Below are positions 1 through 64,000 of a DNA stretch of 64,000 bases, one piece after another. The stretch is from IMG/VR virus record IMGVR_UViG_3300002835_000018; one strand, given 5' to 3'. Position 1 is the stretch's first letter, and each line of letters starts with the position of its first letter. A program made the position numbers and the translations under genes. The stretch is from a virus. The notes below the pieces were generated by a model. The model was not told the DNA's origin. It made no database searches and saw only the letters and a list, made by a program, of their open reading frames with translations.

Positions 1-1677
1 ACAAATAGTTTAAGTGTTGGATTTAATAATGGTTTTGATTCTGGAGTAGCTTTAATAAAATTAGGTGCTAATGATTTTAATCAACAGTTTACAAACATAA
101 TAATTGTTTATAAAGGCCCAACTGAACCATTATCTTTAGCCTTAAATGGAACACAACAAGATCTTTTTTTTGATGGCACAACACCAAGTCCAGACACATT
201 AGATTATTCAATACCGTTTAGCACAGAGAGAATAGTTGATAATACAAATTTATTTTTTATAACCAACACCTCTAGTGGCTATCAATTAGATGATTTAAGA
301 ATATATGACGAAGCAATTGATTCTACAGAAATAGCACAAATACAAACTATCTACTGTAATGAGATAACTACTGAAACACAATTAGTCATAACTACTCAAC
401 CAACAGGCACTTACACCAATGTTGCTTTAGGTGCTACAGTCATAGAGGTTAGAGATGCTTACAATCAAGTAGTAACTTCTTCTAATTTACGAGTTACAGC
501 AGAAATATATACTGGAACAGGAACATTTGTTGGTACAACTATGGTTCAAGCCGTAGATGGTATAGCAACATTTTCAAATTTAAAAATATATCCAGGTGGA
601 GATTTTACTTTAAGGTTTACAAACCCATGTATAACTCCTGCCATAAGTGACAGCTTTTCACTAATTTATTTTTTGGACTCAATAAATGTTGGAATACCAA
701 ATGTTTCATTGTTTATTAAAAACGCAGAAGAAAATAATGTAAGCTTATTTACTCATGGAAATAAAGATTATATTAAAACCATGACGATGTTTTTAAAGTC
801 AAACCCTATCTCTGCATTAAGTTTGTTTGTTAAATCAAATGCTAAAAATACTTCTTTAAAAAATCTATATGTTAGAGGTGCTTATTCAAATACATCAACA
901 TTGTTCATAGAAGGTGCTGGAAGAAGCACAAGAATCAGAAGGTTGTTCACTAAATCATTTCCAGAAAATTCAATGCCATTATTTATAATTTCAAACATGC
1001 AATCAAATTTAACTATGTTTGTAAAATGCATAGTTGATGACAAAATGCAATTGTTTTTAAAACAAGATCCGCAAAAAATGTTGCCTCTTTATATTAGTGG
1101 ACCAAAAAGAATAGCTTTCAATGGCAAAACAAACCTTTATATGCAAGGCGATGAGGCAGTAAGAATATTTTATAGAGGAATGAATCTTTTTGTTAGAAGC
1201 TCTGAACAGCAAAGTCTAAATTTATATATGGAAGTTCCATTAATAGGTGATCTTTCTAGTGGTATGAGCTTGTATACACAATCTTTAACAATTAAGAAAA
1301 ATATTGAAAATTATTTAAATCTAACATTGTTTAATGACATTTTGGGAAAAACCATAGAGAAAACACTTTACATAGAAGGAACTGGAACATCTCAGGGTTA
1401 TCTGCCAAATAATGGGCAAATAGACTTGTTTGTATCTAGAGATAATGAACATTATGCAAATATTATGAATTTATTTACAGAAGGTAAAGCATCCTTAAAT
1501 AATTATGTGGACTTATTTCAAAAAGGGCACGACAATTTAAATTCTTCTGTTAATTTAAGCATTCCAAATGTTGTAGTAGGAGCAGACAATAAACTGTATT
1601 TATATATACATGGGCTTAGTTTTTACACAAACCACTTTGCCGATATGGACATGTACATAAAAGTAGACGAGGTATAA
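1..1677 (+). CDS. Virion/tail-fibre-like protein, 5'-truncated: LamG-like end, Ig-like domain, then ~12-aa xLF/YxK/G repeats
   Basis: Frame 1 is open from base 1, so the ORF-track start at 541 is internal. It contains YQLDDLRIYDEAIDSTEI (LamG-type C-terminal motif), LVITTQP...VRDAYNQVV...GIATFSNL (Ig-like) and many NVSLFIK/MxLFxK/LYIEG repeats. Confidence 0.6.
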   Translation, partial: TNSLSVGFNNGFDSGVALIKLGANDFNQQFTNIIIVYKGPTEPLSLALNGTQQDLFFDGTTPSPDTLDYSIPFSTERIVDNTNLFFITNTSSGYQLDDLRIYDEAIDSTEIAQIQTIYCNEITTETQLVITTQPTGTYTNVALGATVIEVRDAYNQVVTSSNLRVTAEIYTGTGTFVGTTMVQAVDGIATFSNLKIYPGGDFTLRFTNPCITPAISDSFSLIYFLDSINVGIPNVSLFIKNAEENNVSLFTHGNKDYIKTMTMFLKSNPISALSLFVKSNAKNTSLKNLYVRGAYSNTSTLFIEGAGRSTRIRRLFTKSFPENSMPLFIISNMQSNLTMFVKCIVDDKMQLFLKQDPQKMLPLYISGPKRIAFNGKTNLYMQGDEAVRIFYRGMNLFVRSSEQQSLNLYMEVPLIGDLSSGMSLYTQSLTIKKNIENYLNLTLFNDILGKTIEKTLYIEGTGTSQGYLPNNGQIDLFVSRDNEHYANIMNLFTEGKASLNNYVDLFQKGHDNLNSSVNLSIPNVVVGADNKLYLYIHGLSFYTNHFADMDMYIKVDEV

Positions 1678-1678
1678 A

Positions 1679-2962
1679 ATGCCAGCAATTTTCAATGGCT
1701 TACAATTAGACCCAATACAATCAGTAAGCGTATCTCAACAAACAGAGTTTTTGACAAGTGGAAAGCTATCAAAGTATCTTTTTAACATATCTGTAAAAGG
1801 AAAAATAGTAGCTTCTCAAAGTGCAAAAAATGCTACAAAACACACTTGGATACTCGGACAACAACAAACCATAAATTCAAAGTGTGCGTATAGTTCAGAT
1901 GGTGAAACAAAAGACTTTTCATTTACATCTAGGAATGGAACTGGCACATTTTCTTGTAGCGGTAGGATAAAATCTGTTTCTTTTGATGAAGGAACTTGGG
2001 TTGATTATTCAGATTACACCATTGAAATGGAAGCTGATTCATTTACATATAATGGGGTAAAAGTTCCATCAAAAGATGAGATAAACTTAAATTTTGATGA
2101 GTCTTGGACTGTAGAAATAAATGATGAAGATAAAAGGTTTACAAAAGTATCTCATAAAATTTCTGCAAAATGTAAAGACATAAAAGATGCTAGTGGATGG
2201 ACTGCTGGATGGAAAAAAGCCAAAGCAAAAGTCGATGCAAACATAGCCGATACAATACCAAATGATATAAGTGGTGCTACTGATGGAACATTTAGCAATG
2301 CACACAATAGAAAGTTGTCTTATAGGTTAAATGTATTAACTGGTGAAGTTTCTGCTGATGTTGAATTATCATATCATGATCCAGCTAGTGGAGAATCTGC
2401 ATTAGCAAGTCATGATCAAACAATAACAGAAAAGAACGACTCTAATTCTTTTAGGGGAACAACTTCAATCAGTGGAACTATAACAGGATTAAACGGTGGA
2501 GATAATGATAGATATGGTCCAGCATCTGATTTGTGGGAAACTGTTAAGGATGGAATAATCGCAGATTATGAAGATGTTACAATTTTATCAACATCAGAAA
2601 CTCATGATCAGATTAAAGGAATAATTAGTTACGATTATCAAATAGAAGATTATCCTAAACCAGCAGATGGATCAAAAACTAGAAAGGTAAATATAACACA
2701 AATGGGTCCAGAAGCTAATCCACCAGATACATATGTAACACATCAAACAATATATGGGGGAAAAGGACCACTATTTCAAGATATTAGTATAAAAAAAGTT
2801 CATACAAAAACTGTAACAATAGAAGCTGTTTCTCTTACTGATCCCACATTAAATACGCTAGAATATGCTCCAGATGCTGATTATATAATCGAATCTGACA
2901 ATGTACAAAGAAACATTGCTGCTGGTAAAAAAACAAGAACCACAGTTTTTATATGGGAGTAA
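1679..2962 (+). CDS. Putative virion structural protein (paralog of next gene)
   Basis: 427 aa, beta-rich, S/T/G-rich; lies in the + strand structural operon; shares termini and internal motifs with 2966..4213. Confidence 0.55.
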   Translation: MPAIFNGLQLDPIQSVSVSQQTEFLTSGKLSKYLFNISVKGKIVASQSAKNATKHTWILGQQQTINSKCAYSSDGETKDFSFTSRNGTGTFSCSGRIKSVSFDEGTWVDYSDYTIEMEADSFTYNGVKVPSKDEINLNFDESWTVEINDEDKRFTKVSHKISAKCKDIKDASGWTAGWKKAKAKVDANIADTIPNDISGATDGTFSNAHNRKLSYRLNVLTGEVSADVELSYHDPASGESALASHDQTITEKNDSNSFRGTTSISGTITGLNGGDNDRYGPASDLWETVKDGIIADYEDVTILSTSETHDQIKGIISYDYQIEDYPKPADGSKTRKVNITQMGPEANPPDTYVTHQTIYGGKGPLFQDISIKKVHTKTVTIEAVSLTDPTLNTLEYAPDADYIIESDNVQRNIAAGKKTRTTVFIWE

Positions 2963-2965
2963 TAA

Positions 2966-4213
2966 ATGGCAATCACCCTTAATGGAACGACTATAATTCC
3001 AACACCGTTTGTAACAGCACAAACAGAAAATGAATTTAAAGAAAATGGCAAAGTAAAAAAGAGCGTATTAACAGTAACCTTAAAGGGAAAAGCACTTTCT
3101 CTTGAAAAACAAAATGGGGTAGTTGTAGATCTTGCACAAGCTGATGAAAAAGGAAGACTTGGTTATATAAATAGTGCTCATTCACTAATAGAAGGATTGG
3201 TTGTTCATTCTGTAAATGATCTATTTGTTACTGGAACAATGAGTGCCCCTTTTCTTTCTGGTAAGGTGAAATTAAAATCAAAATCTTATCAAATTGATGC
3301 GAGCAATGTTTTTGCTGATTACACAATAGTTTTTGAAAAAGTTTTATTTGAATCACAAGATGTTGATGAAAATTGGTCTTTAGATCCAGCAGATGAGTAT
3401 AACAGATTTGTAAAAGTAACAAGATCTAGAAGTATTACATTAAATAGTTCTGAAACTGCAACTTATCAATTAGCTATAGCAAAATTGCCAGCTTCATCTA
3501 GTTTTACTGATGGTGCAAGTTATTTGCCAGCCACAACAGGTTCGGCTTACAATAAAACGACTAACTATACAGTTAACACTGAAAAAAACTCAGTTGAATG
3601 CACAGAAAGTTGGACTGTATGCAATACAAGTGCTTTAGTTGAAGAAACATATTCTATAAAAGAATCTTCTGACTCAATTTATAAAACTTTCTCAAAACAA
3701 ATAAGTATAAAAGGACTTGCTGGTGAAGGAGGTGGAGATAAGTACGCAAACGCAAACGCATATTTTTCAACAATGACAATTCCAGAAATTGGAGATTCCT
3801 ATGAAGGTTCTGACACAGATAAAATAAAATCTATTTCTGTTTCAAGGAACATTATAAGTGGAACCATAACGGTAAACATGGATGCTTCTGGTGGAATTGA
3901 AGAGGATGGTGAGATTTATAGGACTGTAGATATAACTGATAATGTACCAACAGAATTTTATGCTTCTATTGCAGCAATTGGAAAAGAGTCAGGACCAATA
4001 TTACAAAGATTTGGAACTAAAAAACAGGGTAGTTTGTCTGTAAACATTACGGTAATATATAAGGATGGAGGTTATAATGAACCATCCGTTAGTAAGTATA
4101 AGCCTTCAGATGGAACCAGTTATTTTGTTGATAAAGATGAAATGACTTTTGATGAAAGAACTGGAAAAGTTACCAGAAGTATTACTTGGACTTATGGTGG
4201 GGAATTTGTTTAA
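2966..4213 (+). CDS. Putative virion structural protein (paralog of previous gene)
   Basis: MAITLNGTTIIP vs MPAIFNGLQLDP; DENWSLDPADEYNRFVKV vs DESWTVEINDEDKRFTKV; similar C-termini. Confidence 0.55.
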   Translation: MAITLNGTTIIPTPFVTAQTENEFKENGKVKKSVLTVTLKGKALSLEKQNGVVVDLAQADEKGRLGYINSAHSLIEGLVVHSVNDLFVTGTMSAPFLSGKVKLKSKSYQIDASNVFADYTIVFEKVLFESQDVDENWSLDPADEYNRFVKVTRSRSITLNSSETATYQLAIAKLPASSSFTDGASYLPATTGSAYNKTTNYTVNTEKNSVECTESWTVCNTSALVEETYSIKESSDSIYKTFSKQISIKGLAGEGGGDKYANANAYFSTMTIPEIGDSYEGSDTDKIKSISVSRNIISGTITVNMDASGGIEEDGEIYRTVDITDNVPTEFYASIAAIGKESGPILQRFGTKKQGSLSVNITVIYKDGGYNEPSVSKYKPSDGTSYFVDKDEMTFDERTGKVTRSITWTYGGEFV

Positions 4214-4239
4214 AAACAATTTTATTGGCGGGTCACAAA

Positions 4240-7200
4240 ATGGCATTTGATGTTCAAACATTTCTTGGTCTTAAGGTTATAGATTTTTCATCTAGTGTTG
4301 GATGGAATGATGCTGGTTCAACTTTAACAGTAAAAATGGCTCCCGAAGATGGTCAGACTATAGAGTCTTACACTATTGGTAAAGCTATGGACTTTAGTTT
4401 TAAAGGAAAATTTACCTTTGTTGGTTTTTTAGATAGGGTTGTAGAAAGGCATAGTAGCGGTGGAATTACTTATGAAGCTACATTAAGTGAGGGAAAAGAA
4501 ATCTTAAGAAATGTCCAATGTGTAGTTGGAAATTTTTACGGAAATAAAGATGATGGTGACTGTTTAGTTGATAATTATTTTAATGTTTTTAGATATTATG
4601 AAAAAAGTGGTTATGGACTAGCAAATTCAAATGCATCTGGAATGAGTGTTAATGCATTTGTTGCTGGCGTTGGAGCATTGTCTGGCATATGTGGGGTTAG
4701 AAGTGGCAATGAACGATATGGCGTTGATATATCTGCAATATTAACAGGTCTTCCTGATTACTATAGAATACCTGGGCCAAAAGTTGGCTTGCTAGATGTT
4801 GTTTCACAAATATGTGATGCTACTGGTCATATGTGGAGATTAGTTTTAGAAGGAAAAACTTTTAGGATAAAATTGCAATCTCTTGCACAAGATGCAGCCA
4901 ATCAAAAAGTTGTAGATAGCATAAAGACAATGGCGAAAAATAAAAAGTGCATATCTTGGGATGCTGGAAATGAAGCAGCAAATGGTGTTACTTGTAATTT
5001 TGTTGTGTGGGGTGGGGCAAAAGAACAAACCATATTGTTCGATAGAGGTTTTGATACATATACTGATCCAAATTCAGTTATTAAATACTATTGGGGTGTT
5101 GACATAAATGGAACCCCTCAGACAAAAATTAATTATGAGGTTAAAACATATTATAATCTTCTAGGACAAGCTTACACTTTAGAAGTAATGGAAAACATAA
5201 ATATTCCAGCTATTGGTATTGAAGATATAGAAGGCGGTAACTATTACTTAACAAATTCTTTAGAATTACAATGTGTTATGGGTTCTCAAGAATCTTGGGA
5301 ATTTTATCTTGAACTTTATGAACCAGGAAGATATGCAAATATTTTTTTAAGAGGGGCTAGAGATTGGGATGCTGATCGTCTTTATTGGAGCCGTTTTGGT
5401 GGTGCTGGTACAACTACATTAAGAAGATATTTTTCAGAAAAAGAAAATGATATTGGCGTAAGAAGAGCAGCAAGATTGTATTCATATTTAAAAAGTTATT
5501 GTGAAACATATTGGGGAAAACAATTTTTAGTTCAAGTAAATGGTGGGGGTAGTTCTAATCTTAAAGGAAGAGCGAATAACATCGGTCCTGATGGTGAAAC
5601 TAGCAAAACTGGAGGATTAACAGTAAGAAATAAACTAGAAAAAAAATCACCACAAGACTCATTAACGGATGAACAAAATGGAACATACAACATTCTTCCA
5701 TCTCAAAGTGGGTGGATGGACCCAACTCAAGTTGTTTCTAGTCCATTTGCAAGCATTCCAACACCAATATTTGATGGACAATTTAAAGACCCCAAAGGAA
5801 AACTGCAAAATTGGGCAGTCATACAAGCAACACCAGGAACATATCAAATAGATGACACAAGTGCAGACTGCTATGTGCTAGGAAATTACATTTATTTAAA
5901 ATTGACCGTTTCTGATAAATATATCATGGTTGATGGAAAAGAACATATTCATGTTTCTTTGCCACAATCTGTACTTTTACTAGGTCCAGAAAACGAAAGA
6001 TCAGAACTTGGGCATGATCCATTAGCAAGATTTCTTTTTGGGATATTTAATGGGGTAACTCAGATAGGTTCGTCTGATCTTTTCAAAGTTGGATTTATAC
6101 CAATCACTCCACGATTAATGGCAATAGGTCTTGTTGCTACCACTAATGATGCATATGGTCCTTGGTACATGAATAGTGGTAAAGGTGGTCTTACTAAAGT
6201 TGAAAATGATTCAAGCCTTACACCTTGGGAATTTGGCTCAGGTGCAAATTTAGGAGAAGTTTTTTCAAAAAAAATAAAAGACATACAACCAATTGACAAG
6301 TTTGAAACTGGAAGCTTGACAATGGTATCTGCTCCAGAGCATAGTCTTGGAGATGAGTTGGTTAAAAACGGTGCTATTGTAACATCTGTTGGTGTAAATT
6401 ATGGTCCTAATGGAGTAACAACCCAATACTCTTTTAGAACATTTACGCCAAGATTTGGTGTAACATCAGAAATTGTAATAAATAGAATGAGGCAACAAAC
6501 AGCAAGACAAAATGAAGACAGAAGAAATATTTTAAAAGCCTATATGGACACAATTGCACGACAACAGTCTGCAAATCGTTCAGAAATGGGCGGTAAGATA
6601 AGATCTTTCTTCTTAGACTTTTTAGGTCGAAGACATGACAGAATGAGTCCACATGCTTTAATGGTTATGGGTATTGGTATAGCTAATGCTGGTCCTGGTG
6701 CATATTTTGGTATTGGTATGTACTCAAGAACAAAAACTCTTGGTGCATCATATAAGCAAAATGAATCAATGAAAGATCTTGCTGATAAAGAGCTTGATTC
6801 TGTACAAATAAATTCTAAAGCAGTCGCATCAATGGATACATTATATGTTCCATTTAGAAATAATTTTGCAAATAGTGGTGGAGCATTTGAATCAACATCT
6901 GGATACTTGCCACATTGCTGGCCAGTAACACCAGATGTTTTAGTTACTCAAAAATTTACAAATTATAGAGATCCACAATATGAAAGAGGCGATAAATTAG
7001 TTGATATTAGACAAGGTAAAGTTCCAACATCTATAACATACAATCCTTTTAAAAGATTTTGTCATTTTGACACATTGATAGATTGTAATCAAAACTATTG
7101 GGATAATCATAATGAACCAACAAAATATTTTTCAACCGCAGGATCTGTAGGTGCTGGCTCTCAACCTATAGATGTTAATGCTATTGCTCTTCGTGGACCA

Positions 7201-9039
7201 CTGATGGTTTCTGGATGGGGAGTTGATCTTTGGTCAGGTTATGTTGTACCAAATGCAGATCAAGGATTTATCAATGATTATGGTTTAACACACAAGTTTA
7301 CTCCAGATCCTTATGTTGTTCCAAATGCTCCTTGGGAAGCAGCACAAAACAAACTAACTGGCCCAGTTGATCTTGTATGGGATTCAGCAAGGGGTGTGTG
7401 GACTTCTCATGATGTTGTTAGGGTGCAATCATCGAATAATATTGCAGGAAGCAATTTCACATGCAATACATCTGGAAGACTTTCGTATGCATTTATGCAA
7501 ATGTATACTAATGATCTGTTGAGTAATCAGTATGTTCAAGTCTATAATCTTTCAAGCAAACCTCAAATAAGAAATACTCAAACTCTTGCACACTATTCTG
7601 TTTTTGACAATAGGTGGTATATAAAGGGCGAAGGTTCAATACCTAGATACAATGATTTAAAAGTACAAGCAAAAATATATGAGGCATTATGTCCAAAAGA
7701 AGCAAATTGTAAAATCAACATCACAAGTGGTGTCCCAACAGAGGGAGAGAATAAAAGTGCATATAATTACTATGCAGATTTTGAAGTAACAGAACATGTA
7801 ACAGATATTTACACAGTCCCGATACGACAGGATGATGGCAAAACAATAGAATGTCCAGAACATAAGTCTGTAGATGTCATACGAACATTTGGTATGAGTG
7901 AAGGTGTGCCATATGTTGATGGTATAACAACATGTCCAGATGGAACAATAGTTCCAATCATAAATACATTGTGGTTTTGGCATGGTCTTGCAAAAGAAGT
8001 AATTTTGCCAGAAGAGGGTTCAGAATGTGAGGGGCATGAAGATCCTGATACTACTAGTACTACTAGTGCCCCAACTACTACTCCAACCACTACTCCTGCA
8101 CCACCAGGATATTGTGTTGTTGAAACAGGAGTGGGAACACAGTGTTATAACTGTAGTGCAGATTGTGGAGCCGAACTTGTTTTACAAGGACCATACCCAC
8201 TAGCTGAATGCGAATCATATTTACCAGGACTTAATGCTGGTTGCTCAATGACACTTGTTTTTGATGATCCATGCTTTAGTTGTTATTATGATGCAAATGG
8301 AGAATATACTGGTCCAAATAAAGTTGAAAATTGTAATATGGATAGGGATCAGCAAAATGCAAATATACCAGCATGTACTACTACTACTACGCCAGCACCT
8401 TGTGATACATACTACTTATATCAAAATGAAGAGACATTTTGTCATTATTGTTCAACAGCACCAAATGGCACTGGAGGATATCCAGGAACATTAATCGATG
8501 GAGTTTGTGAAAATGGTTGCGAAGCTGCAAGAGCAATAGCTGATTCTGAAGACCCAAGATGTCAAGGTTGCTATAAGATTACTGGTGGTTGTGATCAAAG
8601 CACTTGTTACACATGTAGAAGTTGTGAAACTGGTGAATCGGGAGAGTATACAAATTTAGATGATTGTATGCAACAAGCAGATTCACAAAATGCTCAATGT
8701 GATCCAATATGTACAACAACCAGTACCACTACTACAACTCCTGATCCTACAACTAGTACTACAACAACTACTCCTGCCCCAACATGCGTAACTGTTGTTG
8801 AAGCTGTTGTATGTTCCCCACAAAGTCCTGGTGATGGTTATGTTAGTGGTGGTGGCGATATATGGACAAAAAGTGTTAGTGTTGCAAAATGTTCAACACA
8901 ACCTCTTCCTCCAGCGGTTTTTGGCTCAAGTTTTCCAAATTTGGAAGTTAAACTACTAAGAGCAGAGCTTAAAGCTTTGACTAAAAAGTTTGTTCAATTG
9001 GTTGATGTCCTTGAGAAAAATGACATAAAGGTGTTTTAA
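4240..9039 (+). CDS. Large tail/baseplate-like protein with Cys-rich C-terminal modules and Thr/Pro linkers
   Basis: ~1600 aa (ORF track starts at TTG 4186; ATG 4240 preferred). The N-terminus resembles a tail hub; the C-terminal ~350 aa is very Cys-rich with TTTTPAP linkers and a short terminal coiled coil. Confidence 0.6.
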   Translation: MAFDVQTFLGLKVIDFSSSVGWNDAGSTLTVKMAPEDGQTIESYTIGKAMDFSFKGKFTFVGFLDRVVERHSSGGITYEATLSEGKEILRNVQCVVGNFYGNKDDGDCLVDNYFNVFRYYEKSGYGLANSNASGMSVNAFVAGVGALSGICGVRSGNERYGVDISAILTGLPDYYRIPGPKVGLLDVVSQICDATGHMWRLVLEGKTFRIKLQSLAQDAANQKVVDSIKTMAKNKKCISWDAGNEAANGVTCNFVVWGGAKEQTILFDRGFDTYTDPNSVIKYYWGVDINGTPQTKINYEVKTYYNLLGQAYTLEVMENINIPAIGIEDIEGGNYYLTNSLELQCVMGSQESWEFYLELYEPGRYANIFLRGARDWDADRLYWSRFGGAGTTTLRRYFSEKENDIGVRRAARLYSYLKSYCETYWGKQFLVQVNGGGSSNLKGRANNIGPDGETSKTGGLTVRNKLEKKSPQDSLTDEQNGTYNILPSQSGWMDPTQVVSSPFASIPTPIFDGQFKDPKGKLQNWAVIQATPGTYQIDDTSADCYVLGNYIYLKLTVSDKYIMVDGKEHIHVSLPQSVLLLGPENERSELGHDPLARFLFGIFNGVTQIGSSDLFKVGFIPITPRLMAIGLVATTNDAYGPWYMNSGKGGLTKVENDSSLTPWEFGSGANLGEVFSKKIKDIQPIDKFETGSLTMVSAPEHSLGDELVKNGAIVTSVGVNYGPNGVTTQYSFRTFTPRFGVTSEIVINRMRQQTARQNEDRRNILKAYMDTIARQQSANRSEMGGKIRSFFLDFLGRRHDRMSPHALMVMGIGIANAGPGAYFGIGMYSRTKTLGASYKQNESMKDLADKELDSVQINSKAVASMDTLYVPFRNNFANSGGAFESTSGYLPHCWPVTPDVLVTQKFTNYRDPQYERGDKLVDIRQGKVPTSITYNPFKRFCHFDTLIDCNQNYWDNHNEPTKYFSTAGSVGAGSQPIDVNAIALRGPLMVSGWGVDLWSGYVVPNADQGFINDYGLTHKFTPDPYVVPNAPWEAAQNKLTGPVDLVWDSARGVWTSHDVVRVQSSNNIAGSNFTCNTSGRLSYAFMQMYTNDLLSNQYVQVYNLSSKPQIRNTQTLAHYSVFDNRWYIKGEGSIPRYNDLKVQAKIYEALCPKEANCKINITSGVPTEGENKSAYNYYADFEVTEHVTDIYTVPIRQDDGKTIECPEHKSVDVIRTFGMSEGVPYVDGITTCPDGTIVPIINTLWFWHGLAKEVILPEEGSECEGHEDPDTTSTTSAPTTTPTTTPAPPGYCVVETGVGTQCYNCSADCGAELVLQGPYPLAECESYLPGLNAGCSMTLVFDDPCFSCYYDANGEYTGPNKVENCNMDRDQQNANIPACTTTTTPAPCDTYYLYQNEETFCHYCSTAPNGTGGYPGTLIDGVCENGCEAARAIADSEDPRCQGCYKITGGCDQSTCYTCRSCETGESGEYTNLDDCMQQADSQNAQCDPICTTTSTTTTTPDPTTSTTTTTPAPTCVTVVEAVVCSPQSPGDGYVSGGGDIWTKSVSVAKCSTQPLPPAVFGSSFPNLEVKLLRAELKALTKKFVQLVDVLEKNDIKVF
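8041..8784 (+). repeat. Three Thr/Pro-rich (ACT/ACA) low-complexity linkers within the large tail protein
   Basis: DPDTTSTTSAPTTTPTTTPAPP (8041-8106), CTTTTTPAP (8374-8400), TTTSTTTTTPDPTTSTTTTTPAPT (8713-8784). Confidence 0.9.
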
Positions 9040-9040
9040 T

Positions 9041-10312
9041 ATGCCATGTAATTGTTGCACACCAGGTGGTTGTAAATGCAGAGTGCCAAAGAATGATCCA
9101 AATGCTGAAGTTGAATCATTTGACACTTATCCATTTTCATATAACATGGGTTATAAAATTGCTCCTTGGATACATAGGAAATACCCAAAACCAATGTCAA
9201 CGCTAACATGGTTGCCATTAATTAGTCCAGGAAATGGTTCACAGTACATAGCAGACAATGCAACTTTTAAAGAAAATGGAGATCTTTATTGGGCTGGAGA
9301 TATAGGGTGGCAAGCTCAGAGTAGAAGTGGTACACCAGCAGGATATGGTTCAGTTACATCAGGACTTTCTGGTTCAGTATTTTCTGGATATCTTGTTGAA
9401 GATTGGGATGGAGATAGTTCAGCTTGGCTAGGTGCTCCAGGTGGAGTTAATCCAGCACATGTACTTTCAATTTTTAGCCTTGAAGAAAAACAAGATAATG
9501 TTAAAAGAGAATGTCAATTATGGGCAAAATTCACAAAAGCAACTTTGTTCCAAGACGAAGAAAATGGACTCTATTATTACAATGTACAAGACTGGTCTGA
9601 GCCAGAAATAATTCATTCTGTAAAATGGGATGAACCAACTGGGCCTATGATTATTGTTGATGTACCAAGCAAATACTTTAACGGTCCAGATGGGGTAGAA
9701 CTAAGATATTTTTGTACTGATCCATGTGGTGCAGATGCAACGAATGGATCAACTTGGATTATAAATGGGCAAGCAAGCTATATAACTGAATCAGTAATAG
9801 AATTTCCATTAGATTATTGTAAATCATATGGTAAAGGTGAGACAACTACAAAAGTTGAATATGTAGATTGTGGCATAGCTAGTTTCACCGTAATAAATAA
9901 ATCTGAAAAACTATTTTTGTCTGTATATCAAAGTTGTGGTTATCAATATGGTTTTGGACTAAGTTTTTTTACTCCTTCGGTTCCTGGTTTTTGCGGTGTC
10001 CAACCTCCTGAGCCTTGCCAAGACCAATACCAGAATCCTTATACCTGTTGCGGTAACACATGGGGTGGATATACACAAGAAGCCGATGGAACAACTAGTT
10101 GTTCGTATTTCCATTCACTTCCACCTGGGGCTTATTTTCAAGAAGATCATTACAATAGACAACTAATAGACTCAAAAACAGTAATACTAAACGGTATTTG
10201 GACTAATTATCCTGATAGTTGGACTCTTTCTTATAATTGCTCAACAATGAAAGGTACACAAGATCCTTCTGTAGAATATAAACTTGGAACTGTGGTTGTA
10301 ACTGGTGTATAA
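9041..10312 (+). CDS. Cys-rich putative virion/receptor-binding protein
   Basis: Starts MPCNCCTPGGCKC; G/Y/W/C-rich; directly follows the large tail protein. Confidence 0.5.
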   Translation: MPCNCCTPGGCKCRVPKNDPNAEVESFDTYPFSYNMGYKIAPWIHRKYPKPMSTLTWLPLISPGNGSQYIADNATFKENGDLYWAGDIGWQAQSRSGTPAGYGSVTSGLSGSVFSGYLVEDWDGDSSAWLGAPGGVNPAHVLSIFSLEEKQDNVKRECQLWAKFTKATLFQDEENGLYYYNVQDWSEPEIIHSVKWDEPTGPMIIVDVPSKYFNGPDGVELRYFCTDPCGADATNGSTWIINGQASYITESVIEFPLDYCKSYGKGETTTKVEYVDCGIASFTVINKSEKLFLSVYQSCGYQYGFGLSFFTPSVPGFCGVQPPEPCQDQYQNPYTCCGNTWGGYTQEADGTTSCSYFHSLPPGAYFQEDHYNRQLIDSKTVILNGIWTNYPDSWTLSYNCSTMKGTQDPSVEYKLGTVVVTGV

Positions 10313-10313
10313 T
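10304..10313 (+). promoter_or_regulatory. Putative phage promoter motif GGTGTATAAT
   Basis: Precedes RBS AGGAGA and ATG 10337; similar motifs recur upstream of other genes. Confidence 0.4.
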
Positions 10314-10336
10314 ATTATGTACATAGGAGAAAAAAT

Positions 10337-10948
10337 ATGGCTACAATTAGTTTTTTTGCTGGCGATGCTTCTCTTGAAAACATTATATCTAGCGGTATAG
10401 GTTTTTATGGGTCTAGCGGTTTTGGGTCATCTGTTGCTGTTGGACAATATCAGGATGATACCTATATAACCGATAGTCAAGGTGCAACAAATGGCGGTAA
10501 AGCCAAAAATATAAAGTATTTTAACACTGCATCTGGTTATCCTAACGGTAGTGCTGCAAGGCACTTACGAACAATAGCAAATGGTCTTGCCACTTTAAAT
10601 GTTAGATTTACCCATACCACTGGGGTAAAAACTCAAAATACAAAACTTAGAATTTATGACAGGACAAGTATATCTAATGAAGCAAGCGGTGTTACTACCA
10701 AAGTTGCAGAATTGATTCATCCAGCTTCAAATGAAGATTTGATTGGCTCTGGAAGCAATACTTGGTCAACGCCAGCAGGAACTGGCTATATGACCCTTAC
10801 AGATTCTCCTGGTACATCAGGATTAAGCCCAAGTGGTTCTAACACTATTGATAGTAGACATGATTGGTACTTAGCACTTTCTGCTAGTCCAGATACGATT
10901 GGATCTAAGACTCAGTATGCTCTTTGGGTTGAGCTTGAATATCTCTAA
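10337..10948 (+). CDS. Putative virion structural protein
   Basis: 203 aa, G/S/T-rich, strong RBS; last gene of the + strand block. Confidence 0.55.
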   Translation: MATISFFAGDASLENIISSGIGFYGSSGFGSSVAVGQYQDDTYITDSQGATNGGKAKNIKYFNTASGYPNGSAARHLRTIANGLATLNVRFTHTTGVKTQNTKLRIYDRTSISNEASGVTTKVAELIHPASNEDLIGSGSNTWSTPAGTGYMTLTDSPGTSGLSPSGSNTIDSRHDWYLALSASPDTIGSKTQYALWVELEYL

Positions 10949-11048
10949 TAGATAGTTCTTTTTTAAGCAAATTATAAAGCTCCTTTGACCAATCGGCATC
11001 AAAGCCTTTCAGCCAAAGGAGTTCTTCTTTTATATCATCTATTGTCAT
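10905..11048 (-). CDS. Small hypothetical protein (47 aa, not in ORF track)
   Basis: MTIDDIKEELLWLKGFDADWSKELYNLLKKELSIRDIQAQPKEHTES; follows 11059..11445 on the same strand. Confidence 0.4.
   Translation of the reverse strand: MTIDDIKEELLWLKGFDADWSKELYNLLKKELSIRDIQAQPKEHTES
10980..11021. terminator. Inverted repeat at the convergence of the + and - blocks
   Basis: CTCCTTTG...CAAAGGAG followed by a T-rich run; the loop is large, so terminator function is uncertain. Confidence 0.3.
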
Positions 11049-11058
11049 AGATTCGATA

Positions 11059-11445
11059 TTAAGGCACTTCATCTACATTACCGCCCTTGTACTTAGACCA
11101 ACCATTATGCGAGCCGTATGACCCATTTTCACGGTCTGGCTTGCCATTAGCATCAAGCTTACGAATTGGAAAAATTCCAGAACCGTCTTGCTTTTGACCA
11201 AAGTTTAACCTTGCCCTACATTTTGGATTAGAACAACTCATCTCAAAATATTCATAAAACTTTTTATTTTTTTCTACATTTCTTGTTTTAGGCACAATGT
11301 GTTCTTCACCACAAACACCGCACTTTTCTTCATTGAGCACTTCAGCAAGAGTTGCAATTTCTCTAAAAAGATCTTTTACAGACTCAGATTCAATTTCTAC
11401 AGTGCAAATTTTAAAAGGTACAATAGCCTTCATTACTTTCTCCAA
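11059..11445 (-). CDS. Zinc-ribbon hypothetical protein
   Basis: CGVC...CSNPKC motifs. Confidence 0.6.
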   Translation of the reverse strand: MEKVMKAIVPFKICTVEIESESVKDLFREIATLAEVLNEEKCGVCGEEHIVPKTRNVEKNKKFYEYFEMSCSNPKCRARLNFGQKQDGSGIFPIRKLDANGKPDRENGSYGSHNGWSKYKGGNVDEVP

Positions 11446-12125
11446 TTGGGGTTATAACCCTTATACTTAGGGTTAATCGATGCATTATTACGCTGAAGCT
11501 CAGATAGATGGGCTATGATAGCCACTGCTGACCTATAAGGAACTTCCTCCAACCTACCACTAAAGCTGAAGCTTTTTGAGTCACCCAAATAAACAGGAAC
11601 ATTGATATCGTTCCTATTACACAGAGTTTCGATAAAACTCATTTGAGTAGCTGTTATTTTTCCGTTAGACCCGTTTTCTTCGGCTGGAACAAGGCCAGCT
11701 TCTTCCGCTGCAATTATTTTGCGTAGTCTAAGTAATTTTCTTAATGCTCTTCCTTCGGCCCTAGTTTCTGCAACCGCTGATGCAAATACTGCAAACCTTG
11801 GATCACAATTTCCAGCATAACAATCTGCTAGGCTTGTTTGCTCAAATGTTAAGTCAGAGCCATTTAAGGATTTAACTATAACAGTGTATGATACTACACA
11901 TCGCCCATCGTTATCTGGATTGGGTGATTGGACAATATTTGCTTTTCCAGAGATGATTGGCCCAATTAAAAGTTCAGCAACTCGCCTTAATCCATCTACA
12001 GTTGGATTTCCATCAACTAGCTCATCTTGCTGAAAATGTGAAAGAACATGTTCGTTCCATTCGGGGCTGTTGCTGTTAATTTTTTCTTCTACCACTTGCA
12101 ATTCTTCTGCTACTTTCTTAACCAT
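11433..12125 (-). CDS. Putative single-strand annealing protein (Rad52/Sak-like)
   Basis: GLRRVAELL...AVAETRAEGRALRKLL motif, with a C-terminal ITATQMSFI helical domain. Confidence 0.45.
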   Translation of the reverse strand: MVKKVAEELQVVEEKINSNSPEWNEHVLSHFQQDELVDGNPTVDGLRRVAELLIGPIISGKANIVQSPNPDNDGRCVVSYTVIVKSLNGSDLTFEQTSLADCYAGNCDPRFAVFASAVAETRAEGRALRKLLRLRKIIAAEEAGLVPAEENGSNGKITATQMSFIETLCNRNDINVPVYLGDSKSFSFSGRLEEVPYRSAVAIIAHLSELQRNNASINPKYKGYNPNWRK

Positions 12126-12127
12126 TT

Positions 12128-12892
12128 TTACTCCAGTTCGTATAATCCTTCCAATGATCCTTCTTTTATCAATTCTAGCGTATCAAGAAGTTTTTTCAAG
12201 ATAGTTCTCATATAAAAGCCAGAACTGTTACCGCTTATGTTTTTTATTCTTATTAACTTCATTCCAGAATTCAATAGCAATCCAGTTTTTTTAGTGTCAC
12301 TTTTTAATTGTTTTTCATATTTTTCCGTTCCCCAAATAGCCTTAAAGTGTGTTGGGCCATCAACTTCTATCCCTACTTTATATTCGGGAATATAAATGTC
12401 GATATGTTGTCTTTCGCCTATCACATAGAATTCTTTATGGAAATCTGCTTTAATTTTATTTTGTCTTATTCCGTTAATTAAAAACTTTTCAAGCTTAGAA
12501 CCATTTTCAGCAGCTTCTCTAACTGATTCTGCTGCTTTTTTTTGCATTTCTTCAATTTTACTTAAAGGCATAGCCTCCCAATTTTTCTTAGAAACAATCG
12601 ACCTTCTTTCTCTTTCATTCTTGTCCATTGATTCCCAAGAATTGGCCATAGAGTCACTTATCTTTATCTTCGTTTCTTCTGTTAGCTTTTTACCTTTAGT
12701 TGGATGAAAACATCTTCCTGTTGCTAAAGCTTTTGCTTGAGCTTCTGACTTATCTCTTAATGGTATACCAAATGAAACTAATGCCCTTCTTATTTTGTTG
12801 GGATAAGTCTCTGAAACTTCCGCTATTTCATAAGTTGATTGTTGTAATTCAACATAATGTTTATGCAAAAATTCATATGTTAACTTTTTCAT
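12128..12892 (-). CDS. DUF559/Vsr-like endonuclease with NUMOD3-like DNA-binding region
   Basis: KGKKLTEETKIKIS; IDIYIPEYKVGIEVDGPTH. Confidence 0.65.
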   Translation of the reverse strand: MKKLTYEFLHKHYVELQQSTYEIAEVSETYPNKIRRALVSFGIPLRDKSEAQAKALATGRCFHPTKGKKLTEETKIKISDSMANSWESMDKNERERRSIVSKKNWEAMPLSKIEEMQKKAAESVREAAENGSKLEKFLINGIRQNKIKADFHKEFYVIGERQHIDIYIPEYKVGIEVDGPTHFKAIWGTEKYEKQLKSDTKKTGLLLNSGMKLIRIKNISGNSSGFYMRTILKKLLDTLELIKEGSLEGLYELE

Positions 12893-13325
12893 GTTTTTTC
12901 CCCACTATGTTATCTAAGTCAAAGTTATAAGCTATTCTAGCTTTAATGTTCCATGAATCATATATCGATTTACTATGATCTTCACTTCTTGCAATAAGTT
13001 CTATTCTCTTATTAGCATAAATGTTTTTGATGTCTTCATACTCATGCACACCGTAAACCCATTCTAAATCCCACACATAAAAATATACGATTTTAATCTT
13101 TGGGTTCAACAACATACTTTTAGCAGAGTATAGGCATGTAGCCACATGATAATCGGCATTTGAATACCACATGTCATAATATGTAAGTATACTAAAGCCA
13201 AAGCTTTTATTAAGAAACATTTCTTTGTTTGAATATACTACAATGTTGTGTTTTGAACATTGATTTCTTATATCAAAAAGAAGCTGATCTCTTTTAATTT
13301 TATTTACAGCAATTGCTATTTCCAC
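12873..13325 (-). CDS. Hypothetical protein, possibly a degenerate glycosyltransferase domain
   Basis: YFYVWDLEW motif; lies in the glyco cluster. Confidence 0.4.
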   Translation of the reverse strand: MEIAIAVNKIKRDQLLFDIRNQCSKHNIVVYSNKEMFLNKSFGFSILTYYDMWYSNADYHVATCLYSAKSMLLNPKIKIVYFYVWDLEWVYGVHEYEDIKNIYANKRIELIARSEDHSKSIYDSWNIKARIAYNFDLDNIVGKKHEKVNI

Positions 13326-14034
13326 TAAACAATTCCTCTCTTACTATTCCTGTTGTATTAACAGAAGAGTTTAATCTTATGTGGTCCTTCATTACAGCAC
13401 ATATGCCTTCATGTTTTTCTTTTGGTGCTAAAATAATCATTGTGTTCTCATCCATCTTTCCACCCCAAGCACCAGACAATCTACAATCAGAATAAATCTT
13501 GTAAATAAATTCATTTGCAGAATTTGGATCTAATTGAGTTTTTATTCTCCAATAAGAATCTATTAACTTTCCCATAAATTTAAAGTCATTGTCTATATAT
13601 GCATTATAAGCATCATCCACCATTTTATGAATAATTCCAATATTAAAATTTTCTATTGGTTTTACTTTACTGTATTTAAAATATTTTCTTCTTATGTGAA
13701 ATATTAACAGTTTATTAAAAAAATCGCTAGAGCTATCTATTTCGACATTATTCCATATTGTTGAAGATTTATTTATACAATTAAATTTTCCGAATATAGA
13801 TGTGTAACAAGAAGGGAAATCATCAGAATCTATCAAATTTAACATTTTTGATTTTGCTGTACTATAATTTTTAAAACATCTTTTATAAAAGTCTTTTGTT
13901 TTTTTGTCTATAAAGAAAGATTTAACATTTCCAAATTTGCTTAAGTAACTAAAATTACACGATGAAAAAATCATGCATTTTGTTGAATACTCTCCAATTA
14001 TAGAAATTGGTTTTGGTACTTTATATATTATCAT
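13300..14034 (-). CDS. Degenerate GHMP sugar-kinase-like protein (HddA-like)
   Basis: C-terminal GKLIDSYWRIK...NEFIYKIY...GAWGGK matches the GHMP C-terminal region, but the Gly-rich loops are missing. Confidence 0.55.
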   Translation of the reverse strand: MIIYKVPKPISIIGEYSTKCMIFSSCNFSYLSKFGNVKSFFIDKKTKDFYKRCFKNYSTAKSKMLNLIDSDDFPSCYTSIFGKFNCINKSSTIWNNVEIDSSSDFFNKLLIFHIRRKYFKYSKVKPIENFNIGIIHKMVDDAYNAYIDNDFKFMGKLIDSYWRIKTQLDPNSANEFIYKIYSDCRLSGAWGGKMDENTMIILAPKEKHEGICAVMKDHIRLNSSVNTTGIVREELFSGNSNCCK

Positions 14035-14723
14035 TAATTTTCCAAGATTTTATCTATTAATTCTAGGTCTATTGTTTCAAGATGTTCTTTTGGATCAGGA
14101 TCTTTTGGTTCTAAATAAAAACATTCGTGTTCTGAAAACAATGTTTCTTTATTATCTAATGAATCAACTGTTGATTGTGTTATATAATCTATGTTTTTCT
14201 CAGGATAGTTTTCAGTATATATTGGGTGTTTTTTACACTCATTAGCTAAAAAACTACAGAAGTTTGAAGAGTACTCACTTATTGCCTCTTGAACATATAA
14301 CGGCACTAAGTACGACCTCATTTGCACAACTTTATCGTCTTGTATTTGATCGCAAAATGATTTAAAGGATTTGCCATAACATATTGATCTTGGGCTTATG
14401 TAAATTCTTTTATTGGAAGAAAATTTTTCACAAATTGCATAAGCAAGTTTTTTGCTTTTTCTTATAGAGTCTATTTTATAATGTTCTAAAAGTGCAGCAT
14501 TATTTATTTTTATTATTTTTGGACATATTCTTGCAACATAATTATACATTTCTTTTGCTATGTCACCACATTCCCCATCGTCTATAGCTATCACATTATA
14601 TTCGTTATTATTTAGTTCTTCAGATATCCACCATAAAGACTTTTTAATAACATCTGGAGATTGGCCATATCCTAATAAAATGCTTAATATTTCTTTGTTA
14701 GATCCATCGCAACATTGGTACAT
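14034..14723 (-). CDS. Hypothetical protein, degenerate GT-A-like
   Basis: YNVIAIDDG motif. Confidence 0.35.
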   Translation of the reverse strand: MYQCCDGSNKEILSILLGYGQSPDVIKKSLWWISEELNNNEYNVIAIDDGECGDIAKEMYNYVARICPKIIKINNAALLEHYKIDSIRKSKKLAYAICEKFSSNKRIYISPRSICYGKSFKSFCDQIQDDKVVQMRSYLVPLYVQEAISEYSSNFCSFLANECKKHPIYTENYPEKNIDYITQSTVDSLDNKETLFSEHECFYLEPKDPDPKEHLETIDLELIDKILEN

Positions 14724-15562
14724 TTTATTGAATCCTCCTTAAGTCCTATAGCATCTAGTATAACTGAAACCCTGTGGTGTGACAAATGATTATTTTTTAT
14801 AAATTCCGAATTGGTTTTTATATTTTCGTATGCTATTTCTGGATTTCTAATTATGTTCAAAAGATTTTCAAAAAAAGATTCTTCGTCTGAAAAACATAAA
14901 GATTTATCTTTTAAAACATTTTTTAACCATGTGCTTTTATAAGAAACTATTGGTCTATTACATAGATATGTATATAGTGGCCAGCTTTTATTGTTTAAAT
15001 CATCTAAATATAAAGATGTTGTTGAAGAACATATTGCATCTTTTATTTTGTCTGGTTTAATTTTTCCCAAATATGTTGTAAAAGGCCACTTTGTATTTCC
15101 CCAACATTTAACCCTAAACATAGAAAAACACTTTGAAAGAATGTACTCTTTTACATAGTCGCCTATGTAGCATATGTCAGATATCATATTTATATTTGTT
15201 TTTGGTTTTAATGACAGATAAAGATCGCAAGATTCTTCTACAAACATGCAATTTAAATTTTCATTTTTTGAAATGTAAAAAACATTTAGTTTATCTTTGA
15301 GTTTTTCCTTGTCTTCTTCTGAATCAATAAAAACAAATGTTTTACAGTATTCATTTCCAACAATAGCTTTGCATGATGCCCTGTTTAATAGTGCTGCATG
15401 GGTTATAAATATGGAAGGTTTTTTTTCTTCAAAAGCATCAATTATTGCTTTTTCTTTCCTATTCAAAAAAAAGAAATCATGACCTATTGAGGAAAATGCT
15501 TTACCCCATCCAAACATTTCTTTTTCATCCAATGGATATTCCATGTCACACAGAACATTCAT
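14684..15562 (-). CDS. CgeB-like (GT-B) glycosyltransferase-like protein
   Basis: SDICYIG, CWGNTKWP, and C-terminal FIKNNHLSHHRV pattern. Confidence 0.5.
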   Translation of the reverse strand: MNVLCDMEYPLDEKEMFGWGKAFSSIGHDFFFLNRKEKAIIDAFEEKKPSIFITHAALLNRASCKAIVGNEYCKTFVFIDSEEDKEKLKDKLNVFYISKNENLNCMFVEESCDLYLSLKPKTNINMISDICYIGDYVKEYILSKCFSMFRVKCWGNTKWPFTTYLGKIKPDKIKDAICSSTTSLYLDDLNNKSWPLYTYLCNRPIVSYKSTWLKNVLKDKSLCFSDEESFFENLLNIIRNPEIAYENIKTNSEFIKNNHLSHHRVSVILDAIGLKEDSIKCTNVAMDLTKKY

Positions 15563-16249
15563 TTAAATTCTCCTTACAAGCTTTTTAGCTCTAGCTATAT
15601 CTTTAGATGTATCTATTTCAACAAGCTTCCACTTCTTGTTTATTTGTGGCTTTATAATACCACCCATATCTATCACATCATTAAGTATTTCAAAAGAGAA
15701 TTTTTTTTCAGATCTTTCTAGAACAATCATTTTTTTAAAGAACTCCATTTCTTTTCCTATTAAACAAACTATTTGGCCCCATTTGGGATTTAAGCCATAA
15801 CAGAAATTAGTTATTTGGCCTTCTACTATGTTAACGCCAACTTCAGAAGATCTTTGATTTATGTTTGTATCAATAGCAATCCAAGATGAGTTTTTTGGCA
15901 TTGTGTTAAATATTTCACCAGTGAAAACCAAATCGCCATTGACTATTAAAATCTTTTTGCAATGACATTTATCCAATGCTATTTTAATTGAAAGACAAAC
16001 ATTGGAGCTTTTATACCTTTTATTCTCAACACAAACAATGTCTTGATCAACTATTTCAAATATTTTTTCTTTTTGAAAACCACAGACTACAATTATTTTT
16101 GATTTTGGAAAAAAGTTTCTTAAAATTTTAATTTGTCTGCTTAAAACTGTTTCTTCTTTGTCTATGCGTATTGATGCTTTGGGGCCATATGCCTTCATTC
16201 TTTTGCCAAGACCAGCAACTGGTATAATAATACATATATCATTTGTCAT
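15563..16249 (-). CDS. Sugar/phosphocholine nucleotidyltransferase (LicC/NTP_transf_3-like)
   Basis: IIPVAGLGKRMK..GPK, NGDLVF, EIDTSKDI. Confidence 0.8.
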   Translation of the reverse strand: MTNDICIIIPVAGLGKRMKAYGPKASIRIDKEETVLSRQIKILRNFFPKSKIIVVCGFQKEKIFEIVDQDIVCVENKRYKSSNVCLSIKIALDKCHCKKILIVNGDLVFTGEIFNTMPKNSSWIAIDTNINQRSSEVGVNIVEGQITNFCYGLNPKWGQIVCLIGKEMEFFKKMIVLERSEKKFSFEILNDVIDMGGIIKPQINKKWKLVEIDTSKDIARAKKLVRRI

Positions 16250-17021
16250 TTTTTATTTTTTCTAATATTCTTCGCCAGTTTTTAGACCAAACTTCCTCAG
16301 AAACAACATTGGTAGAATTATAACTTCCTGTCCTAACGATTGTAAAATTTTTTGGAATATGATAAGCAATAAAATGCTTAGACATTCTTATCCAAAGATC
16401 CCAATCTTCTGCAACACGCATAGTCTCATCAAAAAGTCCTATTTTTTCAAAAACATATTTAGGAACTAAATTGCACGATGGCATTATACATTCTTGTAAT
16501 ATTTTTTCAGAACAAAAAGCTTCTTTGTGCTGTTGAAAACTTATATTGTTTTCACAATCAAAATTTATATAATCGCAATATACAGCACCAATTGATCCCC
16601 ATCCACTAATTAAAGCATACAAGCTTTCTTTTAATTTTCCGCTTATGTGCATATCGTCAGAATCTAAAAACGAATAAACATCAGTATTTTCCCAATAAAA
16701 CTTTATGCCTATGTTTCTTGCAGCAGATGGTCCTCTGCACTCATTACAAGCTATTAGTGTTATTTCAACATCTGTTTTTTTATATTTGCCTGTTATACCA
16801 GATATTCCAGATGATTCAGAAGCTTTTGGATCTGATAAAAGACCATAAACTTTTCTGGCTGATCCATCGGTAGAACCATCATCTACAACAACTATCCTTT
16901 TATTAGAATAGTCATCATAAACAACGCTATCAATAGCATCCTCTATCCATCTACCATAATTGTGATTTGGTATTACTATGGATATTAGTGGTTTTTCATG
17001 CAAGGACATACTTCTTCGCAT
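16239..17021 (-). CDS. Glycosyltransferase family 2
   Basis: ISIVIPNHN, VVDDGSTD, GPSAARN, FLDSDD, EDWDLW. Confidence 0.9.
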   Translation of the reverse strand: MRRSMSLHEKPLISIVIPNHNYGRWIEDAIDSVVYDDYSNKRIVVVDDGSTDGSARKVYGLLSDPKASESSGISGITGKYKKTDVEITLIACNECRGPSAARNIGIKFYWENTDVYSFLDSDDMHISGKLKESLYALISGWGSIGAVYCDYINFDCENNISFQQHKEAFCSEKILQECIMPSCNLVPKYVFEKIGLFDETMRVAEDWDLWIRMSKHFIAYHIPKNFTIVRTGSYNSTNVVSEEVWSKNWRRILEKIKNDK

Positions 17022-17812
17022 TTCTTAAGTAGGTGCATCAAATCGCTTTGAACTGCAAGATAATTCAACTTTTCTAAAAAGGTGTGTGCTGGTTTATCAT
17101 CTTCTTCCTCAATGAAAGCTTCTTCATTGCCCCTTAGTGCATTAAAAGCATATGTTTGATAAACAGAGCCATTTCCTTCTTCATCAACCCCATGAAGCAC
17201 AATGAATCTTTTCATCTGATCACAAATAGCTTCATCAATCTCTTTAACGAAAGCTTTGGGTATATCAAATCCACAATTAAAAAGTGCAAAATATGTAGAC
17301 TTACTATTTTGAACAGAGACATTTATTGCTCTAGATCCCAACCAATATTCATCTATTATTTGTTTTATGTTCCATTTAAATGTACAGTTTAATTTATGAA
17401 TCATGGATATAATTTCTGATGGCTTTATACCTGATGAAACACAAAAAATAACTTCGTAAAATTGAACATCTTGATCGGATATTTGCTGAATTGTTTTCTT
17501 TAAATCTTCCATGTTTTCATTAAATACATTTATAACGGCAGCAATTTTGGGCGACATTTGCTTTCTAGTTAGTTTCATACTTTCTTTAACATCTTGATTA
17601 GCAGCAATCATAGATGACTTAGTTCTATAAGCCATACAAGCATGTTTTTCTAGAACAAAAAATTCTTTTTCATCATCATAAGATTCTGTTATTGTAATAT
17701 TGTTTTCTTTAAGTTTTTCCAACTTATTAAAATGACAACCAATTTGAGTTTTTTCAGACTCTTCATAAATTGCATAAAAACAATTTTTACAGCTTGTGTG
17801 CAAATTACTCAC
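16985..17812 (-). CDS. Hypothetical protein with Cys motifs and degenerate GT-A-like region
   Basis: N-terminal SCKNC...GC; lies in the glyco cluster. Confidence 0.4.
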   Translation of the reverse strand: MSNLHTSCKNCFYAIYEESEKTQIGCHFNKLEKLKENNITITESYDDEKEFFVLEKHACMAYRTKSSMIAANQDVKESMKLTRKQMSPKIAAVINVFNENMEDLKKTIQQISDQDVQFYEVIFCVSSGIKPSEIISMIHKLNCTFKWNIKQIIDEYWLGSRAINVSVQNSKSTYFALFNCGFDIPKAFVKEIDEAICDQMKRFIVLHGVDEEGNGSVYQTYAFNALRGNEEAFIEEEDDKPAHTFLEKLNYLAVQSDLMHLLKKCEEVCPCMKNH

Positions 17813-18279
17813 TTAACTCTCCTAACTTTAATATATGAAATAAAACCGTCTATTTTACAATATTCTATCTTAGAACCAATGGATAAAAAAAACTTCTTTA
17901 ATTCAATCAATGAAGATCCAGATTTAAAAAATTGCCAACCTTCATTTTGCTCGCCATAAATAAGTTTCTTTGCATCTAAAACATCTAATTGTCCAGAGGT
18001 TAAAGCCCTACATATCTCTACAAAATCAAAAAAGGATATGACAATTGTACCATCGTATTTTAATTTTTTGTACCAATTAATTAAAACATCTTTTGTTTTG
18101 TTAAATTCAATATAATTTAAAACATTAACAGCTAATATTTCATCTGCTTCACCATCATCTACAATCGAATCTAAATTCTCAGGATGACAATTTTCAAATT
18201 TATCATTTTTAACAAAATTGGTATTAACATATCCATTTAGATATTCGTTTGAGTTTCCAAAACAAATGTTTATTTTCAT
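17809..18279 (-). CDS. Methyltransferase-like protein
   Basis: KINICFG..YLNGYVN, ADEILAVNVLNYI, WYKKLKYDG. Confidence 0.6.
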   Translation of the reverse strand: MKINICFGNSNEYLNGYVNTNFVKNDKFENCHPENLDSIVDDGEADEILAVNVLNYIEFNKTKDVLINWYKKLKYDGTIVISFFDFVEICRALTSGQLDVLDAKKLIYGEQNEGWQFFKSGSSLIELKKFFLSIGSKIEYCKIDGFISYIKVRRVK

Positions 18280-18280
18280 T

Positions 18281-19261
18281 TTATTTACCTAAAGATCTAC
18301 CTAAAACATAATCCCATTTTTGCGTAAATACACTCAAAGAAAATTTATCAATAATTGTTTGTCTAGCATTCTTTCCAATCTCTCTACACATGTCTGGATT
18401 TTTTAAACAAACTTCTAAATTTTTTCTAATTTCATCTTTGTCATTTGAAATAAAACCATTTTTGCCATTTTCTATAAATGATTCTATCATTTCGTTTTTA
18501 GTAGTAACAACACAACACCCACAAGACATAGCTTCAAGCAAGGTAGTTGGAACTGGACTATGTATAGAGGTATTTAAAAATATAGAGTTTCTGTTATAGA
18601 TGTCAATAAGTTCTTCTGTATTTTTAGCTGGCTTAGAAAAGTTGGGCGTATCACCAGCTACATAGACTGGAAGATCTTTTGTTACTTCTTTCCAGAGTGT
18701 AAAACCACATTCATAATCTCTATTTATCCAATCGTTTACAATACTTAATACTTGATTTTCTCTTTTTATATTTTTGTTGTGAAATATAGAACTGTTTATT
18801 CCATGATCAATAACATAATATGCATAATCTGCTTCCCATGTTTTAGCAGAATAATCAGATATAAATATGTTTGTGTCACCAATCATATGTTTAAATTTTT
18901 TTCTGTCTTCAAACATTTCAGTGTGCTCAATGCAAACAAGTGGAATGCTTAAATACTTTGCTATTTCAAAAGCTAAATTAAATTGCACAAATTTGCTTTG
19001 AGAAATTATTAAATCAAAATCTATGTATGTTGGTATATCACTTAAAAGTGAGACATTATTTAACATAGTATGATTTTTAGGAATATCTGAAAAATTTAAA
19101 TTCCAAGTTTTAATTTTAGAATTATTGATAACCCAAAAGTTTGCATTAACATCAGCCATATTAGACTGATATCTTTCATGGGTAGAGAATGTTAGAATGT
19201 TAAGTCTTTGACCAGTTTTTCTAGTCGAAGATCTTAATATGTTATTAACATTGTGGTGCAT
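18281..19261 (-). CDS. Glycosyltransferase family 4
   Basis: PTTLLEAMSCGCCVV, ENGKNGF. Confidence 0.85.
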   Translation of the reverse strand: MHHNVNNILRSSTRKTGQRLNILTFSTHERYQSNMADVNANFWVINNSKIKTWNLNFSDIPKNHTMLNNVSLLSDIPTYIDFDLIISQSKFVQFNLAFEIAKYLSIPLVCIEHTEMFEDRKKFKHMIGDTNIFISDYSAKTWEADYAYYVIDHGINSSIFHNKNIKRENQVLSIVNDWINRDYECGFTLWKEVTKDLPVYVAGDTPNFSKPAKNTEELIDIYNRNSIFLNTSIHSPVPTTLLEAMSCGCCVVTTKNEMIESFIENGKNGFISNDKDEIRKNLEVCLKNPDMCREIGKNARQTIIDKFSLSVFTQKWDYVLGRSLGK

Positions 19262-20007
19262 TATTCACCAAGCTGTTCTATTATATATTTAATAAGGCCA
19301 TGTCTTTGAACATCTTCAGATGTCAAGAATACCTTACCAATATCATTGTGGTCAAGCCTATCAAGCAACCAATTCATTGTATTTCCTTCTGAATGCGGTA
19401 AATCCGTTTGAGTATGATCGCCACAAATAATAACCTTTGATTCTTGCCCAAATCTAGTAAGAAACATTTTTAATTGTCTTCTAGTAGCATTTTGTGCTTC
19501 ATCTAAAATAATTACAGAGTTGTGGAATGTTCTTCCCCTCATTATTTCCAATGGGCATATTTCCAAAACTTCATCGGTTTTTATTTTACGCATTTTTGTT
19601 TTGGTCATAAACTTACCAAATACTTCAAGCATAGCTGTCATAAATGGTTCTGTTTTTTCTTTTAAATCTCCAGGGAACGCACCAAGTCTTTGGCCACATT
19701 CAACTAAAGGTCTAGCAATAATTATTTTTTCTATCTTTAAATCGATAAGCATTTCTGCTGCTATTCCACAAGCTATATATGTTTTTCCTGTTCCAGCAAC
19801 ACCAGAACATATGGTTACTGTTTTGCTGTATACTGAATTCATATATGTTTCTTGATTTTTTGTTTTTGGTTTTAATTTATTGCTATTGGCACTTTCTTTT
19901 TGCTCATCAGCAGACTTATCCCTTTCATCTCTCCAAGAAATAGTTTTTTCTAATTCTGCATTATTAGCTTCTTCTAACCAGTTCTGTTTTCTTTTCTTTT
20001 GTGACAT
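19261..20007 (-). CDS. phoH: PhoH-family ATPase
   Basis: GVAGTGKT, LGAFPGD, MRGRTF, ILDEAQN, GDHTQTD. Confidence 0.95.
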   Translation of the reverse strand: MSQKKRKQNWLEEANNAELEKTISWRDERDKSADEQKESANSNKLKPKTKNQETYMNSVYSKTVTICSGVAGTGKTYIACGIAAEMLIDLKIEKIIIARPLVECGQRLGAFPGDLKEKTEPFMTAMLEVFGKFMTKTKMRKIKTDEVLEICPLEIMRGRTFHNSVIILDEAQNATRRQLKMFLTRFGQESKVIICGDHTQTDLPHSEGNTMNWLLDRLDHNDIGKVFLTSEDVQRHGLIKYIIEQLGE

Positions 20008-21094
20008 TTTTTAATACCTCAAGAAAGATTGAACCCACTTTTTCATGGGAGAATTCGTAAGCACGATCTAAAGCATTTGCAGCTTTTGACCTCCTAATTC
20101 CTTCCTTTGCGTAACACTCTCTCATCTTTCTCTTTAAATCCAGTATATCTACTGAAAACCAATTTTCACCAGATGTATATATATCATCTGTTTGTTTATC
20201 AGCAGCAAATACTGGTTCCTCAAAACCATTAACTAACCAACCAACAGATTCATCTATATATTCAAGATATCCAGTGCAATTAGTGACAATTGGAGTTTTA
20301 CCAAAAGCCATTGCATCAAAAGCTGGTATACCCCAAGCTTCACCATAAGACGGTTGCACAAAAGCATCACATGTATAATGAAGTCTATTTATGTCTTCGT
20401 TTGACATTCTTTCTGTAATAGTAACAACTTTTGGTGGATTTTTTATACAAAGACCATCAAGTATTTTTCCACAATAATCATAAAATTCATAAGTTGAATT
20501 ATTGGTTTTAACCAATAGGCAAACAGGCTCAGATTCAGAAAACTCTGTAAAATAAGCCTTTAACAATGCAGAAAAGTTTTTTCTCTTTGTTGTTTCACCT
20601 ATTGTATAAAATACAAAATCAGAATCTGAAACTTGTGATGTTATGGTTTCAAGTTTTTCATATTTTTCAATGTATCTAGAAAAATCTCTAGCGTGAGGAA
20701 CTACATGCAATGGCGTACTTACTCCACTGCTCAAACAAGAATTAATCATTTGTTTATTTATTACAACATTAGCATCCATTAAGTTTAAATAATTTTTCCA
20801 TCCAGACATTTTAAAGTTGCTGGTTTCATAAGCAAAAAGACCAATGTTGTAGTCAAAATCGCCATTGTACTGCATATGAATTGGCAACATATGTTGAATA
20901 ACAATGTCACAATTTTTTGAACTTTTAGATTCAAGTTTAGCCACTATTGGATTAGGAACATAATCTAAATTATTAAGTTTTAAAGGTCTACAAACAACAT
21001 CAACACCAACAGAATTTAAAGAAAGAATATAATCTTCTGCTGCTTGACCATAACCTGTTCCATCACGATAAACGCCTATATAAAGAACCTTCAT
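19964..21094 (-). CDS. Glycosyltransferase family 4
   Basis: TGYG, RKNFSALLKAY, FVQPSYGEAWGIPAFDAMAFG. Confidence 0.85.
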   Translation of the reverse strand: MKVLYIGVYRDGTGYGQAAEDYILSLNSVGVDVVCRPLKLNNLDYVPNPIVAKLESKSSKNCDIVIQHMLPIHMQYNGDFDYNIGLFAYETSNFKMSGWKNYLNLMDANVVINKQMINSCLSSGVSTPLHVVPHARDFSRYIEKYEKLETITSQVSDSDFVFYTIGETTKRKNFSALLKAYFTEFSESEPVCLLVKTNNSTYEFYDYCGKILDGLCIKNPPKVVTITERMSNEDINRLHYTCDAFVQPSYGEAWGIPAFDAMAFGKTPIVTNCTGYLEYIDESVGWLVNGFEEPVFAADKQTDDIYTSGENWFSVDILDLKRKMRECYAKEGIRRSKAANALDRAYEFSHEKVGSIFLEVLKNVTKEKKTELVRRS

Positions 21095-22590
21095 TTTTTT
21101 ACCCTTAAAGACTCATAATGGTTATAAGAATCAAATATTGAAGAAAGTTCTTTTAAAACCTTTTGTTTATCGTGCATTCTGTTGTTTAATTTAAATAAAC
21201 ACTTTTGTTTAATATGACCCAAATTTATTGGAATTTTTTTAAAAATCTTTTCAATGATCTCGTTGTTAGAGTTGCAATCTTTAAAATCTTTTGGCATTTC
21301 AACAAACTTTGGAGGCAAATCCCATTTGTTTTCTTGTTCTATTGAATAGAAAATGTTTTTAATTTTGTCGAATGTTTTTTCGTATGTATAATTTTTAACA
21401 ACTAAATCTCTTGTTTTTTTAGATATTGCTTTCCTTATAGGATATGGCTTTTTGAAAAAGTCGATGCAAATATCACTAAAACTAGAATTGTCTGGCAAAG
21501 CAAACTTTCTATTTGTTTCAACCTCATATGTATATCTTTGGACTTTTATTGGATAACCTTCTAGTTTTTTAACTATATCAGTCATTGCACTATAGTCTAC
21601 AGCACAAACTGGTACACCGCATGATGCTGCTTCAACTAGTGGCATACCAAAACCTTCTGCACAAGAGTATTGCACATATAGATCCATAAGGTTATACACC
21701 ATAACCATATCATCTCTTTTTGAGCCTTTTGACACTCTAGGAAATGTGCAATTGACCTGTTTACAATTATTACATTGTATAATCGCACCACAAAAAGAAG
21801 AGATTGAAAGTTTAAAACAGTTGTTGCAGTTATAAGAAAAAAGAACCTTGTTGGATATTTTTGGTCTTTCTGCAATAAGTCTAGGTATATTCCAACCAAC
21901 ATCTGGATAAGTTGTATGAAGATACAAAAAACATTTTTCAGAAATTTCTTTTGGTGCTTTATCTAAAAACTCAGAAAATGCATCAAGAAGATCTGGAATA
22001 AGTTTTCTTTTTTGGTTCCTCATTACAGAGCCAATAATTAATGATTCTTCATTTATTCCATGTTGTTTCTTAAATTTAATTTTATCTTCAACAGGTTTAA
22101 AGTTGGTGTCAAATCCTGGAGATGCTGAACCTAAAATGTTTATACTAGGATATAGACTTGCAAGTTCTTCTGCTGCCCAATCAGAGTATGTTAAAACATG
22201 ATCTGCTCTGCTTATAGTGTCAACCCAATCAACATCTAATGGCAAAGCATCAACAGTTGGCATGTAGACCCATTTAAAGTTGTTTCTTAATACAGAATCG
22301 CCAATAAATTCATCTACCCAAGGATCTCTAAATGACCAAACTATATCTGGTTTAAAATCTATTAAAACATCATTTAATATATCTTCACCAAAGATGTTTG
22401 ACTTTTTTGGAACAACATAACTTTTCCAAGGTATTTCATCTGATCTACTGTCGCTTCCATGACAACTTATTTCAGCAAGATCAAAGTCCTTGGTGTCATA
22501 AAGCCTCTTCATTATCTGGAAACCATAATTGGAATATCCAGAATTAAGATAAGAGGCTTCACTAACAAGAAGGACTTTTCTTTTTTGCAT
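21091..22590 (-). CDS. Glycosyltransferase family 4 with inserted CxxC-CxxC zinc ribbon
   Basis: RNQKRK, EGFGMPLVEAASCG; CNNC...CNNC insertion. Confidence 0.85.
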   Translation of the reverse strand: MQKRKVLLVSEASYLNSGYSNYGFQIMKRLYDTKDFDLAEISCHGSDSRSDEIPWKSYVVPKKSNIFGEDILNDVLIDFKPDIVWSFRDPWVDEFIGDSVLRNNFKWVYMPTVDALPLDVDWVDTISRADHVLTYSDWAAEELASLYPSINILGSASPGFDTNFKPVEDKIKFKKQHGINEESLIIGSVMRNQKRKLIPDLLDAFSEFLDKAPKEISEKCFLYLHTTYPDVGWNIPRLIAERPKISNKVLFSYNCNNCFKLSISSFCGAIIQCNNCKQVNCTFPRVSKGSKRDDMVMVYNLMDLYVQYSCAEGFGMPLVEAASCGVPVCAVDYSAMTDIVKKLEGYPIKVQRYTYEVETNRKFALPDNSSFSDICIDFFKKPYPIRKAISKKTRDLVVKNYTYEKTFDKIKNIFYSIEQENKWDLPPKFVEMPKDFKDCNSNNEIIEKIFKKIPINLGHIKQKCLFKLNNRMHDKQKVLKELSSIFDSYNHYESLRVKK

Positions 22591-22591
22591 A

Positions 22592-22963
22592 TTAGATTAC
22601 TTCTTCTTCGTCAACATTTTCAATGTTTGAATACGCATCTTCCTGTTTTTGATCTACATACCAAAATTTTTGTACAAGAAATTTAATTTTATATCTATTC
22701 TTTCCGGTGTCTTTATCAATCCAATTATCTGTTTTTGCAGATGTATGTACTAATATCCTAGAACCTTTTTTAAAATACTTGTTTATTAAATCAGCGGTTC
22801 CTTCCCAAGCTACACAATCAATAAATGTTGTGTCTGCTTTATCTTTATTGCCAGTATTTGGGTTTCTAACAGCCATAGAAAAATTTATTACATTTTTTCC
22901 ATTTTGTAATTGTACATATTCTGGTTCTCTAGTTAAACGACCCATAAAACTACAAATGTTCAT
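22592..22963 (-). CDS. ssb: Single-stranded DNA-binding protein
   Basis: GRLTREPE, FIDCVAW, KKGSRI, acidic tail. Confidence 0.9.
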   Translation of the reverse strand: MNICSFMGRLTREPEYVQLQNGKNVINFSMAVRNPNTGNKDKADTTFIDCVAWEGTADLINKYFKKGSRILVHTSAKTDNWIDKDTGKNRYKIKFLVQKFWYVDQKQEDAYSNIENVDEEEVI

Positions 22964-22971
22964 TTCTGCTC

Positions 22972-24594
22972 CTAAATTTGAAAAACCTTTTTAACTAAAA
23001 GAGAATCACTACCCCTGCTTTTTTCACCATGAATTAAAACAGTATTGCCCTCTTTTAACAAAGACGAACTATCTTTGTACGAGTCTGGAAAACATATTAC
23101 ATCATCCACTTTTCCAGTTGAATCTGATATAGACATAAAAGCCATTTTAGATCCTGGAGATTTACCAGCCTTTGTTACAACCTCTTTGCATCTTCGTATT
23201 TCAACTCCAAAAATCATAAAACCAGTTTTTCCATTTAAAAATTCTTTGCATGTAGTATTGGCTTGTGCAGTATCGCATGAATCAATTGCGTTACAAGTCA
23301 AAGAAATGCCCAAAGCATCCTTTTCTGACCAAATTAACCATTGAGGAAGATCAATGTGTGGAGATGGTGGATTAATAAGCAAATTGGCCAAGTCCTTCAA
23401 AAACAATACCCTGTTTTGGTTAGAGCAACCACCATTTTCCTTTTTTGGTTTTGCTGCTGAAGATATTAATTCAGCAATAGTAGATTCTGTAAAATTAATT
23501 TTAATCCATTCTCTTTCTTTATCTGTTAACTGTACCCAAGAATTATATTCTGCTAAAAGTTTTTGTCTACATGAATTATATCTTTTAAATCCACCAACAG
23601 ATATTAGTTTTATTATAGTAGAGCTTGGTATTTCATCGGAACAAAATACTACGAAATTTTCCCAAGTATTTAGCTTATCTTTGTTCTTTTCCATAGATGC
23701 TTTAAGTTTATTGAATTGTGATTCACCAATACCTTTAATATCAGTGATACCAAACCATATGTTTAAACCATCAGTTGCAAAATTTTTATTTAGTTTAAAA
23801 GCATCTGGTGCTAAAACATCGATGTTAAATTTTCTTGCATCTTCAACAAGATCCATTATCTCAAGTTGAGAATCGAGCTTATCCTTTGCGTAATATAACC
23901 AACTGCAATAAAACTGAACTGGAAAATGACTTTTTAAATAAGCAGTATCGTATCCAGTTAAACCATAACAACAACTATGACTTTTATTAAATGAGTACCT
24001 TTGACTTTGTTCAATCCAACTAAATATTTCTTCGGCCTGTTTTTCGCTTACAACCTCAACTTTTTTAGCACCTTCAATAAATAATTTTTTACATTTTGCC
24101 ATTTCACTAGCAAGCTTTTTACCCATAGCCTTTCTTAGCTTATCAGCTTCTTGCAAGGTAAAGCCAGCTACAGACTTAGATAACTCCATAGCCTGTTCTT
24201 GAAACACCAATGATCCATATGTTGACTTCAAAATTTCATCAACAACAGGATGATATGACTCAACTGGTTCTTCAAAGTTGGCTCTTTTGCAATAGTGGGC
24301 GGTCATACTAATGCCGTTTTCATCTAATGCACGAAGTGTTCCTGGCCTAATCAATGCACCAATGGCAGATAAATGTTCTGCGTTCTTTGGCCTTAGTCGT
24401 TTACTCCATTGTTTACCAAGATCTGATTCAAGCTGGAATACGCCTTTTGTGTCACCTCTGGCAAATAAATCCCAAGTTGACTGACAATATGGCAATTTTA
24501 ATGGATCAACTTCCATTAAGGGTAAAGCACCTTCTATCTTAGATTCTTCAATTATTGGCCAAGAACAACCACATTCAAACTTATAATATTTCAT
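22972..24594 (-). CDS. dnaE: DNA polymerase III alpha, C-terminal half (fingers, HhH, OB)
   Basis: GVFQLES, ALIRPG, VFQEQ, ADKLRKAMGKK, YSFNKSH, IKGIG, MAFMSISD. Confidence 0.9.
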   Translation of the reverse strand: MKYYKFECGCSWPIIEESKIEGALPLMEVDPLKLPYCQSTWDLFARGDTKGVFQLESDLGKQWSKRLRPKNAEHLSAIGALIRPGTLRALDENGISMTAHYCKRANFEEPVESYHPVVDEILKSTYGSLVFQEQAMELSKSVAGFTLQEADKLRKAMGKKLASEMAKCKKLFIEGAKKVEVVSEKQAEEIFSWIEQSQRYSFNKSHSCCYGLTGYDTAYLKSHFPVQFYCSWLYYAKDKLDSQLEIMDLVEDARKFNIDVLAPDAFKLNKNFATDGLNIWFGITDIKGIGESQFNKLKASMEKNKDKLNTWENFVVFCSDEIPSSTIIKLISVGGFKRYNSCRQKLLAEYNSWVQLTDKEREWIKINFTESTIAELISSAAKPKKENGGCSNQNRVLFLKDLANLLINPPSPHIDLPQWLIWSEKDALGISLTCNAIDSCDTAQANTTCKEFLNGKTGFMIFGVEIRRCKEVVTKAGKSPGSKMAFMSISDSTGKVDDVICFPDSYKDSSSLLKEGNTVLIHGEKSRGSDSLLVKKVFQI

Positions 24595-24596
24595 AA

Positions 24597-25235
24597 TTAC
24601 TTTCTAAATGCATCTTTAAATTTAATCTTTGGAAAAATGCTTCTGTGCAACTTTAAAAAGTGCAAAATAATATCAGAAGTCTGCAAAACATCGGTTAAAG
24701 CATCATGAGCATTAGCCTTAGATAATCCAAAAAAGTCTCTAAGTGTATCCATCTTGTAATTTGGAACTACTGTAGTGTTATCAAACCACAACATCATTAT
24801 TTCATCAAGATCATACATGTTTCTTCTATTTAACAAATTTTGATTTCCGTTTTTATCTACATAACCAAGCTCTGAGCAAACCCTTTGAAAAATTGGCATG
24901 TCAAAATGTCTTATGTTTTTCCCTGCTGGAATTGGTGCAGAAATATTTCCTTTGCCGTTATTAAACATAGAAATAAAATCTGAAAGCTTTTTCCAAACAG
25001 CATCAATGCTTGGTGCAAGCTTCAATTCTTCTCTTGTCTTTTTATTTATTGCAAGAGCTTCATCTTGAAGATTGTTAAAATCTCTTGGCTTTATCAATGT
25101 TTCAAAAATACCGTCTTTGATTGGTTCAAGAGTTTTTCTATTTATTGCCATAGCTGCAACTTGAATAACTTCGCACTTGTTTATATCTAAAGATCCAGTT
25201 TCAAAATCAAAAACCATAATTGTATTACTATACAT
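24597..25235 (-). CDS. DEDDh 3'-5' exonuclease (DnaQ/epsilon-like)
   Basis: VFDFETGS, NIRHFD, AHDALTD. Confidence 0.9.
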   Translation of the reverse strand: MYSNTIMVFDFETGSLDINKCEVIQVAAMAINRKTLEPIKDGIFETLIKPRDFNNLQDEALAINKKTREELKLAPSIDAVWKKLSDFISMFNNGKGNISAPIPAGKNIRHFDMPIFQRVCSELGYVDKNGNQNLLNRRNMYDLDEIMMLWFDNTTVVPNYKMDTLRDFFGLSKANAHDALTDVLQTSDIILHFLKLHRSIFPKIKFKDAFRK

Positions 25236-25505
25236 TTATTCCTCATTCTCTGTAAATTGTAAAATAATGGATTCTTCTTCATCGGTTGTAATATCTAATT
25301 TAAAGTTATTGTCATCAGCAGAATCAAAAAATTCTTTTTCTATAACAAAATCACCGTTGTTTTTTAACACAATGGCTTTAAGTATTTTTATAAATTGCAA
25401 AGAAAGTTGACTTTTTGAATTTTGACATTCTGATAGAGCTTGAACCAATCCCATTTGTTGAGATACTAGTTTTGCTATTAATTCAATTTCTTCTTTTTCA
25501 CTCAT
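25236..25505 (-). CDS. Small acidic hypothetical protein between the dnaE halves
   Basis: 89 aa; overlaps the end of dnaE-N and abuts the exonuclease gene. Confidence 0.6.
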   Translation of the reverse strand: MSEKEEIELIAKLVSQQMGLVQALSECQNSKSQLSLQFIKILKAIVLKNNGDFVIEKEFFDSADDNNFKLDITTDEEESIILQFTENEE

Positions 25506-27411
25506 TTTCTTTTCCTTTCAATAAATTTATGCACCCCATTATTTTATCTAAAACTGCAACCCCTAAAATATCAAACTTAACTAAACCAATTGATTCAAGA
25601 TCTGACATTTCAAGACCAGCAATCATTTGCTTATTCTTTTTATCGTAAATCATAGGACATATATCTTTTAAAGGAGTATGGCTTATGACAATTCCAGCAG
25701 CATGTTTTCCTTGGCTACGCTTGGTTCCTTCAAGCCTAATTGCTTGTGCAAACTCTTTTGACAATTTTCCTGTTATATTACCATGTTCGTCTATCTGACA
25801 ATAATCTTTAAGCTTTGAAGGAATATTTTCTAGTGCCCAACCAATGATTGACGATTCTCCACCATCTTCCTTCATTTCTTGAAGCTGTTCAGATATTTCA
25901 GCTTCATCAGGTATGTTTTTTGTAATAGCATTACTTTCATCAAAGGAAAAACCGTGTGCCCTCAATACATCTTTTAAAGCACCTCTGCCCTGCATCCTAC
26001 TATATGTTATCATTTGCGAAACATTTTCTTCTTTGTACTTTGATTTAATATAATCAATAACCTTGTCTCTTTTGGTGATTGGAAAATCACAATCTATATC
26101 AGGAAGACTTACATGACCAGGAACATTTCTTCCAGCGTTATAAAAACGCTCAAAAACTAAATTGTGCTCAATTGGATCTACTTGAGTTATTCCAAGCAAA
26201 TAAGAAACCATACAACCAGCACCTGATCCACGCCCTCTTCCTGTTAACCATCCTTGTTTTCTAGCCCAATTACAATAATCTTGAACAATTAAAAAGTAAC
26301 CTTCAAGACCAGCATCACCTATAACAGAAAGCTCATTTTTAATTCTTCCAACATAATTTTCAAACTTTGATGAATCTTTTTCTAAATCTGAAAACTTTTC
26401 TTTCCAACCGTTTCTACAAAGCTCTCTTAAATAATCGTGTTCATTTTTGCTTTCTGGACATTCAAAACTTGGAAGAACCGATTTTTTTGTTAAAGAATAA
26501 TTCTCGCACATCTCTTCAATCAACAAACAGTTTTTTAATTCTTCTGGTTCATGAAGGGCTAAAATCTCTTCAGTAGATGGAATGTAATATCTATTTGATT
26601 TAAAGAAGCTAGATAATCCAAAATCTTCGTGTTTATCTAAAGATGACCTTACTTTAGAAAGAGTTGTTTCCATAGATGCACACAAGATTATTCTTTGATC
26701 AGAAGCATCCTCTTGTTTAGCGTAATGAGCATCAGGAGTAGCTATTGCCTTAATGCCTGTTTCTTTAGATAGTTTTCTAAGACATTCAGCAAGGACTACA
26801 GAACAATGTAGATTGTCTTTATCGAAAAGCTGTATTTCAATAAAAAAGTTTTCTTTGCCAAAAATGTCTTGATGCTTAGAACATAATTTTTTAGATTCTT
26901 CAAACCAATCGTCTTTAATTAAAGCTCTTGCTTCTTCTGGACTGGCACACTTGTATGCCTCATCTGGAAAAATGCATCTGGCCAATTGTGTTCCTGGGTG
27001 TCCAGAGAATGCTATTAAGTTTTTTGAATATGGTGCAAAATCTTCCAAGCTTAGTCTAGGCTTATAATAAAAATAATCTTTATTGTTTGATAAAGATGAT
27101 AGCTTTATAAGCTCAGACCAGCCAGAAATATTTTTAGCAAGAACACACAAGTGAGAATTTTTAGAATTAGTTTTATCATGAATCAAAGCACTTTGACTAC
27201 ATATGTAAAACTCACAACCTAGTATTGGTTTTATTTCTTCTGCAACACATGCTTTATTAAAAGAAATAGAGCCAGAAATAGTTCCATGATCAGTAAGAGC
27301 TATAGACTTGTGCCCAAGACTTTTAGCTCTTTTTGCCATAGATTCTGGCTTTGTTAAACCATCTAAAAGACTATAGTGAGAATGACAATGTAATGCTGTC
27401 CAATTATTCAT
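25498..27411 (-). CDS. dnaE: DNA polymerase III alpha, N-terminal half (PHP, palm, thumb)
   Basis: LHCHSHYSLLDG, TDHG, GRGSGAG, FERF, PDIDCDF, HAAGIV, KFDILG. Confidence 0.95.
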   Translation of the reverse strand: MNNWTALHCHSHYSLLDGLTKPESMAKRAKSLGHKSIALTDHGTISGSISFNKACVAEEIKPILGCEFYICSQSALIHDKTNSKNSHLCVLAKNISGWSELIKLSSLSNNKDYFYYKPRLSLEDFAPYSKNLIAFSGHPGTQLARCIFPDEAYKCASPEEARALIKDDWFEESKKLCSKHQDIFGKENFFIEIQLFDKDNLHCSVVLAECLRKLSKETGIKAIATPDAHYAKQEDASDQRIILCASMETTLSKVRSSLDKHEDFGLSSFFKSNRYYIPSTEEILALHEPEELKNCLLIEEMCENYSLTKKSVLPSFECPESKNEHDYLRELCRNGWKEKFSDLEKDSSKFENYVGRIKNELSVIGDAGLEGYFLIVQDYCNWARKQGWLTGRGRGSGAGCMVSYLLGITQVDPIEHNLVFERFYNAGRNVPGHVSLPDIDCDFPITKRDKVIDYIKSKYKEENVSQMITYSRMQGRGALKDVLRAHGFSFDESNAITKNIPDEAEISEQLQEMKEDGGESSIIGWALENIPSKLKDYCQIDEHGNITGKLSKEFAQAIRLEGTKRSQGKHAAGIVISHTPLKDICPMIYDKKNKQMIAGLEMSDLESIGLVKFDILGVAVLDKIMGCINLLKGKENE

Positions 27412-27428
27412 GTGCTGTTCCTAAAATT

Positions 27429-28127
27429 TTACTTTCTTAAATATTCTTTTACAATTAAACTAGACCAATTTTCCCAGTTCTTTTCTTCAACTTTAATAAT
27501 TTCTTTTTTAACAAAAGAACCTTCTGCCAATGCTTCTTCTTTAACTTTAAAAGTTGAATGATCTTGAAGATTGACACTATACACAACCCCAAAATGAACA
27601 GAGCTTACATCATTTGAGTCATCGTTTATTAATCCGATAAAGTGTGCATTTCTCAAATTGGAAAACTCAACTTCTTCTTCAATTTCTCTTTTACATGCAT
27701 TAGTGATAGTTTCACCATTTAGTCCATCGCATGGATTAACATGTCCACCAACACCCAATGACCATAAATCATGCAATCTATTTTCAGATCCTTTTTTAGA
27801 TCTTTGATAACAAAATGTTGAATCTCCACGATTGATCAAACAATATGGTATAACTTGTTTATAAGATTTGTCGTTTTCTGCAATATCACGATCAATATAA
27901 AACATATTGTCTGTCGAAAGAATTTTATCTCTCAAATTTTTCGCTTCAACTCCAGTAATGAATCCTTGAAACGAATCATTTTCCAATAATTCATTTTTAA
28001 AAACAAGAACCTTTTCACCATTGTATTTAGGTTCATATTTAACAATTTCTGGTGCAGGAGTTGGTGTTGTTCCAACTTCTTCTTTTTTGTTAGTAAAAAC
28101 AATGTCTTCCCATCTCCAATCAGCCAT
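27429..28127 (-). CDS. NUDIX-family phosphoesterase
   Basis: KQVIPY, ENRLH, SLGVGGHVN, REIEEE, VHFG; likely start MADWRW at 28127. Confidence 0.8.
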   Translation of the reverse strand: MADWRWEDIVFTNKKEEVGTTPTPAPEIVKYEPKYNGEKVLVFKNELLENDSFQGFITGVEAKNLRDKILSTDNMFYIDRDIAENDKSYKQVIPYCLINRGDSTFCYQRSKKGSENRLHDLWSLGVGGHVNPCDGLNGETITNACKREIEEEVEFSNLRNAHFIGLINDDSNDVSSVHFGVVYSVNLQDHSTFKVKEEALAEGSFVKKEIIKVEEKNWENWSSLIVKEYLRK

Positions 28128-29148
28128 TTTGATTCTCCCTATTAGATTGACCACCACCATCGCCATAAGATTTTACGGTATCTTTTTTGGCATGTTTAAC
28201 ATACGCATTATTAATACCAAGCTGTATTAACTCTTGATGCATATGATCACATATTGATTCATTTTCGGAATCTTTATGTTTTTCTTTATAGAAACTGCAA
28301 AGTCTAATGCATTTCCATTTGTCTTTTCCATAGTCTATTATTCTTGATGGCCTATTGCAATTCTTAATTTTTTCAAACTCTTTTTTTATCATTTCTTCAG
28401 TTGTTTTTATATCATCTTTTTGAAAACACAAAGAAAATGGTCCACCAGCTTTAACAAAAAATATTGTCATAATTATCATGTTTTCATTTGGATACAATTC
28501 ATTTAAGGCATAATGATACAATCTAAGCTGAAAATCATTGTACAAATCATCATAACCCTTCTCTTTTCCTGTTGACCAATTTTTTCTTTCTCCTGTTTTC
28601 CAATCAACATATTCTACTGTTTTTGAATCAACCCTTGTTATTAAGTCCATAGTTCCTTTTATTCGCAACTTTCCAGAAATTATTTGCCCATCTGGAAGAA
28701 AATAATCATAATTTGCCCAAGGTTTATCAATTTCAATGTCAAAATACTGTTCTGGCATCACAATATTTCTAGTTAGTGGTGAAAACATGCCATTATTAAA
28801 TAATAGAACATCCCACAACCACTTAGTGCATTCTTTAAAATCAAGATCTGTCCATTCATGTGTACTTTTGTTTTTATAATGATTGAAACCAGCCAATATT
28901 GCTGTTTCTGGTGACATTTCTGATGTTATAAACTCCATACCTAATTCAGAATCAGAGAACGAAATTGTTCCATTTTGTAGGCAAAGTTTTTTATTTGCCA
29001 ACAATTCTAAACCTTTATGTACGACATTACCTTTTTCTGCCTTTTTATTGGAGTCATCTTTAAAGCCAAGATTATAGGTCAACCAATACTTGTGCTGACA
29101 CCAAGAGTATGATGATACAGAACTAGACCTTAAGTAAGTTATAATCAC
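28120..29148 (-). CDS. PD-(D/E)XK exonuclease (RecB/Cas4-like)
   Basis: KGTMDL, VDWKTG, QLRLY; N-terminal Cys plus three C-terminal Cys. Confidence 0.8.
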   Translation of the reverse strand: MIITYLRSSSVSSYSWCQHKYWLTYNLGFKDDSNKKAEKGNVVHKGLELLANKKLCLQNGTISFSDSELGMEFITSEMSPETAILAGFNHYKNKSTHEWTDLDFKECTKWLWDVLLFNNGMFSPLTRNIVMPEQYFDIEIDKPWANYDYFLPDGQIISGKLRIKGTMDLITRVDSKTVEYVDWKTGERKNWSTGKEKGYDDLYNDFQLRLYHYALNELYPNENMIIMTIFFVKAGGPFSLCFQKDDIKTTEEMIKKEFEKIKNCNRPSRIIDYGKDKWKCIRLCSFYKEKHKDSENESICDHMHQELIQLGINNAYVKHAKKDTVKSYGDGGGQSNRENQNG

Positions 29149-29770
29149 TCTTTATCCAATCTAATTTCTTAAGAATTTTTAAAATTTCTGCTTTTTGTTC
29201 TTCTTTTGTCATTTTTTGATTGTCTAAAACAATATCAAATTTTTCACTGTTGTCCAATTCATTTTCGCTTATATGGTAATCATCTTCAGTGCTTTTTGTT
29301 AATCTTATAACAATTCCACCTTTTGCTTTAATGCTATCTATTTCATTTTCAAATCTTGCATCAGTAATGAAATTTAATGGACAATGACCATTTCTTATTT
29401 CATTAAAACAAGCATTTATATGTATGTCTTTGCACATTCTTCTGGCTATACCAGTTCCAAATTCCTGCAAAAATTCTCTAGCTGTCATTTTACCTGTTGG
29501 GGCTACTTCTTTTCCAATTTTGATTTCTTCGTAGTGTGGAAGATCTTCCCATAAATAATTTGTCAAAGTTTTTTTATCTTCAAATGATCCAAAGACTTGT
29601 TTGTGTCTTAAGCCAAAAAAGTCAATGGCTATTTTTTTCATTGGTTGTGCAAAAGAATAAATGGCTGATCTACAACCAAAAAGAGCCACAGAATTAAATG
29701 AAAGAAATCCAGCAATAGTATCTTTGCCAGAACCCTTTTTTCCAGAAAACCCAATTATTTTTTGTATCAC
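29123..29770 (-). CDS. Deoxynucleoside monophosphate kinase
   Basis: GKKGSGKDT, FAQPMK, REFLQEFGT, ITDARFENE, HISE. Confidence 0.9.
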   Translation of the reverse strand: MIQKIIGFSGKKGSGKDTIAGFLSFNSVALFGCRSAIYSFAQPMKKIAIDFFGLRHKQVFGSFEDKKTLTNYLWEDLPHYEEIKIGKEVAPTGKMTAREFLQEFGTGIARRMCKDIHINACFNEIRNGHCPLNFITDARFENEIDSIKAKGGIVIRLTKSTEDDYHISENELDNSEKFDIVLDNQKMTKEEQKAEILKILKKLDWIKSDYNLLKV

Positions 29771-30882
29771 AGCTTTTCCATAATGGGGAGTAAAAAACTT
29801 TTAACATCATCCACACTCATCTCACCAATATCTTTAAAACCATTCGGCAATTTTGGCTTAATTATTTTGAACATTCTACCAAGAGAAGATTCTATGCTAT
29901 TTCCAGCTTTTAAACCAGCCTCATCTGAATCAAACAATAGGATTAAATACAAAGCTCCAGATGACTCTAGTAAAATCTGTTGTGCATCTGTTAAAGATGA
30001 CCCAAATACAGCTAATGAATTTTTAATTCCAGATTCAGCAATTCTCCAAACATCTCCTGGTCCTTCCACCAATATGGCAACGCCAGTTTTTTTAATAGCC
30101 TCAATTGCAAAATTATAATTGTATAAATAATCTTTTTTAGAAAAACCTTTATTGTGACACCACTTAGACATATGAACATAACCATTGCAACTCGCTTCTT
30201 GTTCATGATAATGTTTACATGCTTCACACTTTTTATATTTTGTTCTTCCTGTGAAACCAACTATAAATTTTCCATCGGCATCATATACTGGAACAACTAC
30301 TCTGTCTTTAAATATGCCAACAGAAGAATTAGATTCCCCTATATCATAATTATTTAAACATTCTTCAGTATAACCCCTAGAAAGATAATATTTAGATGGT
30401 ATTGATAAGCTTGATCTTACAGAAGTCTTACTCCACTTATCTTGTTTTTCTTTTGTGGTCTTTGTAAATGCCGAAGACTCTAATATATTTTTAGTTTTAT
30501 TTGTAGATAATTTATCATCAATTGAAAAATCGTACAAGCTTTTTATTAAGTACAATGTTTCTGCAAATGATGCTATTTTATCTCCAGCTTTTGACCAGTT
30601 ATATTTACTGTGACTTATTAAACCTCTAATAAAACCAATGCTGTTATTGATAAAGTTTTTTTCACAATGGTGCGTGTAGCATATCCAGTTTCCTACATGT
30701 GTATTGCCAGATGTAAAAATATTGAATGCGGTTTTATTATCTCCACCATGTATTGGACATGGGCCAGAAAGATAAGCATCAGTGTAATTTAATTCAATAT
30801 CGAAGTGGTTTAAAACAACATCTATATTTTTTGAAATTATTTTATTTGCTAATTTAAAATCAATTTGTTCCTGAGATTTCAT
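29767..30882 (-). CDS. dnaG: DNA primase
   Basis: CPIHGGDN zinc finger; TOPRIM motifs VEGPGD and FDSDEAG. Confidence 0.9.
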   Translation of the reverse strand: MKSQEQIDFKLANKIISKNIDVVLNHFDIELNYTDAYLSGPCPIHGGDNKTAFNIFTSGNTHVGNWICYTHHCEKNFINNSIGFIRGLISHSKYNWSKAGDKIASFAETLYLIKSLYDFSIDDKLSTNKTKNILESSAFTKTTKEKQDKWSKTSVRSSLSIPSKYYLSRGYTEECLNNYDIGESNSSVGIFKDRVVVPVYDADGKFIVGFTGRTKYKKCEACKHYHEQEASCNGYVHMSKWCHNKGFSKKDYLYNYNFAIEAIKKTGVAILVEGPGDVWRIAESGIKNSLAVFGSSLTDAQQILLESSGALYLILLFDSDEAGLKAGNSIESSLGRMFKIIKPKLPNGFKDIGEMSVDDVKSFLLPIMEKL

Positions 30883-32323
30883 CTGGTAGTTCCTCTATTT
30901 GAAAACCATTATTAATTCTTGTTGATCTAAGTTTATAAAACTCATTTCTAGTTGGACCTTCTGTTATTCTTCCATATTCATAATTTCCAGATATATTGAT
31001 GTAATCACCAGCATCAATACCCTTGCCATGCCTTGCAACAACTGGTATGAGTTTTAAGTTGTATGAAATATTATTGTCTGAAACGCTTTCATCTGCCATT
31101 TCCTCTTCTGTTTTACGCTTATAGATTGAAAAATTACTACACAACCACAAAATTCTATCAGAGCCTGATGCAACATCTGTGTCTTCTCTTGTTATGCCAT
31201 CTCTGTTTAATTGAGTAAAGGCCAAACAAGCAACCCCATATTGAACCATGAAATTGTGAAGACTCGTCATTAAAAAACCTAGTGCTTGATATTCAGCAAT
31301 ATTTTTTGATATTGTTCCATCATCCATCAATTTTATATAGTCAAGTATTATCAAACATGGTTTTGCTTTGCCAAAATCATCTAATCCAACATCTTTTATA
31401 ACCCATCTTCTAGCAAGACTTAAAACTTCATCAAAGCTTTTTCCAGCAATAGACTTATATTTAAATGGCATATCTTTTAATGCATTTGAGGCATCGTAGA
31501 CCCTTTTCTTTTTTGAGGAATCTTTTGAAAAAGATCCATTTTCAATATCTTCGATTTTAATGTTACCCATACAAGCCAATAGTCTATGCCAATGATCTTT
31601 CGCTGTCATTTCAGTATCAAACATTAAGACAGGTATACCTTGTTTAGCAACATTCATTGCAACATTATCTGCAAAAAATGATTTGCCTGTTTTCATTCTT
31701 GCACCAATTAAATTAACTGTGCCTGGCCTAAGACCGCCTCCAATAGCCCTATCGTAAACTTTAAAACCCGATGAAATACCAAGTTGAGATATTGGATTAT
31801 CTTCTAAAAACTTTACATAATCATCTAAACCTTCAGATATTTCTTTTGGACTTGGGTCTTCTGCATTTGAAATTTTAAAAGTTTGATCTAATACAGTTGC
31901 TTCTGCAAGAGAAACTATTTGTGAAATAGGCTCATCACCTGTCATACCCAATAATTCAGTTGCACAATTAGATAAGTTGTATGCTAAGGTCTTAGCAATT
32001 TGCATCTTTTTTAATTTTGCTGCTGCTTTTTTAGCATTAACTATTTCAACTGGCAACAATGTTAAAGATCTAAGATACTTAGCCTGATCATCTTTTTGAA
32101 AAAACTGCTGTATTTTTAAAGAGTTTGCTACAGCTATAATTGATGGTATATCAGCTTTTGAATCTTTTTCATTTACTATTTTTACCAAACACTTATATAT
32201 TGCGGATGTTTCATCAGAACTAAAACTGTTCTCATCAACAATATCGCAAATTTCAATATAGCAATCATAACCCTTTTGAAAAAGAGCAGCCAATATAACT
32301 CTTTCAGATGCAACATCGTTCAT
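30860..32323 (-). CDS. dnaB: Replicative DNA helicase
   Basis: GARMKTGKS, DTEM, ILDYIKL, QLNR, ARHG. Confidence 0.9.
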   Translation of the reverse strand: MNDVASERVILAALFQKGYDCYIEICDIVDENSFSSDETSAIYKCLVKIVNEKDSKADIPSIIAVANSLKIQQFFQKDDQAKYLRSLTLLPVEIVNAKKAAAKLKKMQIAKTLAYNLSNCATELLGMTGDEPISQIVSLAEATVLDQTFKISNAEDPSPKEISEGLDDYVKFLEDNPISQLGISSGFKVYDRAIGGGLRPGTVNLIGARMKTGKSFFADNVAMNVAKQGIPVLMFDTEMTAKDHWHRLLACMGNIKIEDIENGSFSKDSSKKKRVYDASNALKDMPFKYKSIAGKSFDEVLSLARRWVIKDVGLDDFGKAKPCLIILDYIKLMDDGTISKNIAEYQALGFLMTSLHNFMVQYGVACLAFTQLNRDGITREDTDVASGSDRILWLCSNFSIYKRKTEEEMADESVSDNNISYNLKLIPVVARHGKGIDAGDYINISGNYEYGRITEGPTRNEFYKLRSTRINNGFQIEELPDEISGTN

Positions 32324-32751
32324 TATCTACTCGAATTTCTAATGCACTTAATGCATGTAAATGGTGCTGATTCAGAATCAATTGTTCTAAACTTATGTTC
32401 TTCTTTTGTTACCTTCATACCGCATCCACACCTAGAACATTTTACATCACAAAAATGATCGCCTTCTTTGAATGGTTGCCTATAGCTTTTGTTAGAGGTT
32501 TTTTGCTCCTTTTCTATGAAGCCCGATTCAAGTGTTAAATCATCAACAAACTTATTGACTGTTGGTGGAACTAAAGACTTACTGCTGACAGAAGCTTTGT
32601 TAGATGAAAAATTAACTTGTTTAGCTGGAGTAGATGGTTGATGCGTTAAAACAACAAATTCTTCATCACCAGATAAAATATTTAATGCTTTTGACACTAA
32701 TGCCCAATCTTTGTTTCCAACTGCTGTTTTCAACATATTAACGAGATTCAT
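32323..32751 (-). CDS. Hypothetical protein with C-terminal zinc ribbon
   Basis: CSRC...CIKC. Confidence 0.55.
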   Translation of the reverse strand: MNLVNMLKTAVGNKDWALVSKALNILSGDEEFVVLTHQPSTPAKQVNFSSNKASVSSKSLVPPTVNKFVDDLTLESGFIEKEQKTSNKSYRQPFKEGDHFCDVKCSRCGCGMKVTKEEHKFRTIDSESAPFTCIKCIRNSSR

Positions 32752-33265
32752 TATTTCTCCTTTTTGAATAAGCTAAATTTGACAAAGATTCAGCAACTTT
32801 TTCAAGTCTAATCGGTAAATATTCAATTCTATCTATTCTTGCTTGTATTAAAGTAGAAAGCTTTTTTATTTTTTTTGCATAATCATTATCTTTTATACAC
32901 AAAGCCATTCTTTCTTCTGCTGAAAAATATCTGTAGTCTGAAAGATTATTTGCTACAACACTTAAAATCTTTTCATTGCACCATCTTAATTTTGTTTTTT
33001 CTTTGTTTATAACCCTGCTTATATGGAAAGAAAAACTATTAAGTAAAACGCATGACTCTGAACATTGTTCGCTGCTCATTTTTGATAAATCATCCTGCGA
33101 TAAGTATAAATACTTTATGCATGTAAATTCTTTATCAGAAGGAATTGGTGTTAAGCCAATGGTCAATTCATATTTTTCTAAAGCAATATCGATCTTTTGT
33201 TCTTCAGTCAAGTTCAATTCTTGATTGCCACTGCTCGGTTGATTCATTAAATGGTAACTCCACAA
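32738..33265 (-). CDS. Helical hypothetical protein (possibly UvsY-like mediator)
   Basis: All-helical pattern; lies between recA and dnaB; the function is inferred from context only. Confidence 0.35.
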   Translation of the reverse strand: MWSYHLMNQPSSGNQELNLTEEQKIDIALEKYELTIGLTPIPSDKEFTCIKYLYLSQDDLSKMSSEQCSESCVLLNSFSFHISRVINKEKTKLRWCNEKILSVVANNLSDYRYFSAEERMALCIKDNDYAKKIKKLSTLIQARIDRIEYLPIRLEKVAESLSNLAYSKRRNNESR

Positions 33266-33608
33266 GAACTATTCCGTTGATTAAACACCATTCTTTCTTC
33301 TTATTGTCATTCGCCTTTGATGCCAAAAAGTTTAGCTGTGTTCCATGAAAGAAAGGAACAAATTTGTAATGCTGTTCCCCATGAACTTCTATGATTTTAT
33401 TCCTTAATGGCAACCAAAAATCTGCGTACAAATTTCCAGATCCAGGCAAATGAACTTCTTCAAGTATTCTATCTACTGGATATAAAGATTTAAGCAACAC
33501 CCTAGTTCTTATGTGTAACTCCGATCTTTTTCTTTCATCGCTTATGTCTGGCATTTGACCATAAAATGACCAAGAGTGCATTCTTCCATCTAAACCTTTT
33601 ATTTTCAT
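33204..33608 (-). CDS. Restriction-endonuclease-like (DUF559-type) nuclease
   Basis: ADFWLP...IEVHGEQHY...DNKKKEWC. Confidence 0.7.
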   Translation of the reverse strand: MKIKGLDGRMHSWSFYGQMPDISDERKRSELHIRTRVLLKSLYPVDRILEEVHLPGSGNLYADFWLPLRNKIIEVHGEQHYKFVPFFHGTQLNFLASKANDNKKKEWCLINGIVLVELPFNESTEQWQSRIELD

Positions 33609-35596
33609 GATAAAAGACCTTTTATTTCTTGCTCAAGAACTTTTACCCATAAAGGATTTTCAAGCAGTAGCCTATAAAGCTTTTCTGCACCTTGGGTTTT
33701 AACTTTTCTTATTGTTGCATCATCCCATTCTTTTGAATCTAACAATTTTAAGTGCCTTTGCATAAAATCAAGTGTCATCCAAGCACCAGCTTTAGCTATA
33801 AGACCAAGTTGACAACCAAGATTTATGGCTTCATATGTATTATCAATACCAATGCCGTAACGAATATAGCTGTCAATTTCCATTCCTGGTGAACCTAAAG
33901 CACAAGATTCAATTAACCAATGAACCTGTTGTCCAATTTGTTTTTCTTTGCCTTCTATGCCAACATTCCAAGCTTTATCAAATTTAACTCTCATTTGAAC
34001 ATCTGCTTGATACTGCAATGTTCTAGAACCTTTTTCTGTATAACCACCATACATACCCTGAGATTGGGTTAAGTGCATAATCGCCCAAACAATACAGTTT
34101 TGTACTGGCACTATATTAGCTGCTTGTCTGCAAAAACCAGCAAAGAGCTTATTACCAGCCCCTCTATTTTCATACCCAATACCCTCATCCATTTCTTTTT
34201 CATCACATAGGGCAGAAACACTATCTATGATGATCAAACTTCCTGGATGCGTATTGATGGCTTTAAAAGCCAAATTTAGGTAGTCCTTTGCAGAAAGAAT
34301 CTTATCTTGAGTAGACCTATAGATTGTCATCTTGTCTAAATTTAAGCCAGCTATGCCCTTTAGATTCATAGGCTTCAATCGACCTTCAATGTTCAGATAA
34401 TACACATGTCTACCACCATTCTCAGGTTTTTGACATTGTGCAGCAAAAGAAAGTGAGGTTAATGTGTTATGTGTAACTATAAAGTTATTGGTTAAGTACA
34501 AACCATCTTTTGTGTTTATGGTAATACAAACACACTCTTCTTTTCTTACTTTTTTTACAGATATTATTTTTCTTTCAAATTTATTTTTTCTTTTTTGTAA
34601 AATGTTAAGTTTTAATATACAGACATATCTTTTTGAGTCTTTGTTCTTATGAACAGAATAGTTGCCTATTCCTCCCAAAGATTGCACCAATGTAACGATA
34701 TCTTCTGCAAGCCTTTGACTTGATACTGTAATAGTTAAGCTTTTATCTTTAGTTAAATATCCAGCAACTTTTAAAATACCAGTTATTAACCTTGTTCGAT
34801 TGTAAACGCCATCAAACAAATATTTTGGGGGAATAAACTTTTGGTTATTTGCAATATTAAAAAGCCCAAGCTTTATAAAAGGATTGGAATTTTTAGCAGA
34901 TATCTTTTTGGATTCATTGTCATAAACTATATATTTTTTATCGCTATCAGACATTTCATTCACAATATCTAAATCTTTTTCAAGAGTTACATATGTTGAA
35001 TTTTTTCCAAAAATTCCAGCACCAAGAAAAATGCCCATTATGTATGGGGAAATCTCTTTGGTTGTTTCATTAAACAATGCAGGAGTAGAAATTGGTATAG
35101 AATATTTTGCTACTTTTCCAGACTTGTAATAAATATCATTAATAAAATCTTTAAGTTGTCTAACAACAAAATCCTTATGATCTTTTGTTTTAATTGACCA
35201 AAGATGATCTAATCCGCACTCTGCAAATGTTCCATCAGAAAAACTTATTCGATAAACATCTTTAATTCCTTGTGGATAGATAGCGAGAATTTCTGCTGAA
35301 TTACCATCATGTGTACATACATGCTCGCCCAACATCAATTCACCAATTGGTTTAGGACCATTTGGAGTATAAACAAGAGCAGAAACAGGCTGTTCTTTTC
35401 CGCTTTTTGGATGACCAGAACATGTAACCCAAGAACCTTCTGGTATACCACCATGTAAACCAAGATTTAAAGCTGGAGAAAGCGGTATAACATGCTTTTC
35501 TTCATCTAGCAAATCGCTTGCGTTTATTGCAATACCATTACCATATTGCTTTGATACTTCTTTGATTATTTTTTCTACTTCATCACTCATTTTCAA
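33605..35596 (-). CDS. recA: RecA-family recombinase containing an intein
   Basis: LGLHGGIPEG, Walker A GHPKSGK/T, IIIDSVSAL, YIRYGIGID, AGAW. Confidence 0.9.
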   Translation of the reverse strand: MKMSDEVEKIIKEVSKQYGNGIAINASDLLDEEKHVIPLSPALNLGLHGGIPEGSWVTCSGHPKSGKEQPVSALVYTPNGPKPIGELMLGEHVCTHDGNSAEILAIYPQGIKDVYRISFSDGTFAECGLDHLWSIKTKDHKDFVVRQLKDFINDIYYKSGKVAKYSIPISTPALFNETTKEISPYIMGIFLGAGIFGKNSTYVTLEKDLDIVNEMSDSDKKYIVYDNESKKISAKNSNPFIKLGLFNIANNQKFIPPKYLFDGVYNRTRLITGILKVAGYLTKDKSLTITVSSQRLAEDIVTLVQSLGGIGNYSVHKNKDSKRYVCILKLNILQKRKNKFERKIISVKKVRKEECVCITINTKDGLYLTNNFIVTHNTLTSLSFAAQCQKPENGGRHVYYLNIEGRLKPMNLKGIAGLNLDKMTIYRSTQDKILSAKDYLNLAFKAINTHPGSLIIIDSVSALCDEKEMDEGIGYENRGAGNKLFAGFCRQAANIVPVQNCIVWAIMHLTQSQGMYGGYTEKGSRTLQYQADVQMRVKFDKAWNVGIEGKEKQIGQQVHWLIESCALGSPGMEIDSYIRYGIGIDNTYEAINLGCQLGLIAKAGAWMTLDFMQRHLKLLDSKEWDDATIRKVKTQGAEKLYRLLLENPLWVKVLEQEIKGLLS
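34466..35395 (-). mobile_element. Class 3 (WCT) intein, 310 aa, with degenerate LAGLIDADG domain
   Basis: Starts EQPVSALVYTPNG; block B DHLW; block F CVCITI; block G VTHN followed by Thr. Confidence 0.85.
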
Positions 35597-36011
35597 TATC
35601 CTTTAATTTACTTAGTGTTGATTTCTTTGAAACAAAAGACTTTTTAATTGGCAAAGATTCTACTTTCTCAACCTTTTTCTCATCTGCTTCCTTAAATTTA
35701 TATTCTTCATACTCTATGAGCTTTATCAACCAAGGAGCACCTAAAGAGAATATTTTTTTACCTTCTTGTGATCTTAAAGCCTTAGAAACTAGTGCTGGAT
35801 CATATTTTTCTAAAAGCTTATTTGCTAAAGAAAGCTGTTTAAAAAACTCTTTTTTCCAAGGTTGTTTATCCCAAAATTTTGGAGGTATATCTTGACGATT
35901 TTGTTTGGCAAAACGCTCACACATTAACTCAGCCAAAAATTGTGCTGGAGTTATCCAACCACCACCATGCCTAGATTCATATCTACTATTTGAAGATCTT
36001 TCCTTTGCCAT
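35583..36011 (-). CDS. Hypothetical protein
   Basis: 142 aa, coupled to recA. Confidence 0.6.
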   Translation of the reverse strand: MAKERSSNSRYESRHGGGWITPAQFLAELMCERFAKQNRQDIPPKFWDKQPWKKEFFKQLSLANKLLEKYDPALVSKALRSQEGKKIFSLGAPWLIKLIEYEEYKFKEADEKKVEKVESLPIKKSFVSKKSTLSKLKDIENE

Positions 36012-36438
36012 AATTTTCTTTCGTATTTAAAATTACTTGTTGCTCAGTACAATCAGAAATGTTTCTTTCTTCTTCATCAAAAATTATTAGTTCTGGAACT
36101 TTTATCTTTTTTAAACTAACAACATCTTTCTTGATAGAACCCAATATATAAAAATTTATATTTTCAGTAGATGACATCATACCAATGATGCCCATAGAGA
36201 AAAAGTATCCTTCACAATAATCTTCTAAAGGATAAAAAATATTCGATCTAAATCTCACATACATTTTTTCTATTTTCAAATTGTTTTCGTGCAAATACTT
36301 TTTAAGTCTAATCCAAGCAGAAAACTCAACAGATTGATCAAAACCATCGTTTTGATAAACGGTTTCACCATTGGACAATTCTACTGCCCAACAAGTCTTA
36401 TCTTCAAAATATTCTTTGTCGTATGTTTTGCAAATCAT
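35986..36438 (-). CDS. Hypothetical protein
   Basis: 150 aa, in operon. Confidence 0.6.
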   Translation of the reverse strand: MICKTYDKEYFEDKTCWAVELSNGETVYQNDGFDQSVEFSAWIRLKKYLHENNLKIEKMYVRFRSNIFYPLEDYCEGYFFSMGIIGMMSSTENINFYILGSIKKDVVSLKKIKVPELIIFDEEERNISDCTEQQVILNTKENYGKGKIFK

Positions 36439-36725
36439 ATTTTATGAATACTGTTTTTAAATTTTTTCATATAAGCAGCATTCTCACTTGATCTAACAAT
36501 ATCATCGCCTTTGCTAGATTGTGCTGCTGTCATAGCCACGCTTCCAAGCTTCGTTTGAAATGTTAAAGATTTTTTTGTTCTAGCCTTATCATAAACATCT
36601 TTAATAAATTCAACATCTCTACTAAGCTTTTCTGCAATATCGCCCAAGGACATAGACGAACAATTGCCCTCAATAAAATATATTTCAATTTCATTCAAAG
36701 GAGCATTTTTAGATTTTTTGGTCAT
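36435..36725 (-). CDS. Small HTH-like protein
   Basis: MSLGDIAEKLSRDVEFIK. Confidence 0.5.
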   Translation of the reverse strand: MTKKSKNAPLNEIEIYFIEGNCSSMSLGDIAEKLSRDVEFIKDVYDKARTKKSLTFQTKLGSVAMTAAQSSKGDDIVRSSENAAYMKKFKNSIHKI

Positions 36726-37042
36726 GATATATTCCTTTCAGCATTTTTTAAAAAAGAAGAGTTGTTGGTTGATAAATAAGAAATGTAAAAGTTAAAACAT
36801 TCCCTATTTACACTTTTGTATGAGTATCTATGTTTATCTGTGTGGTTATCAAAACGCTTTAAGTCTTCTAGCAAGTTTGAAGATGGATCAAAAAGTTTTC
36901 CAGAATCTATTCCATTGGTGCAAACTTTAACCCAAAATTTTTCACTCTTCAACTCTGTATCAGTGCTTTTTTTAGCAAGAGACAGGAAGTTTTCATGATC
37001 GCATTCTTTACCATTTTTATCAAACCCAATTACAGAAAACAT
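36722..37042 (-). CDS. Hypothetical protein
   Basis: 106 aa, overlap-coupled. Confidence 0.55.
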   Translation of the reverse strand: MFSVIGFDKNGKECDHENFLSLAKKSTDTELKSEKFWVKVCTNGIDSGKLFDPSSNLLEDLKRFDNHTDKHRYSYKSVNRECFNFYISYLSTNNSSFLKNAERNIS

Positions 37043-37356
37043 TATTTTTTTCCTTTCTGTGTTTTGAATATGATTTTATTTTCTTCAGTAACAATATCTG
37101 TTAAAAGAGTGTCTTGTGTAAAAAAATCTGGATTTTCTCTATCTACAGTAACGCATCCACCTGGTCTAAAAATACCTTTAACATCTTTTACAAAGCTTTT
37201 ATCGCCACAATAACAACATTCTGCAACGCATTTCCAATAAATGTCTGCATCTGTATTAGTTATAAACAAATCAACAAGTGGCTTATTACAATTGCTGCAA
37301 CTTATAATAAGATTTCCATGATCTTCAATTTTCATGATGACTGCCCTCTTTTCCAA
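37042..37356 (-). CDS. Zinc-ribbon hypothetical protein
   Basis: CSNC...CCYC. Confidence 0.55.
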   Translation of the reverse strand: MEKRAVIMKIEDHGNLIISCSNCNKPLVDLFITNTDADIYWKCVAECCYCGDKSFVKDVKGIFRPGGCVTVDRENPDFFTQDTLLTDIVTEENKIIFKTQKGKK

Positions 37357-37580
37357 ATGTGTCCAAAATTTTTGTCGCTAATAGAATTATTTAAAAAAGA
37401 TTCAAGTTTAATTTTAGCTTCTTGAAAAGAAGTTCCATCTGCTCTCAACAATATCAAACCAATATCAACTGGTTGATTTGATCCATATGAGCCATCAGAA
37501 CTTATTGGAAGAACCTCCCAATGTATTCTAACTATAGCTGTATGAGGTGATTCTTCTCCAGCTTTAGGAATTAAAGCCAT
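37332..37580 (-). CDS. Hypothetical protein
   Basis: 82 aa, TAATG-coupled. Confidence 0.5.
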   Translation of the reverse strand: MALIPKAGEESPHTAIVRIHWEVLPISSDGSYGSNQPVDIGLILLRADGTSFQEAKIKLESFLNNSISDKNFGHIWKRGQSS

Positions 37581-37942
37581 TATTCTTCTCCTGTTTCTAT
37601 GTAATTTTTAACATCTTTAATTTTAGATAGGTTTAAAGGTTTATCCTTTTTGCTTAACCCAGTAACCTTTCCTGATCTCCACCAAGGCAACTTTGAATCT
37701 TTCAATTCTTGTTTTTTAGCCATATGTTCTTTAATTTTTCCACCAGCTTTCTTATAATTAGCTTCACCTACTTGACCTATTGTATCTCCACCTTTGATAC
37801 AGACAATGGTGTTTCCATCATAAACCTGATTTACTTTTCCTTTTTTGCACTTTGGACAATCTTTGGGATGACTTTCAGAAAAAGAAAGCTTAATCTCAAA
37901 ACTGTATTCGCATGACCCACAAGAAAATTCATAGTATGGCAT
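37580..37942 (-). CDS. FmdB-family zinc ribbon protein
   Basis: MPYYEFSCGSC..FE.......CPKC. Confidence 0.8.
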   Translation of the reverse strand: MPYYEFSCGSCEYSFEIKLSFSESHPKDCPKCKKGKVNQVYDGNTIVCIKGGDTIGQVGEANYKKAGGKIKEHMAKKQELKDSKLPWWRSGKVTGLSKKDKPLNLSKIKDVKNYIETGEE

Positions 37943-38178
37943 TAAAATTCCTCATCATCTGTATAATCCTCTTCGTTTATATCAACACAATATTTCATCT
38001 TCCATCTATTTTCTGTAAACTCTAATGATTCTGCTGGAAAACCATCTCGCATAACATTAGCATCCAAATCAAAATAAACAACTAAAACTTCTTTTGTTTC
38101 TTCGCCAAAAGCTACAACTGTCATTGGCATTCCACCAGATTTTAAAGCAACTATATCACCAATATTAAATAGAGACAT
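37942..38178 (-). CDS. YodC/DUF2158-like small protein
   Basis: FNIGDIVALKSGGMPMTV...FPAESL. Confidence 0.8.
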   Translation of the reverse strand: MSLFNIGDIVALKSGGMPMTVVAFGEETKEVLVVYFDLDANVMRDGFPAESLEFTENRWKMKYCVDINEEDYTDDEEF

Positions 38179-38179
38179 G

Positions 38180-39043
38180 TTAAACCTCCATAAGTTTTAA
38201 ACATTGCTGATAAAGATAATCATCGCTCATTTCCATTGTGTGCAATTTTTCAAAATTGTTTTTTATAGCATCAAACTTAGTTTCATATAAGTCTTTACTA
38301 AGAACAATTTTATCAATGTCCTCTTCTGAATTTATAGATATTATTCCATTTGAATCAAAAAACAAGTCTATTTTAGGATTACCCAAATAAATTGGCACTG
38401 TTCCAAATGAAAAACAGTCTGTCAACATTTCAGCAAAAAAATATGGCTGATTATTATTCTGAATAACAACAGTAAACATATAGTCTTTTAGTGCATTATC
38501 TTTTTTATAGAAACCATCATATTTTTCACCAGTGTAAGGAGAATTTAAAAAACCGCCAAACAAATCAAATTTTTCAACATTATTTTTTGCTATACTTTGC
38601 CTAATAGCATGAAAATTACAACTCAACTTATTTGAACATATCATTGAACACATTTTTGTTTTTTTATAAATGTTCCAATTTTCTTTTTTTGACCAAGGAA
38701 TATTGCTGCATGAATAACAAAACTTAAATCTTGAATCTAAAGAAAGCAAGTATTCGTCAGAAGTAAATATGTAATCTATATCGTTAAATATTTTTTTGTA
38801 ATCATATTTTATTTTATCATACAAGTTTTGAAATATTGTTATGGATTCACACAACCACCCAAATCTAGGAACATTTTTAACTTTTGGATATTTGTAACAA
38901 TCAAGAATTGAATAATCCATGAAAACAGAAAAATCTGAATCTTCATTAGACCAATCAAAAAGTTTTGGACTGTTGTTTGAACAACTTGAAAAACTAAGAT
39001 TAAAAGGGGAACCTATGCCTTTTACTTTTCCTTTTTTCGGCAT
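38180..39043 (-). CDS. GT10 (fucosyltransferase)-like glycosyltransferase
   Basis: KDYMFTVVIQN...FAEMLTDCFSFGTVPIYLG. Confidence 0.65.
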   Translation of the reverse strand: MPKKGKVKGIGSPFNLSFSSCSNNSPKLFDWSNEDSDFSVFMDYSILDCYKYPKVKNVPRFGWLCESITIFQNLYDKIKYDYKKIFNDIDYIFTSDEYLLSLDSRFKFCYSCSNIPWSKKENWNIYKKTKMCSMICSNKLSCNFHAIRQSIAKNNVEKFDLFGGFLNSPYTGEKYDGFYKKDNALKDYMFTVVIQNNNQPYFFAEMLTDCFSFGTVPIYLGNPKIDLFFDSNGIISINSEEDIDKIVLSKDLYETKFDAIKNNFEKLHTMEMSDDYLYQQCLKLMEV

Positions 39044-39100
39044 TTTTTTTCACCAATTTTGCTTTTTTAGTTTTTGAAATCTTTGCAATTCTTTTTGACA

Positions 39101-41392
39101 TTATATTAAACAAGCTCCACCAGCACAAGCAAGTTCTCCTTGAATATCTATTGTAGAATTAACTTCAACAGCATTTAAATAATTAACATCAGAATAATTA
39201 TTTATTAGCTTGTTCCATAAATCTAAATTATAAGCATCTTTAAGTGCATAAGTAGCGTACTTAACATCAGAAGAAAAAAATTCATCTGCATATTTTTGCA
39301 CCATAATTTTCCAAGTTTTTTGTTTTTCATCTTTTGGTTCAAAATAACCAAGAACACATGAACAAGCATCCCACAAAGAATTAAAATTATATTCAGAAAA
39401 TTTTGGGTAAGTTTCATATGCCTTAGATGTGGCTTCATAACCCCAATTAGCTATTTGTTCTTCAATTGAATAAACTGCTGTAAATGGAGCTTGATTATAG
39501 TCTTTATCTCCAGTTGAAGCTATGAGAGATATTCCAGCAAGCTCTGCACGATGATTGTAAATGTACTCTTTTACCTTATCCCACTCATCATCTTTTACAT
39601 GTATTGTATTAGAAACATTGTGATTTAACTCTTTTCTAACGCAAAGATGTTCATTTTTTCCAGCAACAACCCAATTTTTATAGGTTGATAAAACATCATC
39701 AAGCATAGATATAGCATCTATGTTTTCCTTAAGCACTGTTCCATCTTGGCTTTGTACACAAAACCTTATGCAATCATCCGTTTTATTTGATGACCATACT
39801 GATTCTTCACATGCTTGAGGATTAATGCTTTTAAAGTGCTGGTAAGGAGATTCCATCTGATTAGCTTGAACAATTCTAAAATATCTTTTAGAATGATCTG
39901 GATGAATACCAGAAGCAGACCCTAATAAAGCAGCAGAATTACCCTCTGGCTTTACGCAAGTTGTTCTTGCAGCAGGACTTATGTTTAATATTTCTGCGTA
40001 CTTTTTGTTTGTATCTTTAACTATTTTTGCTCCATTTTGTTGAATTGTTGGGTTTAATAGTATTTTAGGATGATGTTGCATACCATTAATTGAAACGCCC
40101 AATAATGCCTCTTTACGAGCAATAAGTTCTGTAACATGACCCAAGTATGGGAAATTGGTAAAAGATGCTTGTAATGTACCAATAAAGGCAGCAGCAGCAC
40201 ACCTTTGGTAGAAGTCTTCTTCTGAAGTTATTGTTTTTCCATTAATAGTTGATAAATTGCAGAATCCCCAACCAGAAAGACCGACCTCATCTTCTGGCAT
40301 GTCATCTTTGCATGACTCTTTTGTTGTTATTGGTCCTTCATATAATGACAAAGCCTCAGCTAGTTCTGGACTGTTTTTCTTGAAGAAATGTTTAGTTATC
40401 CATGATATTTCACAACATGGATTACATAATGCATCATAAAAATCGGCAAAGAAAAATCCTGGTTCACCAAATTCTTTTGTTGCTTTAAATAGATTTTCAA
40501 ATACTTCTTTGGAAGTATATTTTCTATGAAGTAATGCAGAGATGTTTGCCCTAGCTCTTTGAGGGTTAGTGAAATACCAATCGCCAGTCTTTGCATTGAT
40601 CATTAATTCATCATCGGCAGAGAATAAGGCTATAGTTGCAGATCTACGAACACCGCCAGAAATAACAGCATCAGCAGCAAACATAACTATATCGAATGCA
40701 TCTATTGTTCTTAATTGTGTTTGCCCATTTGCAATACATCTATCGAGTAATTCCCTAGTCTTTTCTAAAGCTTTTTCTAGTGGTTGATAACCTGGGGCAT
40801 TGCCTATGCCACAACTTAAAGGAGCACCCTTTTCTCTTATGTCTTGATAACTAAATCCAACCGCAATATCTTTGTATCTTTCAAATCCTTTTATTGGAGT
40901 TTCAAAATATGAAGAAAGAAGAACACCAAGAGCATCTGCCCAACCTTCGATTGAATCTTCAACCCTATATATATGATGCTCATAACAACATGTTTCTGTG
41001 TTTAATCTAGTAGATGAGAACTTTGGCAACAATTCAACATGATGTTTTTGTACACTAAACCCAGTTCCAGACCCGCAAAGCAATAAATAAAAACATTCTT
41101 GGAAAAATCGTAATCTGTCGCAATAACTAGCAGAACAATTAAATATTCTTGCATTATGTTTAATAATTGGCTTACCGCCAAACTGTAATGCTCTTTGTGA
41201 ACCCAATATTTTTTGATCTCTGATCATTTCATAATGTTCTTCAATATCTTTACGCAAAGATGGATGAACTTCTATCATCATATCTTTTATTCTTTGTACG
41301 CTTTCATCCCAAGTTTCCCTTCTTTTTTCAGATTCAATCCATCTAGCGTATTTGGAAACAGCCGTATATTTTTGTAATTCTTTAATAGACAT
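39101..41392 (-). CDS. nrdJ: Class II (AdoCbl-dependent) monomeric ribonucleotide reductase
   Basis: KYAR..RETW, FNCS, GGVRRSA, NPCCEI, TCVKPEG, C-terminal CAGGAC; no nrdB in the window. Confidence 0.85.
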   Translation of the reverse strand: MSIKELQKYTAVSKYARWIESEKRRETWDESVQRIKDMMIEVHPSLRKDIEEHYEMIRDQKILGSQRALQFGGKPIIKHNARIFNCSASYCDRLRFFQECFYLLLCGSGTGFSVQKHHVELLPKFSSTRLNTETCCYEHHIYRVEDSIEGWADALGVLLSSYFETPIKGFERYKDIAVGFSYQDIREKGAPLSCGIGNAPGYQPLEKALEKTRELLDRCIANGQTQLRTIDAFDIVMFAADAVISGGVRRSATIALFSADDELMINAKTGDWYFTNPQRARANISALLHRKYTSKEVFENLFKATKEFGEPGFFFADFYDALCNPCCEISWITKHFFKKNSPELAEALSLYEGPITTKESCKDDMPEDEVGLSGWGFCNLSTINGKTITSEEDFYQRCAAAAFIGTLQASFTNFPYLGHVTELIARKEALLGVSINGMQHHPKILLNPTIQQNGAKIVKDTNKKYAEILNISPAARTTCVKPEGNSAALLGSASGIHPDHSKRYFRIVQANQMESPYQHFKSINPQACEESVWSSNKTDDCIRFCVQSQDGTVLKENIDAISMLDDVLSTYKNWVVAGKNEHLCVRKELNHNVSNTIHVKDDEWDKVKEYIYNHRAELAGISLIASTGDKDYNQAPFTAVYSIEEQIANWGYEATSKAYETYPKFSEYNFNSLWDACSCVLGYFEPKDEKQKTWKIMVQKYADEFFSSDVKYATYALKDAYNLDLWNKLINNYSDVNYLNAVEVNSTIDIQGELACAGGACLI

Positions 41393-41484
41393 GAAAAAAA
41401 CTCCATCTGCCCTGCTATCGCAAGGATAAGCGGAACTCTAAAGGAATGTAATGCTGGCGATTACCAGCGGAAATAAATACACCC
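41393..41484 (-). promoter_or_regulatory. GGTGTATTTAT promoter-like motif and GC-rich structured leader of nrdJ
   Basis: Hairpins GCTGG/CCAGC (41453-41468) and GCTTATC/GATAGC, plus possible pairing with the GGAG SD. Confidence 0.45.
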
Positions 41485-41579
41485 ATGATTGTAGGTAAGA
41501 CAGATCAAAATCTTACTTATTTTTTTTATTGTGGCAAGACTATTTTGTGACTTTTAATCAAATGTTTTTTGTAGAAAAA

Positions 41580-42470
41580 TTAAGAAAAAAGATAAGCATA
41601 TTCTGAATAATCACCCCAATATTCATTTGATTCAGAAAAAACTTTTTGAAAAGTTTGAAAATGTGATGTGAATGCATAACCGTGATTTATGTGAACTGAT
41701 GGGTTTTTACAGAACCAATCTTTGTTTTTCCAGTTTAATGGTGTAAAAGCAGCTTCTTTTGAATACCAAGGCTCTAAACTTCCAGAGTTTTTCAATAACG
41801 CATTTGGAAATATGTTTTCAAAATGTTTAATGGCACTAGTAAACTTCATGGTCACTTGAGATGTTGCCCTTGCTGCACCATTTTTAGGTTGCCAACCAGA
41901 AGAACACAATCCTATATAATTAGTGTTTGATATAGAATCGCATTCAAAATCATCATATTCAAAATATCCTTCTGGATAAAGGCAATCATGTTCTAAAAAA
42001 CTAACATATTTGACATTTGTTGAATTTTTTCTTACAAAATAAAGCAAATGCAATATTTGTAAAACTTGATTTAAATGATTACTATTCTTGGTTTGAGAAA
42101 TTATTTCGCAAAATGGATTTTCTGGTATTTTATTCCATACAGATGTAATTATTCTGGCTTTTTTTTCTGATGAAATAGCCAAACTTTTTAAACTGGCATA
42201 TAAAGCTTTTTCTTTTCTTGTATCATTGTTGTTTGTATAAAAAATACCAATTCTTTCATCAAAAATTTTTGGATAAATTAAAAATTCATTTTCATTTGTT
42301 TCTAGTTTAGAGCCATCGTCAAATTCAACAATTAACTTTTTTAATACGCCATGATTTGTGTCGCCAAAAATGGCGTTGGAAACATAAATATTTAAACTAT
42401 CGTCTTTGAAAACACTTGCGACATACTCCGTTACATCTTTTGGGCCATATGTAGCCTTAACTATTTTCAT
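41580..42470 (-). CDS. SUEL-lectin/DUF3395-like domain fused to a GT-A-like domain
   Basis: IVKATYG..DVT...N..FGD...GVLKKL; VSFLEHDCLY. Confidence 0.55.
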   Translation of the reverse strand: MKIVKATYGPKDVTEYVASVFKDDSLNIYVSNAIFGDTNHGVLKKLIVEFDDGSKLETNENEFLIYPKIFDERIGIFYTNNNDTRKEKALYASLKSLAISSEKKARIITSVWNKIPENPFCEIISQTKNSNHLNQVLQILHLLYFVRKNSTNVKYVSFLEHDCLYPEGYFEYDDFECDSISNTNYIGLCSSGWQPKNGAARATSQVTMKFTSAIKHFENIFPNALLKNSGSLEPWYSKEAAFTPLNWKNKDWFCKNPSVHINHGYAFTSHFQTFQKVFSESNEYWGDYSEYAYLFS

Positions 42471-42804
42471 TGTAAACCATATCTAAAAGCGAAACTATTT
42501 CATCAACAGACAAAGATTGCATCAACTCGACTATTGTATCAGATATGATCTTAGCATGTTCTTCTGAAACATTTGCTTTTATTATTTTATTGTATAAATT
42601 TCTTCTTATAAACATTCTTACTAAAGGACCGCCATTTTTAATTATTAAAGCAACACCTTTTTTAGAAGTGCAAAACTTAAGTATGCTAATTCCATCAACA
42701 ATAAATCCAACCAACATAATGATTGTTATGATTCCAATAGCATCGTAATTTTTTATTTTTTCTGATTTTTGTAAAATTGATTTTATTTTATCATGCGACC
42801 GCAT
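42457..42804 (-). CDS. Membrane protein
   Basis: One hydrophobic segment AIGIITIIMLVGFIV; start at 42804 (GGAGA RBS) or 42819. Confidence 0.55.
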   Translation of the reverse strand: MRSHDKIKSILQKSEKIKNYDAIGIITIIMLVGFIVDGISILKFCTSKKGVALIIKNGGPLVRMFIRRNLYNKIIKANVSEEHAKIISDTIVELMQSLSVDEIVSLLDMVYNENS

Positions 42805-42818
42805 TATTTTTTTCTCCA

Positions 42819-42962
42819 TCAGGTTAAACAGTGTTGTTGTTTTACTGTTTTTTTAATTTCTTCTATTAGTTTAGAAAATGAAATTGGGTCTTTTTCTATT
42901 AATATAAATTGCTCTTTGCTTATAGTTTGATTAAACAATAAAAAAAGCACTGAGTTTAACAT
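42819..42962 (-). CDS. Small protein (47 aa) ending CLT-TGA; not in ORF track
   Basis: MLNSVLFLLFNQTISKEQFILIEKDPISFSKLIEEIKKTVKQQHCLT fills the gap between two genes. Confidence 0.5.
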   Translation of the reverse strand: MLNSVLFLLFNQTISKEQFILIEKDPISFSKLIEEIKKTVKQQHCLT

Positions 42963-42965
42963 GAT

Positions 42966-43436
42966 TTACTTTTTGTTTTTTATAATGGATTGACTTGTTC
43001 TCATTGCCCATTCAATACCAGATGTTCCACCCCAACCTAGCCATGCAACTACTGCTGGAATAGTCCAAGGCTTAGTTTTATATTCTGGTTTAGATTTTGC
43101 TTTTTTATAATTAGATCCGTGTCTATTAAATTGAGCCATTCTTTTTACTGTGTCAGCAGACAACATAGCATTTCCAGCTAAGTCTCTTGCCCTAGCCCAA
43201 CCAACAGCGGTCATGCCTTTGCACTCTTTGCCGTATTTATCTTTCCACTCTAAAACTTTTCTTGCGTTATTTCTTGCTGATTGTGGGGCATCATAAGATT
43301 CTTTTCCTATAGAAAATTGTTTTAATTTTTGATTTTTATAAGCATTAGTGCTTAAGATTAAATCTTTAATTGAATTTAAAAATTCATTGTAATCTATTTG
43401 TTGTTTTAAATGTTCATCATCTTTTTTTTTAGACAT
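42966..43436 (-). CDS. Phage hypothetical protein (GWARA/WGG domain)
   Basis: ARNNARK..W...G.TAVGWARA..LA...TVKRM..F.RH...AWLGWGG, a pattern recalled from phage proteins. Confidence 0.55.
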   Translation of the reverse strand: MSKKKDDEHLKQQIDYNEFLNSIKDLILSTNAYKNQKLKQFSIGKESYDAPQSARNNARKVLEWKDKYGKECKGMTAVGWARARDLAGNAMLSADTVKRMAQFNRHGSNYKKAKSKPEYKTKPWTIPAVVAWLGWGGTSGIEWAMRTSQSIIKNKK

Positions 43437-43445
43437 TTTTAAATC

Positions 43446-45446
43446 CTATATAAGCATGAATAGTTTTTTGTCAATTAGCTGTTCTGGAAATCCATCAAAA
43501 TTACTATATGCAAAAGTTTCGCCAGCCCTAATATGTTTTTCAGCATCTTTCTTCCTAACCCTGAGAACACCTATAGGAAGATTATCGCCAGTATCAAAGT
43601 CTTTAAGGTGACCATGAGCATCGCCCCAACTATTAACAATAATTGCATATGGGTCTTTAGCCCTATCATCAACGCCTATGAAGCACATTTGATGGCCCCA
43701 ATTATCTGTCTGGCTATGAAACCCATCAGATTCTGGTTCCATTTCATATCCTACATCACTAGCAGTGGTGCAAGGATATCCATTAACAATAGCCTCAACC
43801 AATTGATCCCAACTTTTAATTTTCGCAGCAGACTTTACTGGGTGTTTAGTTCCTTCTTCAATAAACTTTTTATCTGGTCCTGGCGTATCACCCCATTTTT
43901 TAGCTACGCTTCCAGCATACTTAGGAACACCATCAAAACCACTACGCAAAACCCCATATTTAATAACAGCATCTGCCATCCAACTCCCAAGAGAACCATC
44001 TTCACCATTCAATTGTCCACGACCAACAAGAACTCTTCCTGTTCCATAAAGATATGGAGGAAAGACAGGTTCAAATTTTTCGTGATCGCCTTTCATAAGT
44101 TTTTCAGTAGCCATTAAGTATTCAACAGCATTTTTAGCACCAAAACTTACACAGTTATGTTGAGCAATACCATTAGCTATTAAAGTATGCTCTCCTTCAA
44201 CAGTAATACAAAAAACTGGAAAGTCTGAAACTTGTTTTCTAGATATGTTAGTTATCTTTCTGGCAAAACCAAATGGTGTTTTATGGATCTTTAATGCTTT
44301 GGGTTTGGTTACTTCATATGCACCTAAAGATAATGCATCAAAACCATATAGATCCATTTGACCAGCAGCAACAGTTTGATGAGAAGCTTTCTTTCTTTTT
44401 AATGTCATAGGGTTAAGATTACAAGACAAGCATAATCTAGATAAATCATTCAACAAAGAATCAGATGCTGTTACCCCAATAATTCTTGTTGCTCTTTTAC
44501 TAAAATGACCATCTCCATCTATCCATCCTCTAATGCAAGATATCTTTACAGTTAATGGGCTATTAAATATAAAAGATGGAACTGTTTTAGAGTAAGTATT
44601 ATTGGGAATTAACTGCTTAATAAAAGTAGCTAATTTTGTGTTATGTATTTCTACTAACAAAACATTTTGTTTTTTCTTGTGGTAATATTTTTTAGCTTCT
44701 AATCCAAATACATTTTTAGTTATAGCTATAATTTCTTCCGCAAAAAGTTCTTCATTAATGTTAAAATTAAATGTTATTTTATTGTATTTGCCATTAATAG
44801 CTGTTTTAGTCTTAGAACAACCACCTTCTGCTAAATATAAACCTATAAATCTTGCAAGATTTTCGTCTACCTTTATAGATTTTCCATTAAAACCTATGTG
44901 TTGATATTCAGAAGATTGAACACCAAAAGGCAAAAGAAGATAGTCACCTTTAGAATAGTCTTTAAATTTCTTTTTTCCAAAACCATCAAATTTAAATCTA
45001 TATCCATTATATGGCATAAATAAAGCATCATGCGTTTCTGTTGCGGTTATAGTGCGATTCCAACCCTTAACCTTTAAGGTAACTAGATCGCCAGTAAATC
45101 GTTTGCGAACTAGTCCTATAACTTTTCTAGGCTGGTTTATATGATTTAGTACATACTCGCCTTCAGATATATCTTCTACGCTCTTCTCTGTACCATCAGC
45201 CATGCAAACTTTAGTACCAGCCACATAACAATCACCAATCTCTTGAGCGTAATTAGGCGTATCATTACCAAGCACTTTACGAACAACATCGTACAACATC
45301 ATCTTTTTGCCTTTAGTGTCTTGGCTTTTGCCATAAACATTAAAGTCTCTAAATGATCCATTATCTTTGATTAAATTAAATTCACTTTCAACAAGCGAAG
45401 GATTGTCTTTTCCTGCCCAACCATTAATCTTTGATAGTTCAAACAT
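43446..45446 (-). CDS. Papain-like (C1) cysteine peptidase containing an intein
   Basis: QEIGD/CVSFG (oxyanion Gln and catalytic Cys), WGHQMCFIG (His), IVNSWG (Asn). Confidence 0.85.
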   Translation of the reverse strand: MFELSKINGWAGKDNPSLVESEFNLIKDNGSFRDFNVYGKSQDTKGKKMMLYDVVRKVLGNDTPNYAQEIGDCYVAGTKVCMADGTEKSVEDISEGEYVLNHINQPRKVIGLVRKRFTGDLVTLKVKGWNRTITATETHDALFMPYNGYRFKFDGFGKKKFKDYSKGDYLLLPFGVQSSEYQHIGFNGKSIKVDENLARFIGLYLAEGGCSKTKTAINGKYNKITFNFNINEELFAEEIIAITKNVFGLEAKKYYHKKKQNVLLVEIHNTKLATFIKQLIPNNTYSKTVPSFIFNSPLTVKISCIRGWIDGDGHFSKRATRIIGVTASDSLLNDLSRLCLSCNLNPMTLKRKKASHQTVAAGQMDLYGFDALSLGAYEVTKPKALKIHKTPFGFARKITNISRKQVSDFPVFCITVEGEHTLIANGIAQHNCVSFGAKNAVEYLMATEKLMKGDHEKFEPVFPPYLYGTGRVLVGRGQLNGEDGSLGSWMADAVIKYGVLRSGFDGVPKYAGSVAKKWGDTPGPDKKFIEEGTKHPVKSAAKIKSWDQLVEAIVNGYPCTTASDVGYEMEPESDGFHSQTDNWGHQMCFIGVDDRAKDPYAIIVNSWGDAHGHLKDFDTGDNLPIGVLRVRKKDAEKHIRAGETFAYSNFDGFPEQLIDKKLFMLI
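44154..45230 (-). mobile_element. Class 1 intein, 359 aa, with apparently intact LAGLIDADG homing endonuclease
   Basis: CYVAGTKV start; TETH block B; FIGLYLAEG and IRGWIDGDG; ends ANGIAQHN followed by Cys. Confidence 0.95.
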
Positions 45447-45453
45447 GTTTCAC

Positions 45454-46233
45454 CTATTTTATTGATTTAAGTCCAAATGATATTTCTCTCCACGCAATAG
45501 CAAAATCTTCTTTGGTTTGCATTTTACTAGTTTTATATAAATCAAAAAGCTTTTCTTGTATTTCTGTAAATAATGGTTCCCACTTTGTTCTATCTCCACC
45601 AGATTTTGTTAATGCTAATTTATTTGATTCTGCGGTTTTTTTCAGTATGTCTTCAAGTGTTGCAATTGTTCCAGCAGCAATAGCAGCAGCCATACTATCA
45701 AAAGATGTTGCAATAGCAGTAGATTGTTTTATCTTATCTGTTTTTGATAGCTTGATATTTTTAACAGAATCATAAACAAATTTAGAAAGTTGATATTTTG
45801 ACTCTCCAAATTCTGGTTCAACTTCTGGCTCTGATGGAGTATCAGGTTCTGGTTCGCCAATAAAAACATCTGTTGAAATAAAATTGGTTCTAGTGGCTGC
45901 TTCTAAAAGTTTTTCATTATCTTTAACTACATATAAATGCGTTATTGAAACAATAACTTTAAGTCTTTTTGCTTGTATACCAGAACCAAAGAAAACGCCA
46001 TTTTCATAGTTACGAATTCTTTTTTCTGTATAACCATCAAAAACTTTCCATGCGTATGTGGTTGAAACTAAAAACTTTGGTGCGGATTGAATTGGGCTTA
46101 TAGACAAATCTACAAGCTCACCTAATGGAATAGGAACTTCTGCCCCAATAATTTTTTGTTCTGGAATTATAAAGTTTTCTGCAAAAGTAAAATTGCAAAA
46201 CACCAACAAAAAAAACAGCGATTTCTTAAACAT
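45454..46233 (-). CDS. Secreted protein with signal peptide and Pro/Glu linker
   Basis: MFKKSLFFLLVFCNFTFA signal; EPEPDTPSEPEVEPE linker. Confidence 0.65.
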   Translation of the reverse strand: MFKKSLFFLLVFCNFTFAENFIIPEQKIIGAEVPIPLGELVDLSISPIQSAPKFLVSTTYAWKVFDGYTEKRIRNYENGVFFGSGIQAKRLKVIVSITHLYVVKDNEKLLEAATRTNFISTDVFIGEPEPDTPSEPEVEPEFGESKYQLSKFVYDSVKNIKLSKTDKIKQSTAIATSFDSMAAAIAAGTIATLEDILKKTAESNKLALTKSGGDRTKWEPLFTEIQEKLFDLYKTSKMQTKEDFAIAWREISFGLKSIK

Positions 46234-46249
46234 GTTAATTTCCTATAAT

Positions 46250-46393
46250 TTACTTATTGGTTTTATCAATAAAACATTCTTTACTATGCTTATGTTTTTT
46301 TAAACTATCTGAAACATAAAACAATACAAATATTATTGCTAAAATAATAGCTATTACAACATTAGAAACAAATTTAACTAGAAACTTAAACAC
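46250..46393 (-). CDS. Small single-TM protein (47 aa, not in ORF track)
   Basis: GTG start overlaps the upstream TAG; MFKFLVKFVSNVVIAIILAIIFVLFYVSDSLKKHKH... Confidence 0.5.
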   Translation of the reverse strand: MFKFLVKFVSNVVIAIILAIIFVLFYVSDSLKKHKHSKECFIDKTNK

Positions 46394-46653
46394 TAGTATT
46401 TGCCTTGAGCAGTCCTAGCAGCAAGGATAAAATCTTCTGCTTTAATTTGACTAAGGTCACCATCAAATTTATTGATCAAAAAAGTTAAAGCAGTAACAAA
46501 CCAAGGTTCTTCAGCAATTTTAACAATTTGAGCGACAACCTTATCATCTGATTCACCAGGAATGATTGTGGAAACCCACTTTAAAGTAGAAACAATAATA
46601 GCTACAGATTTTGCAACTTGATCAGGGCTAAAACTTTTTACAACATCAGACAT
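46393..46653 (-). CDS. Small amphipathic/membrane-associated protein
   Basis: 86 aa; strong RBS AAGGAGA; TTGTATTTAT motif upstream. Confidence 0.6.
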   Translation of the reverse strand: MSDVVKSFSPDQVAKSVAIIVSTLKWVSTIIPGESDDKVVAQIVKIAEEPWFVTALTFLINKFDGDLSQIKAEDFILAARTAQGKY

Positions 46654-46692
46654 AATAAAATCTCCTTTTGAGTAATGGATAAATACAATATA

Positions 46693-47280
46693 TCAATCAT
46701 TTTTCCAACTGCAAGCCAATATGTTTAAATTTTTATTCAATTCTGTTTCTTTTTTTACATCTTCAATATTTTCACTGCCAACAGTTTTTAATTCACCGTT
46801 CTTTTCTAAAAGAACTGCCCAAAATTTATATTTATTTTTTAAAACTTTTATCAATGCTTTAAGTGCAATATTTTTATTCTTTGATTCTTTCTCTTCGGTT
46901 AAAAGCTTTTCTATATTAGTTTGAACATCTGAATCGTCAAAAAGATTTGCTACACCTAACCAAAATCTATATCTTGTCCATATTCGTAAAACTTCTACTC
47001 CAGCAACAGATTCTATTTTTTCTTTAACTGTATCGGTTATTTCAAAGTTACAATGTCCAACCCAAAGTTTATAAAGCTTTGCTGTAACAGCATTTTCATT
47101 TAATGGTAAAAGACCATAAGGACCGACAACTAATCTAACATGCCTTTCTTCAGAATCATCAAATTCTTTAAAGCTATCTTTATGAGATTTTGTTTCAAGA
47201 TCAATGTCTTCTTTGTTTGGCGTAAGTGGATCTTCCCACTTTAACCACTGTATTTTTTTAATCATTCTTTCTGTCCGCAA
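46693..47280 (-). CDS. Hypothetical protein
   Basis: WLKWEDP, WVGHCNF, GVEVLRIWTRYRF. Confidence 0.6.
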   Translation of the reverse strand: MRTERMIKKIQWLKWEDPLTPNKEDIDLETKSHKDSFKEFDDSEERHVRLVVGPYGLLPLNENAVTAKLYKLWVGHCNFEITDTVKEKIESVAGVEVLRIWTRYRFWLGVANLFDDSDVQTNIEKLLTEEKESKNKNIALKALIKVLKNKYKFWAVLLEKNGELKTVGSENIEDVKKETELNKNLNILACSWKND

Positions 47281-48061
47281 ATTTTCTGTATTGTAGCCAC
47301 CCTAAGAAATTACCGCTATAGGTATCAGACGATGTAGGAGTAGCACAATGCTCAAAAGGACTCCAATGACCTTCATTCATTAATCTGTCATGAAGATCAT
47401 AATCTTTTTCATTATCTATTTTGCCTTCAAAATTAAGATAGCTAACTCTAGCACAACGAGCCACACTTATTTTAAGCATTTTTTCTATTGGTATACCATC
47501 ATCTACATAAGCATCGCCAAATGGAATGTGCCAATCGCCAAAATTTTTAATCTTGGGAGTTGATTCATCTAATACGGTTTTCATTTTTGTTGCTAATTCA
47601 CATATTTCTGGTTGTGCATCAGGACTTATTCTTAATTTAAAAAAATTATCCCATTCTGTAGAAGTAACAATTGTTGTTATGTGCGAAAATGGCTCTAATA
47701 TTCTATTGGCTATGCTTTTGTGAACACCAAGTTCTTTTAGTAATGCACATTTTTTAATAACAAACTCTGCTGCTTCTTCCCAAACATGATTACACATGAC
47801 TTCTTTGTTATGATCTAATCTTTCGCCAGATGACATTCCCTTTTGGTTTTTTGCCCAAACACTTGGTTTTGCCATATCTTCTTTAATATCATCAATCATT
47901 TTATCAACTGGTATAGCTCGGCTACTACTGGCATTTCTAGAAAAGATTCTATGTGTCATAAACTCAGAATGTATAAATCTTGGATATTTAATAACCATAG
48001 TGGTTATTCTTCTATCGTGAATAGATATGGAATCTGAAATTATTTTTGCTTCTATCGTCAT
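47258..48061 (-). CDS. thyX: FAD-dependent thymidylate synthase
   Basis: EFMTHRIFSRNASSSRAIP, ANRILEP, FFKLR...AQPEI, GHWSPFEH. Confidence 0.85.
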   Translation of the reverse strand: MTIEAKIISDSISIHDRRITTMVIKYPRFIHSEFMTHRIFSRNASSSRAIPVDKMIDDIKEDMAKPSVWAKNQKGMSSGERLDHNKEVMCNHVWEEAAEFVIKKCALLKELGVHKSIANRILEPFSHITTIVTSTEWDNFFKLRISPDAQPEICELATKMKTVLDESTPKIKNFGDWHIPFGDAYVDDGIPIEKMLKISVARCARVSYLNFEGKIDNEKDYDLHDRLMNEGHWSPFEHCATPTSSDTYSGNFLGWLQYRKFADRKND

Positions 48062-48444
48062 TATTTTTCCTTAAAAACAAATGCCTCGCTTGGAAGAACC
48101 AATGGCTTTTCATCTGATGTAACTAAAAAATTAGAAAGCATTTTTTTAATTATTAAATCAGATAAGCCTTTATCGTCAGCAATAATTCCACCTTCAACAA
48201 CACCATGTATTATTGATGTCATCATACTTCCAGTTTGTAAAGAAGAAAGAAAAGATGCTGTTTTTTCAGATAAAACAGACTTTTCTTCTTTGTCTATTGC
48301 TTCTGGAAATATAAAAGTTGTTATAATATCACTTGAATTTACATCAAAAATTATTTTTATATTTTTCATATTATCTGTTGTATAGGTTGTTAAAACAGTG
48401 AATAACCTGAGATATATAGTCCTCTTCAAAATTTTCTGATTCAA
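48061..48444 (-). CDS. Hypothetical protein
   Basis: Likely start at the internal MKNIK. Confidence 0.5.
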   Translation of the reverse strand: MNQKILKRTIYLRLFTVLTTYTTDNMKNIKIIFDVNSSDIITTFIFPEAIDKEEKSVLSEKTASFLSSLQTGSMMTSIIHGVVEGGIIADDKGLSDLIIKKMLSNFLVTSDEKPLVLPSEAFVFKEK

Positions 48445-48769
48445 GAATAGAACTCATTTTTACAGCTTCATAAGTTTTAACAACTATATTGTCTGGAAGC
48501 TTACACATATAAACAAAGCTGTATTTTTTATTTGATACTATGGTTCCAGATAAAAATAAATTGATCCAACCAAAACCTCTTTTGTCTATTGGTTGAACAC
48601 CAGTAATTGATTTAAATGATGCATTAACAAATTTATCAACATCATAATCATCGTCTTTCATTTGAAAACTTGGCAATTCATAATTTCCATTTTCGTTTTT
48701 TGAAAATAGAATTGATGGCTCTTTTTCGTCTTCTGTTTTGCACATTAAAAATGATATTGTTAAATTCAT
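48371..48769 (-). CDS. Degenerate NUDIX-fold-like protein
   Basis: SILFSKNENGNYELP...FKSITG resembles a NUDIX N-terminus without the REUxEE box. Confidence 0.35.
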   Translation of the reverse strand: MNLTISFLMCKTEDEKEPSILFSKNENGNYELPSFQMKDDDYDVDKFVNASFKSITGVQPIDKRGFGWINLFLSGTIVSNKKYSFVYMCKLPDNIVVKTYEAVKMSSILESENFEEDYISQVIHCFNNLYNR

Positions 48770-49830
48770 AATTCACCAATTATTGTTTCACAAGATTTTT
48801 CCCAAGTGTTTTCGCTAAAGTAATTTATGCCTTTAGAGTTTATTTTTAAATCACCCTTTTGTTTTTTCTCATGGATGCTTCTTAGTGCAGAAGAAAATTC
48901 TTCTACATATTTTTTTCCAAGTTTAGCCCATTCTGCTGAACCATCAAACCATTTTCCATCGTAAGCACTTTCCATACCTTCTGGATTAATTAAAATCGCA
49001 CCAGCATCATTAGCAAATTCTGTTGGACCAGAATAATTTGTAGCAATACAATGTTTGCCCATTGACAACATCTCAGAAAGTTCTAAGTTCCAAGCTTCTG
49101 CACGATATGGAAATATGCCAACATCAGAACCATGCATAAGCCTATTAACATCTGCTTGAGATTTTAATCTTTCTTTTAAAACAATTATCTTATCAAAATA
49201 TTTACTTTTTTCAAAAAATGAAATCCAGTGATTTTGTTCTTCTTGTGACAAAAATGGATTAGAGCAACACATTATAAGTTTGAAATCATCATCTTTATCA
49301 AAAGTTTTTTCTATAATATCTATGATGAGATCATGGCCTTTCCTTATTTCCCACTTACCAACACAAACTATTTTGGTTGTTTTTTTATCATCTATTTTAG
49401 ATTCTGGAAAAACTACTTTATCTACACCAAGTTTTACAACTACTATTTTTGAACTTTCCAAACCAGAATTTATAAGAACATCTTTTGCCCAAGAGGATGT
49501 AACAAAAACTTTTTCTAAAAATTTTAAGTGGTGAACTTCATTTTCTTTTATTTTATTAGTTTCAAAAAATGTTAAACCAAACTTTTTACCATTTCCAACA
49601 TGGGATGCCATATCAAACTGATGCCATATTTTTAAACTTGGTGCTGTGTAGTTAAATGTTTTTGTTTTTTCAATAGAAGACCTTAAGATATCATGTTTTG
49701 ATTCTTCGCAATCTACTGGCCCAATTGGCCATAGTGCTACATTATGATTTTTTTGTAAATTTAAAAAAACATTTAAACCAACGACACCATACCCAAGCTG
49801 ATTTATTGGGCAACTGAGATTTATATCCAT
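48766..49830 (-). CDS. Glycosyltransferase family 4
   Basis: LGYG, GKWEIRKG, FPYRAEAWNLELSEMLSMG; AAGGAGG RBS before ATG 49830. Confidence 0.85.
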   Translation of the reverse strand: MDINLSCPINQLGYGVVGLNVFLNLQKNHNVALWPIGPVDCEESKHDILRSSIEKTKTFNYTAPSLKIWHQFDMASHVGNGKKFGLTFFETNKIKENEVHHLKFLEKVFVTSSWAKDVLINSGLESSKIVVVKLGVDKVVFPESKIDDKKTTKIVCVGKWEIRKGHDLIIDIIEKTFDKDDDFKLIMCCSNPFLSQEEQNHWISFFEKSKYFDKIIVLKERLKSQADVNRLMHGSDVGIFPYRAEAWNLELSEMLSMGKHCIATNYSGPTEFANDAGAILINPEGMESAYDGKWFDGSAEWAKLGKKYVEEFSSALRSIHEKKQKGDLKINSKGINYFSENTWEKSCETIIGEL

Positions 49831-49855
49831 AGTATCCTCCTTATGCAAATCAAAC

Positions 49856-50029
49856 TTATTTGTTTGTAGTCCTCATTTTTTCAAAAACAACTATCTTAGT
49901 ATATCCTTGTAACTCTAATGATAAAGCTTTTTTTTCTGCTCTTTGCCAATAAATTTCTTCGTACTCTGCTATTTTTATTCTTGTTTTGCCATTAGGCTCT
50001 GTTGCCCAAACTTCAAAATAAGTTTGCAT
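49856..50029 (-). CDS. Small protein (57 aa, not in ORF track)
   Basis: AAGGAGGT RBS; MQTYFEVWATEPNGKTRIKIAEYEEIYWQRAEKKALSLELQGYTKIVVFEKMRTTNK. Confidence 0.65.
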   Translation of the reverse strand: MQTYFEVWATEPNGKTRIKIAEYEEIYWQRAEKKALSLELQGYTKIVVFEKMRTTNK

Positions 50030-50080
50030 GGGATACCTCCTTTAAAAAGGATAAAGCCCATGTATAAATACCCCTAACTA

Positions 50081-50347
50081 TTAGCTATATATAAACTTGG
50101 ATAGCTTTAGACCAATCACTTCCTTGATAATTTTTCTAATTATTAGATTTTTTATAGTATCTTCTATTTCTATACTTGAATAAATAAGGCTACCGTGTTC
50201 CTTTTTTACTTGAGAAACAACTAAGGAACGCAAATTTTCTTCAGATGTTAATTCATCTTCAACTAAAGAGTTATAAATAAAACTCTCAAGCTCATTGTAT
50301 ATTTTAAAATCTACAGCGTTTTTTACTTTTGTATAGTGATTTTTCAT
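50081..50347 (-). CDS. Hypothetical protein
   Basis: 88 aa, in operon. Confidence 0.5.
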   Translation of the reverse strand: MKNHYTKVKNAVDFKIYNELESFIYNSLVEDELTSEENLRSLVVSQVKKEHGSLIYSSIEIEDTIKNLIIRKIIKEVIGLKLSKFIYS

Positions 50348-50348
50348 T

Positions 50349-50834
50349 TTACCAATCGTTAGGTGTTATTGAATTATTCCATTGAAAATCATGAAAAGTC
50401 AAACCGTTTAAGTGTGCTATTTCATGTTGAGCAACACAACTCTCTAAAAAATTATCATTGCTTTCTTCTGGTCTACTTCCAAAAAAAATTGATCCATCAT
50501 GATTTAAACATGCAACTTCAATCCACATATGTCTATAAACATCAAGTTGCTCATCTGGAAAACTTAAACAACCTTCTTTTTTACAAATCTTTACTTGAGA
50601 AAAATTTATTATTTTAGGATTTATTAAAATAAATGGCTTATTGTTTTTAAGAACTATGGCAACCGAAGCATCTATGCCAAATTGATTTGCTGCTAAACCA
50701 ACAGCTTTTACTTCGTTTTTTTTATTGTAAAGGTTCAAAAATTGCCACATTCTTTTAGCAATAGTTTTTCCTTTTTTTAAATCTACTTCTTTGCATTTTG
50801 TTTTTAAAACAGGGTTATTTATTATTATTTTCAT
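50349..50834 (-). CDS. def: Peptide deformylase
   Basis: GLAANQ, EGCLS, QHEIAHLNG. Confidence 0.9.
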   Translation of the reverse strand: MKIIINNPVLKTKCKEVDLKKGKTIAKRMWQFLNLYNKKNEVKAVGLAANQFGIDASVAIVLKNNKPFILINPKIINFSQVKICKKEGCLSFPDEQLDVYRHMWIEVACLNHDGSIFFGSRPEESNDNFLESCVAQHEIAHLNGLTFHDFQWNNSITPNDW

Positions 50835-51300
50835 TAAAGTATTCTTCTATGTCCTTTTCTACTTGAATAGCATTAACATAACCGTCTGGTATTACCGCAA
50901 ATCTGCAAACGCCATCCAGTTCTATTTGTTGATCAAGTATAATACATGCGTTTTCTGATTTATGTAATGCACAATTTCCGCATTTAACACCAATATTTTT
51001 AGTTGGGTTATTCTCTGCGTTTTCATACCCAACCCAAATGCCATTAGATTTATCAAGTGGACCAACTTTTTGAGACAATGAAATAAGTGAATTAGCTAAT
51101 TCTTTTTCGTCATTTGAAAGTTGTAAATAAAGATCTTCATACGATTGAGACTTCATTATTTTAGCAAATTTTTCTGGACCCTCAATAGAAATACCTTGCC
51201 TAATAGCTTGTTTTTTAGCATCTTTTCCAAGATAACATTTACCTTGATCGCCCCATTTCCAACCATCTTTACCATTTTCAGAACAATTTTTTAAAGGCAT
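50815..51300 (-). CDS. Phage protein with C-terminal HiPIP-like four-Cys domain
   Basis: GWKWGDQGKCY N-terminal domain; KCGNC......C......I..DGVC. Confidence 0.5.
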   Translation of the reverse strand: MPLKNCSENGKDGWKWGDQGKCYLGKDAKKQAIRQGISIEGPEKFAKIMKSQSYEDLYLQLSNDEKELANSLISLSQKVGPLDKSNGIWVGYENAENNPTKNIGVKCGNCALHKSENACIILDQQIELDGVCRFAVIPDGYVNAIQVEKDIEEYFNENNNK

Positions 51301-51686
51301 TAGAATCTCCTAGCTATAAGCTTACAAAGTTTTATAAAATACTTTTCGCTCAAATTCATCTTCATGTAATTAACATCTTTATGAACCCATTGTATATTTT
51401 CTTTAGTGTACCCAAGGTCACTATTTTTTCTGTCTATTGAAGCAGTTCCTAAAGAATATATGTTTTTATTACTAATTCTTTTTAAATATTTTGTATGCGT
51501 TATTTTTAATCCAGTATAGAAACATCTTTTATTTTGTTTTAAGAAAATTTCCCAAGCATCTTGCATTGTTGCTGTTATTTCTATATTTCTTTTTTTTGCA
51601 TTCTTTATTAAAGAACACCAATATCTTCCAGATATTTTTCCAACTGTTCTATTATTGTGAGACTTTTTTTTCATGACTACCCCCAT
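51300..51686 (-). CDS. HNH-like endonuclease
   Basis: QNKRCFYTG...ASIDRKNSDLGYTKENIQWVHKDVNYMK. Confidence 0.75.
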   Translation of the reverse strand: MGVVMKKKSHNNRTVGKISGRYWCSLIKNAKKRNIEITATMQDAWEIFLKQNKRCFYTGLKITHTKYLKRISNKNIYSLGTASIDRKNSDLGYTKENIQWVHKDVNYMKMNLSEKYFIKLCKLIARRF

Positions 51687-51720
51687 ACTAATACACAGTA
51701 TGAGGGTAAAACATTGAATA

Positions 51721-52437
51721 TTATTTCATGGAAACAGCTTGAGGATTTGAGTTTTTGAATGCCGTTGATTCATTCTTCCACCCAAATTGTTCTAATGCAG
51801 TATGATATCCACTTGTCCATGAACCATCTGCGTAAAGCTTTGCACAAGCCTCCCAACCATCACGATATGAACCAGATCCAGTTGGTGAACCAGCCCTTAA
51901 AATAGCATCTCTATAGCCATTTTCATAAGTTGGTTTGCCTCTTTCTGCATAAATTTCATCTTTCAACAGCCTGTTTTCAGCAGCAAAAAGTTCTTTAACT
52001 GTTATATTTTTATTAGTTTCTACCACATACATATGGCTAACATAAATTGAATATCCTAAAAAAACTAACGCAATAGAACCAAAAAACTTGCTCATAATAG
52101 TCCTCCATAAAGAAATAGGTCTTTGAAAAGTCTTAACTCTAAATTGTTTTACTCTTTTGTAATGCTCTTGGCAATCCCTAATTACTTCTGGATTGTAATT
52201 TTTATAGTTGTGCAAGTGCCCAAAAACAAAATGACAATGTTTGCAAAGAGTACATAAGTTGTTTCTACATAACTCTTTAGATGAATCAACACTAACTGGT
52301 ATTATATGATGAACTTGAACCTCTTTTTTTGTGCCACAACCTATACATGATGGATTATCTTCAATGTGTTGACAACGAAGAGTCCACCATTTACCAGAAC
52401 GATCAGAACCAAAAAAACCAAAAAAATACTTAAACAT
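51721..52437 (-). CDS. HNH endonuclease in frame with a TM protein (internal start at 52095)
   Basis: CIGC...VHHIIP...NLCTLCKHCH, then GGAGG-N6-ATG MSKFFGSIALVFLGYSIYV. Confidence 0.6.
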   Translation of the reverse strand: MFKYFFGFFGSDRSGKWWTLRCQHIEDNPSCIGCGTKKEVQVHHIIPVSVDSSKELCRNNLCTLCKHCHFVFGHLHNYKNYNPEVIRDCQEHYKRVKQFRVKTFQRPISLWRTIMSKFFGSIALVFLGYSIYVSHMYVVETNKNITVKELFAAENRLLKDEIYAERGKPTYENGYRDAILRAGSPTGSGSYRDGWEACAKLYADGSWTSGYHTALEQFGWKNESTAFKNSNPQAVSMK

Positions 52438-53041
52438 TAATGTCCTTGCTGTATTCAAAATTATAAAAATCTTTTTCTGCCCATTCAATTGTCATTTCAA
52501 TTGTTTTTTTATTGTGCTCTTCTTTCCAATGTTTTGTCGATCCTAATTTCTCATTTATTATTGGAACATTAAAATCTATAGAGTGAATATTCAGCATTTT
52601 TAAATCACTTTGCAGGTTTTCCTGTTTTATAAATGAACGATACTTAGACACCCATTCTGTTATCGTATAATGGAAAAAACCATCGTTAGAAAGTTTTTTA
52701 TTTAAAACAAGACCTATAAATTCTTCAAGAGTTTTTTCTTTTAACAAAAATTCATTTTCGTAATTCTGTCCGTACTTCCAATGATTGTAAAGAGAAACTA
52801 TTCTAGAAAAAGGATTTCTTACACTTATAAAAACATTATAGTCATCATATTCAGAACTTAATTTGTCAGGAGGCCAAGGGGTGTGTTGACCATTTATTTC
52901 TATGCCTTCAAAATTAACATTTAAATCTTGAATAAAAGCATTGTTGTTATACTTTCCATCCGTTAAAACATATGATATGGCTGTACTACCAGTCTTTGGT
53001 GGTCCTATGTAAAGCCATTTCTTTTTTTTGTTAAGTATCAT
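52430..53041 (-). CDS. Sulfotransferase (Sulfotransfer_2-like)
   Basis: PAPS-binding PKTGSTAI; SVRNPFSRIVSLY; DFYNFEY. Confidence 0.8.
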   Translation of the reverse strand: MILNKKKKWLYIGPPKTGSTAISYVLTDGKYNNNAFIQDLNVNFEGIEINGQHTPWPPDKLSSEYDDYNVFISVRNPFSRIVSLYNHWKYGQNYENEFLLKEKTLEEFIGLVLNKKLSNDGFFHYTITEWVSKYRSFIKQENLQSDLKMLNIHSIDFNVPIINEKLGSTKHWKEEHNKKTIEMTIEWAEKDFYNFEYSKDINV

Positions 53042-54071
53042 TACATTCTTTTATTTTTGAAAATATGTAATCTTCCCAATTTTTAATCATTGTTTTGTGT
53101 GTGTAATTACTTTCTACAATAGATTTAGCTAAAACGACCATTTCAGATTTTCTTCCTTGCTTGTAAGCTTCTTTTATTTTATTTGAAAATTCAACTGCTG
53201 TTGGTCTTACCTTGGTTGATAAACACAATTCACCATGTAAATTCATTAACTCTAAATAAGAGTTATATTGAGTCGTTACAATTGGAACACCACAAAACCA
53301 AGACTCTAATAGTACTAACGGCATACCTTCTACATCTGAAGGAAGGACAATTACATCTGCACCAGCATAGTAATCTCCAATGTTTTTTGTTTTTTTAATT
53401 AATTGAATATTTTGTTTTTTTATCAATTGAAAATCTTTTTTTAAAGAACCAGTATCAACAAATAAAAATTTCCAACTTTCATCAAATAATTCTGAGCACT
53501 GAAGAAGAATTTTTGGATTTTTTTCTTCTGATAATCTACTTAAAAACAAAACAACTTTATTATCTTCACAACCCCATTCTTTTCTTTGTTTCACTCTTCC
53601 TTTTAATTCTTCAAGTCTATTTATATCTATTCCATTGTATATTACAGTTGCATTATTTTCACTAAATGCTGAAGCAGCAACTTTACTTACACCAACATGA
53701 TATTTTGAATTTTTGCATGTTTGATTTATTAATAACTTATGATCTTTCCAAGATGGATCACTATGTGAAACATCTATGGTTGGACATTTTAAACTATTTT
53801 TTAAGTTTATATTTAAATTAAAACACCAAGATATAACTGCATCAGCATCACTCAAAAAATTTATAATTTTTTCTGGATTTGAATAAAAGTTAGACAAAAT
53901 TTTTGTTGTTTTTGGAACTTCTTCTAATAAAATTGAATCGCTTTGACCACTTAAATTTAAAATTAAATAAGGGTCTAGTCTCTTGAAGAATTTTGCAAGA
54001 GTTACTATCCATCTTTCAGCACCACCCATGCCTAATGACGGTGTTATAAGTGCAACCTTTGGTTTACTCAT
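53031..54071 (-). CDS. Glycosyltransferase family 4
   Basis: GGAER, IYNGID, RLSEEKN, LPSDVEGMPLVLLES. Confidence 0.9.
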   Translation of the reverse strand: MSKPKVALITPSLGMGGAERWIVTLAKFFKRLDPYLILNLSGQSDSILLEEVPKTTKILSNFYSNPEKIINFLSDADAVISWCFNLNINLKNSLKCPTIDVSHSDPSWKDHKLLINQTCKNSKYHVGVSKVAASAFSENNATVIYNGIDINRLEELKGRVKQRKEWGCEDNKVVLFLSRLSEEKNPKILLQCSELFDESWKFLFVDTGSLKKDFQLIKKQNIQLIKKTKNIGDYYAGADVIVLPSDVEGMPLVLLESWFCGVPIVTTQYNSYLELMNLHGELCLSTKVRPTAVEFSNKIKEAYKQGRKSEMVVLAKSIVESNYTHKTMIKNWEDYIFSKIKECNDT

Positions 54072-54279
54072 TTATCTCTATTTTTTTTTCGTAAAAGTAA
54101 TTTTTACCCATTTCATTTTTTTTATTATCCATTTTTTCTTTGCACTTCTTACAGATTCTATTTGTTGCTGGATCACAACTTAGAAATTGTTTATTGCACC
54201 AACCTAAACAATTCACAAGTATTTTATTTTTTGTTTTCTTCATAAAAAACCTCCTTCGTAAACTTAATCGCATCATCAT
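54064..54279 (-). CDS. Small zinc-finger protein
   Basis: CLGWCNKQFLS....NRICKKC; likely start MKKTK. Confidence 0.55.
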   Translation of the reverse strand: MMMRLSLRRRFFMKKTKNKILVNCLGWCNKQFLSCDPATNRICKKCKEKMDNKKNEMGKNYFYEKKIEINE

Positions 54280-54727
54280 CTATTCCAAAGTAATTCTTTT
54301 CTAAATTGGCTATAAAGTCATTTTTTTTAAAAAATTTAATTGTATTAACATCATCTTCTTTACAATAAAAAACAATTTTATTTCTGTATTTTTTGTTGTA
54401 TATAAAATCTAAAAAATCTTTACCAAAACCCGATCTTCTAAAATCTTTGTCTATACATATTCTTTCAATTAGTAATTCGTTTTCTTTAACCTCAAAAAGT
54501 AAAAATCCAATAATTATTGAACCTTCACTTATTGTGTAAGTATATGTGTTCTTTTTTTTAACAAAATCAACAAAATCAGATGAGTTCCAAGCTTTTTTTG
54601 AAACCATTTCTCCAAAATCTGGATCTTCTATAGTGCAATTTTTCTTTTCTATTTCTACTATAGATCTTAGGTTCTTTTTTAAAAGAAGTTTTATTTCACT
54701 TGAAATTTGTTTTTTCTTTTTAGCCAT
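54224..54727 (-). CDS. GNAT acetyltransferase (RimI-like)
   Basis: IVEIEK, IIGFLLF, ICIDKDFRRSGFGK, FFKKNDF; GAGGT RBS before 54727. Confidence 0.75.
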   Translation of the reverse strand: MAKKKKQISSEIKLLLKKNLRSIVEIEKKNCTIEDPDFGEMVSKKAWNSSDFVDFVKKKNTYTYTISEGSIIIGFLLFEVKENELLIERICIDKDFRRSGFGKDFLDFIYNKKYRNKIVFYCKEDDVNTIKFFKKNDFIANLEKNYFGIDDDAIKFTKEVFYEENKK

Positions 54728-54750
54728 TATAAACCTCAAGGAAAATAACT

Positions 54751-55035
54751 TTGAAAAATAGAATAGTCTATGCTTGTAAAAAGTTAACAAAAAAACTTTC
54801 AAATTCAACCACAATACTCAATTCTATCTCAAAAAATAATATTTATTCAAATGAAACTTTTGATTTACTGTTAAAAATAATAAGAAAATGTTATTCAACT
54901 GGGATTATATCAGAATCAGAATTTATTTCATTGTTATCAATACTTGGTAAAAATGCAGATGATTTTAATTCTAAAGGATTTATTGAAAAAAGTGTTGTTT
55001 GGTTTTTTGCTGATATAGCAGCAGACTTGTTATAG
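54751..55035 (+). CDS. Hypothetical protein
   Basis: 94 aa, TTG start, no recognisable motif. Confidence 0.35.
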   Translation: MKNRIVYACKKLTKKLSNSTTILNSISKNNIYSNETFDLLLKIIRKCYSTGIISESEFISLLSILGKNADDFNSKGFIEKSVVWFFADIAADLL

Positions 55036-55036
55036 T
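55007..55036 (+). promoter_or_regulatory. Sigma70-like promoter TTGCTG-N18-TATAGT with extended -10 TG
   Basis: The predicted start (~55042) coincides with the 5' end of a long stem. Confidence 0.4.
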
Positions 55037-55041
55037 CAATA

Positions 55042-55345
55042 GGCCACTTCTTCTCCCTGATAGTACTACTACCAGCAAGTTCCTAGAACAAGCAGTTTGT
55101 TATAAAATTTTGACCAAACAGGACATTAGAAAGAAGGTACTTGTAAAGTATCAGGTCTAGTATGAGAAGTGGTCACTCAAATTCTAGTATAATAATCTTT
55201 CTAAACTATTTCGTGCCACCCTGTTGAGAGTTTGGCTACTCTCTGGCAATCCTTGGGGTTATCCCCTGGTGATGTGATTCATTTCGGTATAAAAACTGCG
55301 GAAGAACCGTATGCTTGAATTGTTAACGCAGTTGCTTTTAATCAC
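55042..55345 (+). ncRNA. Candidate structured non-coding RNA(s): ~133 nt rod plus hairpin/pseudoknot domain
   Basis: GGCCACTTCT/AGAAGTGGTC, CCTGATA/TATCAGG, GAGAGT/ACTCTC, GGGG/CCCC, AACTGCG/CGCAGTT; no long ORF; GC-richer than its flanks. Confidence 0.45.
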
Positions 55346-55613
55346 ATGCTCTTTTATAACTTTCAACATTTTCCTTACACAGAAGAAATATATACTTAGA
55401 GCAACCGTCTTTCAACCTAAAGTGTTTTATTTTCTTTTTATTTCCTATCGGTCTTTTATCACAACTTAAAAAAACCTCTTGCAAAATAATAAGTGCCTCT
55501 TTATTTGATGAAGCACATAGTGCAATACAACAACTTCCATTCTTATCTATAGAAGCTTTATTTTTTTTATTTTTTCCTTCTACTCTTATCCATATTTCAT
55601 AAAGATATCTCAT
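55338..55613 (-). CDS. Basic hypothetical protein
   Basis: 91 aa. Confidence 0.4.
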   Translation of the reverse strand: MRYLYEIWIRVEGKNKKNKASIDKNGSCCIALCASSNKEALIILQEVFLSCDKRPIGNKKKIKHFRLKDGCSKYIFLLCKENVESYKRACD

Positions 55614-55694
55614 AAAACCCCAATAATTAAAGATTTTATTTTAAATAAGGTGTTTATTATAATAGCAAACTATATTTAAACAAGAAGTAAAACC

Positions 55695-56123
55695 ATGAAA
55701 ATATATACTGGTGGAACTTTTGATTTATTCCATTCTGGTCATGCAAATTTTTTGAAAATATGCAAAGAGATATCTGGAAATAATGGCTTAGTTTTTGTTT
55801 CACTAAACACAGATTCATTTATAAAGTCATACAAAGGAATCAGTCCAACTTGCTCATATGAAGAAAGAAAAAGCGTCTTACTTTCTTGCAAATATGTTGA
55901 TTTTGTAATACCAAATATTGGAAATGAAGATTCAAAAATTGCAATACTTCAAGTTAATCCAAACATCATTATAGTTGGTTCTGATTGGGCAAAAAAAGAC
56001 TATTATAAACAAATGGGTTTTACACAAGATTGGCTAGATTATAACAACATATATATGATGTATGTTCCATACACAAAAACAATATCAACAACTGAAATTA
56101 AAAAAAGGTTGATAAATGAATGA
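55695..56123 (+). CDS. Cytidylyltransferase (TagD-like)
   Basis: YTGGTFDLFHSGH, YEER, GSDW, ISTTEIK. Confidence 0.9.
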   Translation: MKIYTGGTFDLFHSGHANFLKICKEISGNNGLVFVSLNTDSFIKSYKGISPTCSYEERKSVLLSCKYVDFVIPNIGNEDSKIAILQVNPNIIIVGSDWAKKDYYKQMGFTQDWLDYNNIYMMYVPYTKTISTTEIKKRLINE

Positions 56124-56751
56124 TATACTTTATGTAATACCATGCAAAATAATTACATTGAATCATTTAGATCATTTAAAAAAATGTGTAAAAAGCATAT
56201 CTGACCTTATGGAGAATGATGACAAAATTTTAATTGTTGATTCTGATAGCAAAATAAAAAATCATTTTAATATTTCTTCTGAAAAAATAATTGTGGCAGA
56301 TATTAAAAATAAAAATTATGAAGCTGGTGCATTGTTATATGCGTATAAAAATTTTGATTACAAAAGATTTTTACTTATTCATGACTCTTGCGAATTAAAA
56401 GAAAGCATAAAAAAATTAGATGGCAATATATATGTTTATAATTATGTTTATGATTGGTTTGGATGCGAAGACATTCATGTTGAATCAACAATAAAATATT
56501 TAGATAAAACAAAATGGCTTAAAATACCAGAAGAATTTATAACAATTGTTGGATCTATATTTTTTGCAAAAAAAACAATTCTAGACATTATTTATAAAAA
56601 CGGAATAGAAAATTTATTGCCACAAAACAAAATAGATTCTTGTGCTTTTGAAAGAATTTTTGGAATAATCTTAACAAAAGAAGGTTATAAAGATGAAATT
56701 GTAAACAACAATAAACTTCCAATTTTTAAAAACTTTTTAGAGAGAACCTAA
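56116..56751 (+). CDS. GT-A-like protein
   Basis: ILIVDSDS, YEAGA, LIHDS, FERIFG. Confidence 0.5.
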   Translation: MNDILYVIPCKIITLNHLDHLKKCVKSISDLMENDDKILIVDSDSKIKNHFNISSEKIIVADIKNKNYEAGALLYAYKNFDYKRFLLIHDSCELKESIKKLDGNIYVYNYVYDWFGCEDIHVESTIKYLDKTKWLKIPEEFITIVGSIFFAKKTILDIIYKNGIENLLPQNKIDSCAFERIFGIILTKEGYKDEIVNNNKLPIFKNFLERT

Positions 56752-56757
56752 TTAAAA

Positions 56758-57336
56758 ATGATAAAGTTTTCAATAATAATCCCAACATATAAAAGAACTC
56801 CCTTGCTTAATCGTGCAATGACCAGTGTTATAAATCAAGATTATGATAACTATGAAGTCCTTGTTTGTTCTGATGGCTATAGTCAGGATGATCAATGTTG
56901 TGTGTTAAATATGAACGATAGTCGTTTTACTTACAACTTTACAGAAAAACCAAAAGGTCAAAATTATGGAAATGTTCAAAGAAATGCAATGATTTTAAAA
57001 TGCACTGGAGATTACACAATATGGTTAGACGATGACAATGTTATTGAAGAAGACTATTTTTCATTTTCACATGATGAAATTTATAATAGAGACTACGGCA
57101 TGTTAATATTTAAAATAGCTCACAATATTTTTAAAATTGTTCCTGAAAAAAATGAAATCAATATTGGAAATATAGATACATTAAATGCTATGGTTAAAAC
57201 AGAAATAGCAAAAAAAATAAAATGGAGTTCATCATATATGTCAGATTCTTATTTTATAAAAGATGTAGAAAAATATTGTTTAAAAAATAATTTAAAAATT
57301 GGATTTTTTGATAAGATTATAGGTAGACACAATTAA
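56758..57336 (+). CDS. Glycosyltransferase family 2
   Basis: FSIIIPTYKR, VCSDG, QRN, WLDDDN. Confidence 0.85.
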   Translation: MIKFSIIIPTYKRTPLLNRAMTSVINQDYDNYEVLVCSDGYSQDDQCCVLNMNDSRFTYNFTEKPKGQNYGNVQRNAMILKCTGDYTIWLDDDNVIEEDYFSFSHDEIYNRDYGMLIFKIAHNIFKIVPEKNEINIGNIDTLNAMVKTEIAKKIKWSSSYMSDSYFIKDVEKYCLKNNLKIGFFDKIIGRHN

Positions 57337-57354
57337 AATTACACTTGTTTTTTT

Positions 57355-57368
57355 GGTGTATATAAATA
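57355..57368 (+). promoter_or_regulatory. Putative phage promoter motif GGTGTATATAAATA
   Basis: Immediately precedes an AAGGAGA RBS. Confidence 0.45.
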
Positions 57369-57426
57369 TTAAGGAGATATTATATGAAAATTTCAAATTT
57401 TACAAACATGTTTACAATAAATTAAT

Positions 57427-57819
57427 ATGAGCATAATAGAAGACATACAACTGTACCTATCTAATGCAAATGTAGTAATTGTCGATATTGACAACACTAT
57501 TTTGCGTAATGGTATATACCCAATTAAAAAGATGGTTGATTATGTTAATGAGTTATCAAAACAAAATAAAATCTATATAATAACAGGCAGACCAGAAAAA
57601 GACAGGAAAGACACAATAGAAGCACTTAAAAAAGCTGGAGTTAAATACAATCGATTAATGATGAATAACATTGGTAATAATCCAAAAGATCAAAATGAAT
57701 CTAAGAAAAAACATGCTGAAAGCATTAAAGAAAAAGTTCTTTTCGCCATAGATGATAATCCAAAAATGCGTAACGAATACAATAAGGTTGGAATTAAAAC
57801 CAAGTCACCAAAAAGGTAG
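57427..57819 (+). CDS. HAD-family phosphatase (PNK 3'-phosphatase-like)
   Basis: VDIDNT, ITGR, K, IDD. Confidence 0.8.
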   Translation: MSIIEDIQLYLSNANVVIVDIDNTILRNGIYPIKKMVDYVNELSKQNKIYIITGRPEKDRKDTIEALKKAGVKYNRLMMNNIGNNPKDQNESKKKHAESIKEKVLFAIDDNPKMRNEYNKVGIKTKSPKR

Positions 57820-57824
57820 CAACA

Positions 57825-58388
57825 ATGAAAACATTATCTGAAATTTATAGTTCAAAACATTTTTACACCGATAAAAACACGGTTCATTCTTATATTGATC
57901 AAATTTACTCTGAATTATTTCATGAAATACAAGAGTCTGCTAAAAATATTTTAGAGATAGGTATTGATCATGGTGGAAGTATATTATTGTGGAAAGATTA
58001 TTTTTCGAATGCTACAATTTATGGAATAGATATAAATAATAAAAATGATATTTTTAAAGAAAAAGAAAGATTGAAAATATTGCATAGAGATGCTTATGAT
58101 GAAAAATTTATAAGCTCTATTCCAGAAAATATTTTTGATTTAATTATTGATGATGGTCCTCATACCTTAAAAAGCATGACTTCATTTTTAGATGGTTATC
58201 AAAGTAAATTAAATGAAAATGGAATTATTATAATAGAAGATGTTCAAGAAATTTCTTGGATTGACACATTAATAGAACATGTTCATGAAGATTTAATTGA
58301 TAACATTTATGTTCATGATCTTAGAGATATAAAAAATAGGGCTGATGATATATTATTTATTGTAGACAAAAGAAAAAAAAACAATTAG
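57825..58388 (+). CDS. Class I SAM-dependent methyltransferase
   Basis: TDK...HSY, ILEIGI, YGIDI, FDLIIDDGPH, IIEDV. Confidence 0.85.
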   Translation: MKTLSEIYSSKHFYTDKNTVHSYIDQIYSELFHEIQESAKNILEIGIDHGGSILLWKDYFSNATIYGIDINNKNDIFKEKERLKILHRDAYDEKFISSIPENIFDLIIDDGPHTLKSMTSFLDGYQSKLNENGIIIIEDVQEISWIDTLIEHVHEDLIDNIYVHDLRDIKNRADDILFIVDKRKKNN

Positions 58389-58615
58389 GCAACAATGCTT
58401 GCTATATCAAATCGTTTGATTAAACTATCCACTCCAAACATATCCATATAAACATCTCTTATTTCTTCCATACAAACTCTATTGAACTTTACTCCAATGC
58501 TTTTTGACATTCTAATAGATGCCAATATCATTATTCGTCTGGCTTTTTTTTGCCTATTTTTTTTAATTTTCATAATATCACATTGTACCAATTTGGAATC
58601 TCTCTTTTTTTCCAT
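58385..58615 (-). CDS. Small basic hypothetical protein
   Basis: Follows the denV-like gene. Confidence 0.45.
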   Translation of the reverse strand: MEKKRDSKLVQCDIMKIKKNRQKKARRIMILASIRMSKSIGVKFNRVCMEEIRDVYMDMFGVDSLIKRFDIASIVA

Positions 58616-59040
58616 TTTGCTATATGGGATTTAAATTTTATATAATACATTTTATATGACTCTATTGGATCTTTTGACTTTATTTCTTCTGGCATAGCTT
58701 GAACAAATTCTGTCATCTCAATATTTGGTATTTTACATGCGAATGTCAAACATTCTTCTATAATTCTTTTACACTTATGTTCTTTTTCATATCTGTAAGA
58801 ATACTCATCACAAAGATGTATCCCTAGTTCGCACAACCAAATAAAATTTCCCATACTTTTCCCTGCCCAAAGTGTGCAAGGATGATTAACATGAGTTGAT
58901 TTATAGGGTGTCATAATGCCATGACTATTAAGAATAGTGCATAAAATTTGTGCTGTTTCTAAAGGCATTTTAACTATATGTTTGTCCATATGCCACTCAG
59001 CAGCTTGTTTTGGGTTTTTATCTAATACAAATATATTCAT
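58570..59040 (-). CDS. Pyrimidine-dimer DNA glycosylase/endonuclease V-like protein
   Basis: MNIFVLD, DKHIVKMPLETAQIL, HVNHPCTLW, QAMP. Confidence 0.7.
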   Translation of the reverse strand: MNIFVLDKNPKQAAEWHMDKHIVKMPLETAQILCTILNSHGIMTPYKSTHVNHPCTLWAGKSMGNFIWLCELGIHLCDEYSYRYEKEHKCKRIIEECLTFACKIPNIEMTEFVQAMPEEIKSKDPIESYKMYYIKFKSHIAKWKKREIPNWYNVIL

Positions 59041-59049
59041 TTTTTTCCT

Positions 59050-59259
59050 TTAAAAACTTAAATTTATTTCTGTCATTTCAACAAACTCTAATGTTAAATC
59101 GTTATTGGATATAAACATTTTTGTTTTTTCTAATATTAATTTTGAATGTTCTTCGTTATAACAATCAAAAATATAAGCATTACTTTTTATTTTTGTTAAT
59201 CCAACTTCTGGTTCTCTGCAAAAATAATTACCAACAAAATCTTTTATTATAGCTTTCAT
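59050..59259 (-). CDS. Hypothetical protein
   Basis: 69 aa, AAGGAG RBS. Confidence 0.55.
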   Translation of the reverse strand: MKAIIKDFVGNYFCREPEVGLTKIKSNAYIFDCYNEEHSKLILEKTKMFISNNDLTLEFVEMTEINLSF

Positions 59260-59283
59260 CTTGATTAACTCCTTTAAAATTGT

Positions 59284-59311
59284 AATATATTACTATTCGT
59301 ACATCTGTCAA
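59284..59311 (-). promoter_or_regulatory. Sigma70-like promoter TTGACA-N16-TATATT
   Basis: Perfect -35 box upstream of the RBS of 59050..59259. Confidence 0.55.
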
Positions 59312-59334
59312 ATTATTTAATTGATTGGAGCATT

Positions 59335-60012
59335 TTGATTAATTTAAATGATATAACAATTTGTGTAGTCGATTGCAAGAACTATAACAATGCTGCAAAA
59401 TCAATAATTCATTGTTTTTCAGATTGTGGAATTTCTTTCAATAAAGCAATTTATTTTTCAGACATAAAACATTATAAGTTAAAAGAATATGGTATTGAAT
59501 ATGTAAACATAAATAAAATATCGTCTGCTAGAGAATACGATAATTTTATGATCAAAGAATTTCCAAAATACATAGAAACAAAATTTGCATTAATTGTTCA
59601 ACACGATGGTTTAATTTATAAACCAGAAAAATGGACAGATGATTTTTTAAAATATGATTACATTGGTGCTACTTGGCCTCATTCTCCAAATGGCATAAAC
59701 CATGTTGGTAACGGTGGATTTTCTTTAAGATCAAAAGCGTTTATGGATCAAGCATCAAAAATTATTGGCGACCTATATTGTGATCATGCTGAAGATGTTT
59801 TCTTGTGCTGTACAATATATAAGAGAATGATAGATCTTGGTTTTAAATATGCAGACATTGATACTGCTTGTAAATTTTCAGTTGAACAACATTGGTCAAA
59901 AACAAACAATGATTCTTTTGGATTTCATTTGGCTGCATGTAATTCTATTCAAAAACATTTTGATTTTAGAGAAAAAATTTATAATAACCTTGAAGAAAAC
60001 TGGAAAAATTAA
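59335..60012 (+). CDS. DUF5672-like (GT-A-like) protein
   Basis: LIVQHDG, YDYIGATW, VGNGGFSLRS, AEDVF, FGFH. Confidence 0.75.
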   Translation: MINLNDITICVVDCKNYNNAAKSIIHCFSDCGISFNKAIYFSDIKHYKLKEYGIEYVNINKISSAREYDNFMIKEFPKYIETKFALIVQHDGLIYKPEKWTDDFLKYDYIGATWPHSPNGINHVGNGGFSLRSKAFMDQASKIIGDLYCDHAEDVFLCCTIYKRMIDLGFKYADIDTACKFSVEQHWSKTNNDSFGFHLAACNSIQKHFDFREKIYNNLEENWKN

Positions 60013-60380
60013 TTTGCTTCATGCATTTTTTCATCAAAGAAACCGCTTATAGTTTCTTCGTCTATTAACTTTTTTAATTTGTTTCTTTTGTCGTTGTACT
60101 CAAATATAGATTTTGCAGCTTTTAAAATTTCTTCATCGTTAACTTTTGATCTTACTATATTTTCATATTTCCATATTACTTTATTTATATAAAATAGTTC
60201 TTCTTCAAATTCAATAATCTTAATTCTTAAATCTTCTGGTATTTGATTATAAATAGTTAAAAGACTTTCTAATTGATTAATGTTATTTTCATTGTTTATT
60301 ACTGAGCATTTTATTTTTAAAATTGTGATTTTGTCAATTAATTCACCAGTGCCAATAAAACTATTATGTATCATATGCAT
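60009..60380 (-). CDS. DUF6165-like protein
   Basis: GELIDKITILKIK...N..IW..E...R...ND.R...K. Confidence 0.65.
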   Translation of the reverse strand: MHMIHNSFIGTGELIDKITILKIKCSVINNENNINQLESLLTIYNQIPEDLRIKIIEFEEELFYINKVIWKYENIVRSKVNDEEILKAAKSIFEYNDKRNKLKKLIDEETISGFFDEKMHEAN

Positions 60381-60389
60381 TCTCCATTT

Positions 60390-60953
60390 TTAAATTTTTT
60401 CGTAAATCCAACAATCTTTATCAATTAAAATTTTCTTGTCTAGAAAAAATTCATCAACCGCTTTTGTTACAGTTTTCCAAGAACCATAATCATGGCCAGA
60501 TATAATGCCACCAATTTTAACTTTTGGTAACCATGCATTTATATCTGCTTTTACACTTTCATAATCGTGACTACCGTCTATAAATATAAAATCTATTGTT
60601 TTATCTTCATAATTTTTTGATGCAGAAATAGAATCCATTCTAACTGGATTAATGACAGAAGACAAAGAAGATGTGTTTTCAATAAACAATTCATATAAAG
60701 AATTGGATTTTACATATAAATCATTTATGTGTACATTTTCATTACTCCCCATCCATGTATCTATACAATCTAATTTTATGTTTTTTTCAGAGTTTATAAT
60801 CTCTACAGCAAGATAAGCTGAACTTTTTCCTTTCCATGATCCAACTTCAATAAATTTACTTCCAGAAGGAAACTTTTCAACCATTGACTTATAAAAGTCT
60901 TTATAATTAAACCAATCTTCGCCAAACTGTGGAAGTTGATATATGTGATTCAT
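60390..60953 (-). CDS. Class I SAM methyltransferase (Methyltransf_24-like)
   Basis: EVGSWKGKS, IDTW, FIFIDGSHDY, GGIISGHDY. Confidence 0.85.
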   Translation of the reverse strand: MNHIYQLPQFGEDWFNYKDFYKSMVEKFPSGSKFIEVGSWKGKSSAYLAVEIINSEKNIKLDCIDTWMGSNENVHINDLYVKSNSLYELFIENTSSLSSVINPVRMDSISASKNYEDKTIDFIFIDGSHDYESVKADINAWLPKVKIGGIISGHDYGSWKTVTKAVDEFFLDKKILIDKDCWIYEKI

Positions 60954-62200
60954 ATTGATACTTCACCAGGAACTCTCATTTTTAATGCTTCATCTGGAAC
61001 TTTTAACAGATCGGCTTTTACATAAAGAATATCGTGTGTTTTATGCCATTCGCTTGGATAAAAGTTCTTAATTCTATTTGCTTGAAATCTTACTGGTGTT
61101 CCAATATATTTTGCCTGATCTCTTTTTGTGTAGTACCAGAAACTGTTACTGTTCCAAAATGATATGTGTGTTGGGTCTTGAAAAGCACCTCTTCCATCCG
61201 TTGATGGAGTTTGTGTCAAAAACCAACCCATTGGACATAGGCATCTGTATGCTTCTTTCATAACATGGATTGGGTCTTTTAAATGCTCAAGTGCATCATG
61301 TGCCCTTATCAATCCCACTTCGCCATCTTTAAAAGGCCAAGGATCGTTTAAATCATGTATAATTTCTGCGTTCTGCATGTCTACCGACTTGTACCCCTTT
61401 GGAGGATTAAAACCACCACAAAGGTCTATCTTAAGCAAACCATTAAGATCACACCATTTCTCAGCTAATGAATAGATATACCTATCATGAATATTTAATG
61501 TTTCTTCTTGAATAAAAGCATTCTTTTCACCATAACAAGTATTGTTCTTATGCTTATAGTAAATGTACAAGCATTTATCTATGTGTTTAACATTTCCTTG
61601 TATATATGTTTTGCAAAGAATATCATGGTCATCTAAAACTTCCATTGTTTCATTATGACCACCAATCTTTTCATAAAACGATTTTTTCCAAGCACGAACA
61701 TGATTTGGGGCAAACCAAATTTTAGAAAATGATGCTGGAGTTGAATCAAAAGATATTAATTCTAAAAGATCTTTTCCATGATACTTAAAAGGTCTATTTC
61801 TCCAACCATAATAATCAGAATAAACAAATGGTTTCCCATCAGGGTCTATTTCTGCACAATTTGAATAGGCAAAATCAATTGTTTCATCTGAATTAAATGT
61901 GTTATACAATTCTTGCAAACAATCTTCTGTTAGCTCATCATCATGATCAACTTCAACTACTACAGTACCGTTTGATCCCATAGACCCTTCTTTTTTGAAG
62001 AGTCCAATTAATTTTGAATTAGGGTTTTTTGATTCTAAAATTCTTGGTTTAAAAGCCAAAGATTCAATATCAATATTGGCGTTTCCATTAGGAACAATCA
62101 CCCATTCAAAATCTTTAAATGTTTGCCTTGCTATAGAACGAGAGAGTCTAGCAAGAAACTGTGTATTGTGTGTTGGTGTAACTATAGAAAAGTATGGCAT
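60950..62200 (-). CDS. GT2 glycosyltransferase fused to a methyltransferase domain
   Basis: SIVTPTHN, EVDHDD, DDHDI; C-terminal IDLCGG, HDALEH, EAYRCL, DPTH. Confidence 0.8.
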   Translation of the reverse strand: MPYFSIVTPTHNTQFLARLSRSIARQTFKDFEWVIVPNGNANIDIESLAFKPRILESKNPNSKLIGLFKKEGSMGSNGTVVVEVDHDDELTEDCLQELYNTFNSDETIDFAYSNCAEIDPDGKPFVYSDYYGWRNRPFKYHGKDLLELISFDSTPASFSKIWFAPNHVRAWKKSFYEKIGGHNETMEVLDDHDILCKTYIQGNVKHIDKCLYIYYKHKNNTCYGEKNAFIQEETLNIHDRYIYSLAEKWCDLNGLLKIDLCGGFNPPKGYKSVDMQNAEIIHDLNDPWPFKDGEVGLIRAHDALEHLKDPIHVMKEAYRCLCPMGWFLTQTPSTDGRGAFQDPTHISFWNSNSFWYYTKRDQAKYIGTPVRFQANRIKNFYPSEWHKTHDILYVKADLLKVPDEALKMRVPGEVSI

Positions 62201-62796
62201 TATTTTCTCACATTAAAAAAGAACAGTTGAACCAACCTAGAAAACTCACCGTACATTGTTGCTGAATGAATCATTTTTCCATCCCAAAGAACCAGTCTAT
62301 TGTATACAGATCCAACCCTGTCCACTAATTCCCAATTGTCTTCATTTAATAAGTTGTATTGTGTGTATATGTCTGAATCATTTATTCCTTGTTTATTTTC
62401 TAAAGGATGACTTGGTGGTCTTCTACATCCATATTTTTTATCTTTCCAAAATGATGTGCCAGCATTTGTTGGACCATCTTTGGTTAAGTATACTGCTGCT
62501 GCATAATCTTGTGAATCACTATGCCATACCAATGGGTCATTTCCAGATGTTATTTGAAAAACACCATTCATTGGTTGATTTAACCAATCTACTATTTGTA
62601 CTTGCAATAACTTTTCAAATTCTTCTTTTACATAAGGAAACAAACAACCTGTTGTTCTTTTTCCTTTGTAGAATTTGTTTTCTTCTTTAAAATCAAAATC
62701 TTTTGTTTTTTCAACTATCCAATCTGGATCTTTATAAAAGTTGTCAACAACAAGCAAACTAGGTATTCTCTGATTAAACATAATTTCATCATCCAT
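62200..62796 (-). CDS. 2OG-Fe(II) oxygenase (DUF6445-like)
   Basis: VVDNFY.DP, WHSD, AVYLT, GTSF, YNRLV, HSA, RLVQLFF. Confidence 0.8.
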   Translation of the reverse strand: MDDEIMFNQRIPSLLVVDNFYKDPDWIVEKTKDFDFKEENKFYKGKRTTGCLFPYVKEEFEKLLQVQIVDWLNQPMNGVFQITSGNDPLVWHSDSQDYAAAVYLTKDGPTNAGTSFWKDKKYGCRRPPSHPLENKQGINDSDIYTQYNLLNEDNWELVDRVGSVYNRLVLWDGKMIHSATMYGEFSRLVQLFFFNVRK

Positions 62797-63412
62797 TTTT
62801 CCAAGTCCTCTCATCTTCAATATTTTCATTATTTCTTAAATCAATCACTACAGATTCAAATATAGCAGAGTAGGGTATAAAAACAAGCAATTTACTATAA
62901 TGCCTTGAGTCTATTCCTTCATCAATTTTAAACCACACTTCAATCCTAGATTTGTTTGAAGCCAATTTTTTTGTTTTGTTCCTAGTAAATGCACACTCTT
63001 GCTCATATTGTTTTACTTGATGTAATGTTATTTCTAATTTCTGTATTTCTTTTTGGACTATTTTTTTGATTGCTTCTGTTTCCGCAACTATTATTTGTCT
63101 CTTATCTGCTGAAAGACATATGTATAATGTTGCCTCAGTTCGAACATCTCTGCCGTTTGCTTCTTCGTATGATGAAGCATTGTTAGAATAAAATCTTTTT
63201 GCCTCATAAATAATATCAGATTTATTTTCACGACATTTCATTTGTGCAGTTTTATTGCTTTTTTTACACTTATAATCAATCATTAACTTTTTGTCTTCTT
63301 CAATAGAAGCCTTTTCAAATTCATACTTAAATCTAAAGTTTAAATATTTGGCAACTTTATCTGCTAAACTATTACCGTTTTCAATTCTAGTTGTTATTTT
63401 ATCAGTTTTCAC
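62789..63412 (-). CDS. Putative PD-(D/E)XK-like nuclease
   Basis: EED...IDY......QMKCR pattern. Confidence 0.4.
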   Translation of the reverse strand: MKTDKITTRIENGNSLADKVAKYLNFRFKYEFEKASIEEDKKLMIDYKCKKSNKTAQMKCRENKSDIIYEAKRFYSNNASSYEEANGRDVRTEATLYICLSADKRQIIVAETEAIKKIVQKEIQKLEITLHQVKQYEQECAFTRNKTKKLASNKSRIEVWFKIDEGIDSRHYSKLLVFIPYSAIFESVVIDLRNNENIEDERTWKNG

Positions 63413-63413
63413 T

Positions 63414-63815
63414 TTAAAGCATCTCCCTTTTATAATTCTCTAACTCTTTCATGAAAAAATCACCTATTTCACTCATGTCTATATTTTCTTTATTTTTTTT
63501 ATATATGCAATATTCTTGTGCTGTTTTTTCACCAGTGTTTAAAAGTCTTCTTGATTTGTTTATAACTGGACCAACTCTTAAAATTGTAGAATTTCCACCA
63601 TCTTCATCAAGAGTATACATTTTTCCTATGGAAACATTTTCATATGGGTCCATACCAACCATTTCACCACCATTTTCTACTACATCACATATTATTTCAT
63701 ATTCATCTATCTTCTTGTTAATTTTTTTATCTATCAACCTTTTCAAATCTTCAATTTGAATTAATATTAATGTTCCAGATTTAAAACTCATTCTTGACAA
63801 AACATCAATCCTCAT
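63414..63815 (-). CDS. Hypothetical protein
   Basis: 133 aa, in operon. Confidence 0.5.
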   Translation of the reverse strand: MRIDVLSRMSFKSGTLILIQIEDLKRLIDKKINKKIDEYEIICDVVENGGEMVGMDPYENVSIGKMYTLDEDGGNSTILRVGPVINKSRRLLNTGEKTAQEYCIYKKNKENIDMSEIGDFFMKELENYKREML

Positions 63816-63987
63816 TTATTTCTCCTAGTTTGTTTTCATCTTGAGTTAATTCTTTTAAAGATTCTTCTGGTGTTTTTTTAGAAACATCAAAAATTGCTGC
63901 TTCTGTCAAACAACCATAAAAATCAATAGCTAAGAAACTTGGGTCAATCTTACAAAATGGTTTCATTGTTTGTCTTTTGTTAGTCAT
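63805..63987 (-). CDS. Small hypothetical protein
   Basis: 60 aa, overlapping the next gene. Confidence 0.45.
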   Translation of the reverse strand: MTNKRQTMKPFCKIDPSFLAIDFYGCLTEAAIFDVSKKTPEESLKELTQDENKLGEINED

Positions 63988-64000
63988 AACAATTACAAAC

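Follow-up and report, generated by a model that had tools for sequence, protein, structure and literature searches.

What an intein does when it is lodged against the catalytic Cys of a peptidase, and whether it acts as a switch for that enzyme or is carried as a passenger, is the question raised by an open reading frame (ORF) at positions 43446–45446 (minus strand) of the window, the 64,000-nucleotide stretch of DNA analysed here. The source is an uncultured tailed phage with a G+C content of ~30%, represented by a 111.6-kb virus record that is estimated to be 74% complete. The original prediction placed a 359 aa intein at 44154–45230, interrupting the sequence QEIGD/CVSFG of a C1 peptidase, and proposed that the precursor is a splicing-activated zymogen whose release could be redox- or metal-sensitive.

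The ORF encodes 666 aa, divided into an N-extein of 72 aa (45231–45446), the intein of 359 aa (CYVAG...AQHN) and a C-extein of 235 aa (43449–44153), with the stop codon at 43446–43448, all on the minus strand. The N-extein includes a short, pro-region-like N-terminal segment and ends in QEIGD, with Asp72 as the -1 residue, and the C-extein begins with CVSFG, such that its first residue, Cys432 (44151–44153), is both the +1 nucleophile of the intein and the catalytic Cys of the peptidase. In an alignment with 11 intein-less homologues, the entire insert falls between D72 and C432. The intein-less homologues are exactly 307 aa long and up to 92% identical, and in them QEIGD-CVSFG is uninterrupted. 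In a colinear, ~93% identical phage contig (L011), the intein is precisely missing, with window position 45229 joining 44155. The ORF, the alignment and the L011 contig thus bear out the predicted intein with boundaries exact to the base; the insert, which is missing from orthologues, is a genuine in-frame insertion and not a chance pattern.

The host was expected to be a C1 peptidase in which the oxyanion-hole Gln is split from the catalytic Cys. Gln68 (45243–45245) lies in the N-extein, whereas Cys432, His585 of the GHQM motif (43692–43694) and Asn605 of the NSWG motif (43632–43634) lie in the C-extein. All four residues are invariant in the 11 intein-less homologues and in alignments A1 and A2. 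A papain-family fold of the exteins is supported by the intein-less homologue P0001, modelled (pLDDT 88.9, pTM 0.90) as a papain fold in which a helix spanning residues 73–96 begins with Cys73, so that the nucleophile opens the central helix. Comparison of this model with xylellain, cathepsins and papain gave VIA-align Z scores of 16–19.7, the best match being xylellain (3ois, Z 19.7) over 238 residues including the N-terminal segment. Procathepsin B gave Z 18, and residues 4–43 of the model are matched to pro-region residues in xylellain and in procathepsins. The His of the HQM motif and the NSWG motif of the peptidase align with the catalytic His and NSWG of cathepsin H.

Matches to sequence profiles were fainter. 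The window's extein scored 21.0–21.8 bits against PF00112 (cut-off 20.7), with only the His/Asn half covered, as compared with 26–29 bits over nearly the full profile for homologues P0195 and P0196. P0195, which reads QGQVGSC-VSFG and matches PF00112 over profile positions 13–195, serves as a bridge. The best PHROGs match of the peptidase, phrog_16701 ‘peptidase’, was weak (E 0.02), and NCBIfam gave no match for the peptidase or its neighbour genes. From the models and alignments, the gene is predicted to encode, in precursor form, a cysteine peptidase of the papain family (C1-like) and of xylellain type. The active-site layout Q/C/H/N-S-W-G is common to the peptidase and xylellain of Xylella fastidiosa (PDB 3OIS), although the two are only about 15% identical and the C1 Pfam score of the former is borderline. 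Short C1A peptidases of the xylellain type have been reported as horizontally acquired by Myoviridae and Siphoviridae, in a paper that makes no mention of inteins (PMC10380794). Unlike these, the window's gene belongs to a conserved phage cassette that also encodes exported and membrane proteins.

In this cassette, a partner gene directly upstream of the peptidase (45454–46233, minus strand) encodes a 259 aa protein whose N-terminus resembles a signal peptide and whose C-terminal part is helical, and which may contain an Ig/PKD-like domain; the domain is a weak lead, Atlas having returned only sub-threshold PKD/Ig-like hits. Of 70 IMG/VR loci, 61 have the partner gene in this same position next to the peptidase, even where its identity has dropped to 28%. 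Further upstream lies a gene for a 47 aa membrane protein (46250–46393, minus strand), single-pass by hydropathy scan and holin-like by position only, with an equivalent small TM ORF in loci L023 and L065. A 120 aa membrane protein encoded downstream of the peptidase (42457–42819, minus strand) is a recurring member of the cassette, and the peptidase homologues of L065 and L068 carry their own N-terminal membrane anchor. Cellular homologues occur in 49 loci, almost all from Planctomycetota and with a phage-like context in Schlesneria; the G+C content of the Planctomycetota loci is 54–73%, well above that of the phage, which counts against this link. The lysin families lysozyme (PF00959), amidase_2 (PF01510) and SLT (PF01464) had no match in the 111.6-kb record, and given its estimated completeness a conventional lysin could lie in the missing part. 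Given the conserved cassette with its signal-peptide partner and membrane proteins, the anchored homologues, the Planctomycetota loci and the lack of a lysin match, the peptidase probably acts on the cell envelope. A function as lysis enzyme for Planctomycetota hosts, which is read entirely from gene order and hydropathy, is possible and is given somewhat less than even weight.

The intein itself combines a HINT fold with a nested, two-motif LAGLIDADG domain, as judged by Pfam matches (LAGLIDADG_3, 9e-10; Hom_end_hint, 2e-8; Intein_splicing, 1.5e-6) and by the precursor model (pLDDT 83.8). PI-PkoII and PI-SceI were its PDB sequence matches, and Foldseek returned TliVMA (7qsu, E 4e-21, TM 0.79) and PI-SceI (5e-17). 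The N-terminal splicing region (44916–45230) includes block A, with Cys1 at 45228–45230, and block B, TETH at 45030–45041, whose T136 and H139 are kept by all 42 relatives aligned. It is followed by the endonuclease domain (44301–44915, motifs at 44826–44864 and 44505–44540) and the C-terminal splicing region (44154–44300), which holds block F and the penultimate His and terminal Asn359 (44154–44159), again all on the minus strand. Hence, the splicing blocks are complete (Cys1, TETH, His-Asn and Cys+1), and both LAGLIDADG motifs are intact as had been claimed, with the acidic residue kept in GLYLAEGG and GWIDGDGH.

Among the closest known systems are the VMA1-type inteins with a nested LAGLIDADG domain (PI-SceI, 1vde/1ef0; TliVMA, 7qsu/7qss; PhoVMA, 7qst; PI-PkoII, 2cw7), which have in common with the window's intein a HINT domain split by a two-motif endonuclease, Cys1, a TxxH in block B, a terminal His-Asn and Cys+1. 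In VMA1, the +1 Cys is also part of the host protein, in its nucleotide-binding loop. In contrast, the window's intein sits in a phage papain-family peptidase, where the +1 Cys is the catalytic nucleophile of the host, and position 4 of block F is Cys rather than the Asp, Asn or Gly of VMA1-type inteins.

Decay of the element was considered, in the form that the intein is a relic and the gene a dead peptidase. This is very improbable, as the reading frame runs open through 666 codons, nothing is broken in the splicing blocks, in either endonuclease motif or in the catalytic residues of the exteins, and dN/dS is ~0.1 in the intein, for its splicing part as for its endonuclease part (0.10–0.11 for the endonuclease domain in comparisons with L039 and L037) and 0.07–0.16 for the exteins in comparisons with two other copies. 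As judged by these ratios, the intein endonuclease is under purifying selection.

The distribution of the intein is patchy. About 60 of ~380 protein clusters at 90% identity (about one in six) and 4 of the 70 IMG/VR loci carry an intein, and pairs with and without the intein exist in two extein backgrounds (the window and L037 as compared with L011 and L009, and L039 as compared with L045). In relatives, two further sites, HQM|C next to the catalytic His and NSWGD|C next to the catalytic Asn, are occupied by inteins of other families than the one at the catalytic Cys. An intein that is optional and mostly absent, with an endonuclease under purifying selection and two more active-site positions settled in the same family, bears the signature of a homing element. 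The insert thus likely behaves as an optional homing parasite, or selfish passenger, and not as an evolved regulator. The free intein would cut the intein-less alleles of co-infecting relatives and then be copied in, and its position within an invariant active-site sequence would keep it in place. When the C-extein was used in a tblastn search of 50,697 phage genomes on deposit, no match was obtained, and the peptidase family seems to be absent from the cultured phages in that collection, unless close records are left out of it.

Published inteins that interrupt a papain-like or other cysteine peptidase did not turn up in a literature search that was thin on subscription journals. The mycobacteriophage inteins described by Kelley et al. 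2016 (PMC5050341), which are inserted at multiple points of active centres, resemble those of the peptidase family in occupying several independent sites within a single phage protein's functional centre, in the mix of class 1 and non-class-1 elements and in the active-endonuclease logic. That work lists terminase, helicase, nucleotidyltransferase and similar proteins as hosts but no peptidase, and the word ‘peptidase’ does not occur in it. Protease precursors interrupted by inteins are also represented by chloroplast ClpP of Chlamydomonas eugametos and archaeal LonB, both cited in a large intein survey (PMC4760082). These differ from the window's peptidase in being serine, ATP-dependent enzymes, LonB being classed in the survey among P-loop NTPase hosts, and for neither does the survey report the catalytic nucleophile as the +1 residue. 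Inteins inserted at catalytic residues are rare according to the same survey (PMC4760082), and it is against this background that the +1 splicing nucleophile coincides here with the host's own catalytic nucleophile. The catalogue of inteins accordingly gains a large, unannotated host family, the phage xylellain-type cysteine peptidases, probably of Planctomycetota phages, that is distinct from the replication and packaging proteins in which inteins usually sit. With separate inteins at all three catalytic positions (Cys, His and Asn), this family offers a clean natural system for studying why active sites attract inteins.

The arrangement has a direct consequence for the enzyme. As the oxyanion Gln is on the other extein from the +1/catalytic Cys, the active site would be unable to assemble in the precursor, and peptidase activity would have to await splicing. 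The mechanism envisaged, held with considerable confidence as a whole, is that of a mobile intein in a phage peptidase, between Asp72 and the catalytic Cys, that excises itself after translation. The first step would probably be an N-S acyl shift at Cys1, and the block-F Cys341 may assist or relay the acyl group. Cys+1 would then attack the thioester, Asn359 would cyclise, and an S-N shift would restore QEIGD-CVSFG. Only after these steps would the oxyanion Gln share a chain with the catalytic Cys, with the Cys at the start of the central helix and facing His585 and Asn605. By the established splicing mechanism, the same Cys would be used in transesterification and subsequently in catalysis. 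A protease that would be obligatorily inactive before splicing provides a natural template for engineered splicing-activated proteases.

The zymogen proposal is therefore upheld as regards the dependence of activity on splicing and the dual use of one Cys, both as expected properties of the precursor, but not as regards a regulatory gate, since the intein is optional and absent in most relatives. In the gated version, disulfides or metal binding among Cys1, Cys341 and Cys+1 would block splicing until reducing conditions arise. Three cysteines do meet at the splicing centre, mycobacterial DnaB inteins exhibit redox- and zinc-sensitive splicing in the available parts of the relevant reports (PMC6195587, PMC7360933), and a delay could matter if the peptidase is a lysis factor. 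However, the intein is missing from most family members and even from a ~93% identical sister genome, its endonuclease is still selected, inteins of other families occupy the two other active-site positions, and some relatives drop Cys1 yet retain Cys341. An evolved gate is hence improbable, and its sensitivity to redox state or metals is unsupported. The three cysteines suggested as its sensor are present, but one of them, the block-F Cys, is invariant in the lineage and another, Cys1, is replaceable.

The invariance of the block-F residue bears instead on the chemistry of the passenger. Cys341 (44208–44210, minus strand; position F:4, in the VFCITV context pointed out in the original prediction) is invariant in 42 aligned relatives (alignment A3), which is not true of Cys1. 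Inteins at this site (site a) have Cys at F:4 in 44 of 44 cases parsed from the first set and in 32 of 35 parsed representatives, while position 1 is Cys, Pro or Ala, same-site relatives including 16 Pro1 inteins and a single Ala1 intein. The DnaB intein of mycobacteriophage Bethlehem (MP-Be; Cys320...Asn341, PMC2807308) and a class 3 intein elsewhere in the window served to check the F:4 register. In other hosts, 63 of 67 related inteins carry N or D at this position. In a midpoint-rooted tree, a clade of 14 Pro1 members is nested among Cys1 inteins, with P0161 (Pro1) a near neighbour of P0162 (Cys1). The Pro1 members keep the endonuclease motifs, the T and H of block B, the F:4 Cys, the +1 Cys and the catalytic residues of the exteins, from which they appear to be functional. 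Retention in the Pro1 clade, and invariance where Cys1 varies, suggests a role for the block-F Cys in splicing chemistry, and a catalytic, class-3-like role would account for it better than a redox sensor. The idea that this Cys is needed merely because the +1 residue is the catalytic Cys was rejected, as related inteins placed before a (presumably catalytic) Cys in distant C1-positive hosts have Asn or Asp.

The catalytic-Cys-site inteins, on these alignments, appear to be one homologous lineage with an invariant block-F Cys, a variable residue 1 and a nested Pro1/Ala1 clade, without the class 3 Trp and Thr. Which residue acts first is uncertain, Cys341 being more conserved than Cys1. A tentative alternative to the class 1 route is that Cys341 attacks the N-terminal junction to form the first branched thioester, leaving Cys1 redundant or accessory and making the lineage a bridge between class 1 and class 3. 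It would fit the near-universal F:4 Cys beside a variable position 1, the functional residues retained by the nested Pro1 clade, the N or D of related inteins in other hosts, and the prototype of the class 3 (WCT) inteins, the MP-Be ‘DnaB’ intein, which works with Pro1 and an F:4 Cys (PMC2807308). The window's intein shares with this class the F:4 Cys and its C-I-T context, and MP-Be starts with Pro, as do close same-site relatives of the window's intein. In contrast to class 3 inteins, which have no nucleophile at position 1, the window's intein begins with Cys and keeps the penultimate His, its +1 residue is Cys and not Ser or Thr, and Trp B:12 and Thr G:5 are missing (Ala or Gly occupies B:12, and Gln, Val or other residues occupy G:5); Trp67 is essential in MP-Be (PMC2807308). 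Moreover, most deep parts of the tree keep Cys1, a sign that it is in use, the Pro1 and Ala1 members could rely on direct attack by Cys+1 (class 2, KlbA type), and the root of the tree is only a midpoint. A first step at Cys1 is still preferred. If the block-F Cys were the first nucleophile, which is rather unlikely, the lineage would consist of intermediates in which class 3 diverges from class 1 within one insertion site, and the window's intein would be a dual-nucleophile form; the origin of class 3 by such divergence was judged implausible by Beyer et al. 2020 (PMC7664689). The invariant block-F Cys and the Cys1-to-Pro1 transitions supply ready-made constructs for tests of class 3 evolution.

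The other intein in the window, used above to check the register, is a canonical class 3 intein inside a RecA-like gene. PHROG matches of this RecA-like ORF to ‘terminase/primase’ were considered as a P-loop domain, and this was rejected, as the sequence concerned is that of the class 3 intein.

Translation of the minus strand at 43446-45446 gives a 666-aa precursor made up of a 72-aa N-extein ending in QEIGD (45231-45446), a 359-aa insert running from CYVAG to AQHN (44154-45230) and a 235-aa C-extein beginning with CVSFG (43449-44153), and the coordinates originally predicted for the ORF and the intein are identical to these. In Pfam, the insert matches LAGLIDADG_3 (9e-10), Hom_end_hint (2e-8) and Intein_splicing (1.5e-6), and the match of the C-extein to Peptidase_C1 is borderline (21.0 bits; cut-off 20.7).

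Using the C-extein as the query, 304 relatives of 129-412 aa, mostly 300-330 aa, were identified. The best of these, P0001, is 92% identical and exactly 307 aa long (72 + 235). Alignment with 11 intein-less relatives confirmed the insertion site, as the entire insert forms a single gap from D72 to C432, and Q68, C432, H585 and N605 are invariant in the window precursor and all 11 relatives. The 109.7 kb IMG/VR phage contig L011 is colinear with the window and ~93% identical across 17 kb, and the intein is absent from it with base precision, window position 45229 being joined to 44155. The same intein was found in the contigs L037 (97% aa identity) and L039 (86%). The extein flanks of L039 match those of the intein-less L045, and those of the window and L037 match the intein-less L011 and L009; hence, at least two allelic backgrounds each occur with and without the intein. 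In comparisons with L039 and L037, dN/dS was 0.00-0.10 in the N-terminal splicing region, 0.10-0.11 in the endonuclease domain and 0.17-0.19 in the C-terminal region, showing that the splicing and endonuclease functions are both under purifying selection. Both LAGLIDADG motifs retain their acidic residues, in agreement with the original description of them as intact. An AlphaFold model of the full-length precursor (mean pLDDT 83.8), with low confidence at the two junctions only, is structurally similar to the TliVMA intein (E 4e-21, target TM 0.79), and further matches were to PI-SceI, PhoVMA, PI-PkoII and PI-PfuI. Together, these results identify the insert as a genuine intein with an exactly defined insertion site.

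The fold of the exteins was assessed on a model of P0001 built from a 56-sequence alignment (pLDDT 88.9, pTM 0.90). The top Foldseek matches listed were all C1 enzymes or their zymogens. In VIA-align, the model matched xylellain (Z 19.7, 238 residues aligned), Schistosoma mansoni procathepsin B (Z 18), pro-Der p 1, falcipains and papain, with mature papain residues 1-212 covering model residues 44-291. A long helix (residues 73-96) starts at Cys73, and in the family profile the His of HQM and the NSWG motif line up with their cathepsin H counterparts, the catalytic His and NSWG. The family member P0195 (32% identity, E 2e-30; site sequence QGQVGSC-VSFG) matches PF00112 at 29 bits over profile positions 13-195 and so bridges the family to PF00112, which equates Cys73/Cys432 with papain Cys25 and Gln68 with Gln19. 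Sequence and model thus bear out the structural claim that the exteins form a papain-family peptidase with the intein +1 Cys as its nucleophile. The pro-regions of both xylellain and procathepsins align with model residues 4-43, so the peptidase may also carry a short N-terminal segment with an occluding role. Tailed phages are reported to encode short C1A peptidases of the xylellain type (PMC10380794).

The window contains a second intein, a class 3 insert of 310 aa (34466-35395, minus strand) inside a RecA-like ORF (33605-35596), where it splits the Walker A motif between GHPKSGK and T. Its residue 1 is Glu, and DHLW, CVCITI and VTHN make up a complete class 3 signature. It was detected neither by Pfam at E ≤ 0.001 nor by a PF14890 scan of the genome, which found only the peptidase-gene intein.

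The Cys of VFCITV in the peptidase intein (intein residue 341, 44208-44210) occupies block F position 4 (F:4). This register was checked against the class 3 prototype MP-Be DnaB (Cys320...Asn341, with Lys before the Cys and Ile after it) and the RecA-like-gene intein (CVCITI...VTHN/T). An F:4 Cys is present in all 44 parseable inteins inserted at the catalytic Cys and in 32 of 35 parsed representatives, and in a 42-sequence alignment it is invariant where residue 1 and the terminal Asn vary. Hence, the residue is not specific to this copy, and its proposed role as a redox sensor is not upheld. At F:4 of related inteins in other host proteins, Asn (44) and Asp (19) predominate and Cys occurs only twice. 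Residue 1 of the 44 inteins is Cys in 27, Pro in 16 and Ala in one. In a maximum-likelihood tree rooted only at the midpoint, the Pro1 inteins group as a single clade within the Cys1 inteins, the window intein falls in a 100/98-supported clade with all Pro1 and Ala1 members, and P0161 (Pro1) and P0162 (Cys1) are near neighbours. Pro1 members have invariant endonuclease motifs and keep the block B Thr/His, the F:4 Cys and the +1 Cys, and the extein Q/C/H/N are likewise invariant. These conserved residues indicate that the Pro1 inteins are functional. In many of them the block-F His, penultimate His and terminal Asn are also substituted (Tyr/Phe-Gln). We interpret the F:4 Cys as a probable functional component of this lineage's splicing centre, where it could act as an acyl-group relay or a class-3-like nucleophile. 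For the window intein itself, an obligate block-F nucleophile would accord with the invariant F:4 Cys; neither Trp at B:12 nor Thr at G:5 was found in any of the catalytic-Cys-site inteins compared, and this mode is considered rather unlikely. As Cys1 has long been retained, a class 1 start is somewhat favoured.

A second search, limited to proteins 366-1166 aa in length, gave 76 additional relatives, and three intein sites (a, b and c) were mapped onto P0001. Site a, QEIGD/C73 at the catalytic Cys, is occupied in ~49 proteins by full-size (~350-384 aa) or mini (118-157 aa) inteins. Site b, WGHQM/C229, three residues past the catalytic His, is occupied alone in 11 proteins and together with site a in five. 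Its carriers include P0131, P0135, P0136, P0147, P0163 and P0164, as well as L055:8190-9941 and L056, and its inteins are from another family (block F VYN[FL]EV, end HN, Cys+1). Site c, N-x-W-x-D/C251, five residues past the catalytic Asn, is occupied in two proteins, both also with site a; these carriers, P0150 and P0153, have an intein of ~349 aa ending GN/C, and their site-a intein is of the Pro1 type. Overall, ~1/6 of clusters (90% identity) and 4 of 70 IMG/VR loci carry an intein. This patchy presence at several sites in invariant active-site sequence is the pattern known for homing inteins (PMC5050341, PMC4760082), and insertion at catalytic residues themselves is rare (PMC4760082).

An exhaustive phmmer search with the window intein gave 3957 protein matches at E ≤ 0.001 and 122 at ≤ 1e-30; the best 150 matches included 142 new proteins, of which 94 were peptidase-family hosts. 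Four of eight non-family hosts tested were more distant PF00112-positive proteins with the intein before a Cys, suggesting that inteins have entered the catalytic-Cys site in a broader set of C1-like peptidases. Such distant hosts (P0268, P0292, P0307 and P0318; ~640-710 aa) have a related LAGLIDADG intein close to their N-terminus, with junctions HN/CEGHAH, HN/CQGHAL or HN/CVGHGS and Asn or Asp at F:4.

Splicing activation holds for this peptidase as it does for any protein whose active site an intein interrupts, but the distribution argues against a regulatory gate. Redox- or metal-sensing regulation likewise found no support, the sporadic, optional presence of the intein arguing against it. 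No published description of an intein in a papain-family peptidase was found in a literature search of incomplete coverage.

The IMG/VR virus record (111,606 bp, estimated 74% complete) has a single PF00112 match, and RNR, ThyX and glycosyltransferase genes lie in the peptidase neighbourhood. Directly upstream is a gene for a 259-aa partner with a signal-peptide-like N-terminus (45454-46233), which adjoins the peptidase in 61 of 70 loci at identities down to 28%. The partner is preceded by a 47-aa membrane protein, and downstream of the peptidase lies the gene for a 120-aa membrane protein. Diverged loci show the same cassette pattern with extra small exported proteins. The peptidases at L065:7887-9098 and L068:7776-8864 bear an N-terminal hydrophobic anchor, which the window enzyme lacks, and would thus be exported or membrane-tethered forms. 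Among one genome for each of 185,579 species, 49 cellular loci (L073-L121) were found, almost all in Planctomycetota, and a phage helicase and an HNH endonuclease are adjacent in the Schlesneria locus. Phage_lysozyme, Amidase_2 and SLT domains were not found in the 74% complete record, which is weak evidence. Taken together, the cassette, the Planctomycetota loci and the lack of a lysin-domain match support, short of proof, an envelope or lysis role. The Planctomycetota loci have 54-73% G+C and the phage ~30%, a discrepancy should the hosts be Planctomycetota.

The interval separating the peptidase gene from its downstream neighbour, a homologue of 42966-43436, is longer by ~430-450 bases in the contigs L011 (8924-9374), L001 and L006, and the window (43409-43446) and L021 lack this extra stretch. 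The two genes downstream of the peptidase (42457-43436) show only 75-79% identity to their L011 and L037 counterparts, against 95-100% for genes further out; by this comparison, 42457-43436 is a local mosaic patch beside the intein-bearing gene.
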